From a phage, in the sequence record OR896157.1: 64,000 nt of DNA; one strand, 5' to 3'. The notes under the pieces are model-generated. The model was not told the origin of the DNA and did not search any database. It saw nothing but the letters and a program-made list of their open reading frames with translations. Below, piece after piece: positions 1-64,000 of the stretch (positions are counted from its first letter, which is position 1; every line of letters starts with the position of its first letter). The position numbers were made by a program, and so were the translations under genes.

Positions 1-16
1 GGAATTACAAATTGAA

Positions 17-784
17 TCATTTCCATTTGCCTTTGTAGTCAGATTTCTTAACATCAATCCGGCCGGTTTGACGATAATGGTCAACCAGATAGAAATGACG
101 TTCATACACATGCAGAGACCCAGCGTTCCAAATAATGTCGCCTGGAACATATTTTTCACCAGAGCCTGCATTAACTGTTTCTACTAATGATTCTAACACA
201 TATTTCTGCCAAGCATAATCATTGCGGAAACCAAATACAACATCATTGCTTCGCATATTAACGACAGCGTTTACACGACCATCACGAATAAGATATTGAA
301 CTGTGTTAGTGCACATGAAATCACTCATACCATCACGTTCAAAATCAACTTGCATACTTGGACGAGTGTAAATCATAATTGCGCGGCGAGAGTCTGGTTT
401 TTCAATCAGCTCAGTTGCACAGAATGAGAATTGATTATAGTTTTCAGCAGACCAGATTGCCCAGCCATAGTTTGAGTTAATTTCACCCTTTGAAGATGAA
501 ACTTGTTCCCAAATTGCCGGAGTACCACCCGGAATATCTTTCACGAACAGAGACTTGGATTTGTACCACGCAAGTTCACGTTCAACATATTCTTGGTTAA
601 CTGTTCCGAAAATTGAATCTTCGGTTACTACAAAAGATGGACCAATTAACTCAATGGTCTTTGCGCCAGTTTTGTCAATTACAAACATCTCGTTGAACAG
701 AGCATGGCACAGTTCATCACGAATATCTTCGTTAGTCAGTGGAGTTACAATCATTTTGCCTCTTCGTAGTTTTTCTTCATACAA
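17..784 (-). CDS. 42: dCMP hydroxymethylase (T4 gp42)
   Basis: 255-aa ORF closely matching remembered T4 gp42 over full length (e.g. SDFMCTNTVQYLIRD, NMRSNDVVFGFRNDYAWQKYV). Confidence 0.93.
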   Translation of the reverse strand: MYEEKLRRGKMIVTPLTNEDIRDELCHALFNEMFVIDKTGAKTIELIGPSFVVTEDSIFGTVNQEYVERELAWYKSKSLFVKDIPGGTPAIWEQVSSSKGEINSNYGWAIWSAENYNQFSFCATELIEKPDSRRAIMIYTRPSMQVDFERDGMSDFMCTNTVQYLIRDGRVNAVVNMRSNDVVFGFRNDYAWQKYVLESLVETVNAGSGEKYVPGDIIWNAGSLHVYERHFYLVDHYRQTGRIDVKKSDYKGKWK

Positions 785-1191
785 CGTTTAAATGCTTCAT
801 ATTGGCCAGAAGACCTGAAGTTTTCAAATGCGTTGATATTTTTGCGGGTAGGATTATTATACATTGTTTGATATAAAGCAGCACCATGGAATTCAACGAT
901 AGCTTGGCACTTACGAGCAGCTACTCGCTTTTCATAAGTAGCGTCAAGTTCTCGCTGCTTTTTCATAACGCGTGCTTGGTCACGAGCGATAGGGTCATTA
1001 GCCTGCTGCTGAGCAAGATATTCTTCGCCTTCACGAATAGAAGACTGCTTGACCTGCGGAGTTGAACGAGCATACACCAGACCAGTGCCGCCTACATACT
1101 TAACTTGCCCTACAGTACTAGCATGAACAGTGTCTCCTTGATAAGCACAACCTGCCAGTAACATAGCAGCAGCTACTGCTAAAAATTTCAT
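751..1191 (-). CDS. predicted lipoprotein (signal peptide + lipobox LLAGC) at the imm locus position
   Basis: 146-aa ORF between 43 and 42; N-terminal hydrophobic signal with LAGC lipobox; not similar to T4 Imm by eye. Confidence 0.55.
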   Translation of the reverse strand: MKFLAVAAAMLLAGCAYQGDTVHASTVGQVKYVGGTGLVYARSTPQVKQSSIREGEEYLAQQQANDPIARDQARVMKKQRELDATYEKRVAARKCQAIVEFHGAALYQTMYNNPTRKNINAFENFRSSGQYEAFKRCMKKNYEEAK

Positions 1192-1201
1192 TTCAATATC
1201 C

Positions 1202-1426
1202 TCATCTGTGAGTTACAAGTTTATAAGTCCAATCACTTTCATCTTCACGATAGATGTTAACGATAGAAGTCTCTTTGAGTTTAGCTCGTAGATTCTTTTC
1301 AGTGATTTCAATACCATCATCAAAGAAAATCTTATCAGCACCGCCAGCACTCAGGAAGTAAAAAGTGCTTTTGAGATTGAACTTCAGTACTGGAATGTAG
1401 CTATCGTCGGTGATTGAGTAAATCAT
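1202..1426 (-). CDS. hypothetical protein
   Basis: 74-aa ORF, co-oriented, preceded by sigma70-like promoter at 1453-1481. Confidence 0.45.
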   Translation of the reverse strand: MIYSITDDSYIPVLKFNLKSTFYFLSAGGADKIFFDDGIEITEKNLRAKLKETSIVNIYREDESDWTYKLVTHR

Positions 1427-1452
1427 TTTATTCTCCTTTTGTGTATAGAAGA

Positions 1453-1481
1453 ATTATACCACATCCGTGTGGTAATGTACA
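1453..1481 (-). promoter_or_regulatory. candidate sigma70-type early promoter (-10 TATAAT, -35 TGTACA)
   Basis: minus-strand TATAAT at 1453-1458 with 17-nt spacer to TGTACA; upstream of ORF 1202-1426. Confidence 0.4.
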
Positions 1482-1486
1482 ATGCT

Positions 1487-4195
1487 TTAGAAATCAAACA
1501 TATTGTCTAAAGACGCTTTTTCTTCATAGTCTAATCCAGAAGCTTCTGACATACCAGCAAGTGGCTTAACGAAAGACTTTTGGAACAGAGTCGTATAGTC
1601 CAACCAAGCCAGAACATCTTGACGAATTTCCTGCGGAAGTTCAGTACCTGATGGCCAGGCGATACACTTGTCACCGAATGGGTTACCCTGACGAAGTGGA
1701 AGAACCATCACCTTGTTACCCTCGAGAATCGGAGTGACAGAGAATCCTGCCGTTGCACGATTATAAGTCAGTGCACCACGAACGTGATATGGACATTTCA
1801 GACCAGGGAAACCATTATCGTCATATTTACCAATGTCATTACAAGTTTTAACTTCTGCAATAACTTTGTAGTCCAGCTGACGATATTCCTTCTCAAACTG
1901 TTTGTAGTATTCTTGCAGTGATTCTTCGCCTTCTTGAACCATACGACGAATACTTTCTTCCAGTGCTTTCTGAACTGCTTTTGGCGTAGAAGACTGCTGA
2001 GTTTCCATGCCCATAATCTTCAAGTGTGGTTCAGCATAACGCTTATCTTCCATGTCGTAAACGTTCAGTGCATAACGTTTCTTAGCTTTCCAGAATCCAC
2101 CACAACCTTTTGAACCAAGCGGCGGACATGAAATAGCTTCTCGGTCCATGTGCATAAGATGTTCACGGTTATTGAAATATTCGCACAGTTCACGATAAGC
2201 AGTATCAATCATCGGTTCCATTTTCTTCTTACCGAATTGGTTCATAAATTCAACCACTTCGTCAGTCGTTTTGAAACGTTCAAGACCTACTTTTTCAATA
2301 ACTTTGTCAACAGAAACGTAGATTGAGTCAGTATCACCTGCTGCGATGAAATCAAATCCTTCAGTTCCACACACTTTATTCAGATACTCGTTAACTTTAC
2401 GAGCAATCCAACGAATACCTACTTGACCAAACAGTGTAATAGCAGATGCGTTACGAAGGTCATAATAACGGAAGTAGATGTTACCCAAAGCACCATAAAG
2501 ACTGTTGATAAGAATCTTACGGTTCAACTGGTTTGTGTTTGCTAGAATAGCAGCAGCTTCACATCGAGCCAGCATAGTTTCCAACACCAACTTCGTGTAC
2601 TTATTCAGTGATGCTTTCTGTTCGTCAGTGTACTGAGTGTAACGAGTTTCATCTGGAGTATCAATGTCACCGAATACGCCAGCTGCCAGAACTTTCTTAA
2701 TTTCTTCTGCGTTACGTTCTTCTGCGAACATCTTTTTCTTCCAATCTTTACGCTGGAAGAATACCTTAGCGATTTCTACTGGGATGACACCTTCAATATC
2801 TTTACGATACATCCAACCGTTCGGTGAGCAAGAATACTCGTCACTTGGACGTGGTGCAGTCTTATTGATATAAGCTTCAATATCATAAAGTTTGAATTGA
2901 CCAACAATAGTTTCCGGAGAAATATTCACCTGACGAATGATACTCGGATACAGAGATGTTAAGTCAAAACTCATGATGTACTTACGAGCGCATGCTAATG
3001 GTTCAAATACATATGCACCTGGATAACTTTGCTTGATATGACGCTTACCTTGAGGAACAACTTTGTTCTGTTCTTTCAGGGAGTTAAAGATAATTGCGTC
3101 CCAAGTTTTAATCGGAGACATTACACCACCAAACGGCATCTTGGCATAATAAGACATACTAAGTGCCAGGTCAATGAATCCACGAACTCGGTCAATACCA
3201 CCTACGGACTCAACGTCCATAATGTTATAGCTAATGTATCGTTGGTGATTTGTTTCACGAAGTTTGTTAATTGGACCATCGTATGGCAACTTACCACGTT
3301 TAGTCTCGTATAGAGCGATGTAGTCCAAGTTATAAGTTGGTTGGTTCGTGAATGAATACTTCTTGTACAAATCCATGTAATCCAGAATTGTTACACCATC
3401 AATACTGAATACTTCTTTTTCACCGTACATGTTCTGAATGAGTTTTGAATTCACTCGATTGATTGGAGAGAATCGTTTCATTGAACGTTCACCCAATACA
3501 TGCTTAACACGGTTCATGATGTATGGAATATCGAAGCCTTCAATGTTCCAACCCGTGAAGATTGCTGGACGCTTTTGTTCCCAGAGATTGATATATTCCA
3601 GAAGAAGTTCTTTCTCTGAATGGAAAGGCATGTACACTACACGGTCGAGAATATGTTGTGGAACTTCGTCTCCACCTTCTTTATCACTTCGTGCAGCTAA
3701 CTTCGCGTCCCATTCTGAAACTGAGCCATACAGAGAATCTAACAAATCGAAAACGTAGAACTTATCATCGATTGAATCATAATGAGTGATTGCATCGATT
3801 TCGTACATAGCTTTCATTGGGTCTGGGAATTTATCACCTGTAACTTCGATGTCACAGTTCGCAACACGAATGAATTTCTTGTCATAAACAATTTCAGAAC
3901 CATAAGTGTCGGAGATATAAGCGAGTTTGAAGTCATCCATACCCATGGCTTCAAGACCGATATCTTCCATACGACGAATCCAATCACGAGCATCTTTCAT
4001 GGTTGGGAATGTGTTTTTGATACATGGTTTCCCATAGATATCAAAGAACTTTGTCTTCACACCTTGTTGAGCATGAGAAAACATAGTTGGAGAATATTCA
4101 ACTCGTCGTTGACGTTCTACACCATTGGAGTCAATATAACGTTCAATGATGTCATTACCTGCGGTTTCAATAGAGATATAAAATTCTTGTGCCAT
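1487..4195 (-). CDS. 43: DNA polymerase (T4 gp43, family B)
   Basis: 902-aa ORF collinear with remembered T4 gp43; exonuclease and polymerase motifs (DIE, YGDTDS, KILINSLYGALG). Confidence 0.97.
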   Translation of the reverse strand: MAQEFYISIETAGNDIIERYIDSNGVERQRRVEYSPTMFSHAQQGVKTKFFDIYGKPCIKNTFPTMKDARDWIRRMEDIGLEAMGMDDFKLAYISDTYGSEIVYDKKFIRVANCDIEVTGDKFPDPMKAMYEIDAITHYDSIDDKFYVFDLLDSLYGSVSEWDAKLAARSDKEGGDEVPQHILDRVVYMPFHSEKELLLEYINLWEQKRPAIFTGWNIEGFDIPYIMNRVKHVLGERSMKRFSPINRVNSKLIQNMYGEKEVFSIDGVTILDYMDLYKKYSFTNQPTYNLDYIALYETKRGKLPYDGPINKLRETNHQRYISYNIMDVESVGGIDRVRGFIDLALSMSYYAKMPFGGVMSPIKTWDAIIFNSLKEQNKVVPQGKRHIKQSYPGAYVFEPLACARKYIMSFDLTSLYPSIIRQVNISPETIVGQFKLYDIEAYINKTAPRPSDEYSCSPNGWMYRKDIEGVIPVEIAKVFFQRKDWKKKMFAEERNAEEIKKVLAAGVFGDIDTPDETRYTQYTDEQKASLNKYTKLVLETMLARCEAAAILANTNQLNRKILINSLYGALGNIYFRYYDLRNASAITLFGQVGIRWIARKVNEYLNKVCGTEGFDFIAAGDTDSIYVSVDKVIEKVGLERFKTTDEVVEFMNQFGKKKMEPMIDTAYRELCEYFNNREHLMHMDREAISCPPLGSKGCGGFWKAKKRYALNVYDMEDKRYAEPHLKIMGMETQQSSTPKAVQKALEESIRRMVQEGEESLQEYYKQFEKEYRQLDYKVIAEVKTCNDIGKYDDNGFPGLKCPYHVRGALTYNRATAGFSVTPILEGNKVMVLPLRQGNPFGDKCIAWPSGTELPQEIRQDVLAWLDYTTLFQKSFVKPLAGMSEASGLDYEEKASLDNMFDF

Positions 4196-4217
4196 GAGTT
4201 TCCTTAGTTTTTCCTAT

Positions 4218-4235
4218 AGACCGAGTGATTGGTCT
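4218..4235 (-). promoter_or_regulatory. gp43 translational operator-like hairpin (5-bp stem, 8-nt loop) just upstream of the gene 43 Shine-Dalgarno
   Basis: minus-strand AGACC-AAUCACUC-GGUCU followed by AUAGGAAAAACUAAGGAAACUC-AUG; same architecture as the T4 gene 43 operator. Confidence 0.5.
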
Positions 4236-4246
4236 TTGGTATGTCT

Positions 4247-4271
4247 ATTATACTCCGCTCTGCTGATAGCA
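4247..4271 (-). promoter_or_regulatory. candidate MotA-type middle promoter for gene 43
   Basis: minus-strand TGCTA (MotA-box-like) then 14 nt then TATAAT. Confidence 0.35.
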
Positions 4272-4272
4272 G

Positions 4273-4292
4273 AAAGGGCCCGAAGGCCCTTT
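4273..4292 (-). terminator. GC hairpin AAAGGGCC-UUCG-GGCCCUUU (UUCG tetraloop); copy 1 of 4
   Basis: perfect palindrome GGGCCCGAAGGCCC flanked by A3/T3; lies between regA-distal small ORF and gene 43 leader. Confidence 0.5.
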
Positions 4293-4294
4293 AA

Positions 4295-4456
4295 TTAAAG
4301 CGTAATTTCTTCATACTGAATTACATCATTTTCGTCTTTGTATGGCAGAGTAATCACTGTTCCTTCTGGATAAAGAGGAGTGCCATCTGACGAGAACTGA
4401 CTTTTAAGTGAAGCAATTTGACGAGCTAGTTGTTCTTGTGGAGTACCTTCAAACAT
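4295..4456 (-). CDS. hypothetical small protein (53 aa), start overlaps regA stop (TAATG)
   Basis: ORF in track trimmed to ATG sharing A with regA TAA stop; no T4 counterpart recalled. Confidence 0.35.
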   Translation of the reverse strand: MFEGTPQEQLARQIASLKSQFSSDGTPLYPEGTVITLPYKDENDVIQYEEITL

Positions 4457-4821
4457 TATGCACCTATCGTGTATTTTGATTTGAGAGTCCATTCAGATTT
4501 CTGCTGGAATGTGATAACACGGAAGTTATTCTGCATTTCAGCAAGATGAACATCCGGAGTCACGATATCAAGTAAGCCCCATCCTTGTAACAGTTGGGCA
4601 ATTGAATCTCGACGGATGTAGTCTTCAGAATCAATAGTAACAGGACGACCATCAAGCTTCAACATTTCTTTGAAGTGAACGATGTAGTACTTGCCCTGTT
4701 TCTGAAGAATGTGGCAACTTTGATATAGTACCTTATCTTTGTTATTAGCAATACCCATACGAGTTAGGGTTTCTTTCACTTTCAGAAAATCTTCAGGTTG
4801 TTTCAGAGTAATTTCAATCAT
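4456..4821 (-). CDS. regA: translational repressor RegA
   Basis: 121-aa ORF nearly identical at N-terminus to remembered T4 RegA (MIEITLKxPEDFLKVKETLTRMGIANNKDKVLYQSCHILQK). Confidence 0.92.
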   Translation of the reverse strand: MIEITLKQPEDFLKVKETLTRMGIANNKDKVLYQSCHILQKQGKYYIVHFKEMLKLDGRPVTIDSEDYIRRDSIAQLLQGWGLLDIVTPDVHLAEMQNNFRVITFQQKSEWTLKSKYTIGA

Positions 4822-4822
4822 T

Positions 4823-5386
4823 TTACCATTCCAATGCTAATTTTTTAAGTTGCTTTTGTTCTTTCACGTTTTTAGTAATGCTTTTGACCAGCTCATCAGT
4901 CACTGTACCTTTAAGACGTTTTAATGTCTCAGACAGTTTATTTTTGTTGGCTAGAGTCACTCTATAACGCTCAGCGTCATTGATATTGATTGTATAATGA
5001 TTCATCAATACTTTCAGAATGAGTGTCTCCTGGGCGCTCTCGTTTAACTTAGCCCACTTACCAAAACGGCGTCCTCGAGGAACAGCCGCTTTCAGATAAT
5101 TGAAATGAGCTTCATCTGACAATCCAGAACCAACTAAATTCATCACATAAACTGATGGCATGCATTCTGGAAATTGAGATAGAGCATTTTCTACCATGAA
5201 CTTCGAATAATCACGAGTTCCGATTGATATATCTTTCTTCTCGTTAATTGCACCGATTATTGCGAAGAATTCATTTTCTGCTGTTTCTTTGAAAGTATCA
5301 GAGAGACGTTTAATCTCCGCCTCATCTTTACTATACCAAGCAATCTGGTGTTCGTTCAGCTGAACGTCATCTTCGAATAAACTCAT
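4823..5386 (-). CDS. 62: clamp loader small subunit (gp62)
   Basis: 187-aa ORF matching remembered T4 gp62 (same length, C-terminal [16 protein letters not shown]). Confidence 0.9.
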
Positions 5387-6342
5387 TTGAATTGCATCTC
5401 TACAACAAGTTGCATGAACATATAAGTTATGTGCAGTTCTGTCGAAGCTGCTACACCATGATATTGATTGTTCTCACCGACAATCTCATACATCCTGATG
5501 ATACTTGCTTTATCAACTTTCGTGTAAAGCTCGTTAGCAAGTTTCTCGATAAACCAAGAATAATTAGTCGCATACTTAGGAGCTAATGCACGAAGTTGTT
5601 TAACATCTTTTGATTTCAGTGCATCAATAACATCACTGATATCACCAGAAGTTTTCGTCACCAAATCCAAAATTCCAGAGTCAATAACGCCTTTGGAAGA
5701 ATAATGGTCCAAATCACCAATCGTCTTACGAAAATCTGGGAAGTTCTTGTTAACCAAAGCCGCGATGACTTTAAGGTCTTCAATTTTGATATTCTCGTTT
5801 TTACAGATTTCTACGCAACGGCGAATCATTTCTTTCATCATGCTGCGTTTATCGTCATCAGTCGCTTGACCGAATTTGATAACACGACAACGAGATTGAA
5901 GTGGTTCAATGATACCGTCAATGTTGTTAGCAGTGATGATGATTGTACAGTTGCTTGAATAAGCTTCCATGAAAGAACGTAAGTGACGTTGAGATTCAGC
6001 AAGACCTGAACGGTCAAATTCGTCAATCACAATAACTTTCTGCTTACCGGATAATGAGGCAGCTGTTGCAAAGTTTGTCAGTGGCCCACGTACGAAATCA
6101 ATCTTACAATCTGAACCGTTAACGAACATCATTTCAACACCGACGTCGTTACAAAGTGCTTTTGCTAAAGTAGTTTTGCCTGTACCCGGAGATGCAGATA
6201 CCAGAATCATATGAGGGATGGTGCCTTTCTTGATGATAGCATCGAATACTTGGCGGTCAAATTCCGGAAGAATACATTCCGAAATTGATTGTGGACGATA
6301 TTTCTGTTCGAAGATGTGTTCTTTTTCGTTAATGCTTAACAT
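5383..6342 (-). CDS. 44: clamp loader large subunit (gp44, AAA+ ATPase)
   Basis: 319-aa ORF, Walker A SPGTGKTT, Walker B VIVIDEFD; position between 62 and 45. Confidence 0.93.
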
Positions 6343-6401
6343 AATTTCCTCATATTGAATTAATCAAATCAGTGGATGGTCCGAAGACCATCCTATCACA
6401 A

Positions 6402-7088
6402 TTAGAAATCGTGAGTACTATCTGCTTCCATTGCTACTACATAACTTGCATGTTCACCTTCGAACTTAGCAGCAGTTTTCTTACCTTGTGCCCAGAGCAG
6501 CAGTTTATAATCGGCAGGCTGCATCTTCATGTTACCCATGTTGATAACGAAGTTGAAGTTATTCGTGCCATCATAATCACCGAGAGTCAGAGAATATTTG
6601 GTACGAACAAGTGCAGAATCTTCTACCTTATTGAAGCCGTTCAGAACAATCTTACCATCTTTATTAGTGATGGTGATTGTGTCAATCTGCAGACCGCGAG
6701 ATACTCGCATCAGCTGTTGCAAGTCTTCAGATTTGAAGTCAACGATAACAGAAGCAACCGGGAATGGAATTGGCTTGCTTGGGAATACGATAGTGCTTGG
6801 GTCAGCTGCTGGCCAGAAAATGGTTGAACGAGCATCAGCAATTTTGATGTTACCGTCATCAGCCAGAGAAATTTCTGCATCTTCATTGACCAGAGACAGA
6901 ATACCAAGGAAGCCGTTCAGTTCATAAATCGCAACTTCAAAATCAATTTCATCTGCAATTTTAGCTTCAGCATAAGTTGTACCATTAACTGCTCGAGTCA
7001 TGATGAACTTACCAGGTTTCAGCATAATACCAGAGTTGATGGTAGAGAAGTTTTTCAGAATATTCAGAGTTTCTTTAGACAGTTTCAT
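6402..7088 (-). CDS. 45: sliding clamp (gp45)
   Basis: 228-aa ORF, same length and position as T4 gp45. Confidence 0.88.
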   Translation of the reverse strand: MKLSKETLNILKNFSTINSGIMLKPGKFIMTRAVNGTTYAEAKIADEIDFEVAIYELNGFLGILSLVNEDAEISLADDGNIKIADARSTIFWPAADPSTIVFPSKPIPFPVASVIVDFKSEDLQQLMRVSRGLQIDTITITNKDGKIVLNGFNKVEDSALVRTKYSLTLGDYDGTNNFNFVINMGNMKMQPADYKLLLWAQGKKTAAKFEGEHASYVVAMEADSTHDF

Positions 7089-7096
7089 GTTTTTCC

Positions 7097-7522
7097 TTAG
7101 TTCAATTCAATTTCAGTTTCAGATGATTCAGATTTTACAACAAATGGAGCGAAGCTATCATAAACTTCTTGAGCAACGATTTCAGCAGCTACCAACAGCT
7201 GTTCATCAGCGTTAGTACAGAATTCGTCTTCCAGACGTTCACCACCGACCTTATCGAGAATAACTTTAGCGCCGGCTTTAATTGAACGGTCATAGTGCTT
7301 ACGCATTACTTCAATCCACTTTTCAGAGACTGAATTATCAACAGAAGAGTAATAAGCGAAACGAACTTCTGCATCAGGCAGTTTACGTTTGATAGCTTCT
7401 TTAATTTCTTCAGGCAGCATCAGAACCCATGCTCGACGGATTTTATTCTGATTGTTAGGGTTGGAGTCAGTACGTACGTTTTTAGGTTGGATTTCTTTAA
7501 CATCAGTAACGATATTCAGCAT
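7097..7522 (-). CDS. rpbA: RNA polymerase-binding protein RpbA-like
   Basis: 141-aa ORF in the 45/46 interval where T4 has rpbA; assignment by synteny. Confidence 0.5.
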   Translation of the reverse strand: MLNIVTDVKEIQPKNVRTDSNPNNQNKIRRAWVLMLPEEIKEAIKRKLPDAEVRFAYYSSVDNSVSEKWIEVMRKHYDRSIKAGAKVILDKVGGERLEDEFCTNADEQLLVAAEIVAQEVYDSFAPFVVKSESSETEIELN

Positions 7523-7531
7523 ATTATTTTC

Positions 7532-7723
7532 TCATTCAAAAAATTCAGAAACTGTCCAAGCAGGATGCCTGTTGGAAGATATTTTATCATAGTCTTTACC
7601 GAAAGCATCTTTTAAATGCTGGTCGGTAACTACGTGTTCTTCACCAGAAAAATTATTGATGAGAACGTACTTCTTTATTTCAGGGAACGTTAGTAACTCG
7701 TTCCCGGTTGCGTATTGTTTCAT
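7532..7723 (-). CDS. hypothetical protein (45.2 position)
   Basis: 63-aa ORF between rpbA-like and 46. Confidence 0.45.
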   Translation of the reverse strand: MKQYATGNELLTFPEIKKYVLINNFSGEEHVVTDQHLKDAFGKDYDKISSNRHPAWTVSEFFE

Positions 7724-9408
7724 TCCAGTACCGTAAAGCGTCCAACTTTCTTCATTTGAAGATGTTGTCCGTATGCTTGAGGGTCATGGTCTCGGTGAGA
7801 AATTATAAAAATATTTGAATTTGGCATTTTACTAAGAATGTTATTAATTGCTTTAACACCCTCAGCATCGGTGGCGGAGTCAAAAATTTCATCTAAGAAC
7901 AGACAACTTATTTTAACACCAGATACCAATTCAGCAATATCACGCCAAGTAAATAACAGCGCAATATCAATACGAGCTTTCTCGCCTTGACTGAAAGAGT
8001 TATAACTAAACTCTTCGCGTCCTCGGGATTTAATCGTTTCGTTGAACTCTTCATTCAACGTAAAGACGTAATCCGCATCCATTATCTTCAAGTATGTATT
8101 AATCTGCTTATTGAACAGAGGAATGTACTTCTTAATGATTGCGCCTTTAATACCAGAATCCTTGAACATTTCTGTAAGAATACCACGTTGATATTTTTCC
8201 ATAACAATGTTGGATTTGGTATCAACTATTTTATTCAATTCTTCTGTAAGCGTTTTGATTTCATCTGAATAATCAATGAACTCTTCAGCTGCTTTATCAA
8301 TAGCTGCTTTAATCTTACGAATACGCTCTATAGCTGCTTTTAACTCTTCGGTTTTGGCTGCGACTTGTCCTCGGATGTCTCTGGCTCGGCGTTTAACCGC
8401 TTCATATTCAATTTGGGAAGCCTGAAGATTCTCTAGATGCGTTTTTAACTCAGCATGTTTGATATTACATTCATCAACTTTCGAGTTAATCTGGCCGATT
8501 AGAGCATCACTAGAGTGCAAATCCTGCAAACATGTTGGACAATGACCGCCTTTATCATACAACGACAGAACTTTTGTGTATGACTCGATGCGGTTCAGAA
8601 TAGTCATCCCAGCCATCTGAGTTTTCTGAATTCCTTCAGACACATCATCTTCTTCGCCAATTACGATGTTAGCCAAGTTCTTGTTCAGCTCGTCGATAGT
8701 TGAACGAATGTTACGAGCATCAGCCATAGACTCTTCGTACATACTCTGCCAACGAGCAACGTTTTCGCCAGAAAGTTTCTTTTGCTTCTCTATGTTTTCT
8801 TCATAGATTTTGATTTGTTGCTGAATTCCGTCTTTCTTTGCATCAAGAACTTGAACTTGAGAATTCAGTTCTCGAACCAAAGACTTATTCAGTTTATCCA
8901 TTTCAGCAATGATTGAAACTTCAAGCAGGTCTTCTACTAACTTTCTCCGAGCGGGTGTACTAAGACCCATAAACGGAGTGTAGCCTGCTGTTCCGAGTAC
9001 CACGACCTGCTTGAAACTCGTGTATGACATTCCAATGAGTTCTTCGAAATAACTTTGGAAGTCTTTAACTGAAGCTGCTTCATCAAGTTTAGCACCGTCG
9101 CGTTCAATTTCAAAGACATTTGGTTTCTGTCCACGTTTGATGTAATACGAATGACCGTCATATTCCATCCACAATTCGCAGAGCAATCCTTTCTTATTGG
9201 TGGAATTAATTAATTGGCCTTTCTTGAAATCACGGAATGGCTTACCAAACAATGCGAACGTAATCGCTTCAAGCATTGTACTTTTACCGGCACCATTCTT
9301 ACCAGTGATTAATGTTTTGTGAACCTTATCAAGTTGAATATCAATGGGCTGTCCGCCCACTGACATAATATTTTGATACTTGACTCGGTTCAATTTGAAA
9401 ATCTTCAT
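7720..9408 (-). CDS. 46: recombination endonuclease subunit gp46 (SbcC/Rad50-like ATPase)
   Basis: 562-aa ORF; Walker A GKNGAGKST, coiled-coil middle, signature and D-loop at C-terminus; synteny with 47. Confidence 0.9.
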   Translation of the reverse strand: MKIFKLNRVKYQNIMSVGGQPIDIQLDKVHKTLITGKNGAGKSTMLEAITFALFGKPFRDFKKGQLINSTNKKGLLCELWMEYDGHSYYIKRGQKPNVFEIERDGAKLDEAASVKDFQSYFEELIGMSYTSFKQVVVLGTAGYTPFMGLSTPARRKLVEDLLEVSIIAEMDKLNKSLVRELNSQVQVLDAKKDGIQQQIKIYEENIEKQKKLSGENVARWQSMYEESMADARNIRSTIDELNKNLANIVIGEEDDVSEGIQKTQMAGMTILNRIESYTKVLSLYDKGGHCPTCLQDLHSSDALIGQINSKVDECNIKHAELKTHLENLQASQIEYEAVKRRARDIRGQVAAKTEELKAAIERIRKIKAAIDKAAEEFIDYSDEIKTLTEELNKIVDTKSNIVMEKYQRGILTEMFKDSGIKGAIIKKYIPLFNKQINTYLKIMDADYVFTLNEEFNETIKSRGREEFSYNSFSQGEKARIDIALLFTWRDIAELVSGVKISCLFLDEIFDSATDAEGVKAINNILSKMPNSNIFIISHRDHDPQAYGQHLQMKKVGRFTVLE

Positions 9409-10427
9409 TGATTCTGAGCCTCAACATAAAGAGCTTGTGCAAATTTTTTCAATGCAGCATTATCAGTTGGAGATAAGTCTTCCAATGCATCAATATATTC
9501 TGACATCAAATCTAATAAGCTTTTAACTTCGATATCTTCTTCGTCATCAGATTCAACTGAGTTGTCAATCTTAGAAACCATACGAAGCTCGTGAACTACT
9601 TTTTCGAGTTCAGTTTCAAACTTCGTGATGTCTTTATCAACATCAGTGACAATTACTCGGACTGAAAGATTTTTGTAGTCGTTGTAATCAATCTTACCTG
9701 TAAATGGATATTGAAGTCTTACATGCCAAGTGGTTTCGTTTGGCACAAAATCCATACTTTCCGTTGCGGTATCGAAAATCCAGAATCCGCGAGGGTCGTT
9801 CTCGTCACCTGCTGTAAGGGTCCAGGGAGTGCCGATATACTTAACATTGGCAGCAGAGGATATAGTATGGAAATGCCCTGACCACACTTGCTTATATGAC
9901 TTAAGGAAATCTGGCTCGAGACCATGAGATTTTAAACCCTTGTAGTAATAGAAGCCATTAAGCTCCCAGTGTCCAATACAATACTCTGCAGATGATTCTT
10001 TAACATGCTTCATAATAGAAGCTACGTTTTCATCACAAAGCCATGGAATTAGGTCGATTAAGCATCCATCAAAATCAACAGTAGTAGGCACATCATAAAT
10101 TTTGATGTGGTCATGTTTGCCCAATACTTCTGTGATAGCGTTAGGATGAATTTTATTCTTATAATGCATATCGTGGTTTCCGATGATTGTATGCATCGTA
10201 ATCCCAGCTTCTGCTAGCATATCAACTATTTCACGAGCGAATTCCATCGTCTTGTGAGTAATAGCTTTACGTACGTCAAAAATATCTCCATACTGAATCC
10301 ACACGGTAATTCCATGCTTCTTCGAGTACTCAATTTTTTGACGAATACCATCACGTTGAATTTCTTGAAGCCAAGGGTCATCACCCTTTACGCCCAGATG
10401 CCAGTCACCTGTGTGAAGAATTTTCAT
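9405..10427 (-). CDS. 47: recombination endonuclease subunit gp47 (SbcD/Mre11-like phosphoesterase)
   Basis: 340-aa ORF; calcineurin-like motifs (GDWH, GDIFD, GNHD). Confidence 0.9.
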   Translation of the reverse strand: MKILHTGDWHLGVKGDDPWLQEIQRDGIRQKIEYSKKHGITVWIQYGDIFDVRKAITHKTMEFAREIVDMLAEAGITMHTIIGNHDMHYKNKIHPNAITEVLGKHDHIKIYDVPTTVDFDGCLIDLIPWLCDENVASIMKHVKESSAEYCIGHWELNGFYYYKGLKSHGLEPDFLKSYKQVWSGHFHTISSAANVKYIGTPWTLTAGDENDPRGFWIFDTATESMDFVPNETTWHVRLQYPFTGKIDYNDYKNLSVRVIVTDVDKDITKFETELEKVVHELRMVSKIDNSVESDDEEDIEVKSLLDLMSEYIDALEDLSPTDNAALKKFAQALYVEAQNQ

Positions 10428-10542
10428 TTCTTTTTCCTCAATTTAAGACGGCGATGTGGAAGTTTTATTTTAATCGCAGATGTATGTTCTCTTTTACCTG
10501 ATATTTGAATCCAGTTAATTTTCATATTTCACCTCAAAGAGA

Positions 10543-10566
10543 TTATATTCTATACTCCAGAAAGCA
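10543..10566 (-). promoter_or_regulatory. candidate MotA-type middle promoter upstream of 47/46
   Basis: minus-strand TGCTTT box, 12-nt spacer, TATAAT. Confidence 0.4.
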
Positions 10567-10567
10567 G

Positions 10568-10587
10568 AAAGGGCCCGAAGGCCCTTT
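10568..10587 (-). terminator. GC hairpin AAAGGGCC-UUCG-GGCCCUUU; copy 2 of 4
   Basis: identical palindrome GGGCCCGAAGGCCC; downstream of ORF 10586-10774. Confidence 0.5.
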
Positions 10588-10774
10588 AAATTTTACTGTA
10601 TGTGATAGTTACTTCGGCTTTTGCTTTATCATATGACATCTTGAACCGCCTCATCATTTCAGTCTTGCCGTTATGAATCTTTGCATAATCAATAGCTCTT
10701 TCTAAAGCTTCAGCCGAATAAACAGTTCCGTTGCGGGATACTACAGCAGCTTTTAATATTACAGCTTCCACCAT
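10586..10774 (-). CDS. hypothetical protein
   Basis: 62-aa ORF in 47-55 interval. Confidence 0.4.
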   Translation of the reverse strand: MVEAVILKAAVVSRNGTVYSAEALERAIDYAKIHNGKTEMMRRFKMSYDKAKAEVTITYSKI

Positions 10775-10968
10775 GGCTTCACCATAATTGTATCAGCCCA
10801 GACTAATTCCTTTTTAGTAGCTTTAACTACTGGATTGATAGGACCGGTTTCACCCAAGACTTTGTAATGGGTTTCAGATACTTTAATAGCCATTACACCA
10901 TCAGCAACAGACAAAGTGAAACCTGCGTTTACTTTCAGACGTTTGAATTTAACCTGCTTTATAGCCAT
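10759..10968 (-). CDS. hypothetical protein
   Basis: 69-aa ORF in 47-55 interval. Confidence 0.4.
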   Translation of the reverse strand: MAIKQVKFKRLKVNAGFTLSVADGVMAIKVSETHYKVLGETGPINPVVKATKKELVWADTIMVKPWWKL

Positions 10969-11317
10969 TTAAAATTTCCCAGATCTGACGACGAGTGGTT
11001 TCCCATTGGACTTTGATAAGCTCGTCATTGAATGGTTGACGTAAGATTTTACGAGATTTTTCAATCGCATACTTATACGCCGCGAAGTTGTTATCGAGAA
11101 CTGATTGCTGAGCATGTTTGTTCAAACGTTCAAGTTCGCGACTATTTTTCTTGATAATTTTATCAGCTTTAGATTTAGCATTTGCTGCAATTCGAGCTTG
11201 TGCTTCTTCAATAGCTGCAAGACGATCTTCTTCCATTAATTTCTGATGGTCTGGATCTTCAATCAACTGGTCTTGATATTCAAGTTCTGCTTTGAATGCT
11301 TCGCCTGGTTGTAGCAT
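10949..11317 (-). CDS. hypothetical coiled-coil protein
   Basis: 122-aa ORF, charged helical sequence. Confidence 0.45.
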   Translation of the reverse strand: MLQPGEAFKAELEYQDQLIEDPDHQKLMEEDRLAAIEEAQARIAANAKSKADKIIKKNSRELERLNKHAQQSVLDNNFAAYKYAIEKSRKILRQPFNDELIKVQWETTRRQIWEILNGYKAG

Positions 11318-11323
11318 AATTCC

Positions 11324-11578
11324 TCATTCTGGAAAGTATTCTAATGTGATATAAAAATCATCATCAGATATATGGTAATTGTAGTTCAAGTCTTTGCCAT
11401 CGCACTTGAACTCTGTATCATGTGGGTTCTTGGGGTCGATGTGAATGTCCAAATCCAATACCTCCCTCATATACATTTTAAGCAAATAAGGGATAGCATC
11501 GTAATCGGGCACTTCTTCTAAAAATCCTGCGAGGTTAATCGTCAGCCTCATATAAAAAATCCAAACTTGGACCTTCAT
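11324..11578 (-). CDS. hypothetical protein
   Basis: 84-aa ORF downstream of gene 55; listed start overlaps 55, true start probably internal. Confidence 0.4.
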
Positions 11579-12068
11579 CTACAACATCGCTCTTTTTGTC
11601 AGACCCTGGCTGTTTGTAGGTGGAGGTTTCGTAATGCGTCATTTTATCATAGATGTCTTGAATAAAAGTTTCATCTACTAACGCAACCATATCATCGTCA
11701 CGAGCATCATAGACGTTGTGAACGAAATAGCTATACTTCTTAGCAACTTCCTTACGCTCTTTCTTGATACGTTGGACGAATGCGTTAAAGCAAGCACGGG
11801 TTATATACGCATGCGGGTTGTCATACTTTGTTTCATCGAAGTTGTGTAGACCTTTAATCGAAGCTTCTACACCGTCTGAAATCATTTCATCTTTCCAAGA
11901 GCGGGTGTACCCTGAAAAGTTAAAACGCTTACTCAGACCCTCAGATATCAACATAATTGCTCTGCCGATAGTATCATTCTGACGAACGGGTTTACCAGCT
12001 TCGCGGCATTGCTGTTTCCACTCAGTGATGGCTTTCAGCAACTCCTTATTATTTACATAGTTAGCCAT
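11535..12068 (-). CDS. 55: late-transcription sigma factor gp55
   Basis: 177-aa ORF nearly identical in core to remembered T4 gp55 ([28 protein letters not shown], [12 protein letters not shown]). Confidence 0.93.
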
Positions 12069-12134
12069 ATTACCTCTTCCGCTTCATTTAATAAGAATAT
12101 TATAACACGTTTGGAGGAAGAGTATTTTAAGCAT

Positions 12135-12431
12135 CTATTTAAGGAGTTCGTAAAGCGAAAAGCACTTAATCATGAGTTTGCGGAAAGTAACAAAATCGAG
12201 TTCAGGCTCAAAAGCATTTTCATTACAGAATCTGAGCCATGATTTCCATAATTCGATGTAGCCATTTTCATTCAGCTTAGATACATGGCCTCGCCAGACA
12301 TATTCAAGACTAGGACCAGGTTCATTTGAGTCTGAGAATGTAATTCCCATCCACTTATCAACGAAAAATTCACCCAGCCCAGTAACACGGAATGAGGCGA
12401 TTTCAATATTATCTAAAGTAATTCGGCTCAT
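12135..12431 (-). CDS. hypothetical protein
   Basis: 98-aa ORF. Confidence 0.45.
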   Translation of the reverse strand: MSRITLDNIEIASFRVTGLGEFFVDKWMGITFSDSNEPGPSLEYVWRGHVSKLNENGYIELWKSWLRFCNENAFEPELDFVTFRKLMIKCFSLYELLK

Positions 12432-12679
12432 AAGTCAAATACCTTAAAAGTATCTTCGATTAAAGTCTTAAACGTATTGTAGTGCATAGGTTCAAGGTCT
12501 TCGCAAGTTTCTTCACAGAATTCGCGATAAAGAATATCTGGAGTGTAATCGCGGAAAATAGCAATATCAGATTCCCAGTAAGCACCAGTCTCTTCATCAG
12601 AGAAATAAACGGTACCATCACGACGAATAACCCAATCGCCATAATTCAATACGGTGATAGTGAATTGATTGTATTTCAT
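12428..12679 (-). CDS. hypothetical protein
   Basis: 83-aa ORF, 4-nt overlap coupling. Confidence 0.45.
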   Translation of the reverse strand: MKYNQFTITVLNYGDWVIRRDGTVYFSDEETGAYWESDIAIFRDYTPDILYREFCEETCEDLEPMHYNTFKTLIEDTFKVFDL

Positions 12680-12903
12680 AGAATAAGCTCCTTAGCGCAT
12701 TCAATAGCTTCATCCATACTTCCGAATGCATCTACTGAGTGATAATCTTTCCCAGTGTATTCATAAACCCACCAGGCGTCAAAATCTTCTTCAATAACAA
12801 AATCAACATCGTTCTTTGAAGTACCTTCAATCATCAAGCGACCGTCTTCAGTTCGCTTTGTTTGAAATCCGGCTAGATGCAGATCATTTTCAATTTCATT
12901 CAT
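12676..12903 (-). CDS. hypothetical acidic protein
   Basis: 75-aa ORF. Confidence 0.45.
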   Translation of the reverse strand: MNEIENDLHLAGFQTKRTEDGRLMIEGTSKNDVDFVIEEDFDAWWVYEYTGKDYHSVDAFGSMDEAIECAKELIL

Positions 12904-13238
12904 TTGGCAGCCTTAACAATTTTGAGGTCGACGAAGCCTTTCTTGCGCTGGTTCTTCATCTTACGGATAGTGCTGTCAGAGATTTCTTTGCGCTTGGTAG
13001 TTGGAATACCGAAAGCATCAAGGCTAAATTCGGACAGAATGTAAGCAACGACCAGTTCACGGATACGAGCTTTACCAATTTTCTGGTCGTTCTCTTTCAT
13101 CGTACCATGCAACTCAACTTCCCACTTATCCAGCAACTTAGGAGTCACGATAACGTCTTTGAACTCACCATCAACTTTCATTGCTTCTACCTTCGGGAAT
13201 ACGAAAGCGTTCAGTACGTTTTTGATAGCCTGTGACAT
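12900..13238 (-). CDS. hypothetical protein
   Basis: 112-aa ORF. Confidence 0.45.
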   Translation of the reverse strand: MSQAIKNVLNAFVFPKVEAMKVDGEFKDVIVTPKLLDKWEVELHGTMKENDQKIGKARIRELVVAYILSEFSLDAFGIPTTKRKEISDSTIRKMKNQRKKGFVDLKIVKAAK

Positions 13239-13303
13239 ATTGATTTCCTCATTTTAACTAAGTTTGACATAAGAGATTCTATTCTGAATCCCTTATAGCA
13301 AAA

Positions 13304-13570
13304 TTAGCAGTTTTTAATATGCTCGTAGATAGCACGAGTCAGTTCAGATGCTTCTTCTTTGTTGATGTCTGAAATCAAAGCGTAGATAGCATTAGTGATT
13401 GAACTTGGGCGATGGCGCGCAGTGCTGATTGCAACTTCTGTCATACAAGAACGTCCGCGGAAGATGATTTCAACATTGTTGATTTCAATATTCATGCGTT
13501 CTTGGTCACGGGATTCAGAACGTACCAGAACTTCCAGTTCAACAGAAACTTTCTTTTTCAGTAAAATCAT
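13304..13570 (-). CDS. hypothetical protein (88 aa)
   Basis: track ORF trimmed to ATG at 13570 preceded by AAGGAG; the longer listed start would run through the terminator and promoter. Confidence 0.5.
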   Translation of the reverse strand: MILLKKKVSVELEVLVRSESRDQERMNIEINNVEIIFRGRSCMTEVAISTARHRPSSITNAIYALISDINKEEASELTRAIYEHIKNC

Positions 13571-13597
13571 GTTACTCTCCTTGGTTGATATAAGAGT

Positions 13598-13627
13598 ATA
13601 GTAACACCTTCTGCAACAGATGTAAAC
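13598..13627 (-). promoter_or_regulatory. T4-type early promoter (GTTTAC-N18-TACTAT)
   Basis: minus-strand -35 GTTTAC and -10 TACTAT with 18-nt spacer. Confidence 0.6.
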
Positions 13628-13630
13628 GGT

Positions 13631-13664
13631 CATAGAAATAAAAATGGGGACCACCAGGGTCCCC
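13631..13664 (-). terminator. intrinsic terminator (7-bp GC stem + U-run)
   Basis: minus-strand GGGGACC-CUGGU-GGUCCCC followed by AUUUUUAUUU. Confidence 0.6.
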
Positions 13665-13715
13665 GAAGATGTGAGCCATATGTTTATATGGACTTCAAAA
13701 GAAAGTGTCTTAGAG

Positions 13716-14025
13716 TTAATCCAGTGAATCGAGGTCGTAACCTAGTTCACCAAGTCTCTCTTTTATTGTTCTTAGATTTGGGTAATATACACCACCGAGG
13801 ATGACGACCGGGTAATTGACTCGCTTGCTTGGGAAAACTCCTGAGGCTTTAGCGGCTTCTTCAATCGCTTTGTAGTTGTATTGGACCGGCCATGTAGATA
13901 ACGTCGATGAACTCATACGGAATTTTGAATTCGTCAAAAATTTCTTTGACCGTTGCGCAACCAGCGCAGCGGTAGACGTCTTCCGGAATTCCATAAATTT
14001 TAGCTCTTAGTTGTGAGTTTTCCAT
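13716..14025 (-). pseudogene. nrdH: NrdH/NrdC-like glutaredoxin split across two reading frames (frameshift)
   Basis: frame A: KIYGIPEDVYRCAGCATVKEIFDEFKIPYEFIDV (CxxC half); frame B: AIEEAAKASGVFPSKRVNYPVVILGGVYYPNL (cis-Pro/GG half); at nrdH position. Confidence 0.5.
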
Positions 14026-14275
14026 TGACTGTAACCTCAAGCTTATCATCTAAACCAATATCCTTAAGCGCATCAGTCATTCGACGAATACGAGCAGTAA
14101 CTTCTTCGGGAGAAAGTTTAGGTTTATCATCGGTCTTAGGAGCGATAATCACTGCCAGTCCGAATACCAAAAGTGCAGGTACAGCAACAATGATTCCGTA
14201 AGCAATAACAAGATAAGCCAGAAGCTTAGATAAAGCAGTACGAGTCCCGTTGAAGAAAGATTTGATGTATTTCAT
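14000..14275 (-). CDS. hypothetical membrane protein
   Basis: 91-aa ORF with one strong hydrophobic helix. Confidence 0.45.
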   Translation of the reverse strand: MKYIKSFFNGTRTALSKLLAYLVIAYGIIVAVPALLVFGLAVIIAPKTDDKPKLSPEEVTARIRRMTDALKDIGLDDKLEVTVNGKLTTKS

Positions 14276-14374
14276 GTTTTTCCTTAGGAGAAAGTTACGA
14301 TACCAGCGAAAACGTACAGAGCAGGGAATTCTTCGCCCCAGCTTTGAATGATGAAGTTTGCGTTTAGTGCGAGT

Positions 14375-14860
14375 TTATTCAGGATGTTCATTGTGTTCCT
14401 CATTCCAAGTTCCGCTGTTAATCCACAGCCTTTGATTGTCACTGCCTCTCCAAAGCTTTTTAGTTGGTAGAGACTGTTCATATTTACCATCGATAATAAC
14501 ATCAACATAATTTAGCAGTTCCAAGTCCTTGATATCTTCGAACTTGTAGCCCGTCCACATCCAAACATCTTTATGAGGATGACTAGTGTGTAAGCACTTA
14601 AGTAGTGCTTCTATAGTTTCTCTGTTGTCTGGATAAAGAGGGTCTCCACCTGTAAGAGTGATTCCTTGAATGTAATCTTTGCTTAAAAGCTCTCTGATTT
14701 CTCCAATGGTTTCACCGGTGAATTCTGTTCCATTACGCGGATTCCATGTAGATTTATTGTAACATCCTTCACATTTATGCAAACACCCGGTGACAAAAAG
14801 AACGACCCTGCAACCAGGGCCATTCACAAAATCACAAGGATAGATTCTGTCATACTTCAC
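14375..14860 (-). CDS. nrdG: anaerobic ribonucleotide reductase activating protein NrdG (radical SAM)
   Basis: 161-aa ORF; cysteine cluster CLHKCEGC; directly downstream of nrdD. Confidence 0.9.
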   Translation of the reverse strand: MKYDRIYPCDFVNGPGCRVVLFVTGCLHKCEGCYNKSTWNPRNGTEFTGETIGEIRELLSKDYIQGITLTGGDPLYPDNRETIEALLKCLHTSHPHKDVWMWTGYKFEDIKDLELLNYVDVIIDGKYEQSLPTKKLWRGSDNQRLWINSGTWNEEHNEHPE

Positions 14861-16679
14861 AGTGCTTTGTCCTATGCATTATTTCTTTGTTTTTACCAAG
14901 ATTAAATCCACGTTCAGATGGATTGCCAAGATATCCACAAGTGCGTCGTATTGTGTTCATCTTTTTAGGGTCTGATTCACCACATTCATGACAGACAAAT
15001 CCATCTTCCGTTGGAGTCATTTCATGAGTTGAACCGCATGTAAAGCACTTATCAACTGGCATGTTTACACCGAAGTAATCAAGATGCTCAACAGCATAAT
15101 CCCACACTGCTTCAAGACCTTTAAGGTTGTTCTTCATATCAGGAAGTTCTACATAACTGATATGACCACCCTTAGCGATGAAGTGGAAAATAGCTTCACG
15201 GTCAATTTTACCAAATGGAGAAATCTTTTCTTCTACTGAAACATGGAAACTGTTGGTGTACCACCCTTTATCGGTGACGCCTTTGATATCACCATGGACT
15301 TCAGCGTCAATCTTACAGAAGCGATAGCACAAATTCTCTGCTGGAGTTGAATAAAGACTAAAAGCAAAGCCAGTCTCTTTAGTCCATTCAGCAAGATAAT
15401 CATTCAGGCATTTCAGAAGAAGCTTACCGATATCAGCACCCAATAGAGTTTGAACTTCATGGATTCCGATGTACCCTAACGAAATTGAAGAACGACCATT
15501 TCGGAAGATGTCGAGAATCTCATCGTTTGGCTTAAGACGAACACCAAAAGCACCTTCTTGATAAAGAATAGGAGCTACAGAAGCTGTTACACCACGAAGT
15601 GATTCAATACGAGCTAAAAGAGCTTCTTTACAAATCTTCAAACGGTCATCAAGAATGTGGAAGAACTTGGTCAAGTCTGGACGGCCATCAACCATACAAT
15701 CGAGTGCTACTCGTGGTAGGTTAATTGTCACTACACCAAGATTATTACGACCATCGAGAATTTCTTCGCCGTCTTTGTTCTTCCATACGCCCAGGAATGA
15801 GCGACATCCCATTGGAGAAACTGGAACAGAAGAGCCAGTGATTAGACGGTTATTCTTTGAACTAATGATGTCAGGATACATTCGCTTACTTGCACATTCC
15901 AATGCAAGTTGTTTGATGTCATAGTTCACATCAGTAGGATGAAGGTTAATTCCTTCTTCAACAAACATAACGAGCTTAGGAAAAATCGGAGTGATTCCGT
16001 CTCGTCCAAGACCTTTGATTCTATTTTTGAGAATAGCTTTTTGAATCATTCGTTCATAATCGCTTGTACCAGTACCAAAGGTAATTGTCACGAATGGAGT
16101 TTGTCCATTTGAACTGAACAAAGTATTGACTTCATATTCATAAGCTTGGAATGCGTCGTATACGTCTTTTTCTGTTTTCTCAATCGCGTATACATAGTCA
16201 TTGACATGCTCAATGCCGTATCTTTCTGCATCGTGTAAATGCTTAAAGAAAGTCTTCTCTACAAAAGGAGCAAGTACAACATCAACATTAGCAAATGTCG
16301 TTCCACCATATTGATGTGAAGCTACTTGAGCAGTGATTTGAGCCATAATAGCAGTTGCTACACCAATTGACTTTGGAGTCTCAATTTGAGCATTACCAAG
16401 TTTAAATCCATTGCTGAGCATACCCTTCAAATCGACTAAGCAACAGTTAGTGAATGGAAGAGCTGGAGAATAGTCTAAGTCATGAAAATGAATAAGACCT
16501 TTATCATGAGCATTTAGAACAGTAGGAGAGATAACCTGACGAGCAATGTGTTTTGAAACAATTCCTGCCATCAGGTCTCGTTGAGTTGGAAAAACACGAG
16601 AATCTTTATTAGCATTCTCGTTTAGTAAGTCTTTGTTGGTGCGGTTGATTAAACCCTGGATTTCTGATTCAATTGTCAT
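14850..16679 (-). CDS. nrdD: anaerobic ribonucleoside-triphosphate reductase NrdD (uninterrupted, no intron)
   Basis: 609-aa ORF; C-terminal zinc ribbon CxxC...CxxC and glycyl-radical motif RTCGYLG. Confidence 0.95.
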   Translation of the reverse strand: MTIESEIQGLINRTNKDLLNENANKDSRVFPTQRDLMAGIVSKHIARQVISPTVLNAHDKGLIHFHDLDYSPALPFTNCCLVDLKGMLSNGFKLGNAQIETPKSIGVATAIMAQITAQVASHQYGGTTFANVDVVLAPFVEKTFFKHLHDAERYGIEHVNDYVYAIEKTEKDVYDAFQAYEYEVNTLFSSNGQTPFVTITFGTGTSDYERMIQKAILKNRIKGLGRDGITPIFPKLVMFVEEGINLHPTDVNYDIKQLALECASKRMYPDIISSKNNRLITGSSVPVSPMGCRSFLGVWKNKDGEEILDGRNNLGVVTINLPRVALDCMVDGRPDLTKFFHILDDRLKICKEALLARIESLRGVTASVAPILYQEGAFGVRLKPNDEILDIFRNGRSSISLGYIGIHEVQTLLGADIGKLLLKCLNDYLAEWTKETGFAFSLYSTPAENLCYRFCKIDAEVHGDIKGVTDKGWYTNSFHVSVEEKISPFGKIDREAIFHFIAKGGHISYVELPDMKNNLKGLEAVWDYAVEHLDYFGVNMPVDKCFTCGSTHEMTPTEDGFVCHECGESDPKKMNTIRRTCGYLGNPSERGFNLGKNKEIMHRTKHCEV

Positions 16680-17149
16680 TTTAAACTCTTACGAAGTTGC
16701 TTTTTGAATGAAGCAACAAGCTTTGGTTTGGAATCATCTTCAGAATAGGTAAACCCGTAAGCATTCATTTCAGCTATCATCTCGGGTTTACCAAGTCGAC
16801 TGAATTCTTTTGACTTATCGCCAATGAAATTAGGATGAATGTTGTTTTTAGTATAGTCATTCTTCAGATAGGTCAGCAAACTCTCAAGCCACTCGAGGTA
16901 GTCGACTTCACGACCTTTCAAACCAGAGCGGTTGAACTTATGCTTCATTTGACCTTCTGCTGCGTTACACAAATTACACAGTAAACCACGAACTTTACCG
17001 GCTTTTGGTCCGTTCAATTCATGGTCGTGGTCAAGGTGGTTACTTTGAACATCGCTGTCTAATTCACGTTTACAAATCGGACAGATACCATGCTGTGCAT
17101 CAAATAGTCTTTGTTTTTCTTCTTTGTAGAGTTTGCTGGTCAATAACAT
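16676..17149 (-). CDS. 49: endonuclease VII (gp49, Holliday junction resolvase)
   Basis: 157-aa ORF nearly identical to remembered T4 gp49 (HLDHDHELNGPKAGKVRGLLCNLCNAAEGQMKHKFNRSGLKG). Confidence 0.95.
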   Translation of the reverse strand: MLLTSKLYKEEKQRLFDAQHGICPICKRELDSDVQSNHLDHDHELNGPKAGKVRGLLCNLCNAAEGQMKHKFNRSGLKGREVDYLEWLESLLTYLKNDYTKNNIHPNFIGDKSKEFSRLGKPEMIAEMNAYGFTYSEDDSKPKLVASFKKQLRKSLK

Positions 17150-17183
17150 AGTTCACCTCAATATTAGATGAACTATTTATAGT

Positions 17184-17648
17184 TTAGAACTTCCTGGAGT
17201 TAAACTCCAATTGAGATTCAAGCCAACGAATATAATCTGCAGCAGCTTGCATCAAATCGTATTCTTCGGAATCACAATTTTCTTGACCAGCCATTTTATA
17301 GAGCTGCGCAGTAATATCTTTTCCGTTAAAAAGATTACGAGGGATATCTTCAGAAGAGCCGTATTGGTCAGAAGAAAGTTCTTCAAGTTCTTCTAAATGA
17401 TCAATCTCATCAGAGTAGAAGCACCAGAACCATGAATCTTGACCACTAATTTCTGGATGAGTAGCAGTTTTAACATGAACATAAGGGCCGTTCTTAAATT
17501 GAACAGAAGTCATGCCAGTTGATTCGCCTACTTTACTGATGCTCAGAACTTTAAATTCTGCACCCTTTACAAATTCAGGGAATTGAGAAAGCAGCTCTTC
17601 ATCTTCTTCAATAACACGAAAAACTTTATTCAGGAAACTCATATCCAA
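17184..17648 (-). CDS. pin: Pin-like protein (protease inhibitor locus)
   Basis: 154-aa ORF immediately downstream of 49, as pin is in T4; similarity not verified. Confidence 0.45.
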   Translation of the reverse strand: MDMSFLNKVFRVIEEDEELLSQFPEFVKGAEFKVLSISKVGESTGMTSVQFKNGPYVHVKTATHPEISGQDSWFWCFYSDEIDHLEELEELSSDQYGSSEDIPRNLFNGKDITAQLYKMAGQENCDSEEYDLMQAAADYIRWLESQLEFNSRKF

Positions 17649-17756
17649 ACTCCATATCGATTAATTCATTGTTGGTAGGTTCATTATAATCATCTTCAGG
17701 AAAGCGTTCTTCTTCCTCTGGCTCGAGAGTTTCCCATCGAGCCGCATACCAAGGTT

Positions 17757-18068
17757 TTAGAGCGTAACCCATTCTGTGATAGTCTTAGTTACTTTACGCT
17801 CGCGTTTCTCAACTAACGAGACATCAGGCTCCATATAGTACCAATCAGTATGATACGAACCAGAACGAGTTTCATTTACAGCGACGTGAACGTCATGTTT
17901 CTTGCTGTAGTAAACTACTTGACGATATTGATACTTGTGGTTCTGAGTCCATTCATCATGGTCTACTTCTTCAAGATAATCAGAGTCTTCAAAGTCGTAA
18001 TACTCTGAATGTCCATCATGGTCTTCCATGATTTCTTTCAGAATTTTTTCTTTCATTTCAGAAATCAT
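17757..18068 (-). CDS. hypothetical acidic protein
   Basis: 103-aa ORF. Confidence 0.45.
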   Translation of the reverse strand: MISEMKEKILKEIMEDHDGHSEYYDFEDSDYLEEVDHDEWTQNHKYQYRQVVYYSKKHDVHVAVNETRSGSYHTDWYYMEPDVSLVEKRERKVTKTITEWVTL

Positions 18069-18069
18069 T

Positions 18070-18243
18070 ATTCACCTCGTAAAGTTTCAAGAACTTCATC
18101 ATCAACCCAAGATTCTAAACCACTTGGAAGAGAACGTTCGACTTCCCAAAGTAAAGCTTCGCATTCGCGAAGACGAGCAAGCTCAGCAGAGCAAATTACT
18201 TCTTCTGTCTTTGGGTCAATCAATACAGAGTTCAGACTCATTT
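18070..18243 (-). CDS. hypothetical small protein (57 aa, not in track)
   Basis: manual translation: MSLNSVLIDPKTEEVICSAELARLRECEALLWEVERSLPSGLESWVDDEVLETLRGE; fills an otherwise empty 170-nt gap. Confidence 0.3.
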
Positions 18244-18534
18244 CAAATATTCCTTCAATTCAGTAAATCCACCGATAGGCGAACCTTTTTCATCAAAAAT
18301 CTGGGGCATTGTCAAACCAACACGAGATGGTCTATTCAGACGCGTCAGAAGCTCAGAGATAACTTCTTCATTAAAGATTGGTGTACCATCTTCATTATTA
18401 CCTGAAGTCACAGAGATGAACTCGTAATCTTTACGTTTAGCATCTAACAGACGCTTAGAGTTAATGCATGGAACACATTTAAAATGCTTGCTGTCGTAAC
18501 CGAAAACCTTGAATGTCACTAGAGATGTCCTCAA
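18238..18534 (-). CDS. nrdC: thioredoxin/glutaredoxin NrdC
   Basis: 98-aa ORF resembling remembered T4 NrdC (FKVFGYDS..KCVPC, GLTMPQIF, GGFTELKEY). Confidence 0.85.
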   Translation of the reverse strand: MRTSLVTFKVFGYDSKHFKCVPCINSKRLLDAKRKDYEFISVTSGNNEDGTPIFNEEVISELLTRLNRPSRVGLTMPQIFDEKGSPIGGFTELKEYLK

Positions 18535-18772
18535 TAACTGATGAGACTACTTTATCGTAGTCGGGATGATTTTGCGTGCGATGGTCCCATTTAACACCAA
18601 GACGTTTTGCAACTTCACGGTTAATTGAGCCAAACGCAAATGAATGAGCACGGGTTAAAGCACTCTTCAAAACTGAATAAGAATCCGGCATTTTACCGTG
18701 GTCTTTATGATAAGCTACCATCATTCGGAGGAGGCTGTCTTCAGCCTCAATCATATATTCTTTACGGCTCAT
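18479..18772 (-). CDS. hypothetical protein
   Basis: 97-aa ORF; 3' end overlaps nrdC start. Confidence 0.4.
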   Translation of the reverse strand: MSRKEYMIEAEDSLLRMMVAYHKDHGKMPDSYSVLKSALTRAHSFAFGSINREVAKRLGVKWDHRTQNHPDYDKVVSSVIEDISSDIQGFRLRQQAF

Positions 18773-19062
18773 AATTCTGTAACTCGTTTATAAGCTTCAT
18801 GAGCTGCGATTGCAATCTTCTCATTAATATCAAGAGAAGTTTCAGGTTGATTATTTAACTGATGGCAAGCGTATGTTTTAAACATTATAACATCGAAATC
18901 AACCATTGCACTAATGCTTCGGTGAACGTGGTCCATATTCAGTTCTACACCTTTTTCTTCAGCGTACTGAAGACAGATTCTAGCGTTAATTTCACGAAGC
19001 TCCTTGAATAAGGATTTCAATTCAGGAGAATCAGCAATTGCTTCACCTTTAAATGGATTCAT
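18769..19062 (-). CDS. hypothetical protein
   Basis: 97-aa ORF. Confidence 0.45.
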   Translation of the reverse strand: MNPFKGEAIADSPELKSLFKELREINARICLQYAEEKGVELNMDHVHRSISAMVDFDVIMFKTYACHQLNNQPETSLDINEKIAIAAHEAYKRVTEL

Positions 19063-19394
19063 TTGACCGCCTTAACGCCAGAAATGTTACGGATAGCTTC
19101 GTGTACTTCATCGAAGTCTTCTTTATTGACTGTAACTACCAGAGTTCGAGTAGTTTGTTTCTTTTTCCAGCGTTTGAAGAAAGTTTCTAAACGAAGGTCA
19201 TGAGCAGCAAAACTATCTTCGTCATTTTTGTAAACATAACCAGATTCGATTTCAACTACTGTGTATGGAGATGGGTTTTCATATTCTTCTACTTCTACAC
19301 CATCAAATAAGATTAGTGTATCATCGTGGTAATAACCTTCCCAGAAGGCTTCATCGTTATAGAATTCTTTCCAAAGTGCACCAGTAGTTTTCAT
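19059..19394 (-). CDS. hypothetical protein
   Basis: 111-aa ORF. Confidence 0.45.
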   Translation of the reverse strand: MKTTGALWKEFYNDEAFWEGYYHDDTLILFDGVEVEEYENPSPYTVVEIESGYVYKNDEDSFAAHDLRLETFFKRWKKKQTTRTLVVTVNKEDFDEVHEAIRNISGVKAVK

Positions 19395-19906
19395 TTCTTC
19401 ACCTCAGGAAATGCAGCTTCAATACGTTTAGCAATTGCTTTATCAAGACATTCACCGAAATTAGCATTTAAACGAGCAACTACTAGTTCTTCCCAGCGGT
19501 GTTCAGTCATTCGCATAGTGTCTTCAATGCGGTTTTCTAACTTTTTGACTGCTTCATCAATAATTTTAACAATTCGGTCTTGAATTGCATTAGCAGCTAC
19601 TCGTTCAGCTTCTTTATGCATGCGAGAATCAAGTTCCATCGTTGATTCAACATCGTTCCAACCTTTCTTTGTAAAGAAATCCTGGAGTTGATTCTTAATA
19701 GCCGCGTTTACATTAGGAATTCGAGCTCCAAGTAATTCAATTTCCTGCGAAACTGCTTTACGAATTTTGTTATCAGAGTCTTTAAGCACCATCTCTTTGA
19801 CGATGTTCTGAATAACTGACTGTTGCAAGGCGGCACGAATTTCAGTGCCTTCTGGGAACAGTTGACGAATTGTGTTGGTATCTAATTTTAAATCAATGAG
19901 TGACAT
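19391..19906 (-). CDS. hypothetical protein
   Basis: 171-aa ORF. Confidence 0.45.
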   Translation of the reverse strand: MSLIDLKLDTNTIRQLFPEGTEIRAALQQSVIQNIVKEMVLKDSDNKIRKAVSQEIELLGARIPNVNAAIKNQLQDFFTKKGWNDVESTMELDSRMHKEAERVAANAIQDRIVKIIDEAVKKLENRIEDTMRMTEHRWEELVVARLNANFGECLDKAIAKRIEAAFPEVKK

Positions 19907-19918
19907 AACAATTTCCTC

Positions 19919-20344
19919 TTAAATATCTGAATTCATCCAATCAATTGCTGATTGAGGTAAACATACTATCACAGAAAAGAATAAAGCAAGTACATAAGTG
20001 ATAACATAAAGGAATGCTGAACCAAATGACCAAGCAGCATTCCAGCCTTGACGATACTCTGAATAGATTAACTCAGGTCGTATTTCCAAATCGTACATTG
20101 AACCAACTTGTGCCATGCTATAAAATGCAGGTGAAATTTCTCTGTCAAATCTTCGACCATTTTGGTCTTCATAAACAGCAATGAATTCCAGATGAGAATA
20201 TTTTCCAGTTGAAGTTCCGGAATAAAGTTGAACTAATTCTGCTTTAACGAGCTGTTCCTTTGAAAAGTCAGGACGCACATCAGTAAAAATAGAGAAACAC
20301 CAAAAGCAAATTGCCGCTACAAGAAATTTCATGCGAGTTGTCAT
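19919..20344 (-). CDS. hypothetical membrane protein
   Basis: 141-aa ORF with N- and C-terminal hydrophobic helices. Confidence 0.45.
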   Translation of the reverse strand: MTTRMKFLVAAICFWCFSIFTDVRPDFSKEQLVKAELVQLYSGTSTGKYSHLEFIAVYEDQNGRRFDREISPAFYSMAQVGSMYDLEIRPELIYSEYRQGWNAAWSFGSAFLYVITYVLALFFSVIVCLPQSAIDWMNSDI

Positions 20345-20598
20345 TTTAATTCCTTCACAAATTTATGGAAACAGATTCGGCATTTCATCTGAAGTTGAGG
20401 AGTTTGCCAGTTAACTAATTGTACTTGAATACTATCACATTTTGGGCAAGGCGTAACTTGTTTAGCTGCTGCTTCACGTCGTTCAACCATTTCAATCATA
20501 GCATTCCAACGGGTAGCGGCCATAAGCCGCTCCATTCCTTCAGGGTCGTCTAAAATTTCTTGACTTAAGTCAATATCTTCTGCTAATTGCTTTTTCAT
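20341..20598 (-). CDS. hypothetical zinc-ribbon protein
   Basis: 85-aa ORF with CPKC...CRIC. Confidence 0.45.
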   Translation of the reverse strand: MKKQLAEDIDLSQEILDDPEGMERLMAATRWNAMIEMVERREAAAKQVTPCPKCDSIQVQLVNWQTPQLQMKCRICFHKFVKELK

Positions 20599-21593
20599 AC
20601 ACCAGCCTTAGGTTCAGAGATAACTTCTAACGAAATTCGCAATGTTTCCATCTGCCGTTTTAACTGAATGGTACGTGAACTGATTCGCGAAACTTCGTCG
20701 TTAAGATTACGCTTTTTCATTTCAAGTTCATTGAACTCTTCTTCAAGCTCGTTGATTTTTGCTTTAATAACTTTGCTTGCGTCTGCAGGAGTTTCAACAA
20801 TTTCTTTAACCGTGTTAGGAGTCATAATCGGCTCTTCTGGAGCAACGAAATCTTCCTTTTTCTTAATATTCAAGTTAACCATAATTTGATGCTGACGTGG
20901 CGTTTCAACAACAAGATTATAGAAACGGACAATATTCATTCGTTTAAGAGCTGAAATAATCTGCTTAGAGATTCGTTCCATATCACCATTTTCACGGCCA
21001 GCACGAATGGTGATAGTCATTACATCATCACTTTCTTCAATAAATGAAATTGTCGGAATGGTCCATTTACTAGTTGAAAGCATGAAGTTAGTTTTAGCTT
21101 TGTCGTTTTCAGTCAGAAAAGCTGCACCCAAACGTAACAGACGAGGAAACTCAAAAGAAAACTGATTAATGATGAAATTAACAGCGCTTTGATTATGCAT
21201 TTTATTTGTGTGCACATTAGTTTTATCACCATCAGCGTTATAATAAAGAGCATTGTATTCGTCAGGAGCTTGCATTAAGTAATGACGAAGACGGTTATTT
21301 GCTTTAACACGACGGAGAATTCCACTGGTGCGCAGTACATCAATCCAGGCGTCGGGTTTGTTCGCATCTCCAGCAGCTATTCGCGTAGAGTTGATGCGAG
21401 CGTCAATTCCCATTTTACCAAATTCAGTGTTTAAAATGGTTGAAATCCACTGACGAATACATCCAAGTTTTTCAATTCGGTCAGCTCGTAATCCTTCGCC
21501 TGGGACGAAGTTGAAAGATGCTTCAGCATTAGCAATAAGTTCTTTGATGTAAGTATTGAAATTGTTGTTGGTCAACACATTTACTAATTTCAT
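20595..21593 (-). CDS. hypothetical protein (332 aa, C-terminal coiled coil)
   Basis: long ORF, nrdC.x region. Confidence 0.55.
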   Translation of the reverse strand: MKLVNVLTNNNFNTYIKELIANAEASFNFVPGEGLRADRIEKLGCIRQWISTILNTEFGKMGIDARINSTRIAAGDANKPDAWIDVLRTSGILRRVKANNRLRHYLMQAPDEYNALYYNADGDKTNVHTNKMHNQSAVNFIINQFSFEFPRLLRLGAAFLTENDKAKTNFMLSTSKWTIPTISFIEESDDVMTITIRAGRENGDMERISKQIISALKRMNIVRFYNLVVETPRQHQIMVNLNIKKKEDFVAPEEPIMTPNTVKEIVETPADASKVIKAKINELEEEFNELEMKKRNLNDEVSRISSRTIQLKRQMETLRISLEVISEPKAGV

Positions 21594-21633
21594 TTCTATT
21601 CCTTCATTGTCAGGCGTAAATTTGATTGAGAAT

Positions 21634-21665
21634 CCGTGAAACCATTATACATCACGGATTCCTAA
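21634..21665 (-). promoter_or_regulatory. 10-bp perfect inverted repeat hairpin (GAATCCGTGA...TCACGGATTC)
   Basis: intergenic between ORFs 21673-22446 and 20595-21593; no clear U-run. Confidence 0.4.
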
Positions 21666-21672
21666 AGCATTT

Positions 21673-22446
21673 TTAAATTTTTACTTTTGTTGGACGCTTA
21701 AAGAACGAATGAGTGCTATCGTCTTTAGCATGCTCAAAAGTTGCAGAGAATTCAATAATTCCACGATAATCCATCGGAACTGCTTTTGGTAATGAGCCAT
21801 AAACAGTAGCACCGTTTTCAAGACGGACAGTCATTTTGACTTGCATTCCATAATAGTCTTCCCAGCACTTAACTGAAACGACTTTACCTTTCACTGTTTG
21901 CTTACCAGTGGGTGCTTCACCTTTATTCTTTTTGAATGATTCATATAGTTCATCAAAGAATTTCTTAGAAGCTTCTTGAATAGCCATAAGAATGTTCTTA
22001 TGAGCTCTGACTTCAACCATCATAACAGTGGTGAAATCTTCAAGTTCCCAGCGTTTGTAAGGCTCACGGACCTCGATAGGGCAACCGTAAAGCTTAAGTT
22101 CAACATACATTGCTGCAGTTAAACGAAGTTTCCACCATCCATGGTCTCTTGTGTACTCTGGTTTGTCAAAGTAATCAAGTTCCGTAACGTATGGAAGATA
22201 ACTACCAGCGTGATATGCTTCCACTTCGCCATGTTCATTTTCCCAGAGATAACCATCGAACGGAGCATGTGGACGATCATCAATTCCCCAGGTTGGAGCA
22301 ACCACCTTATCAAATCCTTCACGACCGTAGTGGGTCTTCGCCCATCCAGCATTCAATTCCAAAGCGCGTTCTTCAACTTTCGCCCGGCGTGCAGCATGTG
22401 CTTTACGATTTTCATCTAAGATTGAGTCGATGATTTCAGTTAGCAT
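21673..22446 (-). CDS. hypothetical protein (257 aa)
   Basis: track ORF trimmed to ATG at 22446 with GGAGA SD, 23 nt downstream of predicted TSS. Confidence 0.55.
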   Translation of the reverse strand: MLTEIIDSILDENRKAHAARRAKVEERALELNAGWAKTHYGREGFDKVVAPTWGIDDRPHAPFDGYLWENEHGEVEAYHAGSYLPYVTELDYFDKPEYTRDHGWWKLRLTAAMYVELKLYGCPIEVREPYKRWELEDFTTVMMVEVRAHKNILMAIQEASKKFFDELYESFKKNKGEAPTGKQTVKGKVVSVKCWEDYYGMQVKMTVRLENGATVYGSLPKAVPMDYRGIIEFSATFEHAKDDSTHSFFKRPTKVKI

Positions 22447-22476
22447 TTTGTTTCTCCGTTGGTTGATTACGAGACT

Positions 22477-22506
22477 ATCATATACTAACTTTTTGTTGTT
22501 GTAAAC
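22477..22506 (-). promoter_or_regulatory. T4-type early promoter (GTTTAC-N18-TATGAT)
   Basis: minus-strand -35/-10 with 18-nt spacer; drives ORF 21673-22446. Confidence 0.6.
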
Positions 22507-22516
22507 GGTTGAATGC

Positions 22517-22548
22517 GGATTCACCAGAACGGTTGAGAGGAACTTTCT
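22517..22548. repeat. 32-bp element GGATTCACCAGAACGGTTGAGAGGAACTTTCT, copy A (identical copy at 45549-45580)
   Basis: exact 32/32 repeat 23 kb apart, both immediately upstream of the -35 of an early promoter and downstream of a terminator. Confidence 0.7.
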
Positions 22549-22580
22549 TAGGAAGGATGATAAATCATATTACGAGGATA

Positions 22581-22605
22581 CAAAAATGCCCCAGCGAAGC
22601 CGGGG
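22581..22605 (-). terminator. intrinsic terminator
   Basis: minus-strand CCCCGGC-UUC-GCUGGGG followed by AUUUUUGUAU. Confidence 0.55.
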
Positions 22606-22611
22606 CGAACT

Positions 22612-23040
22612 TTAGTGATAAGCTGGAGTATTAGGGTCGCCAGAGAACCACACAGACTTTTCTATAACAGCTGTTTGCATTTGATTGTTATAAAGAGTCT
22701 CATTGATAATTTTTTCCATCTCAAATAAATGCGCAGCTTGCAGTTGCTCACGGTCCATTGCGATTAAAGCTTTACATTTTTCTTTCATATAAGTTCGTTT
22801 GCCAATCTGTCTTCCTACCAATGGCACTTCACTTCCCAATTTAAGCCAGTTATTAAAAGCAGCATCCGTAGAGTTTTTGTATTCTGCTATAGAATCAGTC
22901 ATACGATTATAAAAGTCTAATTTTGCTTCTTTGTTGTTCTTTCGAAGCATTTCTAAGGCTGTAGATTTCAAACTCACCGCTTCCACTCCTCTGTTCGACC
23001 TATTCGGTCCGGGTGACAATTCCAGAAATAGTCCTTGCAC
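22612..23040 (-). CDS. hypothetical protein
   Basis: 142-aa ORF; start uncertain (overlaps upstream ORF). Confidence 0.4.
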   Translation of the reverse strand: MQGLFLELSPGPNRSNRGVEAVSLKSTALEMLRKNNKEAKLDFYNRMTDSIAEYKNSTDAAFNNWLKLGSEVPLVGRQIGKRTYMKEKCKALIAMDREQLQAAHLFEMEKIINETLYNNQMQTAVIEKSVWFSGDPNTPAYH

Positions 23041-23408
23041 TTATTTCCATTAGTGCGACAAAACTTTTGCTGGTATGATTTCTTTTTAAATGGCTCACCG
23101 CAACTTGGACATACTAATGTAGTGCCAACTTTCATTAATGCATTATTTCGGTAGATGGGTTCCATGATATCATACCTGGTTGTTGTGGCCTTCTTTTGAG
23201 GACTTTGACTATTATGCTCTTTGACTTCTGTAAGCTTTCTTTCTCGAGTTGTGCTAGTCCTTTGACTACTGTTGAGAAGTCTGAGGACTTCAATTCGGTC
23301 ACCATGCAAGTTGATGGGCCGAGGCTCGTGACCATATTCTTCATTTTCATAGTCTTCGTCTTCATAATCATCATACCAATCGTTTAGTTCATCTAATCCG
23401 TAGCCCAT
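22974..23408 (-). CDS. hypothetical zinc-finger protein
   Basis: 144-aa ORF; acidic N-terminus, CPSCGEP...CRTNGNKCKDYFWNCH. Confidence 0.5.
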   Translation of the reverse strand: MGYGLDELNDWYDDYEDEDYENEEYGHEPRPINLHGDRIEVLRLLNSSQRTSTTRERKLTEVKEHNSQSPQKKATTTRYDIMEPIYRNNALMKVGTTLVCPSCGEPFKKKSYQQKFCRTNGNKCKDYFWNCHPDRIGRTEEWKR

Positions 23409-23624
23409 TCATTTACCTACAATTAAAACACCAACCATGAAAATAATCCAGAATGGATAGAATAAAATCATAGACCATTCTGCTAACCATTTAACTACTT
23501 TTTGTTTAGTAGTGTGACAGCTTGATGCCGGCATTCCAAGACACCAAGCGAAAGTTTTAAGAAAAGCAACTCCACCTAGTAAATAAACCACTATTGCTAA
23601 AGCAATAAGAACTGGAATTACCAC
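23409..23624 (-). CDS. hypothetical small membrane protein
   Basis: 71-aa ORF, two hydrophobic helices. Confidence 0.45.
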   Translation of the reverse strand: MVIPVLIALAIVVYLLGGVAFLKTFAWCLGMPASSCHTTKQKVVKWLAEWSMILFYPFWIIFMVGVLIVGK

Positions 23625-23800
23625 GGGCTTGAATCCTTAGGAATATCAGAAGCCCACACCGCTGCCGTGGCTATTTCTTCACCTTCTAATGTTAACGTTA
23701 CGCGCATAGTTGAGTCTTTGTAAGATGGAGCATAGACATCAAATTGCGCATTCTCTTTTAAATAAGTTTTGATGAACTCTTTGAGTTGTTCACTTGTCAT
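23618..23800 (-). CDS. hypothetical protein
   Basis: 60-aa ORF. Confidence 0.35.
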   Translation of the reverse strand: MTSEQLKEFIKTYLKENAQFDVYAPSYKDSTMRVTLTLEGEEIATAAVWASDIPKDSSPW

Positions 23801-24257
23801 GAGTTTTCACCATTTCGTCATACACTTCAATGCATTTAATCCACAATTGAGGAGTTACTGTATCATACATTGCTGAATTGATTTCTTTTGCTTTAAGCTT
23901 CCATTCGTTGTAATAAGCATTTACTGCTTGATGTCCTTTATAAACTTCATCCATTTTACGGACAGCTTCTTTGGCCCAGTACAAGAACTCGCCAATTACC
24001 TTAGCCCAATAAGAATCTAGAACAAAGATATTTTCTGAATCACTTTCGGCCATTTTCATTGTAACTTCGAGTTCTCGCCAGGATGCTCTAAGTTCACCTA
24101 AGACATTTGGCTGGTTACCATGATTAAACCTATATAACTCTTCACAAAGTTTAATAGCGAGCTTCTCTTGTTTACCTTGAACCATTCCTTGGTAAATATG
24201 CGCCGGAGGGTAAACAGAAGTTTGTGCAACCCAGTCTTTTACTTTTTGAATGCTCAC
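23790..24257 (-). CDS. hypothetical protein
   Basis: 155-aa ORF. Confidence 0.5.
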   Translation of the reverse strand: MSIQKVKDWVAQTSVYPPAHIYQGMVQGKQEKLAIKLCEELYRFNHGNQPNVLGELRASWRELEVTMKMAESDSENIFVLDSYWAKVIGEFLYWAKEAVRKMDEVYKGHQAVNAYYNEWKLKAKEINSAMYDTVTPQLWIKCIEVYDEMVKTHDK

Positions 24258-24757
24258 AGTTTCACCTCAACTCGTTCTTTACTTTTAACGCCCTTCCCAT
24301 TATCAGAATATTTGCGTTCCATAACAAAATCATATGGGTCATCAATATCCATACACATCCAGAAAACACCGAGCTGAATATTTTTAGGGTTACAATTTTC
24401 TGAACCTGTGCAACGCCCTTGGTCACGACGAGTATAACGATGACAACCATTTTCGTCCATAATAGTTTCGTAACCTGTACGACGGTCTGGGCCAAGGTCT
24501 TTGAATTTCGTCATCAAGACTTTATCACCAGATAGAGTTTCGTAAGTCCAACCTTCTTCGAAATAAGATGGATTTCCGTCTTTTGATTGAACCATAACAA
24601 TAACGTCTTCAATGTTCTGGTCATCATTATAAGTGCCAAGATGCCATACAGCTTGATATTGATTCTCGGCTTTTACAGTTGCTACACGGAACTTTTCGTC
24701 CCAAATACCGTTGACAAAACGCTTAAATTTAATTTCATAAGTGATTAATTTACTCAT
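24254..24757 (-). CDS. hypothetical protein
   Basis: 167-aa ORF. Confidence 0.5.
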   Translation of the reverse strand: MSKLITYEIKFKRFVNGIWDEKFRVATVKAENQYQAVWHLGTYNDDQNIEDVIVMVQSKDGNPSYFEEGWTYETLSGDKVLMTKFKDLGPDRRTGYETIMDENGCHRYTRRDQGRCTGSENCNPKNIQLGVFWMCMDIDDPYDFVMERKYSDNGKGVKSKERVEVKL

Positions 24758-24767
24758 TATAATTTCC

Positions 24768-25118
24768 TCAGATTAAGCCTAATGCACGTTTTTCTTCAGG
24801 GTTCAATTTAGATAAAGCATATTGTTTTACTTTTTCTAAACGAGCAACTCGTTCTGCTTCTGTTTCAGTGCGAATTTCAAAACCATCTTTCTTTAAGAAA
24901 GAAAGTTTGCTTCCGTCTTCAAAGGTAAGTGTCAAAGCTTTGACAGGATGCCGGTCAACTGTACCGTTTGAACCATACCAGGATTTACCAGCGACACTCT
25001 CTTCAGCTTTAAAATAAGAGTCATAGTAACCATAAACTTCTGAGCGGCGGTCGTCTGGTGAAACTCTGGCGACATAGACGTCTGATTCTTTTACACTGAT
25101 TACTTTCATTGTACCCAT
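24768..25118 (-). CDS. hypothetical protein
   Basis: 116-aa ORF. Confidence 0.5.
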   Translation of the reverse strand: MGTMKVISVKESDVYVARVSPDDRRSEVYGYYDSYFKAEESVAGKSWYGSNGTVDRHPVKALTLTFEDGSKLSFLKKDGFEIRTETEAERVARLEKVKQYALSKLNPEEKRALGLI

Positions 25119-25252
25119 TCTCCATTTTCGTCGATATAATTAATCCAGTTTGAAATAGTCCAAGAAGAAGTATTTCCTTTAGGAACATCAACAATATACA
25201 TTCCGCTTTTAAATAAAATTCGCTTTACATCATTGGAAATTAAAGAAGCCAT
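25116..25252 (-). CDS. hypothetical small protein (45 aa, not in track)
   Basis: manual translation MASLISNDVKRILFKSGMYIVDVPKGNTSSWTISNWINYIDENGEWVQ; ATGA overlap with next gene. Confidence 0.3.
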
Positions 25253-25268
25253 AATATTTTCCTCAATT

Positions 25269-25282
25269 GGGGCTTTCGCCCC
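25269..25282 (-). promoter_or_regulatory. GC hairpin GGGGC-GAAA-GCCCC between ATPase gene and small ORF
   Basis: perfect 5-bp stem with GAAA/UUUC loop; no U-run. Confidence 0.4.
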
Positions 25283-25290
25283 GTGGTTGA

Positions 25291-26268
25291 TTATTTCAGC
25301 ATAGTTACTTCAGCAATTTCAGTCCAGTTTTTCTCGTCAGTAGCGACGAAATCTGCCAGGTAAAGAGCTGTGCGGAGAGATACATTACGAAGACGATTAA
25401 CGTTGTTTTGCATAAATGCCAGAACGTCAAGTACTTGGTAGTGTTTTAATCCGCGATTTTGCAACATGTCGGTTGTCATAATAACATCTTCAACGCGAGA
25501 CATGATTTCTTCGTTTGTGTGAACTCCGAGGTCCAAATAAACAGAACGAGATACTAAAGCAGAAAGATGTGGAGCTAATTTGCTGCCGCGTTCTAATTCT
25601 TTATCAATATCAACGTTAGTGATGAATACGACAGTACCTTCAAATTCAAATTCGTTTGGAATATCTTTTTCTTCCAGGAAAGCAGAAGCAGTTGACCAGC
25701 AAACTTTACGTTTTTCGCCAGAATCAAGAGCAGCTTTCAGAAGGTTCAGAATGTCCATATCAGAAAATACATCCACATCGTCAATAAGCAGAACAGAATT
25801 TGAATGACGAGATTCCCAGAGACGGCAGTAAAGACCGATACCAGAAATTTTACCGTTAACCATTTTGTATTCAATATCACCGCGAGCATCTGCTTTAGTT
25901 AATGCTTTATCTAAGGAGAAAGTTTTACCGATACCAGCAGCACCTGAGATAATCAGTGAACGAATGTTCCCGTTAACCAGACCAGCAGTCATTAACCCCA
26001 TAACGTTGAAGCGTTTAGCGATACGTGCTTTCATTTCTTCAACAGATTCGGTCAAAACTTCTTTGACTTCTTGACCTTCAATTTTGTAATCACCGTGGAA
26101 AACCCATACTCCGCGTTTCTTACCATCGATGTTTACGAATACTTTACCATCACCCTGAGCAGCATCAGATTCTGATAAATCTTTTGGGAACCACTCGCCC
26201 AGAAGTTCGAAGGTACCAGAGATTTCTTTACCGAAGTTAGTACCTTTAGCGATAGTGATGGTTTTCAT
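25291..26268 (-). CDS. P-loop NTPase (AAA-like)
   Basis: 325-aa ORF; Walker A GAAGIGKT, Walker B-like LLIDDVD. Confidence 0.6.
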   Translation of the reverse strand: MKTITIAKGTNFGKEISGTFELLGEWFPKDLSESDAAQGDGKVFVNIDGKKRGVWVFHGDYKIEGQEVKEVLTESVEEMKARIAKRFNVMGLMTAGLVNGNIRSLIISGAAGIGKTFSLDKALTKADARGDIEYKMVNGKISGIGLYCRLWESRHSNSVLLIDDVDVFSDMDILNLLKAALDSGEKRKVCWSTASAFLEEKDIPNEFEFEGTVVFITNVDIDKELERGSKLAPHLSALVSRSVYLDLGVHTNEEIMSRVEDVIMTTDMLQNRGLKHYQVLDVLAFMQNNVNRLRNVSLRTALYLADFVATDEKNWTEIAEVTMLK

Positions 26269-26305
26269 TTTATTCTCCGAGTTTCTATTTGTTTGGTATG
26301 AGGTA

Positions 26306-26335
26306 ATAGTATCATCATCTCATACCGTTGTAAAC
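26306..26335 (-). promoter_or_regulatory. T4-type early promoter (GTTTAC-N18-TACTAT) embedded in 8-bp dyad
   Basis: minus-strand motifs; GGTATGAG...CTCATACC flank the -10. Confidence 0.6.
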
Positions 26336-26342
26336 AATATTT

Positions 26343-26560
26343 TTAAACTAATTCTAAAATTTCGTTGATGTAGTAAGGACGAACTTTAGAGTCCAAGAAG
26401 AACTCATCAACGAAGTCAATCAGTTCGTCAGTAGTACCAAAGATGTTTGCTAATTTAGAAAAAACTTCCCCGACCATCAAAGCTTCAAATTTAACATTGT
26501 ACTGACGAGCTACTTCTTCGGCTTTTGCAACGTTGTTTACTACGATTTGTAAAGTTTTCA
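26343..26560 (-). CDS. hypothetical protein (72 aa)
   Basis: track ORF trimmed to ATG at 26560 with GGAGA SD. Confidence 0.5.
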
Positions 26561-26589
26561 TTTTGTTCTCCTTTGGTTTTGATAGTGCT

Positions 26590-26619
26590 ATAATACCATA
26601 TGCTATAGCACTTGTAAAC
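26590..26619 (-). promoter_or_regulatory. T4-type early promoter (GTTTAC-N18-TATTAT)
   Basis: minus-strand motifs; AGTGCTATA...TATAGCACT dyad around -10. Confidence 0.6.
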
Positions 26620-26626
26620 AATATTT

Positions 26627-26911
26627 TTAAGCAATGTATGGAGTTGCTGAACCGTCTGAATAACGCGCCCATACTTCGTTGCCGACGTTGAAAAGTTTTG
26701 CTTTACGACCGTTAGGCATCTGAACCATTTTGCTTTTAACCGGAGTTACAGCTTCAATCAAAGTTCCAGCAGCTTTTGCATTTTCTTTAGTTTTAAGAAT
26801 TTTTTCCATGTATTCAACGTATTCGATGATAGCAGGTGCCATATGCTGTTTGTGGCCCATACCGCCAAAATCGAATTCAGTTACTGCGTAGAAAGTTTTT
26901 GAAGTAGCCAT
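26627..26911 (-). CDS. hypothetical protein
   Basis: 94-aa ORF. Confidence 0.5.
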   Translation of the reverse strand: MATSKTFYAVTEFDFGGMGHKQHMAPAIIEYVEYMEKILKTKENAKAAGTLIEAVTPVKSKMVQMPNGRKAKLFNVGNEVWARYSDGSATPYIA

Positions 26912-26952
26912 TTTATTATCCTTGATTTTTGTTACCGTTTAGTTGATAGAGA

Positions 26953-26982
26953 TATAGTATCAAAACTTAAAGCATCTGTAAA
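26953..26982 (-). promoter_or_regulatory. T4-type early promoter (GTTTAC-N18-TACTAT)
   Basis: minus-strand motifs. Confidence 0.6.
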
Positions 26983-27030
26983 CACTTTTTGAAAACTTTC
27001 TTCAAAAACAACAAAACCTCCCGAAGGAGG

Positions 27031-27291
27031 TTATTTTGAGTGTTTTTCTAGCTGACGTTCAGCAAACAGCTTTGGCTGCATTAACAACCAACTTAAGATA
27101 CGCCAGATGACTTGTATGACACCGACAGGTAGCCATAATATAATACTAAACAAGTAATTAAAAGGTGTCTCTATGAACCCTCGTTTAACGAGAGCGTTTG
27201 TGATGAGCCACCCGACGGCTAGATAAACCAATACAATAAAGACGGGCATAATCCACCATAGTTGAGCCAAAAGTAAAGTAACCATAATCAC
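27031..27291 (-). CDS. hypothetical membrane protein
   Basis: 86-aa ORF, two hydrophobic helices. Confidence 0.5.
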   Translation of the reverse strand: MIMVTLLLAQLWWIMPVFIVLVYLAVGWLITNALVKRGFIETPFNYLFSIILWLPVGVIQVIWRILSWLLMQPKLFAERQLEKHSK

Positions 27292-28298
27292 CTGTAGTAA
27301 GAGTTGTGGTTCGCCAGATAAACTTCTTCAAGGAACTTGTCCCAGAATGTCATGTCAACTTTATCAGGCATACCGTTTTTAGAAGCGATGATGCTTTGAC
27401 GTTCAACTTCATCTACACAGTTTTCTAACCACTCTTGAACTTCTTTGAATGGAATAGTGCCGGCTTTAACTTTCTTGATGAACTCAGCATCTTTAAGCGG
27501 ATAAACCAAATCACCGGTTGTGTAGATTTCCTGGAGCTGAAGACCACCACGAAGAGCATGAGACAGAGCTTTCCAGTCTACACCTTCGTTAGCTTCTGCT
27601 TTACGAGCACGTTCACCGTATTCGTTCCAGAGCTTAGTAAGACTGTATTTCATTTCGGCAACAGTGATTGTTGTCTGGAATTTACGACCAAGCACGTTGT
27701 AGAACTTCTGAACGCCAGATTTGTGGTCAACAAAATCAGTCCACTCAAGGAACTCTGAAGTTGGAAGCAGATGAGCAATATCAGCAACTTTCCAACGAAC
27801 ATTGTGAGCTTTATCTTTTGGACGGTCTTCGTATTTCCATTCTGGATAAGGCTCTAATACTTCAAGAACTTTACGAAGTTCAGCTAAACGAGAACCTTTG
27901 ACACCATACTTAGCTGCTTGCTTACGAACATAACCAAGATAAGCTTTCATATCGGTGGTGTAGAAACGCCAGCGGTTGTCTTGGATAAATTTCCAGACAT
28001 CAGGCAGGTCAGATTTAACAATCAGATTAGCAGGAGTATGAAGCATATCAAGAGCAACAGTTTCTCCTGACTGAGCGAGTTCCAACCAATACTTGAGAGA
28101 ATAGAGTTCATGGTCAACGTCATCGTGAGAATTCTTTGTTGAAGTGTTGTTAGTATTCATATTAGTATGGTTCATTGCACGACCCATAAGAATATCTTTT
28201 GGGTGTGGAACGAAGATTTCTTTGAAGTCCGTGTCACTTTCTGGTGTTGACGTACCGTAAAGATGGCTACCGAAGTAGCCTTTCATAACTGTTTTCAT
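27288..28298 (-). CDS. nucleotidyltransferase-fold protein (Pol-beta superfamily motif GS-x9-DxD)
   Basis: 336-aa ORF; N-terminal FGSHLYGTSTPESDTDF; helical C-terminal domain. Confidence 0.5.
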   Translation of the reverse strand: MKTVMKGYFGSHLYGTSTPESDTDFKEIFVPHPKDILMGRAMNHTNMNTNNTSTKNSHDDVDHELYSLKYWLELAQSGETVALDMLHTPANLIVKSDLPDVWKFIQDNRWRFYTTDMKAYLGYVRKQAAKYGVKGSRLAELRKVLEVLEPYPEWKYEDRPKDKAHNVRWKVADIAHLLPTSEFLEWTDFVDHKSGVQKFYNVLGRKFQTTITVAEMKYSLTKLWNEYGERARKAEANEGVDWKALSHALRGGLQLQEIYTTGDLVYPLKDAEFIKKVKAGTIPFKEVQEWLENCVDEVERQSIIASKNGMPDKVDMTFWDKFLEEVYLANHNSYYR

Positions 28299-28849
28299 TT
28301 AGTCGGTTGACCCCATGTGAATTGACCACCGAAAGCCGCAATCAATGAAGTGTCATTCAGATTAACTGGCAGACCGTCGCCGCTTTCGGATTCGAGGAAC
28401 ATTGTACCACCATTTTTAGTGATAGCAATTACAGTGAATTCTTTAGAACCCTTTTGGAAGACATCACCAACAACTACCGGAATATTTTTAAAACCAGAAG
28501 CTTCCGCTTCATATGTTTCTGTATATCGGCCGTCTTTTGGTCTGAAATTAGTGAAATCAACCAGGTACTTATTACGAATTGAAGTTACATACACATTAGT
28601 AACACCATATGATGTAATTTTATCTTCATCATAAATGAAGAGTTCAATCATTACACGAGTTGAATATACTTTTAAAACAGCTCGTTGATTTTTATTGATT
28701 TTAAGGAAAATATGAGTTGCTCCTTGGCAACGGCTAATAAAATCAATTTCACCATCAAATTCTGTTGTTCCGGATTGAACAGTAATTGAGCGTCCAACTT
28801 CAAGTTCTTTCTTTACAATGCCTTTAGCTTTCACTTGACGAATAAACAT
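28295..28849 (-). CDS. hypothetical protein
   Basis: 184-aa ORF translationally coupled upstream of the NTase gene. Confidence 0.5.
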   Translation of the reverse strand: MFIRQVKAKGIVKKELEVGRSITVQSGTTEFDGEIDFISRCQGATHIFLKINKNQRAVLKVYSTRVMIELFIYDEDKITSYGVTNVYVTSIRNKYLVDFTNFRPKDGRYTETYEAEASGFKNIPVVVGDVFQKGSKEFTVIAITKNGGTMFLESESGDGLPVNLNDTSLIAAFGGQFTWGQPTK

Positions 28850-28858
28850 AATATTTTC

Positions 28859-29080
28859 CTATAAGAAGCGCCATGAGCCATTACGATATGCAACTGAACG
28901 GTCCATCATTTCGGAAGAGGTAGAACTTCCGCTGAGTTTGTCATGAACTACTGTAATTTTGCGTCCGTCAGCAAAAATAAATTCGGCTACTGGACGCAGG
29001 CCAGTAAAGCCTTTGTCCACAGTTGCATTAAATTTAGCAGATTCACCGTTGATAATATAGTTCTGGTCTTGTTTAAGCAT
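28859..29080 (-). CDS. hypothetical protein
   Basis: 73-aa ORF. Confidence 0.4.
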   Translation of the reverse strand: MLKQDQNYIINGESAKFNATVDKGFTGLRPVAEFIFADGRKITVVHDKLSGSSTSSEMMDRSVAYRNGSWRFL

Positions 29081-29532
29081 TATTTAAATTCCAAAGTTGG
29101 GCAGAACTTCTCTTTGCGAGCTTTAATGAAAGCAATAATGATATTAGGTTGTGGTTCAACGTAAGTACCATTTCTGATAGCTTCCCATTTTTTATCTTCT
29201 TTCTTTTCTTTTCGTCTTTGAACGACTCGATAAATTCCGTAACCAATACAGAAAATTGTACCAAAAATAGCCGCCAACAAAATCCAACCAATAATCATTC
29301 CAGGGACAAATGCTACAGCAGACGAAAGAATCACACCACATTGAGCGAATAACCAAGTAGCTAAATCTACACCACTAGCCCATCCAACAAAAACTACAGC
29401 ACAAACAGCGAATAGCAGGAGGAAAGCATGCCAAACACCTTTCCAAAAATATGGACACAGAGAACGTGGAGCGCTTTCAGCGCCATTCATAGTAACGAGT
29501 TTGTAGTGCCAAGAGTTAGTATTGATTTGCAT
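29080..29532 (-). CDS. hypothetical membrane protein
   Basis: 150-aa ORF with 3-4 predicted TM helices. Confidence 0.5.
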   Translation of the reverse strand: MQINTNSWHYKLVTMNGAESAPRSLCPYFWKGVWHAFLLLFAVCAVVFVGWASGVDLATWLFAQCGVILSSAVAFVPGMIIGWILLAAIFGTIFCIGYGIYRVVQRRKEKKEDKKWEAIRNGTYVEPQPNIIIAFIKARKEKFCPTLEFK

Positions 29533-29553
29533 TATAATTTCCTTTCAATTCAG

Positions 29554-29799
29554 TTATTTAAAGTTTTTAGAAGTGGTCATATGAGGTATTGTAACCTGCA
29601 ACCATGAAAGCAATTTCTCAGCTTCTTCTTTAAGAAGCTCAACTTCTTCGCCTTGGGAAATAATTGTGAGAATATCTTTATCGGCATTAACGAAGAGCAT
29701 TGTTTTAATATCAGCATGACCACCATAAACTGATTCAGCTTTATAGTTGATAGTAGCATCTAACCCTGGGACGTTCCAATCTAAAGTGCACTTAGTCAT
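29554..29799 (-). CDS. hypothetical protein
   Basis: 81-aa ORF. Confidence 0.45.
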   Translation of the reverse strand: MTKCTLDWNVPGLDATINYKAESVYGGHADIKTMLFVNADKDILTIISQGEEVELLKEEAEKLLSWLQVTIPHMTTSKNFK

Positions 29800-30085
29800 T
29801 TACTTGTTCCTTACGAGCTCGTTCTTTAAGTTGCTCTTGAATTTTGAGCATTGTTTCTGTATATTCTTCTGAATTAGCTCTTACTATACTAGAAGAATAT
29901 GGAAGCGATTCATGATATTTCAAAAATCTCTCAAGATGCGGTTTGTATTGAGTAGAGAAATTGTACATCAAAAATCCCGTAGCACTTACGTGAGTACAAA
30001 TTTCATACTGAAATGTTCCGTCATATTGACGAGTAACAATAATATCTTTTAACTCAAGACTTAGGCTCATTGACTTCTCCTGCAT
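29792..30085 (-). CDS. hypothetical protein
   Basis: 97-aa ORF. Confidence 0.45.
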   Translation of the reverse strand: MQEKSMSLSLELKDIIVTRQYDGTFQYEICTHVSATGFLMYNFSTQYKPHLERFLKYHESLPYSSSIVRANSEEYTETMLKIQEQLKERARKEQVND

Positions 30086-30260
30086 AAAGTTTAAGAATGA
30101 AAAACGCTACCTTTAAAGCCTCTTCTTTACTTAAATGAAGAGGAGAGCCGGCATAACATGCTCCTTCAGGGACAGCATGCTCCAAAACAATTTCATCTTC
30201 TTTAGTGCGAATGTCTAAACTTCCTAGATGAAATTGTTCATATCCCCAAGGGTCTTTCAT
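30054..30260 (-). CDS. hypothetical protein
   Basis: 68-aa ORF. Confidence 0.4.
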   Translation of the reverse strand: MKDPWGYEQFHLGSLDIRTKEDEIVLEHAVPEGACYAGSPLHLSKEEALKVAFFILKLYAGEVNEPKS

Positions 30261-30550
30261 TGCATCTCCTGAATAGCTTTTAAGAAGTTATCAAGATTCT
30301 CTTTACTGCAAAAAGATACGCATCCGTAGCTTCCATCTTTTGCTTCAAAAGTAAATGAATCATCACCATAATCAGTGTAATCAATATTAGGGCATTGATT
30401 GCATTCAATCAGATGTGCTTTGTCCAGACGAAAATGGATTTTGAACAAATCTTCATCGCCTTCATGACCAAGTTTGCAAAAGTTTCCACGTACTTCAAGA
30501 ACCAGAGGACCATGTACTGAACCGCTTTCAAATGTATATTTCATAATCAC
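30257..30550 (-). CDS. hypothetical protein
   Basis: 97-aa ORF. Confidence 0.45.
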   Translation of the reverse strand: MIMKYTFESGSVHGPLVLEVRGNFCKLGHEGDEDLFKIHFRLDKAHLIECNQCPNIDYTDYGDDSFTFEAKDGSYGCVSFCSKENLDNFLKAIQEMQ

Positions 30551-30816
30551 CTCAATTGCGAATCTTTTGAACCGCGTCTGTTATAAGACGCTTTAATGAT
30601 AGTATCATGTGAGCTTTGGCAAGCTACACAACGAGTGCATCCTTTTTGAGCTTTGCGTCTAGCTTCCGGAATTTCTCCGTCACAATCTTCACAGTATTTT
30701 TCACTCTCACGATTTTGAGATTTGATGAGCTCTAAACGAGCCCATTCAATTCCATCACTTACTGTAGCCTCAATAGCTGCAAATCCGTCGTCACTTGGAC
30801 CCCATCCACTTGCCAT
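30547..30816 (-). CDS. hypothetical zinc-ribbon protein
   Basis: 89-aa ORF with CEDCDG...CTRCVAC. Confidence 0.5.
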   Translation of the reverse strand: MASGWGPSDDGFAAIEATVSDGIEWARLELIKSQNRESEKYCEDCDGEIPEARRKAQKGCTRCVACQSSHDTIIKASYNRRGSKDSQLR

Positions 30817-30840
30817 TACAAACTCCTTTGAACGAGGTCT

Positions 30841-30870
30841 ATTATACCATTAACTAAGTTGTATGTAAAC
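30841..30870 (-). promoter_or_regulatory. T4-type early promoter (GTTTAC-N18-TATAAT)
   Basis: minus-strand motifs. Confidence 0.6.
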
Positions 30871-30922
30871 AACGGATTGTGGTATTGAACAAACAGATAA
30901 AGCAGTACAAATACTGTTCTCA

Positions 30923-31459
30923 TTACCAGCCTGCCGTGTCAAATTCACCATCATCGTAGATGTCCCAAGCCATTCTTTCTTCAAGAACTCGGACTGGTGT
31001 CCAATAGTCCGCATATTCCTGGTCTTCTGGAGAAGAGAATTTATTTGCTTTAAGTTCAGCCATAAATTCCAAAGCGGATTCAACATCACCGAACAGACGG
31101 TTCAAGTTGTGAGGTTTACGTTCAGGGTCTTCAAATACTGCGTTATCACCAGGGCAAATTTGAGTACGATAAGAACGCTTTGTTTCGCCGTTGATGTCAG
31201 TATACTCGCAGATGATATCAACCATCAAGATATCTGATGTTGGGCTACGATATGGTTTACTGAGGATAATGTACTTGCTAACTTCATCCAGCGACACAGT
31301 AGTTTCAGTACGAGATACACCGTACACATGATACATGATGCGGCCTGGAACGAAATCAGATAATTTAGTAATGCGATTCATGATGTTCTCCTCTTGTTTG
31401 TGTAAGGTCATAGTATCACCTTTTGAAGAGGATGTAAACGGTTCCTTTAAAAACAACAA
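30923..31459 (-). CDS. hypothetical protein
   Basis: 178-aa ORF. Confidence 0.5.
   Translation of the reverse strand: MLFLKEPFTSSSKGDTMTLHKQEENIMNRITKLSDFVPGRIMYHVYGVSRTETTVSLDEVSKYIILSKPYRSPTSDILMVDIICEYTDINGETKRSYRTQICPGDNAVFEDPERKPHNLNRLFGDVESALEFMAELKANKFSSPEDQEYADYWTPVRVLEERMAWDIYDDGEFDTAGW
31409..31438 (-). promoter_or_regulatory. T4-type early promoter (GTTTAC-N18-TACTAT)
   Basis: minus-strand motifs. Confidence 0.55.
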
Positions 31460-31484
31460 AAGCCCTGACCAAAAAAGTCAGGGC
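31450..31484 (-). terminator. intrinsic terminator (8-bp stem + U-run)
   Basis: minus-strand GCCCUGAC-UUUUUUG-GUCAGGGC followed by UUUUGUUGUUUU. Confidence 0.65.
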
Positions 31485-31489
31485 TCAAA

Positions 31490-31882
31490 TTATTCCAAAG
31501 ACAGCAAGTATTTGGTTTGAAACACTATACCATTGATTTCGTCAATTGTGTTTCTGATTGCTCCAGGCATCTTGTCGTAGATGCTTTCAGCTTTTGCTGT
31601 GATGCTATCGAGCATCTCAATCGTGTCAGTAGGCAAATCCTGTTGCGATGGTATAGATGGGGTGTACTTTTTACCGGACCATCCAAGCCATTGCTCTCCG
31701 AACTTGTCGGTTAACTCAGGGATTGCATCAAAGAAGAAATTGTATGCTTTGTGACGAGCATAGCTTTTAGTTTCAAAATGAGCTGAGTGGAAGTATGATG
31801 CAGAAGCCATCAAAAGACCAATGAACTCATCCTCTGGAAGTTTCTTTCCGGTTGTTATGAAATCTTCAAATTTCGTTTTCAA
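31490..31882 (-). CDS. hypothetical protein
   Basis: 130-aa ORF. Confidence 0.5.
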   Translation of the reverse strand: MKTKFEDFITTGKKLPEDEFIGLLMASASYFHSAHFETKSYARHKAYNFFFDAIPELTDKFGEQWLGWSGKKYTPSIPSQQDLPTDTIEMLDSITAKAESIYDKMPGAIRNTIDEINGIVFQTKYLLSLE

Positions 31883-32141
31883 GTTTAACCTTCGTTAGAG
31901 AAACATATTGCTTACCAGCATGAACTCCTTCTTCAGTGCACTGGGTAGTACAACTTGAAGCTGCCCATTTCTGCTTAATGAAAGAAAAGAAACGTTCAGA
32001 TTCTTCTTTAGAAGGTTCTTTGAACTTGCTATATACTACCATAGCGCCATCAGCGTATTGTTCAAAGTTTGCTTCTTCTGCCGATACGGGCGAGATTAAA
32101 GTGGCTGCAAATAAAATCGCAGCCAATGCACGTAGAGTCAT
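31866..32141 (-). CDS. rI: lysis-inhibition regulator RI-like periplasmic protein
   Basis: trimmed to MTLRALAAILFAATLISPVSA signal/SAR-like N-terminus; C-terminal FFSFIKQKWAASSCTTQCTEEG resembles remembered T4 RI; lies before tk as in T4. Confidence 0.55.
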   Translation of the reverse strand: MTLRALAAILFAATLISPVSAEEANFEQYADGAMVVYSKFKEPSKEESERFFSFIKQKWAASSCTTQCTEEGVHAGKQYVSLTKVKLENEI

Positions 32142-32148
32142 AAAAGCC

Positions 32149-32361
32149 TCAGCGTTGTCCTGTATTAAGTTTGTGCTGAAGAACAGCCTTAACTTTATCG
32201 AGGTATTTTTGCAGCTGGCGTTTACGCAAATAGTCTGGGCGTGCACCATGCTGGCGAAACTCTTCGTTTAGACTTGAGATAGCGTGGCCAATCTCGCACT
32301 TAATTTCTTCCAGTTGAGATACACCAAGATTACGAAGTTGCTTATCGTTCAAATGCTTCAT
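32149..32361 (-). CDS. hypothetical protein
   Basis: 70-aa ORF preceded by late-promoter motif. Confidence 0.5.
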   Translation of the reverse strand: MKHLNDKQLRNLGVSQLEEIKCEIGHAISSLNEEFRQHGARPDYLRKRQLQKYLDKVKAVLQHKLNTGQR

Positions 32362-32385
32362 ACATACCTCATTAGTTAGTAATAG

Positions 32386-32393
32386 TATTTATA
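32386..32393 (-). promoter_or_regulatory. T4 late promoter motif TATAAATA
   Basis: minus-strand TATAAATA about 25 nt upstream of ORF 32149-32361, immediately after palindrome GGGGAGCATGCTCCCC (32396-32411). Confidence 0.5.
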
Positions 32394-32420
32394 AAGGGGA
32401 GCATGCTCCCCAATTTAACT

Positions 32421-32792
32421 TTAGTCCCACAAAATTTGGCACAGACCTTTCTCATACTTACGAGCAGCCTTTTCGTCCCAATTATAGTCCGTATCGTTTC
32501 TCAACGAGCGTTTGATTTCCATCTTGTGAAATACACGAGGAATCGGTGAAGCATAGCGCATCCAGCGCAGAGTCTTCCAGAATGAATCACGATGGCGCTT
32601 TTTCATCATAGAAGCAAGCTCTAACGGTCTTTCCATGTTTTCTTTAATTTGCTTATCGATATATTCATTACGCCAAAGAGAAGTTCTCTCGTAGTCATAA
32701 TCTTTGATATAAGCAAATGGGTTGTTCTTCTGGTCGTGCCATTTAGAAGAAGTGGTTACGTGCCAGCCTTTACGACGAATAGTTCTTGACAT
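32421..32792 (-). CDS. hypothetical basic protein
   Basis: 123-aa ORF. Confidence 0.5.
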   Translation of the reverse strand: MSRTIRRKGWHVTTSSKWHDQKNNPFAYIKDYDYERTSLWRNEYIDKQIKENMERPLELASMMKKRHRDSFWKTLRWMRYASPIPRVFHKMEIKRSLRNDTDYNWDEKAARKYEKGLCQILWD

Positions 32793-32955
32793 ATCTACCT
32801 CTTGAGTTAAAGTACCTCAATGGTAGTAAAATCCTGCTTTAAAATATTTCATGGTGATACTTTCCCTTCAATTAAAATCTTTAAGAATCCAAGTAAAGCT
32901 GCTATGATAAACCCAGCAGCTGGAAAAGCGAATAACCAAAATAATACATCAATAA

Positions 32956-33087
32956 TCATCCTAATGTTACCTTGCATTTGCATTTTGGACATTCAACTTC
33001 TTTTACGCGAAGACGCTTTGTCTTCGAGCGCGGCGCTGTATCATGGTCATAAACATGAAGACATCGATAGCAAATGACTAATTTCAT
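32956..33087 (-). CDS. hypothetical small zinc-ribbon protein (43 aa, not in track)
   Basis: manual translation MKLVICYRCLHVYDHDTAPRSKTKRLRVKEVECPKCKCKVTLG. Confidence 0.3.
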   Translation of the reverse strand: MKLVICYRCLHVYDHDTAPRSKTKRLRVKEVECPKCKCKVTLG

Positions 33088-33114
33088 CAGTAGATAGCCT
33101 CGAAGATTTTTACA

Positions 33115-33714
33115 CTATTCATAAATACCAGTCATTTCACACCAATGTTTTCGACAGAGTGAGACGTATTTGTCTTCACCACCTAATTCAATAGTATCAC
33201 CTTCTACGATAGCATTTCCTTCTTGGTCAACACGAGCAACCATTGTTGCTTTACGACCACAATGGCAAACACCCTTCAGTTCGCAGAGTTTATCTGCAGT
33301 TGCCAGAAGAGCGGCAGAGCCCTTAAATAGGTTACCACGGAAATCTGTACGAAGTCCATAGGCCATCACTGGAGTATTATAGAGGTCAACAATTTGACAT
33401 AATTGAAGAACGTGAGACTGGGTCAAGAATTGAGCTTCGTCAACAAACACACAGTGAATATCTTTTTGAGTCTGCGCCCATTTGAAAAACTCAAGAATGT
33501 CCATGTCTTCAGTGATGGTATTTGCTTCAGCATGTAGACCAACACGAGATACAACTTCATTTGCTGAATCTCGCGTGTCAATAGCTGGCTTAAGAATGAG
33601 CGTTCCCATTCCACGCTCTTTATAGTTATGAGCTGCTGTAAGCAGAGATGCTGATTTACCAGCATTCATTGAAGCATAGTTAAAATAAAGCTGAGCCATT
33701 ATTCGCCGTCCCAA
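33115..33714 (-). CDS. tk: thymidine kinase
   Basis: 199-aa ORF; AAMNAGKSASLL P-loop, zinc ribbon CHCG...C; strong match to remembered T4 Tk. Confidence 0.93.
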   Translation of the reverse strand: MGRRIMAQLYFNYASMNAGKSASLLTAAHNYKERGMGTLILKPAIDTRDSANEVVSRVGLHAEANTITEDMDILEFFKWAQTQKDIHCVFVDEAQFLTQSHVLQLCQIVDLYNTPVMAYGLRTDFRGNLFKGSAALLATADKLCELKGVCHCGRKATMVARVDQEGNAIVEGDTIELGGEDKYVSLCRKHWCEMTGIYE

Positions 33715-34154
33715 TCAACTACAATAATATCAACATTTGGAGTGAACATATTAATTAATGCTTCAATCTTTTCCCAATCGCCACCAGCAATGCCGGCGCC
33801 AATGCGAGGAATATAAACATCCATTTTGAACAAAGAACCAGATAAGAATTTGTCCATTTTCTGAAAAGCATTAATTAATGCGCCATAATCAAGATTAGGA
33901 CCTGGTTCGTATTGAGTGTAAAGATTAAAGCAAGCACCACCATTTAATGCTAACGCTAAGCTAAAAGTTCCAAGCTTTTTATGGTCAGCATAATCTGTAG
34001 CTGCTTTGTCAGTTGACAAAATAACCGGAAATTTTGAAGCAAGTTGTCCTGCTACGCCAGCACCCATAGTATGGAAACAGTTACAACCATGAGCAATAAC
34101 TTTGCCTTCAGAATATAGCTTAACAATATCGCCTTTAATGTAATTTACAATCAT
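33699..34154 (-). CDS. macro-domain protein (ADP-ribose binding/processing)
   Basis: 151-aa ORF; macro signatures HGCNCFHTMGAGVAGQL and IGAGIAGGDWEKIEALI. Confidence 0.6.
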   Translation of the reverse strand: MIVNYIKGDIVKLYSEGKVIAHGCNCFHTMGAGVAGQLASKFPVILSTDKAATDYADHKKLGTFSLALALNGGACFNLYTQYEPGPNLDYGALINAFQKMDKFLSGSLFKMDVYIPRIGAGIAGGDWEKIEALINMFTPNVDIIVVDWDGE

Positions 34155-34570
34155 CTTTTCCTCAACTCAGGTATGCTTTTAAATTGATAAGTAGCGTAGT
34201 TTTCAAATTCATCGTAAACTCGTGCATAAATTTCTTCGCCACATGTTAACTTTTTGAAAGACTTCAAATCTCTTTCAGAAAAATCTATCGATACTCCGTT
34301 GATGATTCCGGAGGATTTGGCTCCGCAACCTCGAAAATGAATTGAACCACCCGGAATAATAGCTTGGTCTTCTTTGTTAGAGTAATTGTAAAATGATACA
34401 CCAAAAGCTTTCTTTTTAGGATAGTAAGAAACTTCAATATTCTTTTTAAACGAACCAGTTGTTTCAACTAGCTTACCATCAATAGCGTAGATATTATCAG
34501 GATAGCCTGGGAGTTTTTCCCAGGCATTTACCGATAATGGTAGAGCTAGCAGAAATGCTGCTATTTTCAC
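34151..34570 (-). CDS. hypothetical secreted protein (signal peptide)
   Basis: 139-aa ORF, N-terminal MKIAAFLLALPLSVNA. Confidence 0.5.
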   Translation of the reverse strand: MKIAAFLLALPLSVNAWEKLPGYPDNIYAIDGKLVETTGSFKKNIEVSYYPKKKAFGVSFYNYSNKEDQAIIPGGSIHFRGCGAKSSGIINGVSIDFSERDLKSFKKLTCGEEIYARVYDEFENYATYQFKSIPELRKR

Positions 34571-34893
34571 TTAGATAATCCCGCTATATACACCCTCAAT
34601 AACGTATCACGATATTCTTCGCATACGTTTACATCAGGTGCATTATCACACAACGACTCAAGGTCTTTAGCCTTACGAGCCACCAAGGTAGACCATTTAA
34701 AGCGGCTACCAGAATCAGTTTGTCCTTCAGCATAAGTTTTGTCAAAGTCAAATGACAAAATGTTCAAACACTCTGTATTAGTCTTAGTGCAGAATTGCTT
34801 TGCTAATACTAAAGAATCATCTTGTTCAGTAGCAAAATCAACTTTACACCCAGATAGAGCAAAAACTATTAGAAGTACAAACAACTTTTTCAT
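34567..34893 (-). CDS. hypothetical lipoprotein (lipobox LSGC)
   Basis: 108-aa ORF, signal peptide + Cys; several further Cys. Confidence 0.5.
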   Translation of the reverse strand: MKKLFVLLIVFALSGCKVDFATEQDDSLVLAKQFCTKTNTECLNILSFDFDKTYAEGQTDSGSRFKWSTLVARKAKDLESLCDNAPDVNVCEEYRDTLLRVYIAGLSK

Positions 34894-35441
34894 TATTCCA
34901 CCGTATAATGAAGTATTTTACGAGATTTCAAGTAATTCGCCTTTGCTAATACTTCAGAGGCGTACTTGTTGCCGGCTTTCCACTTGTTTCCTGCGTTGTA
35001 TGATGCTATGGCTTTTCTCATATCACCGTTATGACGGTCTAACCAATAACTTAACTCAATATACGCCCAAGCGGCGGAGTGCTTCCGGCTCTTTGCCATG
35101 CGGATGATTTCAGCGTCTGTCATTGACCATCCGGCTTGTTTAACTCTTTCCCTAAGTGTAGGAAGATAATTTTGAAATATCCCGTAAGCTTGATGCCCAT
35201 GTTTACCAGTTGTACGTAAGCCTGCAGAACTTTCCTGCCAGACTAGTGCAGCCATAATGTAACCAAGTCCATCATTGTCATAGCGCTTACTATGGTCTTT
35301 ATACTTCCCATTCTTCTGAAATTGTTCACCAAACGAATATGCGTATTGCAAATTGTCGAGTTGGACATTACTGAAGGTGTGTTCGGACGCGAATCCTAGA
35401 GACGAAACTAGGAGTAACGCCGCGCATAGAGCTTTTTTCAT
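34893..35441 (-). CDS. secreted lytic transglycosylase-like protein (SLT domain)
   Basis: 182-aa ORF; signal peptide; SLT-type motif LVWQESS...AYGIFQ. Confidence 0.55.
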   Translation of the reverse strand: MKKALCAALLLVSSLGFASEHTFSNVQLDNLQYAYSFGEQFQKNGKYKDHSKRYDNDGLGYIMAALVWQESSAGLRTTGKHGHQAYGIFQNYLPTLRERVKQAGWSMTDAEIIRMAKSRKHSAAWAYIELSYWLDRHNGDMRKAIASYNAGNKWKAGNKYASEVLAKANYLKSRKILHYTVE

Positions 35442-35459
35442 GTTTACCTCAAATTAAAG

Positions 35460-35930
35460 CTATAACTTGATAATCTTTGTGCTGATTTTACCTTTCAAGC
35501 GTTTATCATTTACGAATGCCATGCGACATTGCATGGAGTGACCGCGGAACGGATGTTCTGGGTTTGGTAGAGAGACAGTCATTCCAAGCCATAGAGTACC
35601 ATCTGTGATTTCCAGACGTTGAGGTCTGTACTCTACTTCTGGGTCAATTTCCGATGGGTCAATTGGAAGCATCGGCATTTCTAAGAACTCGTGAATTTCT
35701 GTTACATGGTTGTGTACTTTGTGGAACAGAGCGAACACATACTCTTCATCAATTTCTCGCTGGATAGCACGGTCCAGGAGGTGATTAGAATATTTAATAA
35801 AGAAAGCTGGAATACCAGCAGATGCGCAAGCACTACGTATAGAATCGTTTACACTCTTGAATTCAGTCTCAAAGCGGCGACGTAGCTTGTTTCGGCGGAT
35901 GAATACTTCTGGGTTAGTTGTCATTTTCAA
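35460..35930 (-). CDS. regB: endoribonuclease RegB
   Basis: 156-aa ORF closely matching remembered T4 RegB (EVFIRRNKLRRxFExEF, HLLDRAIQREIDE, QCRMA). Confidence 0.92.
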   Translation of the reverse strand: MKMTTNPEVFIRRNKLRRRFETEFKSVNDSIRSACASAGIPAFFIKYSNHLLDRAIQREIDEEYVFALFHKVHNHVTEIHEFLEMPMLPIDPSEIDPEVEYRPQRLEITDGTLWLGMTVSLPNPEHPFRGHSMQCRMAFVNDKRLKGKISTKIIKL

Positions 35931-35950
35931 TCTCCTTTGTTGATAGGGCT

Positions 35951-35980
35951 ATAGTATCATAGCCCTTGGAGAAAGTAAAT
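35951..35980 (-). promoter_or_regulatory. T4-type early promoter (ATTTAC-N18-TACTAT) within palindrome GGGCTATAGTATCATAGCCC
   Basis: minus-strand motifs upstream of regB; 27-nt block identical to 53138-53164. Confidence 0.55.
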
Positions 35981-35982
35981 AG

Positions 35983-36255
35983 TCAGTAGTTATGGTCATC
36001 GTAGAACACTTGAAGCAGAACATTGCTACGCAGCTTCTTGGTGTCCGCGATGCGTTGACGGAGCTTTGAGATTTTGTCCTGAACAGCATTGAAAGCATCA
36101 GAAGTCTTAGGGTCATGAAGACCCATAGACTCATCCACAAGCTGCTCCATCTTTTCTTCCATAGCATTGATAGCTTCGGAGAAAGACTCGGAGACTTTGT
36201 TGCGGATAGACATTAATACTTTTCTTCTGGTTGAAATACTGAACGGCATGCCCAC
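35983..36255 (-). CDS. hypothetical protein
   Basis: 90-aa ORF. Confidence 0.45.
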   Translation of the reverse strand: MGMPFSISTRRKVLMSIRNKVSESFSEAINAMEEKMEQLVDESMGLHDPKTSDAFNAVQDKISKLRQRIADTKKLRSNVLLQVFYDDHNY

Positions 36256-36494
36256 ATAGAAGCTTCTTTCAAACGATCAATTGCATTACGAATCTGAGTG
36301 ATTCTAGAATGAGCTAGATCGAATTCTTCGTCGCTTATAGTGTCAACATCCAAGTCCATGTAAACTTTGACATGCTCTTCTTCTAAGGCTTTGAAAATCA
36401 AGCCAAGACGTAATTCAGCATCTTTGATAGCGTTCACTTTACCAATTTTGTCATCAGTGTGTGGTTTATAGCCTTTGATATCTTCAATTGACAT
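36213..36494 (-). CDS. hypothetical protein
   Basis: 93-aa ORF. Confidence 0.45.
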   Translation of the reverse strand: MSIEDIKGYKPHTDDKIGKVNAIKDAELRLGLIFKALEEEHVKVYMDLDVDTISDEEFDLAHSRITQIRNAIDRLKEASMWACRSVFQPEEKY

Positions 36495-36856
36495 TACATT
36501 TCCTTAGTGAAAGTGCGTGAAATAACGTCGCGCTGTTGCTCTGGAGTTAGAGCATTAAAACGAACGGCATAGCCAGAAACACGAATAGTCAGCTGAGGAT
36601 ATTTTTCTGGATGTTGAACTGCATCTTCTAAAGTTTCTTTAGACAGCACGTTCACGTTCAAATGCTGTCCACCTTCAACTTTAACTGTAGGCTTGGTTTC
36701 AATTCCAATTTCACGAGATTCAAAACCAAAGAAAGTTTCTACATCAACTATAGAATCTTCTGGCAAAGTTTTAGATACAATCACACGGGCTTTATCACCA
36801 TCTTCAAGATAAATTGTGCCTTTATGAGTGCCGTTCAAAATTTGATATGCGTTCAT
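36494..36856 (-). CDS. grcA: autonomous glycyl radical cofactor GrcA (YfiD-like)
   Basis: 120-aa ORF; C-terminal ~80 aa near-identical to remembered E. coli GrcA ([41 protein letters not shown]). Confidence 0.85.
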
Positions 36857-36865
36857 AGTAGTTCC

Positions 36866-37102
36866 TTATGGGTATTGAATTTCTTCGTCAGTCTCTTTAT
36901 CATACTCACGAATTTTGATTGGTTCATTAATTCCGTAGCCACTTACAGTAAGACCAGTTTTAGCGTCTTCCCACTGTTTGGTTTCTTCATTCCACACACC
37001 GTTAGCATGCGCTTCCATTAAATCCTGTTCGCCTTGGTTTGAAAACCAGCCGCAGAAAGATTCAACCAGGTGGTCGGGGATGTCGATAATAATTTGCGCC
37101 AT
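36866..37102 (-). CDS. hypothetical acidic protein
   Basis: 78-aa ORF. Confidence 0.45.
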   Translation of the reverse strand: MAQIIIDIPDHLVESFCGWFSNQGEQDLMEAHANGVWNEETKQWEDAKTGLTVSGYGINEPIKIREYDKETDEEIQYP

Positions 37103-37437
37103 GTTGGCTCCAAAGAAATGACCTTGCGGTCGTAAGTAATTAAGCTTGAAGTTTTAATGCCTTTGCATGGGCCAGAGATAAACTCTACTTCAAACCATGG
37201 ATGCTCATTCATCAGACCCACATCTGGCGAAGTGCAGAGGAACAACGAGCCTTTAAAAGGCCCATCTAAAAATCGATACAGCTTTGGCTCAAGAACTGCC
37301 CCATCTGAAAATTTGATATGCAGAATATTAATCAAAGATTCTACATTACATTTTCCAGTAGAACGCAAAAAGCGGATATATTCACCTGTAGTCATTCTAA
37401 GGGCCCGAAGGCCCTTATTAAAATTTTCTTTCATCAT
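37018..37437 (-). CDS. hypothetical protein (start ambiguous)
   Basis: 139-aa ORF; ATGATGA coupling start at 37437 has SD, but a GGGCCCGAAGGCCC hairpin lies in codons 8-12; alternative ATG at 37395. Confidence 0.4.
   Translation of the reverse strand: MMKENFNKGLRALRMTTGEYIRFLRSTGKCNVESLINILHIKFSDGAVLEPKLYRFLDGPFKGSLFLCTSPDVGLMNEHPWFEVEFISGPCKGIKTSSLITYDRKVISLEPTWRKLLSTSPTTWLNLSAAGFQTKANRI
37398..37417 (-). terminator. GC hairpin GGGCC-UUCG-GGCCC; copy 3 of 4
   Basis: identical palindrome; inside or just upstream of ORF 37018-37437 start. Confidence 0.45.
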
Positions 37438-37988
37438 TGCATTCCTATCACAAAGAATAATGGAATCATCTCTTCACCAGTAACGTGTGATTGATGAACA
37501 CATGCATAAAATGGACCTTTGAAATGGGCTTCATAGAACTTTTCCATTTCAGGGAGTTTCATTGGTTCTTCTATAATATACAAGATTCTGTTAAGCTTTC
37601 GACCGCGGGCCTTTGAACCACCATCGCTCAGAAAACTTCGCACAGTGTCCATGATAATCATGCGTTTGGCTTCATCTGGATTTGCTTGATGAATGAGTTC
37701 TTTCTCATAACAAGCTCTTATTAGTTTTGCGGTTTCTTCTGAATTTCGTTGATGAGTGCTAATAATCCATACAGTTCCGCCATCATGTAACCAATCTGCT
37801 GCAAATTCGGCAACAGCTTTAGTCTTGCCTGATTGACGTCCGCCATCGATTTTTAGCGTAGCATATTCGCGTAGAATATCTATAGGAGTGTAATGACTTT
37901 CTTTGAGGATTTCTATACAATCATCAGCACGGATTTTGAAGGCGTGCATCAGGGATAGATATGGGGCAAATAGAGATTTTATTTTCAT
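37434..37988 (-). CDS. P-loop NTPase-like protein
   Basis: track ORF (TTG at 38024) trimmed to ATG 37988; Walker A-like GGRQSGKT, Walker B-like LYIIEEP. Confidence 0.45.
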   Translation of the reverse strand: MKIKSLFAPYLSLMHAFKIRADDCIEILKESHYTPIDILREYATLKIDGGRQSGKTKAVAEFAADWLHDGGTVWIISTHQRNSEETAKLIRACYEKELIHQANPDEAKRMIIMDTVRSFLSDGGSKARGRKLNRILYIIEEPMKLPEMEKFYEAHFKGPFYACVHQSHVTGEEMIPLFFVIGMQ

Positions 37989-38029
37989 TTTGTTTACCGT
38001 TAGTGAGGGCCTTCCATGGCTCAAGAATT

Positions 38030-38170
38030 TCCATCAGCTAGCGGGATTGCTAGGACCCTGATTGTAACTGGCTTTACCGCACTTGGGCTCGACCTTTTCA
38101 CAGGTACCAGAAGCTACTTCACTCAGAGGACACGACGTTCATGAGGAGAGGTCCAGGTTGGCTTTTTGAT
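38030..38170 (-). ncRNA. GC-rich non-coding island (candidate structured RNA)
   Basis: ~140 nt markedly more GC-rich than flanks, no credible ORF on either strand. Confidence 0.25.
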
Positions 38171-38176
38171 TGAAGA

Positions 38177-38473
38177 TTAACTAAACGGGTCGTGAAGCTT
38201 ATTACCAATACGACGGAACACTTTAGCTGCAAATTTATTGGAAGGGTTATCAACCATAATTTTGCGCATGTGACCGGTCGCGACTGTTCGAGCAGCCTTA
38301 TAACCAGCAATGTTATCTTTCAAAGTAATTCGACCTTTTCCTTTAGGGTCGTCAATGGTCACTTTGTAAGTTCCCATATCTTCGCCAGGCTTAATTTCTT
38401 CAATCCAGATATAACCACCTGGAACTCGCTTTTGTTCAGCTGCTTCATTTAAAAATTCATTATAGGTTTTCAT
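38177..38473 (-). CDS. internal head protein (capsid-targeting sequence [11 protein letters not shown])
   Basis: 98-aa ORF from internal ATG; N-terminus matches T4 IP capsid-targeting consensus MKTYxEFIxE; adjacent to e as ipII/ipIII in T4. Confidence 0.6.
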
Positions 38474-38954
38474 ATGCTTTCCATGTTCCAACTCGGAATG
38501 TTTCAATTACTCGTTTAGCACGATTTGGTGTCTGACGATACCACTTGGAATTAGCAAGCTCTTTTGCAGCCGCTTCCCATTGTTTTGATTTAAGCAGACG
38601 CATTGATGCTGGGAAACCAGCTACACCTGTTACGCCCATCTGAAACACCATATTAATAAGTGCAGCACGACGAACTCCATCAAGTACATCATATACTGGT
38701 TTTAATACAGCATTTCCGAGAATCCCTCGAGTTGCTTTATCGACGTCTTTCGCAAAAATAGCTTCTGCTTCAGCTTTTGTGATTTGACCATTACATGGAC
38801 GCCCCACAAGCTTATCAAGTTCTCGTTTAGCAGCATCAAGAGAAGGGTCACGTGTCAAAAGGTGACCGATACCGATTGTCCAAAAACCTTCAGTATCTTT
38901 ATAGATTTTAGAATCGTATCCTTCATCGATACGAAGCATGCCAAAAATGTCCAT
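38460..38954 (-). CDS. e: lysozyme (T4 e, endolysin)
   Basis: 164-aa ORF, near-identical core to remembered T4 lysozyme ([32 protein letters not shown]). Confidence 0.96.
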
Positions 38955-38987
38955 GAGGACCTCCTATCAGTTGATAGGAGTATTTAT

Positions 38988-39467
38988 TTAGCATTCCCAA
39001 AGAGCGTCTTGAATGACCTTTGGATAAAGTTTCTGCATAACAGAGAAAAGACTTGGGCCCATTACTACATTCCACATACGCGGCTGAATCAAAGCAAACG
39101 CATCGATTTCCGGAAATTCGTTTCCATCTTCGTCCGTATGATATGCCGTGCAAATACAATCTCTGAATTGAGAGTGTTCCACTGGGAACGGATATTCAAA
39201 GATATGTATATCTTTATTGCTAGCATAATCATGTCGGCCTAGGTCCACTAGATGTCCTGGATTATAATCAACGAATCCACTTTCTTCTCTGCATTCACGA
39301 ACTGCAGCTTCAAGAGGAGATTCACCTGGCTCGATATGACCCTTTGGAATGTCCCAGCGAGATGGTCCACCACCTAGTCCAGAATTAGTTACTCGACCCA
39401 TGAACAGTTCTTTGTCTTTTGTAAAGAACAGAATACCAGCAGAGACTTCTTTAATTTTCTTACTCAA
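38988..39467 (-). CDS. nudE: Nudix hydrolase NudE
   Basis: 159-aa ORF; Nudix box GHIEPGESPLEAAVRECREESG; adjacent to e. Confidence 0.85.
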   Translation of the reverse strand: MSKKIKEVSAGILFFTKDKELFMGRVTNSGLGGGPSRWDIPKGHIEPGESPLEAAVRECREESGFVDYNPGHLVDLGRHDYASNKDIHIFEYPFPVEHSQFRDCICTAYHTDEDGNEFPEIDAFALIQPRMWNVVMGPSLFSVMQKLYPKVIQDALWEC

Positions 39468-39694
39468 ATTTCACCCCAACTAATTTCACGAAGTCTTTGC
39501 ATGATTGACTCAACTTCTTCAATCATATCTTCATCGCAGTCAAATGAACCTTCTACCATCCAATCACTAATTGGAGTGAACATTTCAAGGTCCGTAGATA
39601 GACGATTACGAATATCATCTACTGATTCATTGTCGTTGAAGGAGTACAGGTAAGAATCAGCCGATTCAGATTTAACAAATACCGCAATACTCAT
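39464..39694 (-). CDS. hypothetical acidic protein
   Basis: 76-aa ORF. Confidence 0.45.
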   Translation of the reverse strand: MSIAVFVKSESADSYLYSFNDNESVDDIRNRLSTDLEMFTPISDWMVEGSFDCDEDMIEEVESIMQRLREISWGEI

Positions 39695-40002
39695 ACCTTT
39701 TCCTCTAAGAAGTCAGACAGTTTAAAATCTTTACGGTCCATCAGACCATAGTGAATGTTCTTCAGCGTATCGTACATGTCCCAGTACTTTTCTTTTAGCA
39801 TATTACCAAATGGTGGAATATAAAGCTTATCCCATTTAGCAGCTAACTCACCATTGCGCAGTTCTCCTGGAACATTTTCAACGATACGTAAAACTTTAGT
39901 TGCAACCTCATAATCGGATGGCGGAATCCATCCCCAATTATGATGTACTGAACCGTTAATTTCGCCATTCAGCGAAGTAAAAATCGTAGCTGGACAACTC
40001 AT
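39691..40002 (-). CDS. hypothetical protein
   Basis: 103-aa ORF. Confidence 0.5.
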   Translation of the reverse strand: MSCPATIFTSLNGEINGSVHHNWGWIPPSDYEVATKVLRIVENVPGELRNGELAAKWDKLYIPPFGNMLKEKYWDMYDTLKNIHYGLMDRKDFKLSDFLEEKV

Positions 40003-40361
40003 CGTGTACCTCTAATACCTTGAATAAAGTTTAAAGCATCTTCACCTGGTGGAACTTCTTTAGACTTAGATTTTCGTTTAAAGAGTTTCCACTCTTTCTT
40101 TTGGTCGAAGGTTCCACGTTGAACCTGCCCAAGATAAAATAACCACTTTCCAATCCAGTAGAATGGAGTTAAAATGCCAGCCATCCAGCCAACAAAAAGT
40201 AATTGTTCACCATACAAAGGACTAAAGAAGTACAATCCCCAATATGTTCCAAACCCATAAAGCATTGTGAACATAAAGCAAATAATTATTGTACAAACAG
40301 CCCATCCAAAATTATCATATGAACCAGCATCTTTGAATCCGCGAAATAATGTTTTAATCAT
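39999..40361 (-). CDS. small 2-TM membrane protein, paralog 1 (C-terminal NFIQGIRG)
   Basis: 120-aa ORF; two hydrophobic helices; C-terminal motif shared with next four genes. Confidence 0.5.
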   Translation of the reverse strand: MIKTLFRGFKDAGSYDNFGWAVCTIIICFMFTMLYGFGTYWGLYFFSPLYGEQLLFVGWMAGILTPFYWIGKWLFYLGQVQRGTFDQKKEWKLFKRKSKSKEVPPGEDALNFIQGIRGTR

Positions 40362-40717
40362 CGTTTAATCCTGCATCTGGAGATAAAGTTCTCTAAATTT
40401 TGTTTGTCGTCGTAAATGGCCTTGGCTTTAGTAAACAATTTAACATGAATTTTACAATAACACCACTTAATAAAAGAAGCAACAACAATGACAACGAATA
40501 GTGAACATAATGCGCTTAGTGGTACAGAGATAATCATTTCAGCTACAAATCCATTGAACCACCAAACTACGAAATTTGATATGAAGACAGTAAGTATAAT
40601 AATTGCCCAACAAACGTCGTCTTCGTATTTCGACTTGAATCTATCTTCAATTTCTCGTTCAAAATGTCTGATATTCATTTTAGGATTGTATTTCATTTTT
40701 ACCTCGACATTCCGCAA
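40358..40717 (-). CDS. small 2-TM membrane protein, paralog 2 (C-terminal NFISRCR)
   Basis: 119-aa ORF; two TM helices; FIxxCR tail. Confidence 0.5.
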   Translation of the reverse strand: MRNVEVKMKYNPKMNIRHFEREIEDRFKSKYEDDVCWAIIILTVFISNFVVWWFNGFVAEMIISVPLSALCSLFVVIVVASFIKWCYCKIHVKLFTKAKAIYDDKQNLENFISRCRIKR

Positions 40718-41036
40718 TGAATTCTTCTGATTCTCGGATTATTCTATTACGAAGAACTTTAGCATTCTGTTCAGCTAAACGTTTATTTTCTGGTCGCATT
40801 ACCCACCAGATTGCAATATCATGAGTTTTAGGATGAGCCCAAATCATAAATGGAAGCGAAAGAAAAGTTGTAGTTGCAAACCAAATTGGAGCATATGGGT
40901 CTTCTAACAACAGTGACGGAATAAAAACGAAAAGTGACACAAATGTGCATAAAATTAAAACTGCCATTAAGTGCCAAAAGTCTACTTTAGCTTCAAATTC
41001 TCTTAATTTTAATTCAATCTTTGGCTGATATCCCAC
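40680..41036 (-). CDS. small 2-TM membrane protein, paralog 3 (C-terminal EFIAECRGK)
   Basis: 118-aa ORF; two TM helices; FIxxCR tail. Confidence 0.5.
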   Translation of the reverse strand: MGYQPKIELKLREFEAKVDFWHLMAVLILCTFVSLFVFIPSLLLEDPYAPIWFATTTFLSLPFMIWAHPKTHDIAIWWVMRPENKRLAEQNAKVLRNRIIRESEEFIAECRGKNEIQS

Positions 41037-41038
41037 GG

Positions 41039-41413
41039 TTATTTCCTCGCTTTCCGGCAGTTGTCAATGAAACCTTCAAATCGTTCAGCTTTACCAAGCT
41101 TTGACACTATACTGTTTCTTCGTAAGCCAATTAAAGTTTGGGCAATCACATTGACAAACTCACCTATCAACATAATGATTATTGGTAACATTCCCCAACC
41201 AAAGCATATGAATACAGCAATCGCTCCAGCAGAATTAGCTCTTTCTTCTTTTGGAAGCTCTGTAATACCATACCAACCCCAACACGCAATAATTGCATAC
41301 AGTGACAATCCTATGACCCAACAAAACTTTTCATTCCTGGTCAAAATGTATCTGACCTTGGTTGAGAATGAATCTGTTTTAGCAATTTTAGCTTTAAGTT
41401 CATTTGAATTCAT
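41039..41413 (-). CDS. small 2-TM membrane protein, paralog 4 (C-terminal GFIDNCRK)
   Basis: 124-aa ORF; two TM helices; FIxxCR tail. Confidence 0.5.
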   Translation of the reverse strand: MNSNELKAKIAKTDSFSTKVRYILTRNEKFCWVIGLSLYAIIACWGWYGITELPKEERANSAGAIAVFICFGWGMLPIIIMLIGEFVNVIAQTLIGLRRNSIVSKLGKAERFEGFIDNCRKARK

Positions 41414-41425
41414 TTTATTTTCCTC

Positions 41426-41445
41426 ATAGGGCCCGAAGGCCCTTT
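41426..41445 (-). terminator. GC hairpin GGGCC-UUCG-GGCCC; copy 4 of 4
   Basis: identical palindrome directly upstream of the SD of ORF 41039-41413. Confidence 0.5.
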
Positions 41446-41446
41446 A

Positions 41447-42364
41447 TCATTTGAACGGACGAATCATATCAAAGTTTTCTTTAAAGCGTTTGACATAATC
41501 AGTCTTTCCAAGTTTCTTATGCATTGCAACTATCTTGTGGTAGTTTTCCCATGCATATTCGCGGAACCAACCAGATGTAATAGAAGTACAAACTTTTTCC
41601 AAAGCGTACATAAATGAACCAGTAGGGTCCGGGTTAAAGTTATTTGGAATTTGATGACGTTCCAAAGCAAGTACGCAAGTTTCTTCATATACACCCGCAA
41701 GTTTAATTTCTTCAGGCAGAGAATCAAATTTCTCTTTTGAAGTCATTACTTCAGAACCGTCTTTCATATAGAAAGTGTAAGCAGGACGGCCTGCTAAGGC
41801 TACTGCTTCATGAATTGAGTCATGGTCGTAGATGTAAAAATCATCTTTGAAGAAAGAATCTTTATCTACATCCAGATTAGGATGAGAATATGCTAATGTC
41901 TCTTTCTGACGCAGTTCGGAAATCTTTTTAAGACTTTCGTCCAAAACAATTCCTTTATTACGCAAGAAACGAATATGATGCATAGTCTTTTGGAAGAAAC
42001 GAGTGTTCTTCTTGAAGCGATGAGACAGTTTAATTGCTAAACACATCTCAGGAGTTGCCCAGTACATCTGAGACAGCGCATCGTAGCAGTCACGGAACAG
42101 CGCATAATTTGCAAGCATTTCAGATGAAGTGTTTTCATCATATTCAAAAATGTATGCTTCAAAATAAGTCTCACGACCGTTGTGCATGCATTTGAAAGCT
42201 TGTACATTAGGAGATTGAACTTCAACCTCTGTGCCGTTCATACGGTTTTTGAAATGAAGCCATTCGCCTGGAGACGCAATGAAGTCCCAATCAGAGTTCT
42301 TAACATCACTATAATCAATGAGACCATGGTGATGTAGTGCTCGAGAACCAATAACCAGCAACAT
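41447..42364 (-). CDS. hypothetical protein (305 aa)
   Basis: long ORF preceded by early promoter at 42393-42422. Confidence 0.55.
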   Translation of the reverse strand: MLLVIGSRALHHHGLIDYSDVKNSDWDFIASPGEWLHFKNRMNGTEVEVQSPNVQAFKCMHNGRETYFEAYIFEYDENTSSEMLANYALFRDCYDALSQMYWATPEMCLAIKLSHRFKKNTRFFQKTMHHIRFLRNKGIVLDESLKKISELRQKETLAYSHPNLDVDKDSFFKDDFYIYDHDSIHEAVALAGRPAYTFYMKDGSEVMTSKEKFDSLPEEIKLAGVYEETCVLALERHQIPNNFNPDPTGSFMYALEKVCTSITSGWFREYAWENYHKIVAMHKKLGKTDYVKRFKENFDMIRPFK

Positions 42365-42392
42365 AATATTTTCCTCTTTAGACTGTAGAACT

Positions 42393-42422
42393 ACTATAAC
42401 ACACTTGACTTCTGTTGTAAAC
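42393..42422 (-). promoter_or_regulatory. T4-type early promoter (GTTTAC-N18-TATAGT)
   Basis: minus-strand motifs. Confidence 0.55.
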
Positions 42423-42801
42423 GGTTCTTTCTCTGGTTCTTTCTACAAATTCTTATGAAATTTTCAATAGGTTCTTCTGGGGTCTTAATTGGATAACATT
42501 CTTTCCAATTCCAACCACCTAGCAAGTCAAAGATTTGGTCAGGAAGAGAATCCCATGGATGTTCTCTTTCACTGAGTTGAATTATGATGTCGCCAGCAGC
42601 TTCTCTGATTCCGGTATTAAGTTTTCCGTTACAAATCACAACATTCATGAGTGCAGAAAGACAACAACTATCATGGCTTCCATATTTGTTCGGATAGTAA
42701 AAATAATGGTCAATGATATAGCAGTAATTAGGATTTAAGCCTTTCATAGTGTTCCTCCAGTGATTCTGGGGAAACTTTTCAGTCTCCCCATATATTACCA
42801 T
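42394..42801 (-). CDS. hypothetical soluble protein with the same C-terminal motif (ENFIRICRK)
   Basis: 135-aa ORF, no TM helix, shares FIxxCR tail with the four membrane paralogs; 3' end overlaps the promoter (see 42393-42422). Confidence 0.45.
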   Translation of the reverse strand: MVIYGETEKFPQNHWRNTMKGLNPNYCYIIDHYFYYPNKYGSHDSCCLSALMNVVICNGKLNTGIREAAGDIIIQLSEREHPWDSLPDQIFDLLGGWNWKECYPIKTPEEPIENFIRICRKNQRKNRLQQKSSVL

Positions 42802-43034
42802 TAACAGCTGCTAGTATACCACACAGAGCCGTCCTCGTTAACCCCAAAGGTCTCAGAGTTACCTTCGCCATAGCAATCAGAAGACTGCCAATCGTTAAAG
42901 GTCAGATATCCGCCAGAAACTTCCATGCCAAAAGAAGCTTCATTCGCCATAGTTTCAAGTTTACCAAGAAGTTTAGCTACTTCAACTGCAACTTCTTCGA
43001 TTTCTTTACGTTTTTCTTCACGAGTTTTAGTCAT
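42801..43034 (-). CDS. hypothetical protein
   Basis: 77-aa ORF. Confidence 0.45.
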   Translation of the reverse strand: MTKTREEKRKEIEEVAVEVAKLLGKLETMANEASFGMEVSGGYLTFNDWQSSDCYGEGNSETFGVNEDGSVWYTSSC

Positions 43035-43042
43035 AATTTACC

Positions 43043-43354
43043 TTAGCACATATCAGAGGAAGAAAGCCAAACGCCTTCTACAAGTTTTTCATTTTCATCA
43101 ACTTCTACACCATGATGACCTACAAGCCAATGAGCGTCATAGCCTACTGGATAATAAGTACGGCCGTTTCCATAATCACCTACATCAAAAGTCAAACAAT
43201 GCTCATCAGCGATAACTTCAGCAGCTTGTTCAATTTCTTCTGACTGCTCCAGAAGTTTTGCAATAGCTGCTGCAGCAGATTTACGGTCGTTATATTCAGG
43301 AATTTCAATCTGAATTACTTTGTTCATTTCTTGTTCTCTTTGCAATCTGCCCAC
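43043..43354 (-). CDS. hypothetical acidic protein
   Basis: 103-aa ORF. Confidence 0.45.
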   Translation of the reverse strand: MGRLQREQEMNKVIQIEIPEYNDRKSAAAAIAKLLEQSEEIEQAAEVIADEHCLTFDVGDYGNGRTYYPVGYDAHWLVGHHGVEVDENEKLVEGVWLSSSDMC

Positions 43355-43970
43355 GGCAGTAGTTAATGAAATCGGAAACGTCCGCTCCGATATGGCTTCC
43401 AGGAACCTGTAGTTTTTCTACAAGATTATTCATTTCAGCTGAAAAATGCTTAACAAGATATTCTCGTGATGGGCCACGGAATGATTGAGCTTCTTCAAGA
43501 TTATTATCAGCAATAAATGAGAAAATAAACTTTCCACCACGAGTATTATAGTGAACTTCAATAGCTCCACAGAACCAATGACCCATTGAATAACGGTGTC
43601 CTTCGCCTTCTTTTCTAACTTCAGAAGTCAAATTATTCAATGAAATTGATGAATAATGATATGAATGCGCACCCTTATAAGCAATACTGCATCCGTCAGC
43701 AATTAAAGCAGAAAGCATACGACGAGCATCTTTCAAGCTGTTGATGTAAACGTGGCCTGGAACTTTTCGTTCTTTAAGCTGATGATCGTCCATACGCAAA
43801 GAACAATCATCGTATGCCGGAGCCAAAGGTTCAATGATATTGATTAAACGTTTTGGCATACCAGAATATTCTAATTGGCTACGAACATATTTCCCAAACT
43901 TATTTCCAGTACCCTTTGTGATAACTTTAGACTCTTTCTTAGGTTCATTAAAATCATCATAAAAAGCCAT
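43305..43970 (-). CDS. hypothetical protein
   Basis: 221-aa ORF. Confidence 0.5.
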   Translation of the reverse strand: MAFYDDFNEPKKESKVITKGTGNKFGKYVRSQLEYSGMPKRLINIIEPLAPAYDDCSLRMDDHQLKERKVPGHVYINSLKDARRMLSALIADGCSIAYKGAHSYHYSSISLNNLTSEVRKEGEGHRYSMGHWFCGAIEVHYNTRGGKFIFSFIADNNLEEAQSFRGPSREYLVKHFSAEMNNLVEKLQVPGSHIGADVSDFINYCRGQIAKRTRNEQSNSD

Positions 43971-43988
43971 AATCTTCTCCTCTATTAT

Positions 43989-44014
43989 CCCGAAAACCGG
44001 GGATTTCTCCCCGG
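43989..44014 (-). terminator. intrinsic terminator
   Basis: minus-strand CCGGGGA-GAAA-UCCCCGG followed by UUUUCGGG. Confidence 0.6.
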
Positions 44015-44022
44015 TGTATTTC

Positions 44023-44625
44023 TTAGCCTTTCAGACTTTCCAGATATTCCTGGAGATCAGCGGTGGTGGTTTCAATACCAGCAGGAGTGGTGTTGAAGGT
44101 ATCAATACGAGACAGAGTAGTCTGTACATCAACTTTCATCAGAGATGCAGATTCGATGATATCTGCTACATTGTCCAGACCCATGGAGTTAGCAGCACGA
44201 GTTTCACGGATGTACTCGAGTTTCACTTTAAGGTCTTCGCGCTGATCGTCCAGAGCTACAACAGTATTTTCAATTTCAGTGAGCATCTGTGTCAGTTCAG
44301 TTGCTTTGTTACGCAGAGCTTCTGCGGTACGACGATACAGAAGACCGAGTTTAGCATGGGTCTGTACGTCAGCGTTAGGATTTTCAGCCAGAATTCGGCG
44401 AATTTCTTTTTCTTTACTTTCAGCTTGTGCATCTTTTTCTGCAGCAGCTTTAAGTTTATCGTTAATTTCACGTGTTGCCGTCACATGACGAGTTTTCAGT
44501 TTATGAACTTCAGAGATAATATGCTCAGCAGCATGTGTCATCTGGTCTTCTACCGAAGTGTTCTTGGTCATGAAGGTGCCCAGTTTAATGCGGATGAATT
44601 CAACAATTTTCTTCAGAATAGCCAT
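44023..44625 (-). CDS. coiled-coil protein, possibly PspA/IM30-like
   Basis: 200-aa ORF, all-helical charged heptad sequence with amphipathic N-terminus; weak by-eye resemblance to E. coli PspA. Confidence 0.4.
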   Translation of the reverse strand: MAILKKIVEFIRIKLGTFMTKNTSVEDQMTHAAEHIISEVHKLKTRHVTATREINDKLKAAAEKDAQAESKEKEIRRILAENPNADVQTHAKLGLLYRRTAEALRNKATELTQMLTEIENTVVALDDQREDLKVKLEYIRETRAANSMGLDNVADIIESASLMKVDVQTTLSRIDTFNTTPAGIETTTADLQEYLESLKG

Positions 44626-44679
44626 GTTTATTTCCTTTCAGTTTAAAGTAGAGTTATTTTAAATCAAATTTTTAAAGCA

Positions 44680-44916
44680 TTACTCATATGAATTGATGAG
44701 TTCTTCCATTTTATCTAGCACATCGCAATCAATGATGCGCATTACTGCTGGGTCACTGCCGTACTTTTGCATACCATCTGCAATGATACGAGTTATTGTA
44801 TCAAGAGCAGCTTGCCGTTCTTCACCTGACGGGAAGTTTGGAGTTTTACCAAACAGACGATAAAACGAACTAAAATACGTCTGGGCAGCAGCTCTTGCTT
44901 TATCAGGATAATGCAT
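44680..44916 (-). CDS. hypothetical protein
   Basis: 78-aa ORF with GAGGA SD. Confidence 0.5.
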   Translation of the reverse strand: MHYPDKARAAAQTYFSSFYRLFGKTPNFPSGEERQAALDTITRIIADGMQKYGSDPAVMRIIDCDVLDKMEELINSYE

Positions 44917-44919
44917 ATT

Positions 44920-45118
44920 GTGTTCCTCACATACGATGACCGATTACCAGCTTAGCAGTAGGCCAGTTAGTAACAGAATACTCGATTACGTCTTTGACAT
45001 CTTTAGCTTCAACAATGTCAGTCACATGATATTCATGGGTCACCTGTATTCAGGATTGCACGATAATGAGTAACTTCACCGAAATTGTTAGTAATTTCGT
45101 GGATTGTAGAAGTGTTAA
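44920..45118 (-). pseudogene. small gene split across two frames (30 codons then 38 codons)
   Basis: ATG at 45118 with GGAGA SD and own promoter; frame 0 stops after MKFNTSTIHEITNNFGEVTHYRAILNTGDP, frame +1 continues QVTHEYHVTDIV...GHRM to a stop abutting the next SD. Confidence 0.35.
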
Positions 45119-45160
45119 ATTTCATTTTATTCTCCGATTCAATTTTGTTTTGATGAGGTA

Positions 45161-45190
45161 ATAATACCACACTACCTCATCATTGTAAAC
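45161..45190 (-). promoter_or_regulatory. T4-type early promoter (GTTTAC-N18-TATTAT)
   Basis: minus-strand motifs, 9-bp dyad GATGAGGTA...TACCTCATC around -10. Confidence 0.6.
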
Positions 45191-45194
45191 AATT

Positions 45195-45455
45195 TTATTT
45201 CATTCTGTTGAAATATTTTTCAGCTGCTTCGTCATCTTTATGGTAGGTCTTAGTCAAAGCTACCGGGCGAACGTTGAAAGTGTTAAGAGAATCGCGAGCA
45301 ATCACGATAGTAAACCAACGGCCATCATCATTACCTAAAGCAGCATAACGATAAGTATCCCATACGAATTGCTTAATGCTTTTGATATCGTTCAAAGAAT
45401 TTGCTAAATCTGAATGACCGTTCTTAGCGAGTTTTTCTGTGATGATGTTGAACAT
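45195..45455 (-). CDS. hypothetical protein
   Basis: 86-aa ORF. Confidence 0.5.
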   Translation of the reverse strand: MFNIITEKLAKNGHSDLANSLNDIKSIKQFVWDTYRYAALGNDDGRWFTIVIARDSLNTFNVRPVALTKTYHKDDEAAEKYFNRMK

Positions 45456-45487
45456 TTTCTTTTACTCCGTTTGTTTTTGATGGAGCT

Positions 45488-45516
45488 ATAATAACACATC
45501 TAGAACCAATGTAAAC
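45488..45516 (-). promoter_or_regulatory. T4-type early promoter (GTTTAC-N17-TATTAT)
   Basis: minus-strand motifs. Confidence 0.55.
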
Positions 45517-45548
45517 GGCTGAAGTGAAAGATTTTAAAGAAGAGATTT

Positions 45549-45580
45549 GGATTCACCAGAACGGTTGAGAGGAACTTTCT
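45549..45580. repeat. 32-bp element GGATTCACCAGAACGGTTGAGAGGAACTTTCT, copy B
   Basis: identical to 22517-22548; same position relative to promoter and terminator. Confidence 0.7.
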
Positions 45581-45610
45581 AGAAGGGAATGATTAAACCA
45601 TTGGCTATAC

Positions 45611-45649
45611 ATACAAAAATGCCCTGAGTGTCATAGAGATACCCAGGGC
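45611..45649 (-). terminator. intrinsic terminator
   Basis: minus-strand GC stem (GCCCUG...CAGGGC) followed by AUUUUUGUAUG. Confidence 0.5.
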
Positions 45650-45656
45650 ATTAAAA

Positions 45657-46310
45657 TTACTTAGTTTCTACCTTTTTGAGTGCTTTGGCACGAACGTCCA
45701 CACGGTGCGCCGACTCTATATATTTGCGAACTTCTTTAGCTATGCCAGTAGTGTAAGCTACAGTTTCGACTGTCGTATACAAGTCCATCAGCTCAGGAGT
45801 GTCGATGTTGCTGATGTTACGACCTCTGCGGATTTTAGCAAACTGAGTTTTAAGTGCAGCACCATCTTTAGAAATTTCGTTGAGAAGAGCGAGAATCTTC
45901 TCATACTTGTTTACGATGCCTTTAACGTCAAACTTGTAAAGGTCTGCGCTAACTTTAGGAGCCGGCGTCGCTTTAGGTGTCTGAACTGGAGCTGCAGGTT
46001 TAACTGCTGGTGCCGCTTTAGGAGCAGGAGCTTTCACTGCAGCAGCTTTAGGTTCTTTTGGTGCTTTTGCCGGAGATTTAATGCCTCTCAGAGTTTTAAA
46101 AGCATTTTGTACTTTGTAATAATCTTGTGGATTAGAAGTTCCAATACCATAAAGTTTTTGGACTGATGCAGCAAATTTCATGAAGTCGTTACGTTCGCCA
46201 GGAGGAACTAAATCCATAGCACTCTGCCACTTCATTTTAGTCATGCGTTCGCCAGCTTCAGTAATCATGTTGAAGCTAGATTCTGTAATAAATTCTTTAA
46301 AGTTAAGCAT
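45657..46310 (-). CDS. internal head protein-like (capsid-targeting sequence MLNFKEFITE) with Ala/Pro/Lys-rich linker
   Basis: track ORF trimmed to internal ATG 46310; N-terminus resembles T4 IP targeting peptide; low-complexity KAPKEPKAAAVKAPAPKAAPAVKPAAP segment. Confidence 0.5.
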   Translation of the reverse strand: MLNFKEFITESSFNMITEAGERMTKMKWQSAMDLVPPGERNDFMKFAASVQKLYGIGTSNPQDYYKVQNAFKTLRGIKSPAKAPKEPKAAAVKAPAPKAAPAVKPAAPVQTPKATPAPKVSADLYKFDVKGIVNKYEKILALLNEISKDGAALKTQFAKIRRGRNISNIDTPELMDLYTTVETVAYTTGIAKEVRKYIESAHRVDVRAKALKKVETK

Positions 46311-46329
46311 AATAGGGTTCCGTGTTAGT

Positions 46330-46585
46330 TTATTGTTGTATTTATATGCAACAACACCCCGTCCGAAGACAGGGCGTAAGAATCGACAGCACCACCTACT
46401 GGCAGATGGCCTGCAGAAGTTCATTCCCAGCGACTCGGAGGCATCAGTCTCGCCCCTGGGAATATAGCGTCGTGGAGGTGTCACTTTGCAGGTGATTAAC
46501 AACCGGTGGCTCCGTAGAACCGTTGCGGCAAGGGCTAACCTTCTCTTCTAACACGACGTCTTCATACGAGAGCTGCAACTCTCTG
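46330..46585 (-). ncRNA. GC-rich structured non-coding island (candidate ncRNA)
   Basis: ~250 nt far more GC-rich than flanks; minus-strand CCCUGUC-UUCG-GACGGGG hairpin at 46353-46370; reading frames through it give R/P/C/G-rich junk. Confidence 0.3.
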
Positions 46586-46587
46586 TA

Positions 46588-46788
46588 TTAGCTTAGATGC
46601 TTAACCGCATCGCAATCGTAAACAAAATAACTCGTTCCATATGGGTCAGAGATATTATTGAAATAATCATAAACTTTCTGTTCAGCTTCTCCATCAGAGT
46701 CAGCATCTACTGTGAACAGTTCTTCTTTAATTCTTCCGCCGTCTTCCATGTATTCTGCGATTTTATAACGTACTTGAACTAAACGCAT
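46588..46788 (-). CDS. hypothetical acidic protein
   Basis: 66-aa ORF. Confidence 0.4.
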   Translation of the reverse strand: MRLVQVRYKIAEYMEDGGRIKEELFTVDADSDGEAEQKVYDYFNNISDPYGTSYFVYDCDAVKHLS

Positions 46789-46803
46789 TGTGTTTTCCTC
46801 ATT

Positions 46804-46879
46804 TGGTGCCGGTTAACGGATTCGAACCGCTGACCCTCTCATTACAAATGAGCTGCTCTACCAACTGAGCTAAACCGGC
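46804..46879 (-). tRNA. tRNA-Thr (anticodon UGU)
   Basis: manual fold: acceptor GCCGGUU/AACCGGC, D GCUC..GAGC, anticodon loop UUUGUAA, T-loop GGUUCGAAUCC, CCA encoded. Confidence 0.8.
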
Positions 46880-46880
46880 T

Positions 46881-46965
46881 TGGTGCATCAAGAGGGATTC
46901 GAACCCTCAATCCTTTCGGCGGGGCATTTTAAGTGCCCTGTGTATACCAGTTCCACCATTGATGC
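46881..46965 (-). tRNA. tRNA-Leu (anticodon UAA), class II
   Basis: acceptor GCAUCAA/UUGAUGC, anticodon loop CUUAAAA, 13-nt variable arm, T-arm GAGGG-UUCGAAU-CCCUC. Confidence 0.8.
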
Positions 46966-46971
46966 GAAATT

Positions 46972-47056
46972 TGGAGCTAGGAGTGAGATTCGAACTCACG
47001 AAGGGATACCCGGCGGATTTGCAATCCGCTGCCTTTGGCCACTCAGCAACCCTAGC
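46972..47056 (-). tRNA. tRNA with class-II architecture and anticodon GCA (Cys-type)
   Basis: acceptor GCUAGGG/UCCUAGC, anticodon stem-loop GCGGA-UUGCAAA-UCCGC, 13-nt variable arm CGGGUAUCCCUUC; assignment tentative. Confidence 0.5.
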
Positions 47057-47060
47057 AAAT

Positions 47061-47138
47061 TGGTCGAGGTAGAGGGATTCGAACCCGTCGACCTGTGGAT
47101 TAGAAGTCCACTGCTCTATCCAGCTGAGCTATACCCCG
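47061..47138 (-). tRNA. tRNA-Arg (anticodon UCU)
   Basis: acceptor CGGGGUA/UACCUCG, D GCUC..GAGC, anticodon loop CUUCUAA; T-stem has only 3 clean pairs. Confidence 0.7.
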
Positions 47139-47142
47139 AGTG

Positions 47143-47268
47143 TGTTCAGACAGGACTCGAACCTGTAAGCATGTTCTTGCGGCGTTTTACCACCGTCGTC
47201 AGCATATGATTCAATATGCGAACTCAAAAGGTGTTGGACCCCTTGTCTACCAATTCCAGCACTGAACA
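47143..47268 (-). ncRNA. 126-nt tRNA-like stable RNA candidate (possibly rnaC/rnaD-type)
   Basis: 7-bp acceptor-like helix UGUUCAG/CUGAACA and canonical T-arm ACAGG-UUCGAGU-CCUGU enclose ~93 nt with D-loop-like AAUUGGUAGA but no canonical anticodon arm. Confidence 0.4.
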
Positions 47269-47278
47269 ACTTTATTTA

Positions 47279-47503
47279 TTACATATCAACTTGAGTAAAC
47301 CAGTTGATTTTGAAATACTCATCAAAATGAAGAGCAGGTTCAACTTGAGTATCTTCCTCAAGAAGAATTAAATTCTTTCTTACAATCGGGTCAAGATGAG
47401 TTGTGTTTAAGCAGCTATCATGCCAATATGTAAGAACTCGATTTGATTCAGTATCAACGAGATAACGAACATTCATATCAGGATGTCGGTACAGATTAAT
47501 CAT
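47279..47503 (-). CDS. hypothetical protein
   Basis: 74-aa ORF. Confidence 0.45.
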   Translation of the reverse strand: MINLYRHPDMNVRYLVDTESNRVLTYWHDSCLNTTHLDPIVRKNLILLEEDTQVEPALHFDEYFKINWFTQVDM

Positions 47504-47506
47504 AAT

Positions 47507-47956
47507 CTATTTCTCTTGAAGCATTTTGCGTAAACGATAGAGCTGATTACAAAATTCCTTTTCAGTCAAAACTGTTTCAGAGATTTTGTTCTTGCCCATA
47601 CTGTGGGTTAATGTTGCGTTACGAGTAGCAATCAATGCTTTTTGGAATCCAGTGTTTTGAGCAAGTGCGTCATAAGCTCCAGTTAAAAGATTCTGGTATG
47701 CTTCAGATGCTCGATGAATAGGAACACCCTTCCAATAAAGTGTTTGAGTAGGCCACCAACGCTTCTTCTTACCTTTGAACTTTGCTGCCTTTCCAACCAA
47801 TGTGCAAACATGAGCTTGCATTTCAGGGTTAGAAAATTTGAGGGATTGTAAAAATCCCTCCATTGAAGCACATTCTACACCATCATAAACGAAAGCATGT
47901 GGTGCAAAGTTACTTAAAGCACAAGAAGGATATGAACTTCCAGAGCCAATGTCCAT
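47507..47956 (-). CDS. NADAR/YbiA-like protein (DUF1768), candidate ADP-ribose glycohydrolase
   Basis: 149-aa ORF; SNFAPHAFVYDGVECASMEGFLQSLKF resembles remembered E. coli YbiA core (SNFA..DG..SEHYFQAQKF); downstream W...ALxAT pattern also shared. Confidence 0.5.
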   Translation of the reverse strand: MDIGSGSSYPSCALSNFAPHAFVYDGVECASMEGFLQSLKFSNPEMQAHVCTLVGKAAKFKGKKKRWWPTQTLYWKGVPIHRASEAYQNLLTGAYDALAQNTGFQKALIATRNATLTHSMGKNKISETVLTEKEFCNQLYRLRKMLQEK

Positions 47957-48187
47957 TTAATTACCGTGAGATATTCTAGAAGGTTTCTTACCAAAATAAT
48001 ATTCATATGAGCCATCTAAACGACCTGCTTTAGTGCGGCAATATGAATCCCATTTCTTATAATGCCGCCATTCATCATTGTATCTTGGATGACGGTCAGC
48101 GATTAAAATCTCTAATGGCCAACCAGGCGCAAAGGAACGGAGCCGTTCGACCTTTCTAATGTATCTTTTCTTTAAGATTTTCTTCAT
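47957..48187 (-). CDS. hypothetical basic protein
   Basis: 76-aa ORF. Confidence 0.45.
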   Translation of the reverse strand: MKKILKKRYIRKVERLRSFAPGWPLEILIADRHPRYNDEWRHYKKWDSYCRTKAGRLDGSYEYYFGKKPSRISHGN

Positions 48188-48405
48188 ATAGATTCCGACA
48201 TTACGTGAGTAGTTCTCTTTCTGATTGTAAATTGAGTTAATTCATCAACTTCACCACAACGCCAAGCGTCATCTTCAGTTTCAAAACCAAGAGCCTCGAA
48301 TAAGTTGCCTAAACGCCAACCTTCGTCAAACTCGGGGTCTCCTGAAAAATAGTAATAGTAATCGCCAGTTACTAAATCTTGAATTACAAAATCAAACTTT
48401 TCCAT
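48184..48405 (-). CDS. hypothetical acidic protein
   Basis: 73-aa ORF. Confidence 0.45.
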   Translation of the reverse strand: MEKFDFVIQDLVTGDYYYYFSGDPEFDEGWRLGNLFEALGFETEDDAWRCGEVDELTQFTIRKRTTHVMSESI

Positions 48406-48902
48406 CAGATACTTACCACAGTAATAGCTTCAGGAGCTTTAGGAATAACGATATCTTCTTCAATGTAGAAGAGCTTAAATGTTTCAGCTACACGCATAAA
48501 GTCAATATCATAACCGACTGGAGTTCCAATCAATTCTTGAATCTTATCCATCACTTTATACTGAACTTGATAGAAATCTTCAAGACGAGCATCGAATTCA
48601 TCTTCAGTATAATCACCTTCTGGGATTACAAAGCCAAGCACTTCTGAACAGAACTCTGGAGTGATTTCTTCATTTTCAACACAGTATTCAAAGAAAGCAT
48701 CACCGGAATAATCTTCATTACCCATTCCATTAGGGTCTGAATTATCAGATGCAAAACATTTAGCAACGGCACACCAACCTGAAACGTGTCTAGCATTTAC
48801 AGCATAAATCACATTCTCTTGATAATCATCGCCATCGTTTTCCCATGATACACATGATACTGCATAACCTTTAGGGATAGTTTGACCAAAGCGGAGTTCC
48901 AT
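48405..48902 (-). CDS. hypothetical acidic protein
   Basis: 165-aa ORF. Confidence 0.5.
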   Translation of the reverse strand: MELRFGQTIPKGYAVSCVSWENDGDDYQENVIYAVNARHVSGWCAVAKCFASDNSDPNGMGNEDYSGDAFFEYCVENEEITPEFCSEVLGFVIPEGDYTEDEFDARLEDFYQVQYKVMDKIQELIGTPVGYDIDFMRVAETFKLFYIEEDIVIPKAPEAITVVSI

Positions 48903-48912
48903 AATATTTCCT

Positions 48913-49287
48913 TCAATTAAATGGTGGAAGAGATTTCTTATATAAATCTATCATCATTCGCCATTTAGCAATTACTTTAGAATACGGAGATTTATGAGAG
49001 AATTGCGAAATGTCAGAATAATCAAGTTCAGGCAGTGGAGTTAAATGACCCATCAGCTCACGAGGAAATTGATGAAAACAATTCATCAAATCTTTGTAAA
49101 CATAATCAAGTAAGTCTTTAACATCAAAGAATTGGGTATTTAGTCCTTCTTTGGAATAACGATATTTCAAAAATTTCCAATGACCGGACTTAGAATCTTG
49201 AGTAAACGCGTAATCACTATGAAGCATGATATCGCGAACAAAATCTTCAGAAAAGAAGATGGAGTGAGTGCAACCATAATAAATCAT
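48913..49287 (-). CDS. hypothetical protein (124 aa)
   Basis: track ORF trimmed to ATG 49287 (GAGGA SD) so it no longer overlaps tRNA-Met. Confidence 0.5.
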   Translation of the reverse strand: MIYYGCTHSIFFSEDFVRDIMLHSDYAFTQDSKSGHWKFLKYRYSKEGLNTQFFDVKDLLDYVYKDLMNCFHQFPRELMGHLTPLPELDYSDISQFSHKSPYSKVIAKWRMMIDLYKKSLPPFN

Positions 49288-49305
49288 AATATTTTCCTCA
49301 GAATT

Positions 49306-49382
49306 TGGTGACCCCAGCAGGACTCGAACCTGCAACCTAGCGATTATGAGTCGCGTGCTCTAACCAATTGAGCTATAGGGCC
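49306..49382 (-). tRNA. tRNA-Met (anticodon CAU), elongator-type
   Basis: acceptor GGCCCUA/UGGGGUC, D GCUC..GAGC, anticodon loop CUCAUAA, T-arm GCAGG-UUCGAGU-CCUGC, CCA encoded. Confidence 0.8.
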
Positions 49383-49409
49383 AAAGTCCTCCTAAGAGGA
49401 CCGAGGGTA

Positions 49410-49634
49410 TTATTCAACCATGAAATCTGCTACTTCATCAAAGTCGTTATTGATGACAACAGTAAATGGCAGAGCTTCATCACTTGTTTTGATAGTCAGC
49501 TTAACAAAACCATCAACAGTTTCAACCAAACCAACGATTTTATCTGAACGCACTACAGCACGAGCTACGTCAACAATTTTACCAGTCATTGCAAATGTAG
49601 CGATTTGGTTAACTTCAACAACGATACGTTTCAT
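49410..49634 (-). CDS. hypothetical protein
   Basis: 74-aa ORF. Confidence 0.45.
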   Translation of the reverse strand: MKRIVVEVNQIATFAMTGKIVDVARAVVRSDKIVGLVETVDGFVKLTIKTSDEALPFTVVINNDFDEVADFMVE

Positions 49635-49695
49635 TCTTTTTCCTTAGTGGTTTTGATAAGGTAATTATATACTGAATTTTTAAAGCGTTTTCACT

Positions 49696-49729
49696 AAAAA
49701 GCCCCGTAACAGATTTCTCTGCTCGGGGC
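49696..49729 (-). terminator. intrinsic terminator at the distal end of the tRNA array
   Basis: minus-strand GCCCCG...CGGGGC stem followed by UUUUUAGUG. Confidence 0.55.
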
Positions 49730-49735
49730 GTCATT

Positions 49736-49810
49736 TGGTGGGAAGTGTTGGAATCGAACCAACCTCTCATGCTCTTCAGGCACGCGCTAATCCATCTCAG
49801 CTAACTTCCC
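49736..49810 (-). tRNA. tRNA-Phe (anticodon GAA)
   Basis: acceptor GGGAAGU/ACUUCCC, anticodon stem-loop CGUGC-CUGAAGA-GCAUG, T-arm GUUGG-UUCGAUU-CCAAC. Confidence 0.65.
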
Positions 49811-49813
49811 GAT

Positions 49814-49890
49814 TGGTCGGTGCGGCAGGATTTGAACCTGCGACCCCTTGGTCCCAAACCAAGTGCTCTACCAAACTGAGCTACACACCG
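49814..49890 (-). tRNA. tRNA-Pro (anticodon UGG)
   Basis: acceptor CGGUGUG/CGCACCG, D GCUC..GAGC, anticodon loop UUUGGGA, T-arm GCAGG-UUCAAAU-CCUGC. Confidence 0.85.
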
Positions 49891-49896
49891 TTAATT

Positions 49897-49971
49897 TGGA
49901 GCATCCAGAGAGAATCGAACTCTCATCTACTGGGTGGAAGCCAGTCATAATAGCCGCTATACGATGGATGC
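49897..49971 (-). tRNA. tRNA-Gly (anticodon UCC)
   Basis: acceptor GCAUCCA/UGGAUGC, anticodon stem-loop ACUGG-CUUCCAC-CCAGU, T-arm GAGAG-UUCGAUU-CUCUC. Confidence 0.8.
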
Positions 49972-49978
49972 AATTTGT

Positions 49979-50070
49979 ACGGAACGCCTGGATTCGAACC
50001 AGGTTAAATTGCGATTGACGTCACAATTTATCTTATGAAGGCCATGCCTCTACCATATCCGAACGTTCCG
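49979..50070 (-). tRNA. atypical tRNA-like gene / possible pseudo-tRNA with CAU-type anticodon loop (UUCAUAA) and a 9-bp hairpin insertion
   Basis: perfect 7-bp acceptor CGGAACG/CGUUCCG and T-arm CCUGG-UUCGAAU-CCAGG, but weak D and anticodon stems and a 26-nt perfect hairpin before the T-arm. Confidence 0.35.
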
Positions 50071-50121
50071 TCAAAAACGCTACTCGGCTTACGGCTTAGG
50101 CAATTCCTCGAACCGATAATT

Positions 50122-50195
50122 TGGCAGGCCCCGTAGGAATCGAACCCACGTCACTGAGGTTGGAGCTCAGGATAATACCACTATACGAGAGACCT
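50122..50195 (-). tRNA. tRNA-Trp (anticodon CCA)
   Basis: acceptor AGGUCUC/GGGGCCU (two G-U), anticodon stem-loop CUGAG-CUCCAAC-CUCAG, T-loop UUCGAUU. Confidence 0.7.
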
Positions 50196-50199
50196 AAAA

Positions 50200-50293
50200 T
50201 GGAGGAAGCGGTGGGATTCGAACCCACGGACCGTATCACTACGGCCTCCGCATTTCAAGTGCGGTGCAATTAACCAGACTCTGCCACGCTTCC
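50200..50293 (-). tRNA. tRNA-Ser (anticodon UGA), class II
   Basis: acceptor GGAAGCG/CGCUUCC, anticodon stem-loop CCGCA-CUUGAAA-UGCGG, long variable arm, T-arm GUGGG-UUCGAAU-CCCAC. Confidence 0.85.
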
Positions 50294-50297
50294 GAAT

Positions 50298-50373
50298 TGG
50301 GGTGACCGATGGGAGTTGAACCCATGACTACGAGAATCACAATCTCGAGTTCTACCAACTGAACTACGGCCAC
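50298..50373 (-). tRNA. tRNA-His (anticodon GUG)
   Basis: acceptor GUGGCCG/CGGUCAC, D GUUC..GAAC, anticodon stem-loop CGAGA-UUGUGAU-UCUCG. Confidence 0.85.
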
Positions 50374-50587
50374 ATCAATATTCACTCCAGCAATCATGAT
50401 GCCTTCACACGAAATTGAGAGAAGAGTGATCAGTTCAACCCTTGTAGACGCGTCAAGTAAATATTGATGTGACAGCTTATTTAAGAAGAGTGAGAGTCCC
50501 AGTCTTGTACGGAGTAACCATTTATGCATTGGCAGCTATCGCGCGGTTCGCACTTCCGATAAATGGACTTACCGTTACACTCTAATT

Positions 50588-50662
50588 TGGCTGGACTATC
50601 TGGATTCGAACCAGAGATACCGGAGTCAAAGGCCGGTGACTTAACCGCTTGTCTATAGTCCA
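50588..50662 (-). tRNA. tRNA-Gln (anticodon UUG)
   Basis: acceptor UGGACUA/UAGUCCA, anticodon loop CUUUGAC, T-arm UCUGG-UUCGAAU-CCAGA. Confidence 0.8.
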
Positions 50663-50668
50663 ATTGTT

Positions 50669-50745
50669 TGGAGGCGGGTGATGGACTCGAACCATCGCGT
50701 AACGGGATATGAACCCGTCATTCTACCAACTGAAGTTAACCCGCA
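50669..50745 (-). tRNA. tRNA-Met (anticodon CAU), initiator-like features
   Basis: anticodon stem ACGGG/CCCGU with three consecutive G-C pairs next to loop UUCAUAU; position 1:72 mismatched; T-arm GAUGG-UUCGAGU-CCAUC. Confidence 0.65.
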
Positions 50746-50898
50746 TCTATCCGGATTCTTGAAGTACTAACAAGTAGCTTGATGTAGAACACGCTAAAGA
50801 TATAATCTTACGAATATAGAGCTTATTCCGTGGGAACAAACAGCTTCGTCCTCGGCATTATCTTACAGGACTCTGACTTATCTTCAAGAACTGCCTCG

Positions 50899-51363
50899 TT
50901 ATTTTATGAACTTATTTATGAATCGTCTAGCTTGAGTATGACTGACTCCAAGTTCATTTGCAAATTTTACTAATGCACCACGTTTTGTGAAATCAATAGA
51001 ATTATATAAATCTATTCTTAAAGCAATTTCATCTGCAGTGAATTTATGAGCATGATTTTCTGATATTTTTATTTTTGTTTCATCAGAATGATTATGTCCA
51101 GTAAAACCAGTAGATACGATTCTTCCATTTGCGCCAGCGTCTTTAGCATTTTGCGCATTAGTTGCGCAATAAATGTTATCCAAAGAATATGGTCCAACAT
51201 CTCCTTTACGACACATACAATAATTATCTGAGGCTCTACCGCGCAAATGATATTTGCCAGTAGCTTTCCACCATGATAGCCATTCATCAAATGTCAGTTT
51301 AAATTCAATACCTCTTGATTTAGCATGCACTTTTTGCATGCGATACTTTTCATAATCTTTCAT
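50899..51363 (-). CDS. putative freestanding homing endonuclease-like protein (nuclease-like N-half, HTH-like C-half) inside the tRNA array
   Basis: 154-aa ORF; N-terminal GIEFKLTFDEW...NYCMCRKGDVGPYSLDNIYCATNAQNAKD, C-terminal helix-turn-helix-like; T4 carries segB at the analogous place. Confidence 0.4.
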   Translation of the reverse strand: MKDYEKYRMQKVHAKSRGIEFKLTFDEWLSWWKATGKYHLRGRASDNYCMCRKGDVGPYSLDNIYCATNAQNAKDAGANGRIVSTGFTGHNHSDETKIKISENHAHKFTADEIALRIDLYNSIDFTKRGALVKFANELGVSHTQARRFINKFIK

Positions 51364-51377
51364 ATTACTCTCATATT

Positions 51378-51454
51378 TGGCAGTGCTGACGGGTTTCGAA
51401 CCCGCGATCTCTCCCGTGACAGGGGAGTGTCTTGACCATCTCGACTACAGCACT
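51378..51454 (-). tRNA. tRNA-Asp (anticodon GUC)
   Basis: acceptor AGUGCUG/CAGCACU, anticodon stem-loop CUCCC-CUGUCAC-GGGAG, T-loop UUCGAAA. Confidence 0.85.
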
Positions 51455-51699
51455 ATAAATTTACTTTCGTGAGTATGGGATTACCCTCAAGCCTTCCGGA
51501 AAGCTGAATAGGCGTTATTGGCTCTCATATACCCGTGCACAGATATAATCTTCATTAACGCAATAACTTCATCAATATACTCCGAAAGTAAACTTTCGGC
51601 GCCGTATTTAATTTTGACTGTGTAGTTATCGTTGAGGGAACTCACAGACAGGGATTAAAGTGCCGACGACTTATCAGAACGTCTTCTGACTTCTACATT

Positions 51700-51785
51700 T
51701 GGCGGGCCGTGCAGGTATCGAACCTGCCTAGTCATTTCTGACACGGATTAACAGTCCGTCGCTTACCCTCTCAGCCAACGACCCA
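51700..51785 (-). tRNA. tRNA with anticodon GUU (Asn-type) and a 15-nt variable arm
   Basis: acceptor GGGUCGU/ACGGCCC, anticodon stem-loop ACGGA-CUGUUAA-UCCGU, extra hairpin GUCA-GAAA-UGAC, T-arm GCAGG-UUCGAUA-CCUGC. Confidence 0.55.
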
Positions 51786-51789
51786 AATT

Positions 51790-51864
51790 TGGTTCTCCGT
51801 AAGAGAATTGAACTCTTCTTTCCGACGTGAAAGGCCGGCGTCCTAACCGATAGACGAACGGAGA
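51790..51864 (-). tRNA. tRNA-Glu (anticodon UUC)
   Basis: acceptor UCUCCGU/ACGGAGA, anticodon stem-loop CCGGC-CUUUCAC-GUCGG, T-arm AAGAG-UUCAAUU-CUCUU. Confidence 0.85.
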
Positions 51865-51865
51865 T

Positions 51866-51943
51866 TGGTAGGACGTGAGGGAGTTGAACCCATCGACATT
51901 CCGATTAAAAGTCGGATGCTCTAACCAACTGAGCTAACGTCCT
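51866..51943 (-). tRNA. tRNA-Lys (anticodon UUU)
   Basis: acceptor AGGACGU/ACGUCCU, D GCUC..GAGC, anticodon stem-loop UCCGA-CUUUUAA-UCGGA; T-stem only 3 clean pairs. Confidence 0.75.
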
Positions 51944-51981
51944 GTAGATATTTATAATAACAAAAATATCTTTAAGCAAAT

Positions 51982-52057
51982 TGGTGGGAATAACTGGGCT
52001 CGAACCAGTGACCTAACGATTATCGGTCGTTTGCTCTACCAACTGAGCTATATTCCC
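51982..52057 (-). tRNA. tRNA-Ile (anticodon GAU)
   Basis: acceptor GGGAAUA/UAUUCCC, D GCUC..GAGC, anticodon stem-loop AACGA-CCGAUAA-UCGUU (C at position 33). Confidence 0.7.
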
Positions 52058-52063
52058 TGAATT

Positions 52064-52151
52064 TGGTGGGGAGTGATGGAGTCGAACCACCCGAGTCGCA
52101 ATGACAACAGATTTACAGTCTGCACCGCTACCTCTACGGAATTAACTCCCC
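52064..52151 (-). tRNA. tRNA-Tyr (anticodon GUA), class II
   Basis: acceptor GGGGAGU/ACUCCCC, anticodon stem-loop GCAGA-CUGUAAA-UCUGU, long variable arm; 5 nt between acceptor and D-stem. Confidence 0.75.
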
Positions 52152-52156
52152 GAAAT

Positions 52157-52516
52157 TTATTTAAGAACTGTTGAGTTCATCGATTTAACCAAGAAAACTT
52201 GGTGCGGTGAACGAAGTGAACCTTCAATAGTGCGATGTTCTGGAAAATTGGTTGAAGTCTGAAAACCAGCTACACGGTAACCTTGCTCAGTCCATCCTAA
52301 AAGGATACCAACCATACAGCCAGAATATTTTCCGCTTTTATCCAAAGCTACAATATCACCAGGAGCAATTTCATTACCCATTGAATCAGGCTTAATCCAT
52401 TGTGGAGTAACCAGTTCTATAGGTATATTTATACCGCTTGAAAAGCTGTAATATTCGTCTGAACGTAAGCCCTGAATGCTTTTAAAGACTTTATGCCAAG
52501 TTTTGCTGATGCTCAT
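52157..52516 (-). CDS. hypothetical protein
   Basis: 119-aa ORF directly upstream of the tRNA array. Confidence 0.5.
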   Translation of the reverse strand: MSISKTWHKVFKSIQGLRSDEYYSFSSGINIPIELVTPQWIKPDSMGNEIAPGDIVALDKSGKYSGCMVGILLGWTEQGYRVAGFQTSTNFPEHRTIEGSLRSPHQVFLVKSMNSTVLK

Positions 52517-52742
52517 AATGTTCTCTCGCAGTGTTTTGGTGAATCAACGATAATTCATCGAAGATTGACTTCATTGCATTTTTCACAAAAATTTTTTCAG
52601 AAGGCTCCATCGACGTATTGTTGATGATTCTCGCCATTCGTTCTTTAAGCTTCTTTTTCCGATTCCGGACCGTCTCCTTGGAAGCGGTCCTCATGTGAGC
52701 AAGATTAGTCATCATGTTCCGTCGATAGATTAATAATATCAA
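52491..52742 (-). CDS. hypothetical basic protein
   Basis: 83-aa ORF. Confidence 0.45.
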   Translation of the reverse strand: MILLIYRRNMMTNLAHMRTASKETVRNRKKKLKERMARIINNTSMEPSEKIFVKNAMKSIFDELSLIHQNTAREHYEHQQNLA

Positions 52743-52758
52743 GTAACTCTTTAAGCAT

Positions 52759-52995
52759 TTAACCGCGTTTATACGCGTGATGAATCAAAATACCAAGTAC
52801 ACCACAAGAAACTATAACGCTTTTAATAACAGTTAAAACAACGCCAGTAGCAACGCCGATAAGAATCCAGTCAAACTTATTCATCGGAGAATCGACATCA
52901 TAAGTTTTCTTAACCCATGCTTTAGCTTTGGTGTACAGTTCTTTAATTTGGTTCATTTGCAATTTTATCCATAACGAATGAAATGATACCAGCAA
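52759..52995 (-). CDS. hypothetical membrane protein
   Basis: 78-aa ORF with C-terminal TM helix. Confidence 0.45.
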   Translation of the reverse strand: MLVSFHSLWIKLQMNQIKELYTKAKAWVKKTYDVDSPMNKFDWILIGVATGVVLTVIKSVIVSCGVLGILIHHAYKRG

Positions 52996-53149
52996 CGAGT
53001 GTAAGTACTACGCTACTGATGAGTTCAGAATTTGAAAGGAACGGCCATCCGAAGATTGAAGTTCCAAGTGCTCCCAGGGTTACTACAGTAAAGATGTTTC
53101 CGATGATTTCGCAACGTTTCATTTTTAATCTCCTTGTGTTGATAGGGCT

Positions 53150-53179
53150 ATAGTATCATAGCCCTCAAGGAAAGTAAAC
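53150..53179 (-). promoter_or_regulatory. T4-type early promoter (GTTTAC-N18-TACTAT) within palindrome GGGCTATAGTATCATAGCCC
   Basis: minus-strand motifs; 27-nt block identical to 35939-35965; positioned to transcribe the small ORFs and tRNA array. Confidence 0.55.
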
Positions 53180-53187
53180 GGCTAAAA

Positions 53188-54198
<1,011 letters not shown>

Positions 54199-54202
<4 letters not shown>

Positions 54203-54927
54203 TTAATTACCTTTTCAATTTTAGAATAGAGGTCCTCTAAAGAACCATCGTTTGTTATTACAATATCACCGTCTCTGATTGGTAAACCAGCTTCAGTGAT
54301 GTGAGTATCTTGTGAACTTTCACTATCTGGACGAACTACATGAATTACTGTAGCACCCATCGCCCGAGCAGCATCGAGTTCATGGTCCTGACGAGTATCT
54401 GGAACAATGTAAAAATCCAGGTCGTCGTGGAAGCTATCGACATAATCAATAGCGAATAACTTCAACCAATACATGCGGTCAACCATGTTGCAGAAAATAT
54501 CAGTCCCAAGGGTCTGCATGAGACGACGTACTGTCCATGGTTTGGTATTTTTATTTATTAGGGCTTCAATCTTGGTATTTCCACTGAATGAAAAATCACC
54601 ATTGTCATGAATGAAGAACCCGTTTTCTCTTTTTCCAGCTTTTAATTTTCTGTCCAAAAGACGATAAACACACCGTTTCATGTAATCGATGACGTCTTTG
54701 TTATTCAGCAACAGAATCTGTTCGCGGTCATAACCTTTACCTTCAAAATCAAGGCGGTTCAAAGATACACCAGTTTTTTGGGTCAAATCTGGATTCCAGC
54801 AATCAGCTAATGTATCTTTAATTGGACCAGCAAGCTGGAACTTTTTAGTTTTGTAGTTATTCGCAAGATAGTCAGCGGTGGTATCTTTACCTGACCGTTT
54901 CTTACCTATGATGAAAATAAGTTTCAT
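54199..54927 (-). CDS. 1: deoxynucleoside monophosphate kinase (gp1)
   Basis: 242-aa ORF; P-loop GKKRSGKDT; C-terminal block near-identical to remembered T4 gp1 (YIVPDTRQDHELDAARAMGATVIHVVRP, HITEAGLPIRDGD). Confidence 0.93.
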
Positions 54928-54928
54928 A

Positions 54929-55519
54929 TTACCTCATAGAAGGATGCATTCCAACAGATGAACGAGACTGAGCAGCCTGTTCGATATTTTGTTTACCTAC
55001 TATGATTTTACCATCTTTTTCTATTTGCAAATACTTGAATGGGAACATTGCAGTGCAAATAACAGCTGGGTCAGTATCTTCAGTATAGCTGAATTCTACT
55101 TCGCCTAAATCAGAACACCAAGCTCCATAATAATGAAAACTCATTACAATTTTCTTCTTGGAGTTATCAAGCATATGCACAGAAACATGAGGTGGAACGA
55201 ATCCGGGTTTCCACGCTTGAGAGTTAAAATCTACGTAGTTGTTAATCGAAAGCATCCATTGATACATCTGAAGCCAAGAGTTTAGGTCTTCATCGACTAA
55301 AAAGCGTATGACCAGTGGGTCATGCTCAAAAGTTGAGCCTGGCAGTTGAGAACGTGCTAGACCACCTTGTCCAGATGGAGTTTCAGTGATAGGGATGCGT
55401 ATACCTGGTATATTAGCTGATTGCACGTTAAGCGTAAAAGCTTTTGTCAATCCAGCATCAGGAATATCTACTATAAAGTTAGTAATATTCGTTTGGTTAA
55501 AAAGTTGATTGGCGTCCAA
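54929..55519 (-). CDS. 3: tail completion / sheath stabiliser protein gp3 (TTG start)
   Basis: 196-aa ORF between genes 1 and 2; first in-frame start is TTG with AGGAAA SD; no in-frame ATG near 5' end. Confidence 0.65.
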   Translation of the reverse strand: MDANQLFNQTNITNFIVDIPDAGLTKAFTLNVQSANIPGIRIPITETPSGQGGLARSQLPGSTFEHDPLVIRFLVDEDLNSWLQMYQWMLSINNYVDFNSQAWKPGFVPPHVSVHMLDNSKKKIVMSFHYYGAWCSDLGEVEFSYTEDTDPAVICTAMFPFKYLQIEKDGKIIVGKQNIEQAAQSRSSVGMHPSMR

Positions 55520-55544
55520 TTCGCTTTCCTTCTGAAGTAGTTAT

Positions 55545-55582
55545 AATGGTTTTGAGTTCTTCCGGAGCAATCAATATCAATC
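55545..55582 (-). promoter_or_regulatory. 10-bp inverted repeat hairpin between genes 2 and 3
   Basis: CTTCCGGAGCAATCAATATCAATCAATCCGGAAG; followed on the minus strand by late-promoter-like TATAACTA. Confidence 0.35.
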
Positions 55583-55600
55583 AATCCGGAAGAAGATGGA

Positions 55601-56443
55601 TTAAGATTTCCAAACAGCAGTAGCAGAATAACGTTTGCCTTTTGACATGAACTGTTGAGTTGGTAACATAACAACGTTAGCCCAGTCTGCTGGCTTAATT
55701 TCTACTAAACTTCCTTTGATATGACCAGGAAGATAAGCTTTAATCATCTTATCCGCGCCAGCGAAACCCTTAACTTGACTCCAATTAATCTTCAACTTAG
55801 TTTTGTTAGTAATAGTCGGAGTGTTAGCATATTGCTTTAGCAACTCTTCGAGAAACTGTTGTCGTGCTTTTGGTGGAATATAGTGCAAGTTCAAGCCATA
55901 CATCAACGTAGTTGAGCCTTGTTTACCCAATCCCAAATAAATAATCAATGGAAATCTATCCCAGAATGGAAGTGTGTCTTTATGTTTAGCATCATACATA
56001 TAAGCATAAAGTTTTCCTGGAGTAGGTTTTGATACCTGATGACCACGAATATTTTTCTTCATTGTCTCGTTGAACCAACGAGCTGACTTATTGTTAACAG
56101 CTGCGCCTTCGTTAGCAATCTTTTGACGAATGCTCTGACGGAAACTGTTAATCATCACAAGTTGTCTTTCTTGACGAGTAAGTTTCTTTGGATTCTTTCC
56201 TTCGAGTTTAGCAACTTGAACAGCTGTCTTAATTCTCGAAGAATATCTGCTCATAGCTTTTGTGAATGTAGCATATTTTATGCCTTTTTCTTCGGCAAAA
56301 GATTTGGCGGTGGCACCTTTCTTTTTCGCTTCAGCATATTCTACACCTATCTCTACCCATTTTCTTTCGTCTTTAGGGACTGTTCGAGCTATCGGTTGAG
56401 CACCTTCATTAAGCAATTCAAATATAGCCATTAGCCTTTCCAC
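55601..56443 (-). CDS. 2: DNA end-protector / head completion protein gp2
   Basis: 280-aa ORF in gp2 position and size. Confidence 0.7.
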
Positions 56444-56880
56444 CCTAATCTCTTCAGACCATCTTCTGTAAGCAATCTGAATTTGATGTTATTCTTTTCA
56501 GCAACCTTTTGAGCAGCTGTCCATTTATCCTGATTCACGCTCCACGTGTATATCTCATCGATATATCTTTTCTTTGCTGCTGTTGTAAGTTTAGCAGGCT
56601 TTGGAGGCGGTTGAGTCTCTTTCTTTGGTTTAACTTCAACAAAGAATTCTTGGCCATTTACATCTCTGAACCAAAAATCCATAAAGTATCTACGTTTTTT
56701 ACCATCCGCATTACAGAAATAAGGAATAACAACTTCTTCACTATTCCATTTAACTATTTCTGGATTTGCATCGAGCCATTTCATGAACCACGACTCCCAG
56801 GATGAGCGATATGTAATTTTACGAATATCACCCCTGTACTTTTCATGGTTCTTAGGCATGAATTTGCCGGAGTACGCCAT
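56431..56880 (-). CDS. 4: head completion protein gp4
   Basis: 149-aa ORF in gp4 position and size. Confidence 0.75.
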
Positions 56881-56902
56881 TTCATTTTCCTCTAATAAAT
56901 AA

Positions 56903-56910
56903 TATTACTA
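56903..56910 (-). promoter_or_regulatory. T4 late promoter TATAAATA for gene 4
   Basis: minus-strand TATAAATA ~25 nt upstream of gene 4 start, in the divergent 4/53 intergenic region. Confidence 0.6.
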
Positions 56911-56929
56911 TTTATAAAGTGGAGGCTTT

Positions 56930-57505
56930 ATGTTATTCAGCTTTTTTGACCCTATTACATACACCGCTAAAACGGTTGATGAAAACGCTAAGCCTATTTC
57001 CATGACAGACATTTTCAGAAACTATAAAGCATACTTCAAAAGAGTTGCTGCTAACTATCGTCTGCGCACATATTATATCCAAGGTTCTCCACGACCTGAA
57101 GAGTTGTCTAACATCATTTATGGCAACCCTCAATTGTATTGGGTACTTCTGATGTGTAATGATAACTATGACCCTTACTACGGTTGGATTACAAGCCAAG
57201 AAGCGGCTTATAGAGCTTCTGAACAGAGATATGAAAATGCTGGTGGAAATCAGGTGTTGTACCATGTTGATGCTAAAGGAGAAAGATACTATAACTTAGT
57301 AGAATCTGAAACTAATCCAGGCACATGGTATGACAAAGGAGATACTCTTCAAGAACATCCTCAATATCAAGGTGCTTTAGCAGCTGTAGATGTTTATGAA
57401 GCAGCTATTCTTGAAAATGAAAAGAAACGTCAAATCAAAATTATTTCTCCTGCTGATATTGACACTTTTATTGCAGACTTAATCCGTGAGATGGAGATTG
57501 CATAA
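56930..57505 (+). CDS. 53: baseplate wedge protein gp53
   Basis: 191-aa ORF, first gene of the plus-strand late block, T4 order 53-5-6-7. Confidence 0.8.
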   Translation: MLFSFFDPITYTAKTVDENAKPISMTDIFRNYKAYFKRVAANYRLRTYYIQGSPRPEELSNIIYGNPQLYWVLLMCNDNYDPYYGWITSQEAAYRASEQRYENAGGNQVLYHVDAKGERYYNLVESETNPGTWYDKGDTLQEHPQYQGALAAVDVYEAAILENEKKRQIKIISPADIDTFIADLIREMEIA

Positions 57506-59241
57506 TGGAAATGATTAGTAACTCTCTTCAATGGTTCACAGGGGTTGTTGAAGATAGAATGGACCCGCTTAAGCGTGGTCGCGTACGCGTAAGAGTGCAT
57601 GGGCTTCATCCATTCCAGAAGACTCAAGGCCCTGTGATGGGTGTTCCAACTGAAGACCTTCCATGGATGAGTCCAATATTTCCAGTGACATCTGCAGCTA
57701 TTTCTGGCGTTGGCGGTTCAGTTACTGGCCCTGTTGAAGGAACTCACGTGTATGGTCATTTTTTAGACAAATACAGACAAAACGGAATTATTCTTGGAAC
57801 GTATGCAGCAAACGCAACTGCTCGTCCAAATAGAACTGAAGGATTCTCTGACCCGACTGGACAGTATCCTCGATATCTTGGTAATGACACTAACGCATTG
57901 AACCAAGGCGGAACCGAAGGCGACGATTATACAGCAAACATAGTTCAAGATAACAATCTTGACACCGGTATTAATCCAGATGATACCGACCTTGCTAATA
58001 TCCCAGAAGATAATAATCCTAACTATACGATTGAAGACATGATTCGCCGTGATGAAGGTCTTCGTTTGAAAGTTTACCGTGATTTAAACGGGCGCGGGTG
58101 GACAGTAGGGTTCGGTCACTATATTAGTGATAACCCAAATTTAACTAACGACCAAATAAATTCCGAATTATCTAAACAGGTTGGGAGAGAAGTAACTGGA
58201 AATCCAGGCTCTATTTCAATGGATGAAGCTTCAAAACTGTTTAAAGAAGATTTAGAAAAAGTTCAAAGAGACATGAGAAATAATGCAGCTGTTTCTCCAG
58301 TCTATATGAAAGTGAACAGATCTCGTCAAATGGCTCTTGAAAATATGAGTTTCCAGATGGGCATAGGCGGATTAGCCAAATTCACAAAAATGCTAGACGC
58401 CATGTTAATAGGCGATTGGAAAACTGCCTATAATGAAGCAAGAAATTCTCGTTGGTTCCAACAGACCAAAGGACGAGCATCTCGTGTTTCAATGATTATA
58501 TTGACCGGTAACTTGGAGTCATATGGTATTCCAGTATCTCCTCCAAGCCCAAAAAGTTTATCAGCGGCTGCTGTAGCTATGGCAACTGGGTCATCTGACC
58601 CGTGGGGACCACCAGTTCCTCAAACCGGAAGAATACTTTTTAAAGAACCGCCATCGTCATATAACGGTCAATATCCATATGTCCATACAATGGAAACTGA
58701 GTCTGGACATATTCAAGAATTTGATGATACTCCAGGATATGAACGTTATCGTATTGTTCATCCAACCGGAACATACGAAGAAGTTGCTCCTGACGGACGA
58801 AGAACAAGAAAAACTGTAGGCGACCTTTATGATATGACCGGTGGTGACGGAAATATTTTAATTTCAGGCGATAAGAAAGTCAACGTCGGTGGTGATGAAA
58901 CTTATTACAATATGGCTAATAAGATTAATCAAATCGATGGAAACAATACTCTCTTTATTCGTGGTGATGAAACTAAAACTATTGAAGGCGACGGAACCCT
59001 TTATGTGAAGGGTAATATCAAAATTGTTGTTGATGGAAATGCTGATATTCTTGTGAAGGGCGATGCAAAAACACAAGTTGAAGGCAACCACGACTACACT
59101 GTCAATGGTAATGTCACTTGGTCTGTTAAAGGTAACGTGTCAATGAATGTCACCGGAAACTGGGCTGAAACTATGCAGACAATGAGTTCTAAAGCATCTG
59201 GTCAGTACACTGTCGACGGTTCACGTATCGATATCGGTTGA
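57505..59241 (+). CDS. 5: baseplate hub / cell-puncturing protein gp5 with lysozyme domain
   Basis: 578-aa ORF; internal lysozyme domain (YTIEDMIRRDEGLRLKVYRD, GWTVGFGHYIS); C-terminal beta-helix repeats (VxGxxxxx). Confidence 0.93.
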   Translation: MEMISNSLQWFTGVVEDRMDPLKRGRVRVRVHGLHPFQKTQGPVMGVPTEDLPWMSPIFPVTSAAISGVGGSVTGPVEGTHVYGHFLDKYRQNGIILGTYAANATARPNRTEGFSDPTGQYPRYLGNDTNALNQGGTEGDDYTANIVQDNNLDTGINPDDTDLANIPEDNNPNYTIEDMIRRDEGLRLKVYRDLNGRGWTVGFGHYISDNPNLTNDQINSELSKQVGREVTGNPGSISMDEASKLFKEDLEKVQRDMRNNAAVSPVYMKVNRSRQMALENMSFQMGIGGLAKFTKMLDAMLIGDWKTAYNEARNSRWFQQTKGRASRVSMIILTGNLESYGIPVSPPSPKSLSAAAVAMATGSSDPWGPPVPQTGRILFKEPPSSYNGQYPYVHTMETESGHIQEFDDTPGYERYRIVHPTGTYEEVAPDGRRTRKTVGDLYDMTGGDGNILISGDKKVNVGGDETYYNMANKINQIDGNNTLFIRGDETKTIEGDGTLYVKGNIKIVVDGNADILVKGDAKTQVEGNHDYTVNGNVTWSVKGNVSMNVTGNWAETMQTMSSKASGQYTVDGSRIDIG

Positions 59242-59248
59242 GGTAATA

Positions 59249-59752
59249 ATGGTTGACATACTTCCAGTAAACACTGAGCTGCCTGATATTCAAGAAGGCG
59301 GTTCAGTTAATCAAACATTCACGGCTCAATTAGAAGCAACAGACACATTAGAGTCTATAAATATAATTGATTTTCAACCTACTCCTGGGATTACGGTTTC
59401 AGGAGCCAATTACAGCGGCGTATATGAAAGCGTCTTTTCCTTTGGAGGAGATGCTCTTAAATATCGAGAAGGTGATGAATTTAAAGTAGCCCAATCGTGG
59501 GAATCTTTACCACCTTCTGGTACAGCCGATTTATACCTCTGGAAAGCCCCCTCTAAACTTGAGAGGACCTTTACATACACAGTTAAGGTTATATATTGGA
59601 GACAAGGTGAAGACACTACAGGACCATCTGGTGAACCTGTCACACCTCCTCCAGTTAAAATGGAAATGACCAAAACTTATTCTCAGTTAGTGTATGGTAA
59701 TTGGAGCAAATGGGCTGAACAACTTCGTTCATACGTATATGCGAGACCATAA
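59249..59752 (+). CDS. gp5.1-like hypothetical protein
   Basis: 167-aa ORF between 5 and 5.4. Confidence 0.55.
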
Positions 59753-60048
59753 TGGCCGGATTAAGTTATGACAAAGCTTTAACTGCAGGCCACTCTGCTT
59801 ATCCTCCAACGCAAGTAAATGCGACACAGGGAAAAGTATTTGTTGGTGGAATTGCAGTTCTAGTAGATGGAGACCAAATAACTCCTCATACTAAAACAGT
59901 TAAACCCTACGACACTCACGGGGGTTCTGTTCAACCTCGTACAAGTAAAGTGTTCGTTACAGGAAAGAAAGCCGTTCAAATGGCTGACCCTATTTCTTGC
60001 GGTGACACTGTAGCCGAATCGAGTAACAAAGTATTCATTCACGGATAA
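59752..60048 (+). CDS. 5.4: PAAR-repeat spike tip protein gp5.4
   Basis: 98-aa ORF between 5 and 6; size and position of T4 gp5.4. Confidence 0.75.
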
Positions 60049-60052
60049 AACA

Positions 60053-61999
60053 ATGGCAACTACTGAACCCTTTAACTATCAATTAAAAAGAACCGCGAAT
60101 GCGATTCCTGAAGTTTTCATCGGCGGCACGTTCCAAGAAATTAAAAAGAACTTCGTTGACTGGCTGCGCGGCCAAAATGAGTTTTTAGATTATGATTTCG
60201 AAGGTTCACGCATGAACGTACTGCTGGACCTCTTAGCATACAACACTCTTTACATTCAGCAATTCGGTAATAGCGCAGTGTATGAATCATTCATGCGTAC
60301 TGCCAACCTCAGAAGCTCAGTTGTTCAAGCAGCTCAAGATAATGGATATCTTCCATCTTCTCGTTCGGCAGCTAAAACACAAATCATGCTGGAATGTACT
60401 CATGCATTGAATGAAAACAGTTTAAGAATTCCTCGCGGAACAAGATTCCTTGCATACGCTCGAGACACAAGCGCTGACCCGTATCCATTCGTAACTACTG
60501 AAGACGTAATTGCGTTAAAAGACCAAAACAACCTGTATTTCCCTCGTGTTAAATTAGCACAAGGTCGTATTGTTCGCACTGAATTAAAATACAATAAGTT
60601 GAAACCAATTATCATCAGGGACGAAAATATCGACCGGTCAGAGGTTCGTTTGTTCGTTGATGGTGCAGAATGGACTAACTGGACTTACAAGTCAATGGTA
60701 CATGCTGGTTCTACATCAACAATTTATTACATGCGCGAAACTGTAGATGGTCACACCGAATTCTTCTTTGGAGAAGGTGAGCAATCTGTTTCCGTCGCTG
60801 GCGCAGCTTTAGAAGCTAACTACATCGGCGGGTTAAAACCTATTCAAGACCAAACTATCGTTATTGAATATATTCGTACTGATGGTGAACGAGCAAACGG
60901 TGCTACTGAATTTTCTTATGCTGATACACTCCCGTATATAAGTGTACAGAAAATCTACGAAAACCCAGATGATTCTCCAGATTACGTTGGTGCTGATGGT
61001 GGTGGTGACCCTGAAGATATTGAACGTATTCGCGAACTCGGAACTATTAAAAGAGAAGCTCAAGCTCGTTGCGTAACCGCAACTGACTATGATACTTTCG
61101 TTTCAGAGCGTTTCGGTTCAATAGTTCAAGCTGTACAGACATTTACTGACCAATATAAACCTGGCTATGCATTTATTGCAATTAAACCAAAATCTGGACT
61201 GTACTTAACTTCTGTTCAAAGAGAAGACATTCAGAACTATCTGAAGCCATTTAACTTGGCTACGATTACTCCATCTGTTATTTCTCCGAACTATTTGTTC
61301 TTGAAGCATAAAATTAAAGTTACTTATGCTTTAAACAAACTTCAAGAATCAGAGCAGTGGTTACATGGACAAATCATCGATAAAATTGATGAGTATTACA
61401 CCAATGAAGTTGAAATTTTCAATGCTCAATTTGCTAAGTCAAGAATGTTGACTTATGTTGACAGAGCAGACCATTCAATTATCGGTTCATCTGCCGAAAT
61501 TGAAATGATTCGTGAAGTTCAAAACTTCTTTGAAACTCCATCTTCAGGTATTAAATACTATAACCAGATTACTCCACGCAGTTTAAAATCAAGCGAATTC
61601 AAATTCATTAAAGGCTCTTCATCTTACATGGTACGTTTAGCTGGTACTGTCGGTGATGGCAAAAAAGGTAAAATTGTTCTTGGGCCATTTAAAGCCGGGG
61701 ATTTAGCAGCTACTCCAGCCGCTCCAATTTATACCGGTAGTGATTTTGAAAAGCTTCCAGTAACTGATGGAAGAAATACATATTTCGTTGTTGGTGAAGT
61801 AGATTATCCATCTGATTATATCTATTGGAATATCGCAGCTCTTAATATTAACTCAAGTTTATTTGACGTTCAATCAATTGAGCTTTATTCTTCACCAAAA
61901 GAAAACAACATTTTCACTAAAGATGGTTCATTGATTGTATTTGAGAATGATCTTCGTCCTCAATACACGACCATCACATTGGAGCCTATTGCACAATGA
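60053..61999 (+). CDS. 6: baseplate wedge protein gp6
   Basis: 648-aa ORF in gp6 position and size. Confidence 0.88.
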   Translation: MATTEPFNYQLKRTANAIPEVFIGGTFQEIKKNFVDWLRGQNEFLDYDFEGSRMNVLLDLLAYNTLYIQQFGNSAVYESFMRTANLRSSVVQAAQDNGYLPSSRSAAKTQIMLECTHALNENSLRIPRGTRFLAYARDTSADPYPFVTTEDVIALKDQNNLYFPRVKLAQGRIVRTELKYNKLKPIIIRDENIDRSEVRLFVDGAEWTNWTYKSMVHAGSTSTIYYMRETVDGHTEFFFGEGEQSVSVAGAALEANYIGGLKPIQDQTIVIEYIRTDGERANGATEFSYADTLPYISVQKIYENPDDSPDYVGADGGGDPEDIERIRELGTIKREAQARCVTATDYDTFVSERFGSIVQAVQTFTDQYKPGYAFIAIKPKSGLYLTSVQREDIQNYLKPFNLATITPSVISPNYLFLKHKIKVTYALNKLQESEQWLHGQIIDKIDEYYTNEVEIFNAQFAKSRMLTYVDRADHSIIGSSAEIEMIREVQNFFETPSSGIKYYNQITPRSLKSSEFKFIKGSSSYMVRLAGTVGDGKKGKIVLGPFKAGDLAATPAAPIYTGSDFEKLPVTDGRNTYFVVGEVDYPSDYIYWNIAALNINSSLFDVQSIELYSSPKENNIFTKDGSLIVFENDLRPQYTTITLEPIAQ

Positions 62000-64000
62000 C
62001 TGTAAAAGCACCTTCTGTTACAAGTCTCAGAATAACAAAACTATCTGCAAACCAAGTTCAAATTAAGTGGGATGACGTTGGTGCTAACTTCTTCTATTTT
62101 GTTGAACTTGCAGAGACTCGTAACCAAAACGGGGAGATTATACTCCCCGAAAATTATCAATGGAGAAATTTAGGCTATACTGCCGAAAATGAATTTTTCG
62201 AAGACAACTACATTCGTCCATTAAGTTATTATGTTATGCGTGTAGCTGTGGCTGCTGAAGGGTTTGAGCAATCAAATTGGAAAATGACTGAAGAATTTCA
62301 GACGTTTGAAACGAACGTTTATACGTTTGAAATGATGCGTCAGATGACTTTATCTAAGCAGTTCATTGAAGAAAAATTCACTAAAGATAACCAAGATTTT
62401 GTGAATTTTAACCGTGATACTATCATGGCATCTTTGATGGATGAAACATTCCAATTTTCTCCTGAATATCGCACGGCTTCTTCTGTTAACAATTTTATTC
62501 TTAAAGAAGATGAATACCATGAAATTCAAGGCGACATAGCTAAAATCTGTAAAGATAAAGAGCGTGTAATGCTTATGGAATCTGAGGGAGTTCTTTATCT
62601 CTTTGAAAGATTCCAGAATATCGTTAAAGTATCAAACGATAAAGGACAGACTTGGAAGGCCGTACGATTACTCAATGATCGCGTAGGGAACCCAGTATCA
62701 AAAAATGTATATTACCAAACGCGGAACACTACGTATCTCCTGGGATACGACAGGGTCTTCTACGGACGTAAGAGTAATGACATTCGTTGGTCGGCAGATG
62801 ACGTAAAATTTAGTTCACAGGATGTTACGTTTGCTAAAATTGGTGACCAACTTAAACTCGGATTTGATGTAGAAATTTTTGGTACTTATGCTCGGCTTCC
62901 ATTAGCAGTTCAGAAATATGCTGAAGCTATCACAGCAACAGATAGTATGATTTATGTTGCTGGTCGTGATGTTGTTTACAGAGCTAAGACTAGAAATGCT
63001 CCTATCGACCAAGACCCATTATCACCTACGTTTGGTGAAAAACTGTTCGATAATTGGACTTCAAGAATCACTGGTAATTCAAAAGCAGTTTGTCATAACT
63101 TAGTTTCCGTAGATGGTGTAACTTTAGCATTAATCACTGGTGAAGTTAGAAACGAATTAGACGATCGTACTATTCCAGATAATGTTATCGATTCAGAATC
63201 TAAAGGTGTTTATCTTTTAGAAGGGGATAACTGGGTAAGAGTCTTTGGAAACACTGCAGAAGAACGTAGACGTATAGAACATGGTTATACTTCAATGTCT
63301 ACTAATGGAACTGATATTTTCTTCAGTTCAAGTAACTTTAAGTTTCTGGACTCTAATGTGGTACCAGACCCAGAAACAACTGCAAAATATGGTCTTTTAG
63401 GCGCTGTTAAGTATGAATTCACAAGAGAATGGTTGTCTGACAAACATTATCATATGATGAGTTTCAGAACCAATTCTAAGAGCGGATTTAAAACTTTTGT
63501 TCCAGGCGCGATGAATTACTACGCTGAACCATTCTTTAACTGGTCTCGTAAATCAAAAACTCGTTGCTGGATTGACACATCATACAGAATTGCGGTTGTT
63601 TATTCTGATATCACTCACTCTAAAGTCATTGATATTAATGGCTCGGGTTCTCCTGACCGAGTGTTGCATGAATACTGGGATAAAGGCACTTGTACAGTAA
63701 CAAGTCCTAACATTCAGTTTGACAATTTCACAAAATATGCTTCTGGTATTTTATTCCACAAAATGTCAGGTGAAATCATTTCATACTTCGAATTTGATTA
63801 TCGAGTTCGTGATGAAGTGTCTATCATATGGAAACCATCTGAAATTTTCTTAAAAGCATATCTTCAGAACCAAGAAAGAGTTGTTCCTTGGACTCCAGAC
63901 AATCGTGACGGACTTAAAGACCCTGATTTGCGTCCATTACTGAATACAATGATGCCAGATAGCTATTTGTTAGAAGAAAGCAACTTTGAGGCTTTCTGCG
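61996..64000 (+). CDS. 7: baseplate wedge protein gp7 (5' partial, continues beyond window)
   Basis: ATG overlapping gp6 stop (ATGA); open frame to the window end, not in the ORF track because it lacks a stop. Confidence 0.85.
   Translation, partial: MTVKAPSVTSLRITKLSANQVQIKWDDVGANFFYFVELAETRNQNGEIILPENYQWRNLGYTAENEFFEDNYIRPLSYYVMRVAVAAEGFEQSNWKMTEEFQTFETNVYTFEMMRQMTLSKQFIEEKFTKDNQDFVNFNRDTIMASLMDETFQFSPEYRTASSVNNFILKEDEYHEIQGDIAKICKDKERVMLMESEGVLYLFERFQNIVKVSNDKGQTWKAVRLLNDRVGNPVSKNVYYQTRNTTYLLGYDRVFYGRKSNDIRWSADDVKFSSQDVTFAKIGDQLKLGFDVEIFGTYARLPLAVQKYAEAITATDSMIYVAGRDVVYRAKTRNAPIDQDPLSPTFGEKLFDNWTSRITGNSKAVCHNLVSVDGVTLALITGEVRNELDDRTIPDNVIDSESKGVYLLEGDNWVRVFGNTAEERRRIEHGYTSMSTNGTDIFFSSSNFKFLDSNVVPDPETTAKYGLLGAVKYEFTREWLSDKHYHMMSFRTNSKSGFKTFVPGAMNYYAEPFFNWSRKSKTRCWIDTSYRIAVVYSDITHSKVIDINGSGSPDRVLHEYWDKGTCTVTSPNIQFDNFTKYASGILFHKMSGEIISYFEFDYRVRDEVSIIWKPSEIFLKAYLQNQERVVPWTPDNRDGLKDPDLRPLLNTMMPDSYLLEESNFEAFC

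Follow-up and report, generated by a model that had tools for sequence, protein, structure and literature searches.

A common C-terminal peptide on six neighbouring early genes of a T4-type Enterobacter phage, a possible docking signal on varied protein bodies

Why do neighbouring phage genes with membrane and soluble products end in nearly the same few residues, and do they form one family or have only this ending in common? The question is raised by a stretch of 64,000 nucleotides (the window) of sequence record OR896157.1, whose source is a Karamvirus, a T4-type Enterobacter phage. In the translations of the window, six neighbouring early genes, four encoding small inner-membrane proteins and two encoding soluble proteins, share the C-terminal peptide hydrophobic-x-x-F-I-x-x-C-R. 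All six copies lie within 3.4 kb, each 3-15 residues before the stop codon (Table 1). When the tail motif is defined as [FW]-[IV]-x-x-C-R within 30 residues of the C-terminus, preceded at position -3 by a hydrophobic residue, it is exact in gH, gG, gF, gD, and gA, and gI departs from it by an isoleucine where cysteine is expected; the gI tail is nevertheless recognized by the tail HMM (E = 5.8e-10), and its Cys-to-Ile variant is kept in Karamvirus orthologs. The initial annotation had quoted five such tails, all of which were recovered in the minus-strand translations, but its total of five was too low, since gA carries a sixth copy.

The similarity exceeds chance. Counting the exact pattern FI..CR in the last 25 residues of genes, 5 genes were observed where about 0.0045-0.005 were expected (Poisson P = 1.6e-14), and at most one motif gene appeared in 2000 residue shuffles. 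The five exact occurrences in real genes of the window all fall at 40370-43370, and the six-frame translation of the 64 kb adds a single further one, inside an ORF of 17 aa. The tail HMM, searched against the entire T4 genome and the 64-kb window, gave no matches beyond the tail genes.

Table 1. Tail-bearing genes, their motif copies, and the neighbouring e.6 homolog in the window ("stop" marks the stop codon).
Feature	Position	Strand	Description
gI	39999..40361	-	120 aa, two membrane helices; tail NFIQGIRGTR-stop, EDALNFIQGIRGTR; phrog_9350, function unknown
Motif FIQGIR in gI	40011..40028	-	
gH	40358..40699	-	113 aa (probable start), two membrane helices; tail NFISRCRIKR-stop, NLENFISRCRIKR; phrog_16360
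Motif FISRCR in gH	40370..40387	-	
gG	40680..41036	-	118 aa, two membrane helices, GTG start; tail EFIAECRGKNEIQS, SEEFIAECRGKNEIQS; phrog_27909
Motif FIAECR in gG	40704..40721	-	
gF	41039..41413	-	124 aa, two membrane helices; tail GFIDNCRKARK-stop, RFEGFIDNCRKARK; phrog_23997; tail HMM E = 3.9e-11
Motif FIDNCR in gF	41054..41071	-	
gD	42394..42747	-	Small soluble, 117 aa (probable start); tail ENFIRICRKNQRK, PIENFIRICRKNQRKNRLQQKSSVL; phrog_29231
Motif FIRICR in gD	42442..42459	-	
gA	43305..43970	-	221 aa, soluble, T4 e.5 homolog, adjoins e.6 downstream; tail DFINYCRGQIAK, VSDFINYCRGQIAKRTRNEQSNSD; phrog_22749 E = 5e-14
Motif FINYCR in gA	43353..43370	-	
e.6 homolog	44023..44625	-	200 aa; long helical-hairpin protein; conserved upstream neighbour, candidate partner by association

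Two gene starts bear on these lengths. The ATG at 40699 is probably the start of gH, and gD probably begins at the ATG that follows GGAGG at 42747 (117 aa) and not at 42801 (135 aa), the shorter form agreeing with the annotation of phage AS6 and with P0059. The start of gA lies 52 nt past the e.6 stop codon.

Each of the four proteins of about 120 aa (gI, gH, gG, and gF) shows two hydrophobic stretches, in line with the two transmembrane helices assigned to them earlier, and 20-30 residues precede the first helix. Because their N-termini are rich in K/R, their loops short, and their C-terminal tails very basic, the positive-inside rule predicts an N-in/C-in topology with the tail in the cytoplasm, and the cytoplasmic tail originally proposed thus agrees with a topology read from sequence. 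Across 111 non-redundant tails, the consensus is [LIFV]-[END]-x-F-[IV]-x-x-C-R-[KRG]: position 0 is F in 107 and W in 4, position +1 is I in 84, V in 23, and L in 4, position +4 is C in 104, position +5 is R in 98 and K in 10, and position -3 is hydrophobic in about 97. The tail is amphipathic, with a hydrophobic moment that peaks at 100-120 degrees and exceeds that of 1000/1000 shuffles, and it contains few Pro or Gly residues. In the AF2 model of gA, the motif falls within a C-terminal helix, residues 199-217.

Codons vary at all conserved positions (Arg is encoded by AGA, AGG, CGA, CGG, or CGT, and two Cys, two Phe, and three Ile codons are used), and with several codons per conserved residue the constraint must therefore act at the level of the peptide rather than of DNA or RNA. 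The tail genes do diverge fast, as had been supposed, with gF and gG at 72-81% and 76-93% amino acid identity to Karamvirus relatives, against 95-100% for the slower neighbours e.6, gE, and lysozyme. The diversifying selection invoked in the initial annotation is not supported by the dN/dS values of 0.05-0.35, which indicate relaxed yet purifying selection and give no sign of positive selection.

The carriers do not demonstrably form the one locally amplified family of diverging paralogs that was first described. With the tails removed, homology is detectable only in gH, gG, and the T4 e.2 type, a result that comes from few-sequence alignments of short membrane proteins that diverge fast. The C-terminal half of gH is homologous to the e.2 type (phrog_2203, E = 3.4e-5), to which gF and gI show no similarity, and hhalign pairs gH with the e.2 group at 91% probability over 81 columns, or at 72% over 55 columns without the tails. 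The gG N-terminus (MGYQPKIELKLREFEAK) is similar to that of gH (MKYNPKMNIRHFEREIE; hhalign 55%) and has a weak N-terminal link to the e.2 type (55-58%). For gF, gI, gD, and gA, the common ground in these shallow alignments is the tail, or the tail together with the two-helix membrane architecture. Soluble proteins like gD, of about 100 aa and with the pattern W..W..hydrophobic-x-x-FIxxCR, are present in many genera. The e.5 groups of Karamvirus, T4, and RB69-like phages are linked by BLAST (E = 2e-4 to 6e-4) and have in common the columns Y-S...N and G..F plus the tail, whose conservation exceeds that of every other segment in the whole family. Altogether, the carriers fall into at least 10 PHROG families of unknown function.

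The six tail proteins gave zero matches in the local Pfam copy, NCBIfam, and PADLOC, and none to defence or superinfection-exclusion families in PADLOC, Pfam, NCBIfam, and annotated PHROGs; some e.5 fragments bear a precomputed PF26876 assignment, an entry missing from the local Pfam copy. We found the shared tail described neither in the searchable literature nor in the local Pfam copy, PHROGs, NCBIfam, or PADLOC, and a literature search on the gene names and on phage PspA homologs returned nothing relevant. A tail-only profile in a word-indexed search of 5.8 billion proteins retrieved nothing but fragments of these phage proteins, and among 1.84 billion representatives it gave 11 matches, namely 8 T4-like orthologs and 3 look-alikes (HA-domain repeats, a junk repeat, and a secreted repeat protein with four copies of KRKDFIAECRG). 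The HA domain (PF03457) was rejected as a relative: the profile matches the P0061 repeats PLSKFVANCRRKY, but hhalign of every tail group against HA repeats gave at most 14%, confined to the motif, and the Pfam HA model matched no window protein.

The tail had been thought foreign to any described T4 family, whereas T4 itself bears it on e.3 (EFVIDCRKIK-stop), e.5 (KFVKECREYVK...), e.2 (NFITECRKLK-stop in the full-length form; frameshifted and truncated in the reference), and, as a variant with the Cys displaced by two residues, e.4. These T4 genes lie between nudE and e.6 and are without known function, e.2, e.3, and e.4 being annotated as predicted membrane proteins. Locus, gene order, and early strand match the window, as do the C-terminal peptide and the architectures, that is, two membrane helices plus tail and a soluble domain plus tail. 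The window differs from T4 in having four membrane-helix copies, in the insertion of gD, gB, gC, and gE between e.5 and the membrane genes, and in gF, gI, and gD, which lack a detectable T4 ortholog; in turn, the soluble N-terminal domain of about 75-110 aa that precedes the helices in the T4 e.2 type is missing from gH, gG, gF, and gI. In T4, the RNA of e.2-e.6 is early, and their five products have all been detected, from early to late (PMC9697503 supplement).

In 40 related loci, the tail is found on 108/839 ORFs in the interval from e.6 to the lysozyme gene, compared with 4/3143 ORFs elsewhere. Copy number differs among related phages, ranging from 1 to 6 with 2-6 in most genomes and a single copy in L041, L045, and L046. 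Synteny of e.6 with tail genes holds in 40/40 loci, and in all 40 the first ORF downstream of e.6 is a soluble tail carrier, with exceptions in form: PG7 L003 and L008 are broken by frameshifts, L029 has only 93 aa, and L043 and L044 carry the variant F[IV]xYCI. A single tail protein accompanies e.6 in Aeromonas 44RR-like and RB49-like loci. Conversely, CC31 has five intact tail genes without e.6 and e.5, and at locus L068 two membrane proteins bear the tail with no e.6 within 10 kb; a lysozyme-anchored search for loci lacking e.6 mostly recovered the same genomes. Taken together, the CC31 and L068 loci and the single-tail 44RR-like and RB49-like loci indicate that neither e.6 nor a second tail is strictly required.

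Our preferred explanation, to which we give a probability of roughly 0.4, is that the tail is a short cytoplasmic amphipathic helix that works as a shared docking or address signal on varied bodies, with e.6 as the leading candidate partner. A constant tail on bodies that are unrelated or very divergent counts for this reading. T4-type phages would attach one peptide to different proteins, namely N-in/C-in two-helix proteins (gI, gH, gG, and gF; T4 e.2, e.3, and e.4), small soluble proteins (gD), and the e.5 domain (gA), and the tail would gather these early-made proteins at one common binding site, where each membrane member would be an anchor or a sensor and each soluble one an adaptor or a recruited cargo. 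The invariant cysteine counts against it, as a simple docking helix does not account for this residue, which is Ile in gI and shifted in e.4. Superinfection exclusion, anti-defence, and membrane targeting, the functions initially suggested, are possible roles of the tail genes, no single one of them being favoured by the present results.

The modelled e.6 protein is a long helical hairpin with an N-terminal amphipathic helix, and in only one structure search (Foldseek against the PDB) its top 8 hits were Vipp1, followed by CHMP1B/IST1, PspA, and Snf7. Searched with the e.6 profile, PDB sequences gave Vipp1 at E = 0.5-4 in a colinear match (residues 9-144 against 8-145); e.6 had no PspA_IM30 match in Pfam, and hhalign to the PspA family gave 7%. 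These results do not place e.6 firmly among PspA-family proteins. As modelled, e.6 may be the kind of protein that coats or remodels membranes, and it is the leading candidate partner of the tail, encoded immediately upstream; the link is weak because CC31 retains five tails without e.6. A conserved host protein or association of the tails with each other is a possible alternative. Going further, e.6 might be an ESCRT-III/PspA-like or BAR-like coat on which expandable, fast-evolving anchors and adaptors dock by the tail, forming a membrane-maintenance module, which we consider rather improbable. Such a module would keep the inner membrane energised early in infection and could prevent premature holin firing in lysis inhibition or provide repair after the action of membrane-attacking abortive-infection effectors, and its variable anchors would mirror host-specific threats.

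Self-binding, which we regard as doubtful, would make the tail a homo- or hetero-oligomerisation helix that joins the members at the inner membrane, possibly with the cysteine in the core or binding a metal. The same peptide on all members would permit like-with-like contact without an extra partner, the hydrophobic positions -3, 0, +1, and +4 lie on the same side of the helix, most genomes have 2-6 copies, and the survival of the CC31 tails without e.6 would be accounted for. Against this, a conserved core of about 9 residues offers little length for stable contact between helices, a strictly conserved Arg beside the Cys would be unusual in a coiled-coil core, and phages with a single copy exist.

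It is improbable that the tail is an amphipathic helix of the generic membrane-surface kind, as in MinD and FtsA, or a turnover signal for FtsH, ClpXP, or Lon. An amphipathic helix followed by K/R, cytoplasmic and near the membrane in the two-helix proteins, would suit either role, and early carriers might require timed removal. Such signals, however, accept conservative changes, whereas F, C, and R of the tail are near-invariant across genera; the 0 to about 15 residues between motif and C-terminus are unlike what readers of a free C-terminal end recognize, and two-helix proteins need no further anchor.

Very unlikely, in our estimate, is kinship with the capsid-targeting sequence of the T4 internal proteins IPI, IPII, and IPIII, reportedly described by Mullaney and Black in 1996. 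As its C-terminal relative, the tail would bind the prohead scaffold, so that soluble members would enter the head or the assembling core would be tied to the membrane, and gp21 would cut after I-x-E where position +3 is Glu. Both would be short amphipathic address peptides on unrelated proteins of the same variable region, internal-protein genes flank the locus, and tail positions -3 to +3 are similar to the pattern aromatic/hydrophobic-polar-acidic-F-I-x-E. A matrix of these positions, C/R excluded, places N-termini of this kind at ranks 1 and 5 among 68,061 positions, MKTFKEFIKE (T4 61.1) and MLNFKEFITES (window ORF 45657-46424), although the canonical peptide of the internal proteins is outside its top 28 scores. 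Glu is the most frequent residue at +3 (38/111 tails) and occurs among the window tails only in gG, which reads EEFIAE-CR, but two thirds of tails lack this gp21-cleavage residue. The known sequence is N-terminal, cleaved by gp21, and without a counterpart of the invariant C-R, whereas all tails are C-terminal and sit also on integral membrane proteins, which are not packageable; in addition, no late promoter was found at 39-46 kb, and the T4 RNA is early. Finally, several tails overlap or adjoin the next ribosome-binding site (e.g., gG TGT CGA GGT AAA AAT G) among tightly packed genes, and gH, gG, and the e.2 type are truly related, but a by-product of gene-junction signals (Shine-Dalgarno, translational coupling) or a non-functional ancestral leftover is extremely improbable, as a nucleotide-level origin is contradicted by the codon data, the distance from motif to next start is variable, and the motif is kept across genera while bodies diverge beyond recognition, the opposite of neutral decay.

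No phage has been studied better than T4, yet about half of the T4 genes lack a known function. The 9-residue peptide joins four T4 ORFs (e.2-e.5) and at least 10 PHROG families of Straboviridae in one functional group and gives experiments a direct point of entry in a tractable system. If the partner were e.6 or a host membrane-stress protein, the phage would be seen to encode a system that acts on the inner membrane; if the partner were the prohead scaffold, the capsid-targeting concept would extend to C-terminal signals.

Among known systems, the T4 superinfection-exclusion proteins Imm and Sp are likewise small early inner-membrane or periplasmic proteins, but they have no family match to the tail proteins, and the tail HMM finds neither imm nor sp in the T4 genome. 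In encapsulin cargo-loading peptides and microcompartment encapsulation peptides, a terminal helix of about 10-18 residues steers unrelated proteins to one assembly. The logic of a conserved terminal helix is the same, as an analogy only: these peptides have no sequence relation to the tail, and no compartment is known for the tail proteins. In the PspB/PspC-PspA and LiaI-LiaH systems, cytoplasmic helices of small membrane proteins recruit a helical-hairpin coat protein encoded alongside. PspB, PspC, and LiaI have no sequence similarity to the tail proteins, and CC31 carries tails without e.6; the likeness lies in the arrangement, with small inner-membrane proteins encoded beside a hairpin protein whose model resembles Vipp1/PspA most closely in the Foldseek search.

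The C-terminal peptide shared by the tandem genes (hydrophobic-x-x-F-I-x-x-C-R, the tail) was confirmed and extended: the five tails quoted in the initial annotation were all found exactly as given in the window translations, a sixth ends gA, the homologue of T4 e.5 (...VSDFINYCRGQIAKRTRNEQSNSD), and T4 e.2-e.5, a family that the initial annotation did not recognise as a described T4 one, bear the tail or a variant of it. Exact FI..CR motifs occur in five real genes, all within 40370-43370 and 3-15 residues before the stop codon, and once elsewhere in the 64-kb six-frame translation, in a 17-aa ORF. Given the amino-acid composition of the window itself, 0.0045 genes with FI..CR in their last 25 residues were expected against the five observed (Poisson P = 1.6e-14); the highest count in 2000 shuffles of the residues was one. 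Since several codons are used at every conserved position (Phe TTT/TTC, Ile ATT/ATC/ATA, Cys TGC/TGT, Arg AGA/AGG/CGA/CGG/CGT), the constraint acts on the peptide and not at the DNA level. The ribosome-binding site of the next gene adjoins several tails.

The region 39600-43400 matched 53 phage records in the database, the best match being Enterobacter phage vB_EclM_AS6 (93.8% identity; Straboviridae, Tevenvirinae, Karamvirus), where all genes under the match are annotated as hypothetical. Every gene of the block lies on the minus strand. In each of the ~120-aa proteins gF, gG, gH, and gI the N-terminus is rich in K/R, a short loop joins two hydrophobic stretches, and the tail is very basic, from which we infer, by the positive-inside rule, an N-in/C-in topology and therefore a cytoplasmic tail. 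Among the neighbours, gE is interleaved with the tail genes, lacks the tail, and is 95-96% identical to its relatives. The similarity of the paralogs gB and gC to phrog_899 (221 aa) is limited to its C-terminal 90 residues, and the two proteins share the ending W..SS..C. The ends of gJ and of T4 e.7 (INAFIDELDEE; T4 locus L002, 7969-8304) resemble the first half of the tail, without C-R, and may be decayed relatives or chance resemblances. On either side of the e.2-e.8 block lies a protein resembling an internal (head) protein, an arrangement that parallels that of ipI, ipII, and ipIII in T4.

Features of the tail-gene block and its surroundings
Feature	Coordinates	Strand	Description
Head-protein look-alike	38177-38473	minus	capsid-targeting-type N-terminus (11 residues, not shown)
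T4-type lysozyme e	38460-38954		bounds block on one side
nudE	38988-39467		bounds block, same side as lysozyme e
gJ	39691-40002	minus	ends KLSDFLEEKV
gH	start 40699	minus	113 aa; probable start, differing slightly from longest ORF
Hairpin	41428-41443		G+C-rich, after gE
gE	41447-42364	minus	305 aa; DUF7277 (E = 3e-28) and DUF7275 (E = 2e-77)
Sigma-70-like promoter	42393-42421	minus	TTTACA, 17-nt spacer, TATAGT, upstream TG
gD	start 42747	minus	117 aa; probable start, differing slightly from longest ORF
gC	42801-43034	minus	77 aa; between gA and gD
gB	43043-43327	minus	94 aa; between gA and gD
gA	43305-43970	minus	221 aa; sixth tail copy
T4 e.6 homologue	44023-44625		bounds block on other side
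Sigma-70-like promoter	45189	minus	
Sigma-70-like promoter	45515	minus	
Head-protein look-alike	45657-46424	minus	capsid-targeting-type N-terminus MLNFKEFITES, at internal Met of longer ORF

A profile was compiled from 111 non-redundant tails, taking the F of the motif as position 0. Position -3 is L (44), I (23), F (18), or V (12); -2 is E, N, or D; 0 is F (107) or W (4); +1 is I (84), V (23), or L (4); +3 is most commonly E (38); +4 is C (104); +5 is R (98) or K (10); and +6 is mostly K, G, or R. Proline and glycine are scarce in the segment, and its hydrophobic moment peaks at 100-120 degrees, above 1000 of 1000 shuffles. The tail is an amphipathic helix in which -3, 0, +1, and +4 share one face.

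In T4, e.3 (EFVIDCRKIK) and e.5 (KFVKECREYVKAITIPSK) end with the same tail and e.4 (KFVKESRCKSQS) with a shifted variant. In T4-like genomes e.2 encodes 162 aa with two membrane helices and the end NFITECRKLK, relative to which the T4 reference gene is shortened by a -1 indel, compensated by a +1 indel about 80 nt on; this truncation points to a pseudogene or to a sequencing error of long standing. As annotated, T4 e.2 has 102 aa (L002 5473-5961; NC_000866 67472-67960), the -1 indel lies in an A-run, and the orphaned tail ...NLNNFITECRKLK, which remains in frame, overlaps the annotated nudE start (MQEIK-MKTLS). When every ORF of the whole window and of the complete T4 genome was searched with a tail HMM, only the tail proteins were recovered (next best E = 0.05).

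The tail was then followed in 40 IMG/VR loci retrieved with e.6 as query. Among the same-strand ORFs up to 7.5 kb downstream of e.6, 108 of 839 have [FW][IV]xxCR ends, compared with 4 of 3143 other ORFs, counts that are not independent as the loci are related. Copy number, a check proposed initially, varies from 1 to 6 per locus, and at least one membrane-helix tail protein is present in 35/40. In 40/40 loci e.6 is directly followed downstream by the ORF of a soluble tail carrier, usually e.5-like, including frameshift-broken forms in PG7 and L008, one of only 93 aa in L029, and a motif variant F[IV]xYCI in two Aeromonas-type loci (L043, L044). In the PG7 record (L003/L047, 4925-5653) the e.5-like gA appears as three overlapping ORFs, either a frameshift or a sequencing error. 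Searching the profile against 1.84 billion representative proteins yielded 11 hits: eight orthologs and three look-alikes. The look-alikes are a junk repeat, a repeat protein that is secreted, and helicase-associated (HA) domain repeats, for which comparison did not support homology. At the sensitivity of this search, the tail is confined to T4-type phages. A recent Pfam entry, PF26876.1, precomputed on T4 e.5 C-terminal fragments (P0003, P0006, P0007), may already cover the e.5 C-terminus. A conserved C-terminal peptide, of which we found no description, unites T4 e.2-e.5 and their relatives, and it is readily testable in T4.

BLAST placed the tail carriers in more than 13 groups, and PHROGs assigns the window proteins and T4 e.2-e.5 to ten separate families of unassigned function, phrog_2203 being labelled 'membrane protein'. 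With tails removed, profile-profile comparison linked the e.2 type to gH (72% over 55 columns) and, weakly, to gG through a common N-terminus; gF, gI, gD, and gA showed no link beyond tail or overall architecture. The carriers therefore seem to be one gene family only in part, with a constant tail on varied bodies. Compared with four Karamvirus relatives, tail-bearing genes diverge faster than their neighbours (amino-acid identity 72-81% for gF and 76-93% for gG, against 95-100% for e.6, gE, and lysozyme), and dN/dS of 0.05-0.35 indicates relaxed but purifying selection. Of the earlier picture of one diverging family under diversifying selection, the conserved tail stands, whereas no positive selection was detected, and homology beyond the tail was picked up for the e.2 type and gH, weakly for gG, and not for gF, gI, gD, and gA.

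No T4 late promoter (TATAAATA) was found between 39 and 46 kb, and the minus strand carries three sigma-70-like promoters. One of them, directly upstream of gE, comes just after the gD stop codon, and its -35 end overlaps the final codons of gD. Transcripts of T4 e.2-e.6 are classed as early, and mass spectrometry detected all five proteins: two early (e.4 and e.5), two middle (e.2 and e.6), and e.3 late (PMC9697503 supplement).

A terminal helix that stays constant and specifically conserved while the bodies bearing it vary typifies an address or docking peptide, which we propose the tail to be. As e.6, a gene present in 1103 phage records, is always followed by an e.5-like tail protein, it would be the first partner candidate. 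The AF2 model of e.6 (41 homologs, mean pLDDT 67) combines an N-terminal helix with a helical hairpin, whose two arms each span about 60 residues, and three short helices, and Foldseek against the PDB placed eight Vipp1 structures on top (E = 5e-3 to 3e-2, TM ~0.5), followed by CHMP1B/IST1, PspA, and Snf7. The model thus predicts a long helical-hairpin protein, a shape that is typical of proteins coating membranes. Neither Pfam, nor hhalign against PspA plus Vipp1, nor a profile search of PDB sequences gave a significant match to support membership of the PspA family.

Several phages count against e.6 as partner. Enterobacter phage CC31, not among the records with an e.6 match at least 95% identical, keeps gD, gF, gG, gH, and gI intact without e.6, e.5, gB, and gC; locus L068 encodes two membrane tail proteins with no e.6 close by; and phages of the 44RR-like and RB49-like types pair e.6 with just one tail protein. 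In CC31 (L050, 5300-9000), e.8 to e.5 are missing, and a tRNA-like sequence abuts gD. Given these exceptions, e.6 has about the same plausibility as self-association of the tail or a universal partner of host or core-phage origin. The other lead is a resemblance between the tail's first half and the capsid-targeting sequence at the N-terminus of T4 internal proteins. A matrix of tail positions -3 to +3 ranked MKTFKEFIKE (T4 61.1) first and MLNFKEFITES fifth of 68,061 positions. The C-terminal position of the tail, its invariant C-R, its membrane-protein carriers, and early expression all speak against that function.

PspA-family proteins have small anchors, PspB/C and LiaI. Were e.6 the partner of the docking peptide, the phage membrane tail proteins would be likened to these, serving as small anchors for e.6.

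What the first reader, a model, noticed from the sequence alone, without database searches (positions are those of the whole stretch)
44023..44625. Possible PspA/IM30-like coiled-coil protein
The 200-aa all-helical protein has an amphipathic N-terminal helix and a charged heptad pattern loosely resembling the host membrane-stress protein PspA. A phage copy could stabilise the inner membrane during infection or lysis inhibition. The similarity is judged by eye and is weak.
Basis: inference. Interest (0 to 1): 0.4.

Follow-up and report, generated by a model that had tools for sequence, protein, structure and literature searches.

The report
Phage T4 e.6-type PspA homologue
This gene of a T4-like Enterobacter phage is the counterpart of T4 gene e.6 and a very diverged relative of the bacterial membrane-protecting protein PspA/Vipp1; the kinship has already been remarked on in two papers, but what the phage uses it for has never been tested.

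Summary
The ORF is real. It lies at 44023..44625 on the minus strand, encodes 200 aa, and has a Shine-Dalgarno site, a promoter-like site of its own and a hairpin after the stop codon. The window is a Karamvirus, 97-98.5% identical in DNA to Enterobacter phages PG7 and AS6. The protein is the orthologue of T4 e.6 (54% identity, E=1e-70) and belongs to phrog_1203.

- Alone, the protein gives no Pfam PspA_IM30 hit.
- A 35-sequence family profile hits Vipp1 structures in the PDB, collinear from residue 1 (E=8e-5).
- hhalign against a 12-sequence PspA/IM30 alignment gives 94.7% probability, P=6e-8, over 199 columns. The best of 61 reversed or shuffled controls scored 26.5, against 55.8 for the true alignment.
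- Diverged family members from Ackermannviridae phages pass the Pfam PF04012 gathering score (39.0 and 35.1 bits).
- The AlphaFold model (pLDDT 84.5) shows a short N-terminal helix, a long helical hairpin and C-terminal helices. Its nine best Foldseek hits are all Vipp1.

The homology is already published (PMC7862958; PMC9409062, which proposes an anti-abortive-infection role). T4 e.6 has early RNA and middle protein kinetics. The most likely role, inferred only, is a membrane-binding polymer that keeps the infected cell's inner membrane tight.

The parts
44023..44625 (-). Coding sequence, 200 aa plus stop: orthologue of T4 e.6 and a diverged member of the PspA/IM30 (ESCRT-III superfamily) lineage. 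Predicted helix alpha0 is residues 2-22, hairpin arm alpha1 is 25-81, alpha2/3 is 88-147, and the C-terminal helices are 153-162, 168-175 and 188-199.
   Evidence: ORF. 54% identity to T4 e.6, E=1e-70. phrog_1203 at E=3e-76. Profile against PDB Vipp1, E=8.2e-5. hhalign 94.7%, P=5.9e-8. AF2 model, pLDDT 84.5.
44632..44637 (-). Shine-Dalgarno sequence AAGGAA, 6 nt upstream of the ATG.
   Evidence: Read directly from the sequence. The same AAGGAAAT motif precedes e.6 in T4, JS98 and KMI13.
44656..44682 (-). Putative MotA-dependent (T4 middle-type) promoter: TAATGCTTTA (44673-44682), an 11-nt spacer, then the -10 hexamer TAAAAT (44656-44661), which ends 30 nt before the ATG. It overlaps the stop codon of the upstream gene.
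   Evidence: Pattern match to the published T4 middle-promoter consensus, which I quote from memory ((a/t)3TGCTT(t/c)A, then 11-13 nt, then TAnnnT), on the sequence. Identical in PG7. T4, JS98 and KLB27 carry an early/sigma-70-type GTTTAC/GTTGAC-17/18-TAnnnT promoter at the same place instead. Inferred, not shown.
43988..44015 (-). G+C-rich hairpin ACCGGGGA-GAAA-TCCCCGGT followed by TTTTCGGG, starting 7 nt after the stop codon. Probably a terminator or an mRNA-stabilising hairpin that closes the one-gene unit.
   Evidence: Stem of 8 pairs found. The scan reports it on the + strand; the stem is palindromic, and the - strand tail has only 4 T. A hairpin at the same position but with a different sequence follows e.6 in all 8 phages compared.

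Best explanation
The gene encodes the Karamvirus orthologue of T4 e.6. This phage-specific protein of about 200 aa descends from the bacterial PspA/IM30 (Vipp1, LiaH) family and therefore belongs to the ESCRT-III superfamily.

Shown: the homology runs from the N-terminal helix alpha0 through the alpha1-alpha2/3 hairpin to the C-terminal helix. That helix carries the acidic-x-x-(L/Y)-(L/A)-x-L-K ending shared with PspA. The gene is a self-contained unit with its own pre-replicative promoter-like site and a downstream hairpin. In T4 the RNA is early and the protein accumulates with middle kinetics.

Inferred: soon after infection the protein binds the cytoplasmic face of the inner membrane through its hydrophobic, cationic alpha0. 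It then polymerises in the PspA/Vipp1 manner, with the hairpins packing side by side and the C-terminal helix reaching onto a neighbour. This seals or stiffens damaged membrane so that the proton-motive force lasts until programmed lysis. Plausible sources of damage are the injection channel, superinfecting phage, leaky holin during lysis inhibition, and host abortive-infection effectors that depolarise the membrane (the anti-Abi idea of PMC9409062).

My confidence is about 0.9 for the homology and about 0.45 for the membrane-protection mechanism. The single figure given for this explanation (0.55) is for the two together.
For: Orthology: 54% identity to T4 e.6 over the full length, E=1e-70. 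PG7 annotates its copy 'e.6'. phrog_1203.

Homology to PspA/IM30:
- Profile A1 against the PDB gives weak but collinear Vipp1 hits (E=0.35-4.7). With the deeper profile A2 these improve to E=8.2e-5 to 2e-3, aligned 1-146 to 1-147, and are 8 of the top 9 hits.
- hhalign of A2 against PspA/IM30 gives 94.7%, P=5.9e-8, over 199 columns, 4-205 to 3-220.
- Controls: reversed 18.6, 30 column shuffles max 23.1, 30 seven-column block shuffles max 26.5, against a true score of 55.8.
- The signal rises monotonically with profile depth, and P=1.6e-6 remains without the Ackermannviridae-type rows.
- PF04012 scores 39.0 bits for P0190 and 35.1 for P0188, above the gathering score of 33.9. P0189 scores 22.3, P0187 22.1 and phage May gp182 32.1.
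- Those proteins match the T4-like-only profile A1 at E about 1e-20 over the full length, and the window protein matches May gp182 at E=1e-12.

Structure: AF2 gives pLDDT 84.5 with PspA-like helix boundaries. The 9 best Foldseek PDB hits are all Vipp1, probability 1.00, E=4e-3 to 5e-2 (similar).

Expression: promoter-like sites and hairpins. T4 e.6 is classed 'early-RNA_middle-Protein'.

Independent literature: HHpred 99.9% to PspA 4WHE_A for the e.6 homologue of phage Metamorpho (PMC7862958). phrog_1203 was re-annotated as phage shock protein A and an anti-Abi role was proposed (PMC9409062).

alpha0: hydrophobic moment 0.38 and mean hydrophobicity 0.28, similar to E. coli PspA.
Against: - No single-sequence family hit for the window protein or for T4 e.6, in Pfam or NCBIfam.
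- None of the 25 most-matched Pfam families among the 28 closer relatives is PF04012.
- hhalign of the shallow profile A1 against E. coli PspA alone found nothing.
- A HMMER profile search of 1.84 billion representatives found no cellular PspA at E<=1e-3. The phage clade is therefore isolated from cellular PspA.
- The amphipathicity of alpha0 is not statistically remarkable.
- Nothing here shows membrane binding, polymerisation or any infection phenotype. No psp partner genes (pspB, pspC, pspF) lie nearby.
- The gene is absent from many Kuttervirus genomes (present in 4 of 15, per PMC9409062), so it is accessory.
Confidence: 0.55

Rival explanations
1. Regulator mimic: the phage protein keeps the PspA surfaces that bind host Psp partners (the activator PspF, the sensors PspB/PspC, or PspA itself). 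It would use them to switch off, or poison by co-polymerisation, the host phage-shock response rather than to protect the membrane itself.
For: The homology covers the N-terminal 145 residues. From my own knowledge of the E. coli Psp literature, this is the part of PspA that mediates both membrane binding and PspF control. Hosts of these phages (Enterobacter, Klebsiella, Escherichia) carry psp operons. The gene is expressed early, when host responses would still matter.
Against: Identity to PspA is only about 10% in the hhalign alignment, so retention of a specific partner interface is not evident. T4-type phages shut off host transcription anyway (established knowledge), which makes repression of a sigma-54 operon redundant. 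The strongly conserved C-terminal helices (T176, F177, Y194 and L198 invariant among close relatives) point to self-assembly contacts rather than to a regulator fragment.
Confidence: 0.15
2. Lysis-timing or membrane-remodelling factor for the phage's own programme. An ESCRT-III-like polymer would hold the membrane against accumulating holin during lysis inhibition, or shape membrane sites used for replication or prohead assembly, with no link to host defence.
For: PspA-family proteins counteract loss of proton-motive force, which is also the trigger for holins (established knowledge). The family is widespread in T4-like phages, with 1103 records.
Against: Expression is pre-replicative (early or middle promoter-like sites; T4 data), whereas holin, antiholin and head genes are late. 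The family also occurs in Ackermannviridae. The gene is not adjacent to any lysis gene apart from lying about 5 kb from e.
Confidence: 0.2
3. Unrelated coiled coil: the resemblance to PspA/Vipp1 is convergent, arising from composition and heptad periodicity, and the protein does something unconnected with membranes.
Against: The true hhalign score is twice the best of 61 controls that preserve composition and heptads. The alignments are collinear from residue 1 to the C-terminus in every method. Family members pass Pfam's curated threshold. Published HHpred gives 99.9%.
Confidence: 0.05

Closest known systems
Bacteriophage T4 e.6 (NP_049742, UniProt P39224) and its family, phrog_1203
   Same: Orthologue: 54% identity over the full length. 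Same place in the genome, between lysozyme e/nudE and the tRNA cluster. Same length, same one-gene unit with its own promoter-like site and a downstream hairpin.
   Different: The promoter-like site is MotA/middle-type here and in PG7, but early/sigma-70-type in T4 and JS98. The flanking genes are not conserved: T4 e.5 is unrelated to the downstream ORF here.
PspA/IM30 family (Pfam PF04012): E. coli PspA, cyanobacterial and chloroplast Vipp1, Bacillus LiaH
   Same: Same order and length of helices: alpha0, the alpha1-alpha2/3 hairpin, then C-terminal helices. Shared sequence signatures: the acidic loop after alpha0 (PspA AEDPEK, here SVEDQ), the LAxxAL-type motif at the start of alpha2 (here KLGLLY), and the C-terminal D-x-x-(L/Y)-(L/A)-x-L-K motif. 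Profile-level homology.
   Different: Only about 10% identity. About 20 residues shorter than E. coli PspA (200 against 222 aa). Below Pfam and NCBIfam thresholds as a single sequence. Encoded by lytic phages with no pspBC/pspF partners. Forms an isolated clade of only 45 clusters at 50% identity. Membrane binding and polymerisation are untested.
ESCRT-III proteins (CHMP1B, Snf7/CHMP4, archaeal CdvB)
   Different: No sequence-level signal. The similarity is at fold level only, and long hairpins are not a specific fold.

Membership tests
T4 e.6 family (phrog_1203) | Full-length sequence match to the family profile and to T4 e.6 | tested here: met
   phrog_1203 at E=3.1e-76, residues 1-199 of 200. 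BLASTP against T4 e.6 gives 54% identity, E=1e-70.
T4 e.6 family (phrog_1203) | Position between e/nudE and the tRNA gene cluster, minus strand of the T4-type map | tested here: met
   PG7 and T4 maps. The tRNA genes start at 46804 in the window.
PspA/IM30 (Pfam PF04012) | The protein itself scores above the Pfam gathering score (33.9 bits) | tested here: not met
   No PF04012 hit at E<=10 for the window protein or at E<=0.01 for T4 e.6. PF04012 is not among the 25 most-matched families for the 28 closer relatives.
PspA/IM30 (Pfam PF04012) | Homology at profile level, or through intermediate sequences | tested here: met
   hhalign 94.7%, P=5.9e-8, 199 columns, with controls and subsets. PDB profile hits to Vipp1 at E=8.2e-5. 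P0190 at 39.0 bits and P0188 at 35.1 bits are above the gathering score and are linked to the window protein at E=1e-12 to 1e-20.
PspA/IM30 (Pfam PF04012) | N-terminal amphipathic helix alpha0 that binds membranes | tested here: inconclusive
   Helix 2-22 is predicted. Hydrophobic moment 0.38, mean hydrophobicity 0.28 and charge +3 are comparable to E. coli PspA (0.42 and 0.34), but 20% of shuffles do as well. Membrane binding is not testable here.
PspA/IM30 (Pfam PF04012) | Long antiparallel alpha1-alpha2/3 hairpin followed by C-terminal helices alpha4/alpha5 | tested here: met
   AF2 predicts H25-81 and H88-147 at pLDDT 90-98, then H153-162, H168-175 and H188-199 at lower confidence. The top 9 Foldseek PDB hits are Vipp1. 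This is a prediction, and the fold is not specific.
PspA/IM30 (Pfam PF04012) | Self-assembly into rings, rods or carpets on membranes | not testable with these tools
   Only single-chain prediction was available. This needs multimer modelling or electron microscopy.
Psp stress-response system (pspABC with pspF) | Genomic association with pspB/pspC and the activator pspF | tested here: not met
   All neighbours are phage genes of unknown function. The E. coli operon is shown for comparison.

The most novel reading that the evidence does not exclude
The e.6 family is a virus-owned ESCRT-III/PspA-type polymer made in the first minutes of infection. It acts as a counter-defence by neutralising host abortive-infection effectors that kill through inner-membrane depolarisation, or alternatively by co-polymerising with and disabling host PspA. 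That would make it a general 'membrane-armour' anti-defence gene. It is carried by more than 1000 sequenced T4-like phages and by Ackermannviridae phages, and it is directly testable in T4.
Probability: 0.3. Interest if true: 0.65.

Novelty: already known. Interest (0 to 1): 0.33.

Why it matters
PspA/Vipp1 proteins are the bacterial branch of the ESCRT-III membrane-repair machinery. A phage-owned copy raises the question of how a lytic phage manages the integrity of the membrane it will later destroy. This family is conserved in T4 itself, is expressed early, and is found in more than a thousand phage genomes across two families. It could be a counter-defence against membrane-depolarising abortive-infection systems, as PMC9409062 proposes. 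The gene sits in the best genetic model phage, so the question can be answered quickly. What lowers the value of this particular finding is that the homology has been published twice and the window adds only one more orthologue.

Tried and rejected
- Single-sequence Pfam, NCBIfam and PHROG scans of the window protein returned only scattered coiled-coil noise and the unannotated phrog_1203.
- hhalign of the shallow 28-sequence alignment against E. coli PspA alone found nothing.
- The search for homologous proteins with E. coli PspA listed only relatives of 86% identity or more, which were useless for building a diverse profile. I instead assembled a 12-sequence PspA/IM30 alignment from plasmid and phage-collection tblastn hits plus the Vipp1 fragment printed.
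- I looked for a conserved partner gene. The downstream ORF is unrelated to T4 e.5 and to the gene downstream of the phage May homologue, so there is no two-gene module.
- P0210, a 493-aa protein with seven matches to the C-terminal 34 residues, looks like a repetitive eukaryote-type assembly artefact, and I did not pursue it.
- Literature searches for 'e.6' with 'bacteriophage T4' and 'e.7', and for 'PspA', 'ESCRT-III' and 'phage-encoded', returned nothing. The relevant papers came from 'e.6'+'PspA' and from 'phage shock protein A'.
- I considered an internal head protein, because the N-terminus contains I-V-E, a possible prohead-protease site. I rejected this because the gene has early or middle rather than late signals, and because the real capsid-targeting-like sequence belongs to a neighbouring ORF.

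Full report
**What is there.** An ATG-initiated ORF of 200 codons occupies exactly 44023..44625, on the minus strand.
- An AAGGAA Shine-Dalgarno site lies 6 nt upstream of the ATG.
- Further upstream is TAATGCTTTA, 11 nt, then TAAAAT (44656-44682). This fits the T4 MotA-dependent middle-promoter consensus, which I quote from memory.
- A G+C-rich hairpin, ACCGGGGA-GAAA-TCCCCGGT-TTTT (43988-44015), starts 7 nt after the stop codon.

The window is a T4-like Karamvirus. The stretch 43000-46000 is 98.5% identical to Enterobacter phage vB_EclM_AS6 and 97.1% identical to PG7. PG7's annotators labelled the corresponding gene 'e.6 conserved hypothetical protein'.

**It is a real, conserved, expressed gene.**
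- The protein is 54% identical to T4 e.6 over its whole length, E=1e-70.
- It matches phrog_1203 ('unknown function') at E=3e-76.
- tblastn finds full-length relatives in 1103 phage records, mostly Escherichia, Klebsiella, Shigella, Aeromonas and Enterobacter phages.
- A HMMER profile search of 1.84 billion representative proteins found only 45 clusters, the full-length ones about 195-209 aa, and no cellular protein. The family is compact and, apart from one partial protein deposited under Xanthomonas campestris (P0045), confined to phage and metagenome sequences.
- More diverged members, about 24% identical to the window protein, belong to Ackermannviridae. Examples are gp182 of Klebsiella phage May (genus Taipeivirus) and homologues in Salmonella phages (Kuttervirus per PMC9409062).
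- In T4, a time-resolved omics study classes e.6 as 'early-RNA_middle-Protein', so both transcript and protein were observed (PMC9697503 supplement).

**Testing the PspA idea: the negative results.**
- The window protein gives no PF04012 hit even at E<=10, only scattered coiled-coil families.
- The same holds for T4 e.6 and for NCBIfam. PF04012 is not among the 25 most-matched families for the 28 closer relatives.
- hhalign of that shallow alignment against E. coli PspA alone found nothing.

**Testing the PspA idea: the positive results.**
- *PDB profile search.* The shallow profile A1 already produced weak Vipp1 hits that were collinear from the N-terminus (6-143 against 6-145, E=0.35-4.7). 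I then built a deeper alignment, A2, of 35 sequences with identities down to 19%. With A2 the Vipp1 hits improved to E=8.2e-5 (Synechocystis sll0617) and E=1.3e-3 to 2e-3 (Vipp1 of entries 6zvr and 8qbr/8qbv/8qbw), aligned 1-146 to 1-147. They took 8 of the top 9 places.
- *Profile against profile.* I assembled a 12-sequence PspA/IM30 alignment spanning Enterobacterales, Proteus, Paenibacillus, Pseudarthrobacter, Nostoc, Synechocystis and two gut metagenome contigs. hhalign of A2 against it gives 94.7% probability, P=5.9e-8, over 199 aligned columns from 4-205 to 3-220.
- *Controls for composition and heptad periodicity.* These score far lower: reversed 18.6, 30 column shuffles at most 23.1, and 30 seven-column block shuffles at most 26.5, against 55.8 for the true alignment.
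- *Dependence on depth.* The signal rises smoothly as more diverged members are added (P=4e-3, then 6e-4, then 9e-5). It is still 1.6e-6 when the Ackermannviridae-type rows are left out.
- *Pfam on diverged members.* P0190 and P0188 pass Pfam's curated PF04012 threshold of 33.9 bits on their own, at 39.0 and 35.1 bits. P0189, P0187 and May gp182 score 22-32 bits, all aligned from profile position 2-3. These proteins match the T4-like-only profile at E about 1e-20 over the full length.
- *Shared motifs in the alignments.* The acidic loop after alpha0 (PspA AEDPEK, here SVEDQ), the LAxxAL-type start of alpha2 (here KLGLLY), and the C-terminal D-x-x-(L/Y)-(L/A)-x-L-K ending.

**Structure.** With A2 as input, AlphaFold2 gives mean pLDDT 84.5 and pTM 0.67. 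The predicted helices are 2-22, 25-81, 88-147, 153-162, 168-175 and 188-199 (the shallower alignment gave pLDDT 66). This is the PspA/Vipp1 layout of alpha0, a long hairpin and C-terminal helices.
- Foldseek against the PDB puts Vipp1 chains in the first nine places (probability 1.00, E=4e-3 to 5e-2), followed by CHMP1B, and PspA 7abk further down (similar).
- The E-values are weak, and the RMSDs are large because the polymer structures are in an open conformation.
- The fold is therefore consistent with PspA but not diagnostic. The assignment rests on the sequence profiles.

**N-terminal helix.** Residues 2-19 (AILKKIVEFIRIKLGTFM) have a hydrophobic moment of 0.38, mean hydrophobicity of 0.28 and net charge of +3. 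This is similar to alpha0 of E. coli PspA (0.42 and 0.34), but one shuffle in five reaches the same moment. The helix is compatible with a membrane-binding role but does not prove one.

**Transcription unit.** I compared eight phages.
- Five have a promoter-like site directly upstream of e.6. It is MotA-type in the window and PG7, and early/sigma-70-type (GTTTAC or GTTGAC, 17-18 nt, TAnnnT) in T4, JS98 and KLB27.
- All eight have a G+C-rich hairpin straight after the stop codon, with unrelated sequences.
- The flanking genes are not conserved.

So e.6 travels as a single-gene, pre-replicative unit without a fixed partner.

**What was already known.**
- A genome announcement for Klebsiella aerogenes phage Metamorpho states that its homologue of T4 e.6 aligns with E. 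coli PspA (4WHE_A) at 99.9% in HHpred (PMC7862958).
- A study of Salmonella phages found phrog_1203 homologous to PspA by comparison with pdb70. It proposed the annotation 'phage_shock_protein_A' and suggested that it acts as an anti-abortive-infection factor by preventing loss of proton-motive force (PMC9409062).
- I found no experimental work on function.
- Canonical PspA is otherwise almost absent from phage records. Only two unverified gut metagenome contigs carry one.

**Most likely mechanism.** The shown steps are the homology, the predicted architecture and the pre-replicative expression. The rest is inference. By analogy with PspA/Vipp1, the protein would bind the cytoplasmic face of the inner membrane through alpha0 and polymerise through its hairpin and C-terminal helix. 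The strongly conserved residues T176, F177, Y194 and L198 fit a conserved self-contact. The polymer would keep the membrane tight, and the proton-motive force up, from shortly after injection until programmed lysis. Possible threats are the injection channel, superinfection, leaky holin, and host defence effectors that depolarise the membrane.

The rivals are:
- a mimic that interferes with host Psp signalling or with PspA polymers;
- a role in the phage's own lysis timing or membrane remodelling;
- a convergent coiled coil, now largely excluded.

**Verdict.** This is one more orthologue of T4 e.6, whose kinship with PspA is in print. The open and interesting part is the untested function.

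Noticed in passing
window 45657..46310 (-): A 217-aa ORF, read from an internal Met, begins MLNFKEFITE. This closely resembles the capsid-targeting sequence of the T4 internal proteins (ipII/ip[13 protein letters not shown], ipI MKTFKEFTST). A TATAAATA late-promoter motif lies about 30 nt upstream, and the middle of the protein is rich in Ala, Pro and Lys. It matches phrog_2280 (unknown function). Probably an unannotated internal head protein that is injected with the DNA.
   Followed up: partly
window 46804..52057 (-): A cluster of 19 tRNA genes, interrupted by small ORFs, begins about 2.2 kb upstream of the e.6 homologue, as in PG7.
   Followed up: partly
window 43305..43970 (-): The gene just downstream is a single 221-aa ORF here (phrog_22749, unknown function), whereas PG7 annotates two short ORFs (PG7_140 and PG7_141) in the same place. 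This suggests a frameshift or an annotation difference between near-identical phages.
   Followed up: no
window 42801..43034 and 43043..43354 (-): Two adjacent small ORFs (77 and 103 aa) both match the C-terminal third of phrog_899, so they are tandem paralogues. The e.6 protein's residues 13-81 also gave a weak hit (E=0.014) to the middle of the same PHROG.
   Followed up: no
L003 (T4), L011, L012, L013, L014, L004, L001 and window, just after the e.6 stop codon: Every one of the 8 phages compared has a G+C-rich stem-loop directly after the e.6 stop codon. Several have UUCG or GAAA tetraloops, and the stem sequences are unrelated. This is positional conservation of a terminator or mRNA-stabilising hairpin.
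   Followed up: partly
P0210 (493 aa): A eukaryote-looking protein carries seven near-identical repeats (DVFSRIDAYSKVPQVTSTNAADVPDSLAFLKLFN), each matching positions 164-197 of the e.6 profile. Probably a chance resemblance amplified by a repetitive or mis-assembled gene model.
   Followed up: no
L009 (MT835668.1) 3001-3678 and L010 (MT839532.1) about 2206-2889: These are the only canonical PspA genes found in 50,697 phage records (31% and 28% identical to E. coli PspA). Both lie on unverified 'Bacteriophage sp.' contigs from human faeces and could be bacterial contamination.
   Followed up: no
P0047 (154 aa): A metagenomic protein whose first 111 residues are e.6-like. It then switches to an unrelated sequence carrying Pfam PF02774. 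Likely a chimeric contig or gene call.
   Followed up: no

Follow-up and report, generated by a model that had tools for sequence, protein, structure and literature searches.

A probable RNA gene in the tRNA cluster of T4-like phages

The stretch of phage DNA analysed here (64,000 nucleotides of sequence record OR896157.1; hereafter the window) probably contains a previously unannotated gene for a folded non-coding RNA of about 205 nt that belongs to the tRNA cluster. The element is conserved as an RNA structure and not as a protein, and its covariation supports eight helices (H1 to H7 including H2b; Table 1) and two kissing-loop pseudoknots (PK1 and PK2). It represents a third type of non-tRNA small RNA in the tRNA clusters of T4-like phages, besides the less elaborate rnaC and rnaD.

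The source phage is T4-like and belongs to the genus Karamvirus; the approximately 400 bases around the element are 96-99% identical to those of the Enterobacter phages fGh-Ecl04, SonariX and PG7. All genes of the region are located on the minus strand, among them 19 tRNA genes between positions 46804 and 52057 (ARAGORN), and the element lies on the same strand directly downstream of the last tRNA block (Arg, Cys, Leu, Thr; 47138-46804). An earlier note on this DNA, which was made from the sequence alone, had overlooked the decisive context, namely that the element is part of the tRNA cluster and shares the strand of the tRNAs. It had described a GC-rich island at positions 46330 to 46585, wedged between a 66-aa ORF and an internal-protein-like gene, and the deviating composition is real: the GC content of these positions amounts to 52.3% in comparison with 39.4% for the window, and that of the RNA core (46380-46587) to 54.3%. 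Only 0.25% of 256-nt windows attain the GC content of the island, the rest of them all being situated in tRNA or rnaC-like blocks, and the element is similar in this respect to the tRNA genes and the rnaC-like RNA of the same phage. The location between the two reading frames also stands, whereas the limits have to be shifted, as the conserved RNA ranges from 46587 to 46380 and extends slightly past position 46585. The identity of the downstream gene as internal-protein-like is not borne out, its 217-aa product being a member of PHROG 2280 (Table 1); the e.8-like protein encoded further downstream likewise belongs to a PHROG family of unknown function.

Table 1. Location of the RNA gene, its structural elements and its neighbours in the window. 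Positions within the RNA correspond to 46588 minus the window coordinate (46587 = position 1).
Feature	Position	Strand	Remarks
Structured RNA, ~205-208 nt	46380..46587	-	Covariance model R1, 230 bits, E 5.6e-55
H1, 5' hairpin, loop UUGCAG 46578-46573	46566..46586	-	Nine stem variants, each (nearly) complementary; recovered by MFE fold
H2 5' strand G-A-CGUCGUG, pairs with 46474-46467	46552..46560	-	Closes the 5' domain; seven variants, all complementary
H2b 5' strand GAG 46545-46543 and hairpin H3 AAGG-UUAGC-CCUU 46542-46530	46530..46545	-	
H4, variable two-part hairpin GCCG..GGUUC-UACG-GAGCC..CGGU	46502..46529	-	Read from alignment A2
H5, hairpin UCAC-CUGCAAA-GUGA, loop CUGCAA 46491-46486	46481..46495	-	Five complementary variants
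H2b 3' strand CUC 46477-46475 and H2 3' strand CACGACGC 46474-46467	46467..46477	-	
H6, long hairpin, 10-bp stem	46424..46462	-	7/10 stem pairs changed on both sides
H7, hairpin, 9-10 bp, one bulge, loop U-GCCAGU-A 46404-46397	46387..46413	-	
Hairpin (G)CCCUGUC-UUCG-GACGGGG(U), then UGUUGUUG	46356..46375	-	Putative intrinsic terminator, sequence reading
TATAAATA	46339..46346	-	Upstream of the next gene, conserved in relatives
217-aa gene, downstream neighbour of the RNA	45657-46310	-	PHROG 2280, unknown function
66-aa ORF, upstream neighbour of the RNA	46588-46788	-	PHROG family of unknown function
Upstream tRNA block Arg, Cys, Leu, Thr	46804..47138	-	ARAGORN and Rfam; transcription context
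rnaC homologue of the window	~50118-49975		
rnaD homologue of the window	~51697-51595		GUCAGAAGACGUUCUGAU-AAGUCGUCGG...ACGGCGC; between tRNA-Asn and tRNA-Asp, as in KM16

A blastn search retrieved the element from 191 phage records. They comprise the genera Karam-, Jiaoda-, Moon-, Kagamiyama-, Roskilde- and Muldoonvirus, and their hosts are Klebsiella (135 records), Enterobacter, Serratia, Erwinia, Citrobacter, Raoultella, Cronobacter, Salmonella and Escherichia. The 23 distinct sequences, which represent about seven subtypes, were aligned as A2. Covariance model R1 assigns scores of 113-230 bits to 24 relatives and detects no second copy in the window. Pattern scans revealed the element in ten IMG/VR contigs and six metagenome contigs, all of which are large T4-like genomes. 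At every locus inspected it resides inside the tRNA cluster and on the tRNA strand. In Mineola, EcS1 and EnA02, the distance from the encoded CCA of tRNA-Thr to the start of the element is about 5 nt. Its end is separated by 1-4 nt from the following tRNA-Gly in Muldoon, VP8 and Serratia phage 4S, and in KM16 the element sits between tRNA-Gly and tRNA-Pro.

No RNA annotation is present at this site in any of the 191 records; the site is left blank, assigned to a 'hypothetical protein' or marked as a terminator, and a single record has a 30-aa 'anti-CBASS acb1' there. Together with the lack of an Rfam match (see below), this agrees with the initial assessment as an undescribed element. A literature search, which did not cover the candidate list of a catalogue of 10,006 viral RNA candidates (PMC10690425), provided no account of this RNA.

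The element is phage-specific and without a real relative in the bacterial genomes searched. A blastn search of 5,426 E. coli genomes and 72,556 plasmids gave no match, and the pattern of the 3' hairpin had 0 matches in 100,044 bacterial species genomes. A search of the latter with the apical 18-mer of H6 (see below) returned five matches, which cover only the 18-21 nt of the motif according to covariance model scoring. The 18-mer matches L017 and L038-L042 were rejected as relatives, because their similarity is confined to the motif.

Covariation supports a two-domain fold

The assessment of the crossing ORFs as non-coding proved to be correct: anchored on the invariant motif, each of the six frames is interrupted by stop codons in the majority of the 23 distinct members. 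The indels among the family members are not multiples of three, and the substitutions are compensatory within the RNA helices. The GC helices that had been suspected in addition to a UUCG stem are real and covarying, and their covariation and the absence of a conserved frame substantiate the proposal of a stable structured non-coding RNA.

The RNA is composed of two domains. The 5' domain consists of H1 and a junction that is closed by H2/H2b and encloses H3, H4 and H5. It is followed by the conserved, single-stranded linker GCUAUA and by the 3' domain, in which H6 and H7 are joined by a UGAA linker and which is conserved more strongly than the 5' domain. The 3' tail of the RNA reads GUCGAUU (46386-46380). 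A search for pairing that links the domains to each other or the 3' tail to the interior revealed nothing conserved.

H2 is a long-range helix of seven base pairs (CGUCGUG/CACGACG) with an additional outer G-C pair. It is paired in 96% of the cells of the alignment, and one of its column pairs is seen as AU, GC, CG and UA. A six-base bulge (UUAGAA) separates it from H2b, whose GAG/CUC pairing has the counterparts UCGG/CCGG, CAGA/UCUG, GUGAA/UUCAC, CGG/CCG and ACGAU/AUCGU elsewhere in the family, i.e., six complementary variants. H3 has five covarying variants and is recovered by the MFE fold. The two-part hairpin H4 is variable in its outer stem (CCG/CGG, CCAC/GUGG, CUAUG/CAUAG) as well as in its inner stem (GGUUC/GAGCC, GGACCA/UGGUUC), and the inner hairpin is missing in Mineola-type relatives. 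H6 carries the apical 18-mer GAGACUGAUGCCUCCGAG (46451-46434), which is unchanged in 22 of the 23 members and comprises the loop ACUGAUGC (46448-46441) as well as a GAG-CUC pairing. H7 is paired in all cells (100%), and three of its pairs are doubly changed.

For H1, H2, H6 and H7, 86.7% of the 842 cells of A2 are paired compared to 77.7% in column shuffles, and 19 pairs are doubly changed compared to 10.8 in the shuffles; neither value was reached by any of 500 replicates, but these statistics are inflated by kinship, as the family is narrow and contains only about seven subtypes among the 23 distinct sequences. In a control with the 3' partners slid by one to three columns, the proportion of paired cells amounted to 40-51%. 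The pairing is also higher on the minus strand than on its complement (86.7% vs. 79.0%). RNAalifold independently predicts H2, H6 and H7, and when the window sequence is folded by itself, all helices, namely H1, H2, H2b, H3, H4, H5, H6 and H7, are recovered in the MFE structure. Modest z-scores were obtained for the thermodynamic stability, namely -2.5 over 290 nt and, for the individual domains, -1.4 and -1.95. The variable interior could not be aligned across the subtypes by MAFFT, and it was therefore segmented by hand and checked by a script against the sequences.

Two pairs of hairpin loops are complementary to each other. PK1 connects the loops of H1 and H5 and is covarying: nine Karam-, Jiaoda- and Moon-type members have UUGCAG x CUGCAA, the members L018 and L023 have UUACAG x CUGUAA, and IT22 has the intermediate UUGCAG x CUGUAA with one G-U pair. 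The six Mineola-type members exhibit CUUGCG x CGCAAG, and EcS1 has retained the central UGCA x UGCA alone. No convincing PK1 partner was found in the Muldoon-type members. Their H1 loop carries the palindromic sequence CUCGAG.

PK2 connects the H6 loop ACUG[AU]GC with the H7 loop GCCAGU and is complementary in 22 of the 23 members. Its covariation consists of a single compensatory event in EcS1 (ACUUGC x GCAAGU), in which one G-C pair is replaced by U-A and a two-base bulge is lost, so that both loops comprise six bases and are fully paired. A loop-loop match of six base pairs is not significant in an individual sequence, since 100-290 of 500 shuffles reach it; the case for the kissing loops is based on their position and covariation instead. 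The mosaics Ent31 and EnA02 combine H1 and the interior of the Mineola type with the H2 strands and the 3' domain of the Karamvirus type. In both of them each interacting pair, the loops of H1 and H5 as well as the 5' and 3' strands of H2, is of one type, and this co-inheritance of the partners is what selection on the fold predicts. An alternative long-range pairing of AGGGAA x UUCCCU in Mineola-type members was rejected, because it is broken in L019, where the kissing pairs persist.

The UUCG hairpin is a putative terminator

The minus-strand stem of seven base pairs with a UUCG tetraloop, which had been presented as the main evidence for a structured RNA, is present and fully paired (CCCUGUC-UUCG-GACGGGG, 46374-46357), but one of its seven pairs is a G-U wobble and not a Watson-Crick pair. 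More importantly, it is located outside the conserved RNA core, 3' of GUCGAUU, and hence loses this role. The hairpin is better explained as a putative terminator of the tRNA-cluster transcript than as a part of the conserved RNA. This reading is based on its position outside the core, on the homologous hairpin of relatives, which is followed by CUUUUU and labelled 'terminator' in phage Mineola, and on its replacement by tRNA-Gly in Muldoon-type phages. A strict terminator scan of the window did not call the UUCG hairpin, whose stem is good but whose tail UGUUGUUG is weak. The sequence TATAAATA at 46346-46339 corresponds to the T4 late-promoter consensus and is presumably a late promoter.

Relationship to rnaD, rnaC and other RNAs

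Two small stable RNAs, species 1 and species 2, have been known from the tRNA region of T4 since the 1970s, and the syntenic order in T4 is tRNA-Arg, rnaD, rnaC, e.8. The element shares several properties with this general kind of phage tRNA-cluster small RNA: it is non-coding, structured, distinct from tRNAs, located on the tRNA strand and abutting tRNAs. A scan of Rfam 15 (4227 models, including ribozymes, introns, RNase P, tmRNA, 6S and riboswitches) gave no match near the gathering score. The best overlap, Ysr49, is compatible with a chance match (17.9 bits, gathering score 95, E 6). An equivalent scan of the T4 rnaC/rnaD locus detected tRNAs only, and there is no Rfam family for rnaC or rnaD. 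Both T4 RNAs accumulate late in infection (PMC9697503), and accumulation as a discrete stable processed RNA has been demonstrated for T4 RNAC and RNAD only (PMC9697503). They are without known function (PMC3014915), and a convergent SNP in rnaD has been observed during the adaptation of a T4-like phage to a new host (PMC12685909).

T4 rnaD (species 2 RNA, 119 nt) resembles the RNA reported here in being non-coding, in its localization in the tRNA cluster and on the tRNA strand, and in abutting the preceding tRNA. The layout of the 5' domain is common to both and comprises a 5' hairpin, a closing helix (A/G)AG(U/A)CGUC x G(A/G)CGC and a 5' bulge. It continues with a second short helix, which is GAUG/CAUC in T4 rnaD and GAG/CUC here, and with GGUU in both. 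However, T4 rnaD lacks the H3-H5 junction, the kissing loops and the 3' domain, all of which are features of this RNA. It obtained non-significant scores of 2.0 bits (E 3.6) with model R1 and 6.7 bits (E 2.5) with the 5'-domain model R2, and a pairwise alignment of it with the element was not significant either. When five T4-type rnaD sequences were combined into an nhmmer profile, the element was not matched. The same profile identified a separate locus between tRNA-Asn and tRNA-Asp in KM16 (E 0.001) and, weakly, positions 51678-51633 of the window. The element was accordingly rejected as an rnaD orthologue, because the window and KM16 each harbor a separate rnaD-like RNA, whereas a common, paralogous origin of rnaD and the 5' domain is plausible given the shared layout. 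The rnaD family comprises 735 records, mostly from phages of Escherichia, Shigella and Yersinia, and it differs in host range from the family of this RNA with an overlap in Moonvirus and Karamvirus.

T4 rnaC (species 1 RNA, 139 nt) is likewise a stable product of the tRNA cluster. Its gene is the final RNA gene ahead of the protein genes (e.8, e.7, etc.), which is also the place of this RNA in the window, but it exhibits no structural similarity to this RNA. It contains a tRNA-like T arm (GGUUCGAAUCC), which is absent here, and a pairwise alignment with T4 rnaC including the T arm CCGGGUUCGAAUCCCGG revealed no similarity to the element. An orthology with rnaC was also rejected, because the window carries a separate rnaC copy (Table 1). 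An rnaC-like RNA (L004:1259-1403), an rnaD-like RNA and this RNA occur together in KM16, and these phages possess three different non-tRNA RNAs in one tRNA cluster.

Common to the tRNAs and this RNA are the genomic location, the GC content, a presumable co-transcription and a junction that is closed by a 7-bp helix. The kissing contacts are reminiscent of the elbow between the D-loop and the T-loop of tRNAs. In contrast to tRNAs, the RNA lacks an anticodon arm, a T loop and a CCA end, and its length of 205 nt is far greater. Hairpin loops joined by six Watson-Crick pairs are also found in kissing complexes of the TAR-TAR* type and in ColE1 RNA I/RNA II; unlike those, the predicted contacts of this RNA are intramolecular and structural. 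YrlA (RF02553) and other Y-RNA-like RNAs are modular, contain a tRNA-like module and act via protein binding. The Rfam matches of YrlA in the region are weak and located over true tRNAs, and none of them overlaps this RNA. No Ro/Rsr gene was noticed near the element.

Alternative interpretations

The strongest competitor of a single RNA is a pair of adjacent RNAs, namely a 5' domain of about 125 nt with an rnaD-like layout and a 3' domain of about 85 nt, which would be cut at the GCUAUA linker. We regard this as a possible, albeit rather doubtful, scenario. The two domains evolve as modules, as documented by many Klebsiella phages with blastn matches to query positions 112-234 only, no pairing between them was found, and the conserved linker is A/U-rich. 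T4 offers a precedent with rnaD and rnaC, which are adjacent with a distance of 6 nt; species 2 and species 1 RNA are cut from one precursor. However, all 23 distinct members have the two domains contiguously and in an identical order, and neither domain ever occurs alone.

A self-cleaving ribozyme or an intron remnant that processes the tRNA-cluster transcript, which the earlier note had considered, is very unlikely. The compact fold, the two tertiary loop-loop contacts and the invariant unpaired bases would be in agreement with such an activity, and some cleavage is needed for the generation of the 5' end in the window, where an ORF precedes the RNA. Nothing else points in this direction: no ribozyme or intron family of Rfam 15 matched at E<=10, no interrupted exon-like gene flanks the element, and host nucleases suffice for processing in T4.

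There is also little probability that the element acts in cis, either as a leader or regulator of the 217-aa gene or as the 3' UTR of the 66-aa ORF, between which it is placed in the window. A PHROG 2280 gene follows the RNA in PG7, L011, EcS1 and L019 as well, but it is not located downstream in Mineola, KEN22, KM16, IT22, Muldoon and L016, and a constant linkage was rejected, because the gene is missing at this position in most relatives. Moreover, the putative terminator and the late promoter intervene before the downstream gene, a tRNA is located directly 3' of the element in Muldoon-type phages, and a tRNA instead of an ORF precedes it in Mineola and EcS1.

The position in the tRNA cluster, the tRNA-like GC content, a GGUUCG-like motif and the cloverleaf-shaped four-way junction of the 5' domain could be reminiscent of decayed tRNA genes or tRNA-derived pseudogenes without a function of their own. 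This explanation is highly improbable, since neither ARAGORN nor the Rfam tRNA model (RF00005) detected anything over 46380-46587 even at E<=10. Furthermore, compensatory changes maintain the helices and loop contacts across genera, and the apical 18-mer is (nearly) invariant, a pattern that is indicative of purifying selection and not of decay. An ancient tRNA origin of the RNA is nevertheless conceivable.

A capture of host or other foreign DNA, as suggested earlier from the base composition unlike that of the phage, is extremely improbable in the light of the searches of bacterial genomes and plasmids reported above, in which nothing apart from chance matches to the 18-mer was found, and of the composition that the tRNA genes and the rnaC-like RNA of the same phage share. 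A small protein-coding gene, as annotated in several GenBank records with 'hypothetical protein' CDSs and the one 30-aa 'acb1' over the element, can practically be dismissed, because no frame is open across the family and indels and helix substitutions follow the RNA structure.

Proposed processing and role

The genomic context of the RNA and the known maturation of the T4 tRNAs suggest that it would be transcribed together with the tRNAs. Its 3' end may be freed by RNase P where a tRNA follows, and its 5' end by RNase E and the exonucleases that mature the 3' end of the preceding tRNA. In the window, transcription would stop at the putative terminator (46375-46356). The 66-aa ORF is situated between tRNA-Thr and the RNA, and maturation of the 5' end is therefore not a simple processing of a tRNA trailer here; the end may be generated differently, or the RNA may remain the structured 3' end of the transcript of the 66-aa ORF. 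By analogy with rnaC and rnaD of T4, the RNA would accumulate as a small stable RNA.

Nearly all invariant loop bases are engaged in the predicted intramolecular kissing contacts, which argues for a role as a folded object and not as an antisense RNA. We speculate that the RNA works through its fold on a protein partner, and that it may bind a protein or enzyme, for instance as a decoy for, or a modulator of, a host factor that processes RNA or targets tRNAs. A mimicry of the anti-Shine-Dalgarno sequence by the motifs CACCUCC and GCCUCC was rejected, because the CUC of the former is paired with GAG in the covarying helix H2b and the CUC of the latter with GAG inside H6. The RNAs of the T4 tRNA region are dispensable in laboratory hosts, and this dispensability fits with the accessory, host-dependent role that might, speculatively, be expected here.

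The RNA could represent a hitherto unrecognised class of phage RNAs with a biochemical activity of its own, whose invariant double-hairpin kissing module would bind a specific host factor and thereby block or redirect it, for instance an enzyme of RNA processing or a defence nuclease directed against tRNAs. We put this forward as a tentative proposal that is less probable than its converse. The RNA is a well-defined and mutable target for studies on the role of these RNAs, and the natural variation already suggests compensatory mutants.

Irrespective of this proposal, the repertoire of small RNAs in the tRNA region of T4-type phages is larger than two. The RNA is conserved under clear structural selection in about 190 T4-like phages with sequenced genomes, whose hosts are Klebsiella, Enterobacter, Citrobacter, Serratia, Cronobacter and Erwinia, and many of these phages are candidates for phage therapy. 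It is absent from Rfam and from all annotations examined and often labelled as a hypothetical protein, and many phage annotations can hence be corrected. Should the proposed activity be true, the RNA would be an RNA-based device for host takeover or counter-defence in T4-like phages of Klebsiella, Enterobacter and Serratia, and it would, by analogy, open a first functional approach to a question that is 50 years old, the role of the species 1 and species 2 RNAs of T4.

Annotation of the tRNA cluster

The public records carry several protein-coding sequences on top of the structured non-coding RNA (the RNA). One of them is labelled "anti-CBASS protein acb1" and is 30 aa long; others are entered as hypothetical proteins of different kinds. 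These annotations are spurious, because no reading frame across the RNA is conserved. The acidic 66-aa ORF upstream of it has a weak, sub-threshold Pfam match (DpnD/PcfM-like) and is carried by Karamvirus; it is missing from Mineola, EcS1 and EnA02, where the RNA comes straight after the tRNA.

Two further loci of the cluster correspond to the small stable RNAs of the T4 tRNA region. Part of the homologue of rnaC (T4 species 1 RNA) was reported by ARAGORN as a 95-nt "tRNA-Met" (49977-50071), a call that is probably wrong, since the Rfam tRNA model gave no match there. The locus resembling rnaD (T4 species 2 RNA) was matched weakly by nhmmer (E 1.5); read from the sequence, it leads from the hairpin GUCAGAAGACGUUCUGAU via AAGUCGUCGG ... 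ACGGCGC to the small hairpin CGAAAGUUUACUUUCGG, in agreement with the copy of phage KM16 (nhmmer, E 0.001). Additional unannotated RNAs may reside in the stretches of the cluster that lack a tRNA call in the window and in KM16, where positions 654-775 resemble a tRNA carrying a long insertion (GGTGAAATCGGTAGACACG...GGGTTCAAGTCCCACC).

Features in and around the tRNA clusters of the window and its relatives
Feature	Source	Coordinates	Strand	Location
66-aa ORF, PHROG 11654	window	46588-46788	minus	between tRNA-Thr and the RNA
rnaC homologue	window	~49975-50118	minus	between tRNA-Trp and tRNA-Gly
Stretch without tRNA call	window	50374-50587	minus	
rnaD homologue, unannotated	window	~51595-51697	minus	between tRNA-Asn and tRNA-Asp
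tRNA (Rfam model, 39.1 bits; missing from ARAGORN list)	window	52067-52151	minus	
Stretches without tRNA call	KM16 (L004)	654-1005, 1706-1794		
CDSs over the RNA	Klebsiella phage Roth04 (L029)	317-409, 455-607		
CDS over the RNA	KEN22 (L003)	1601-1813		
CDSs over the RNA	other records			

Variation and recombination within the RNA family

The loop of the 5' hairpin H1 differs in the Muldoon-type members L008, L009, L027 and L028, in which the palindromic CUCGAG replaces the kissing sequence UUGCAG. A search for an intramolecular partner of CUCGAG in these four RNAs found none; the loop may instead make another kind of tertiary contact or serve in dimerisation.

The RNAs of Enterobacter phage vB_Ent31 (L026) and EnA02 (L033) are mosaics: they combine a Mineola-type H1 and 5'-domain interior with a 3' domain and two strands of the domain-closing helix H2 that match the Karamvirus type. 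Modules have been exchanged by recombination in both phages, with every interacting pair still of a single type.
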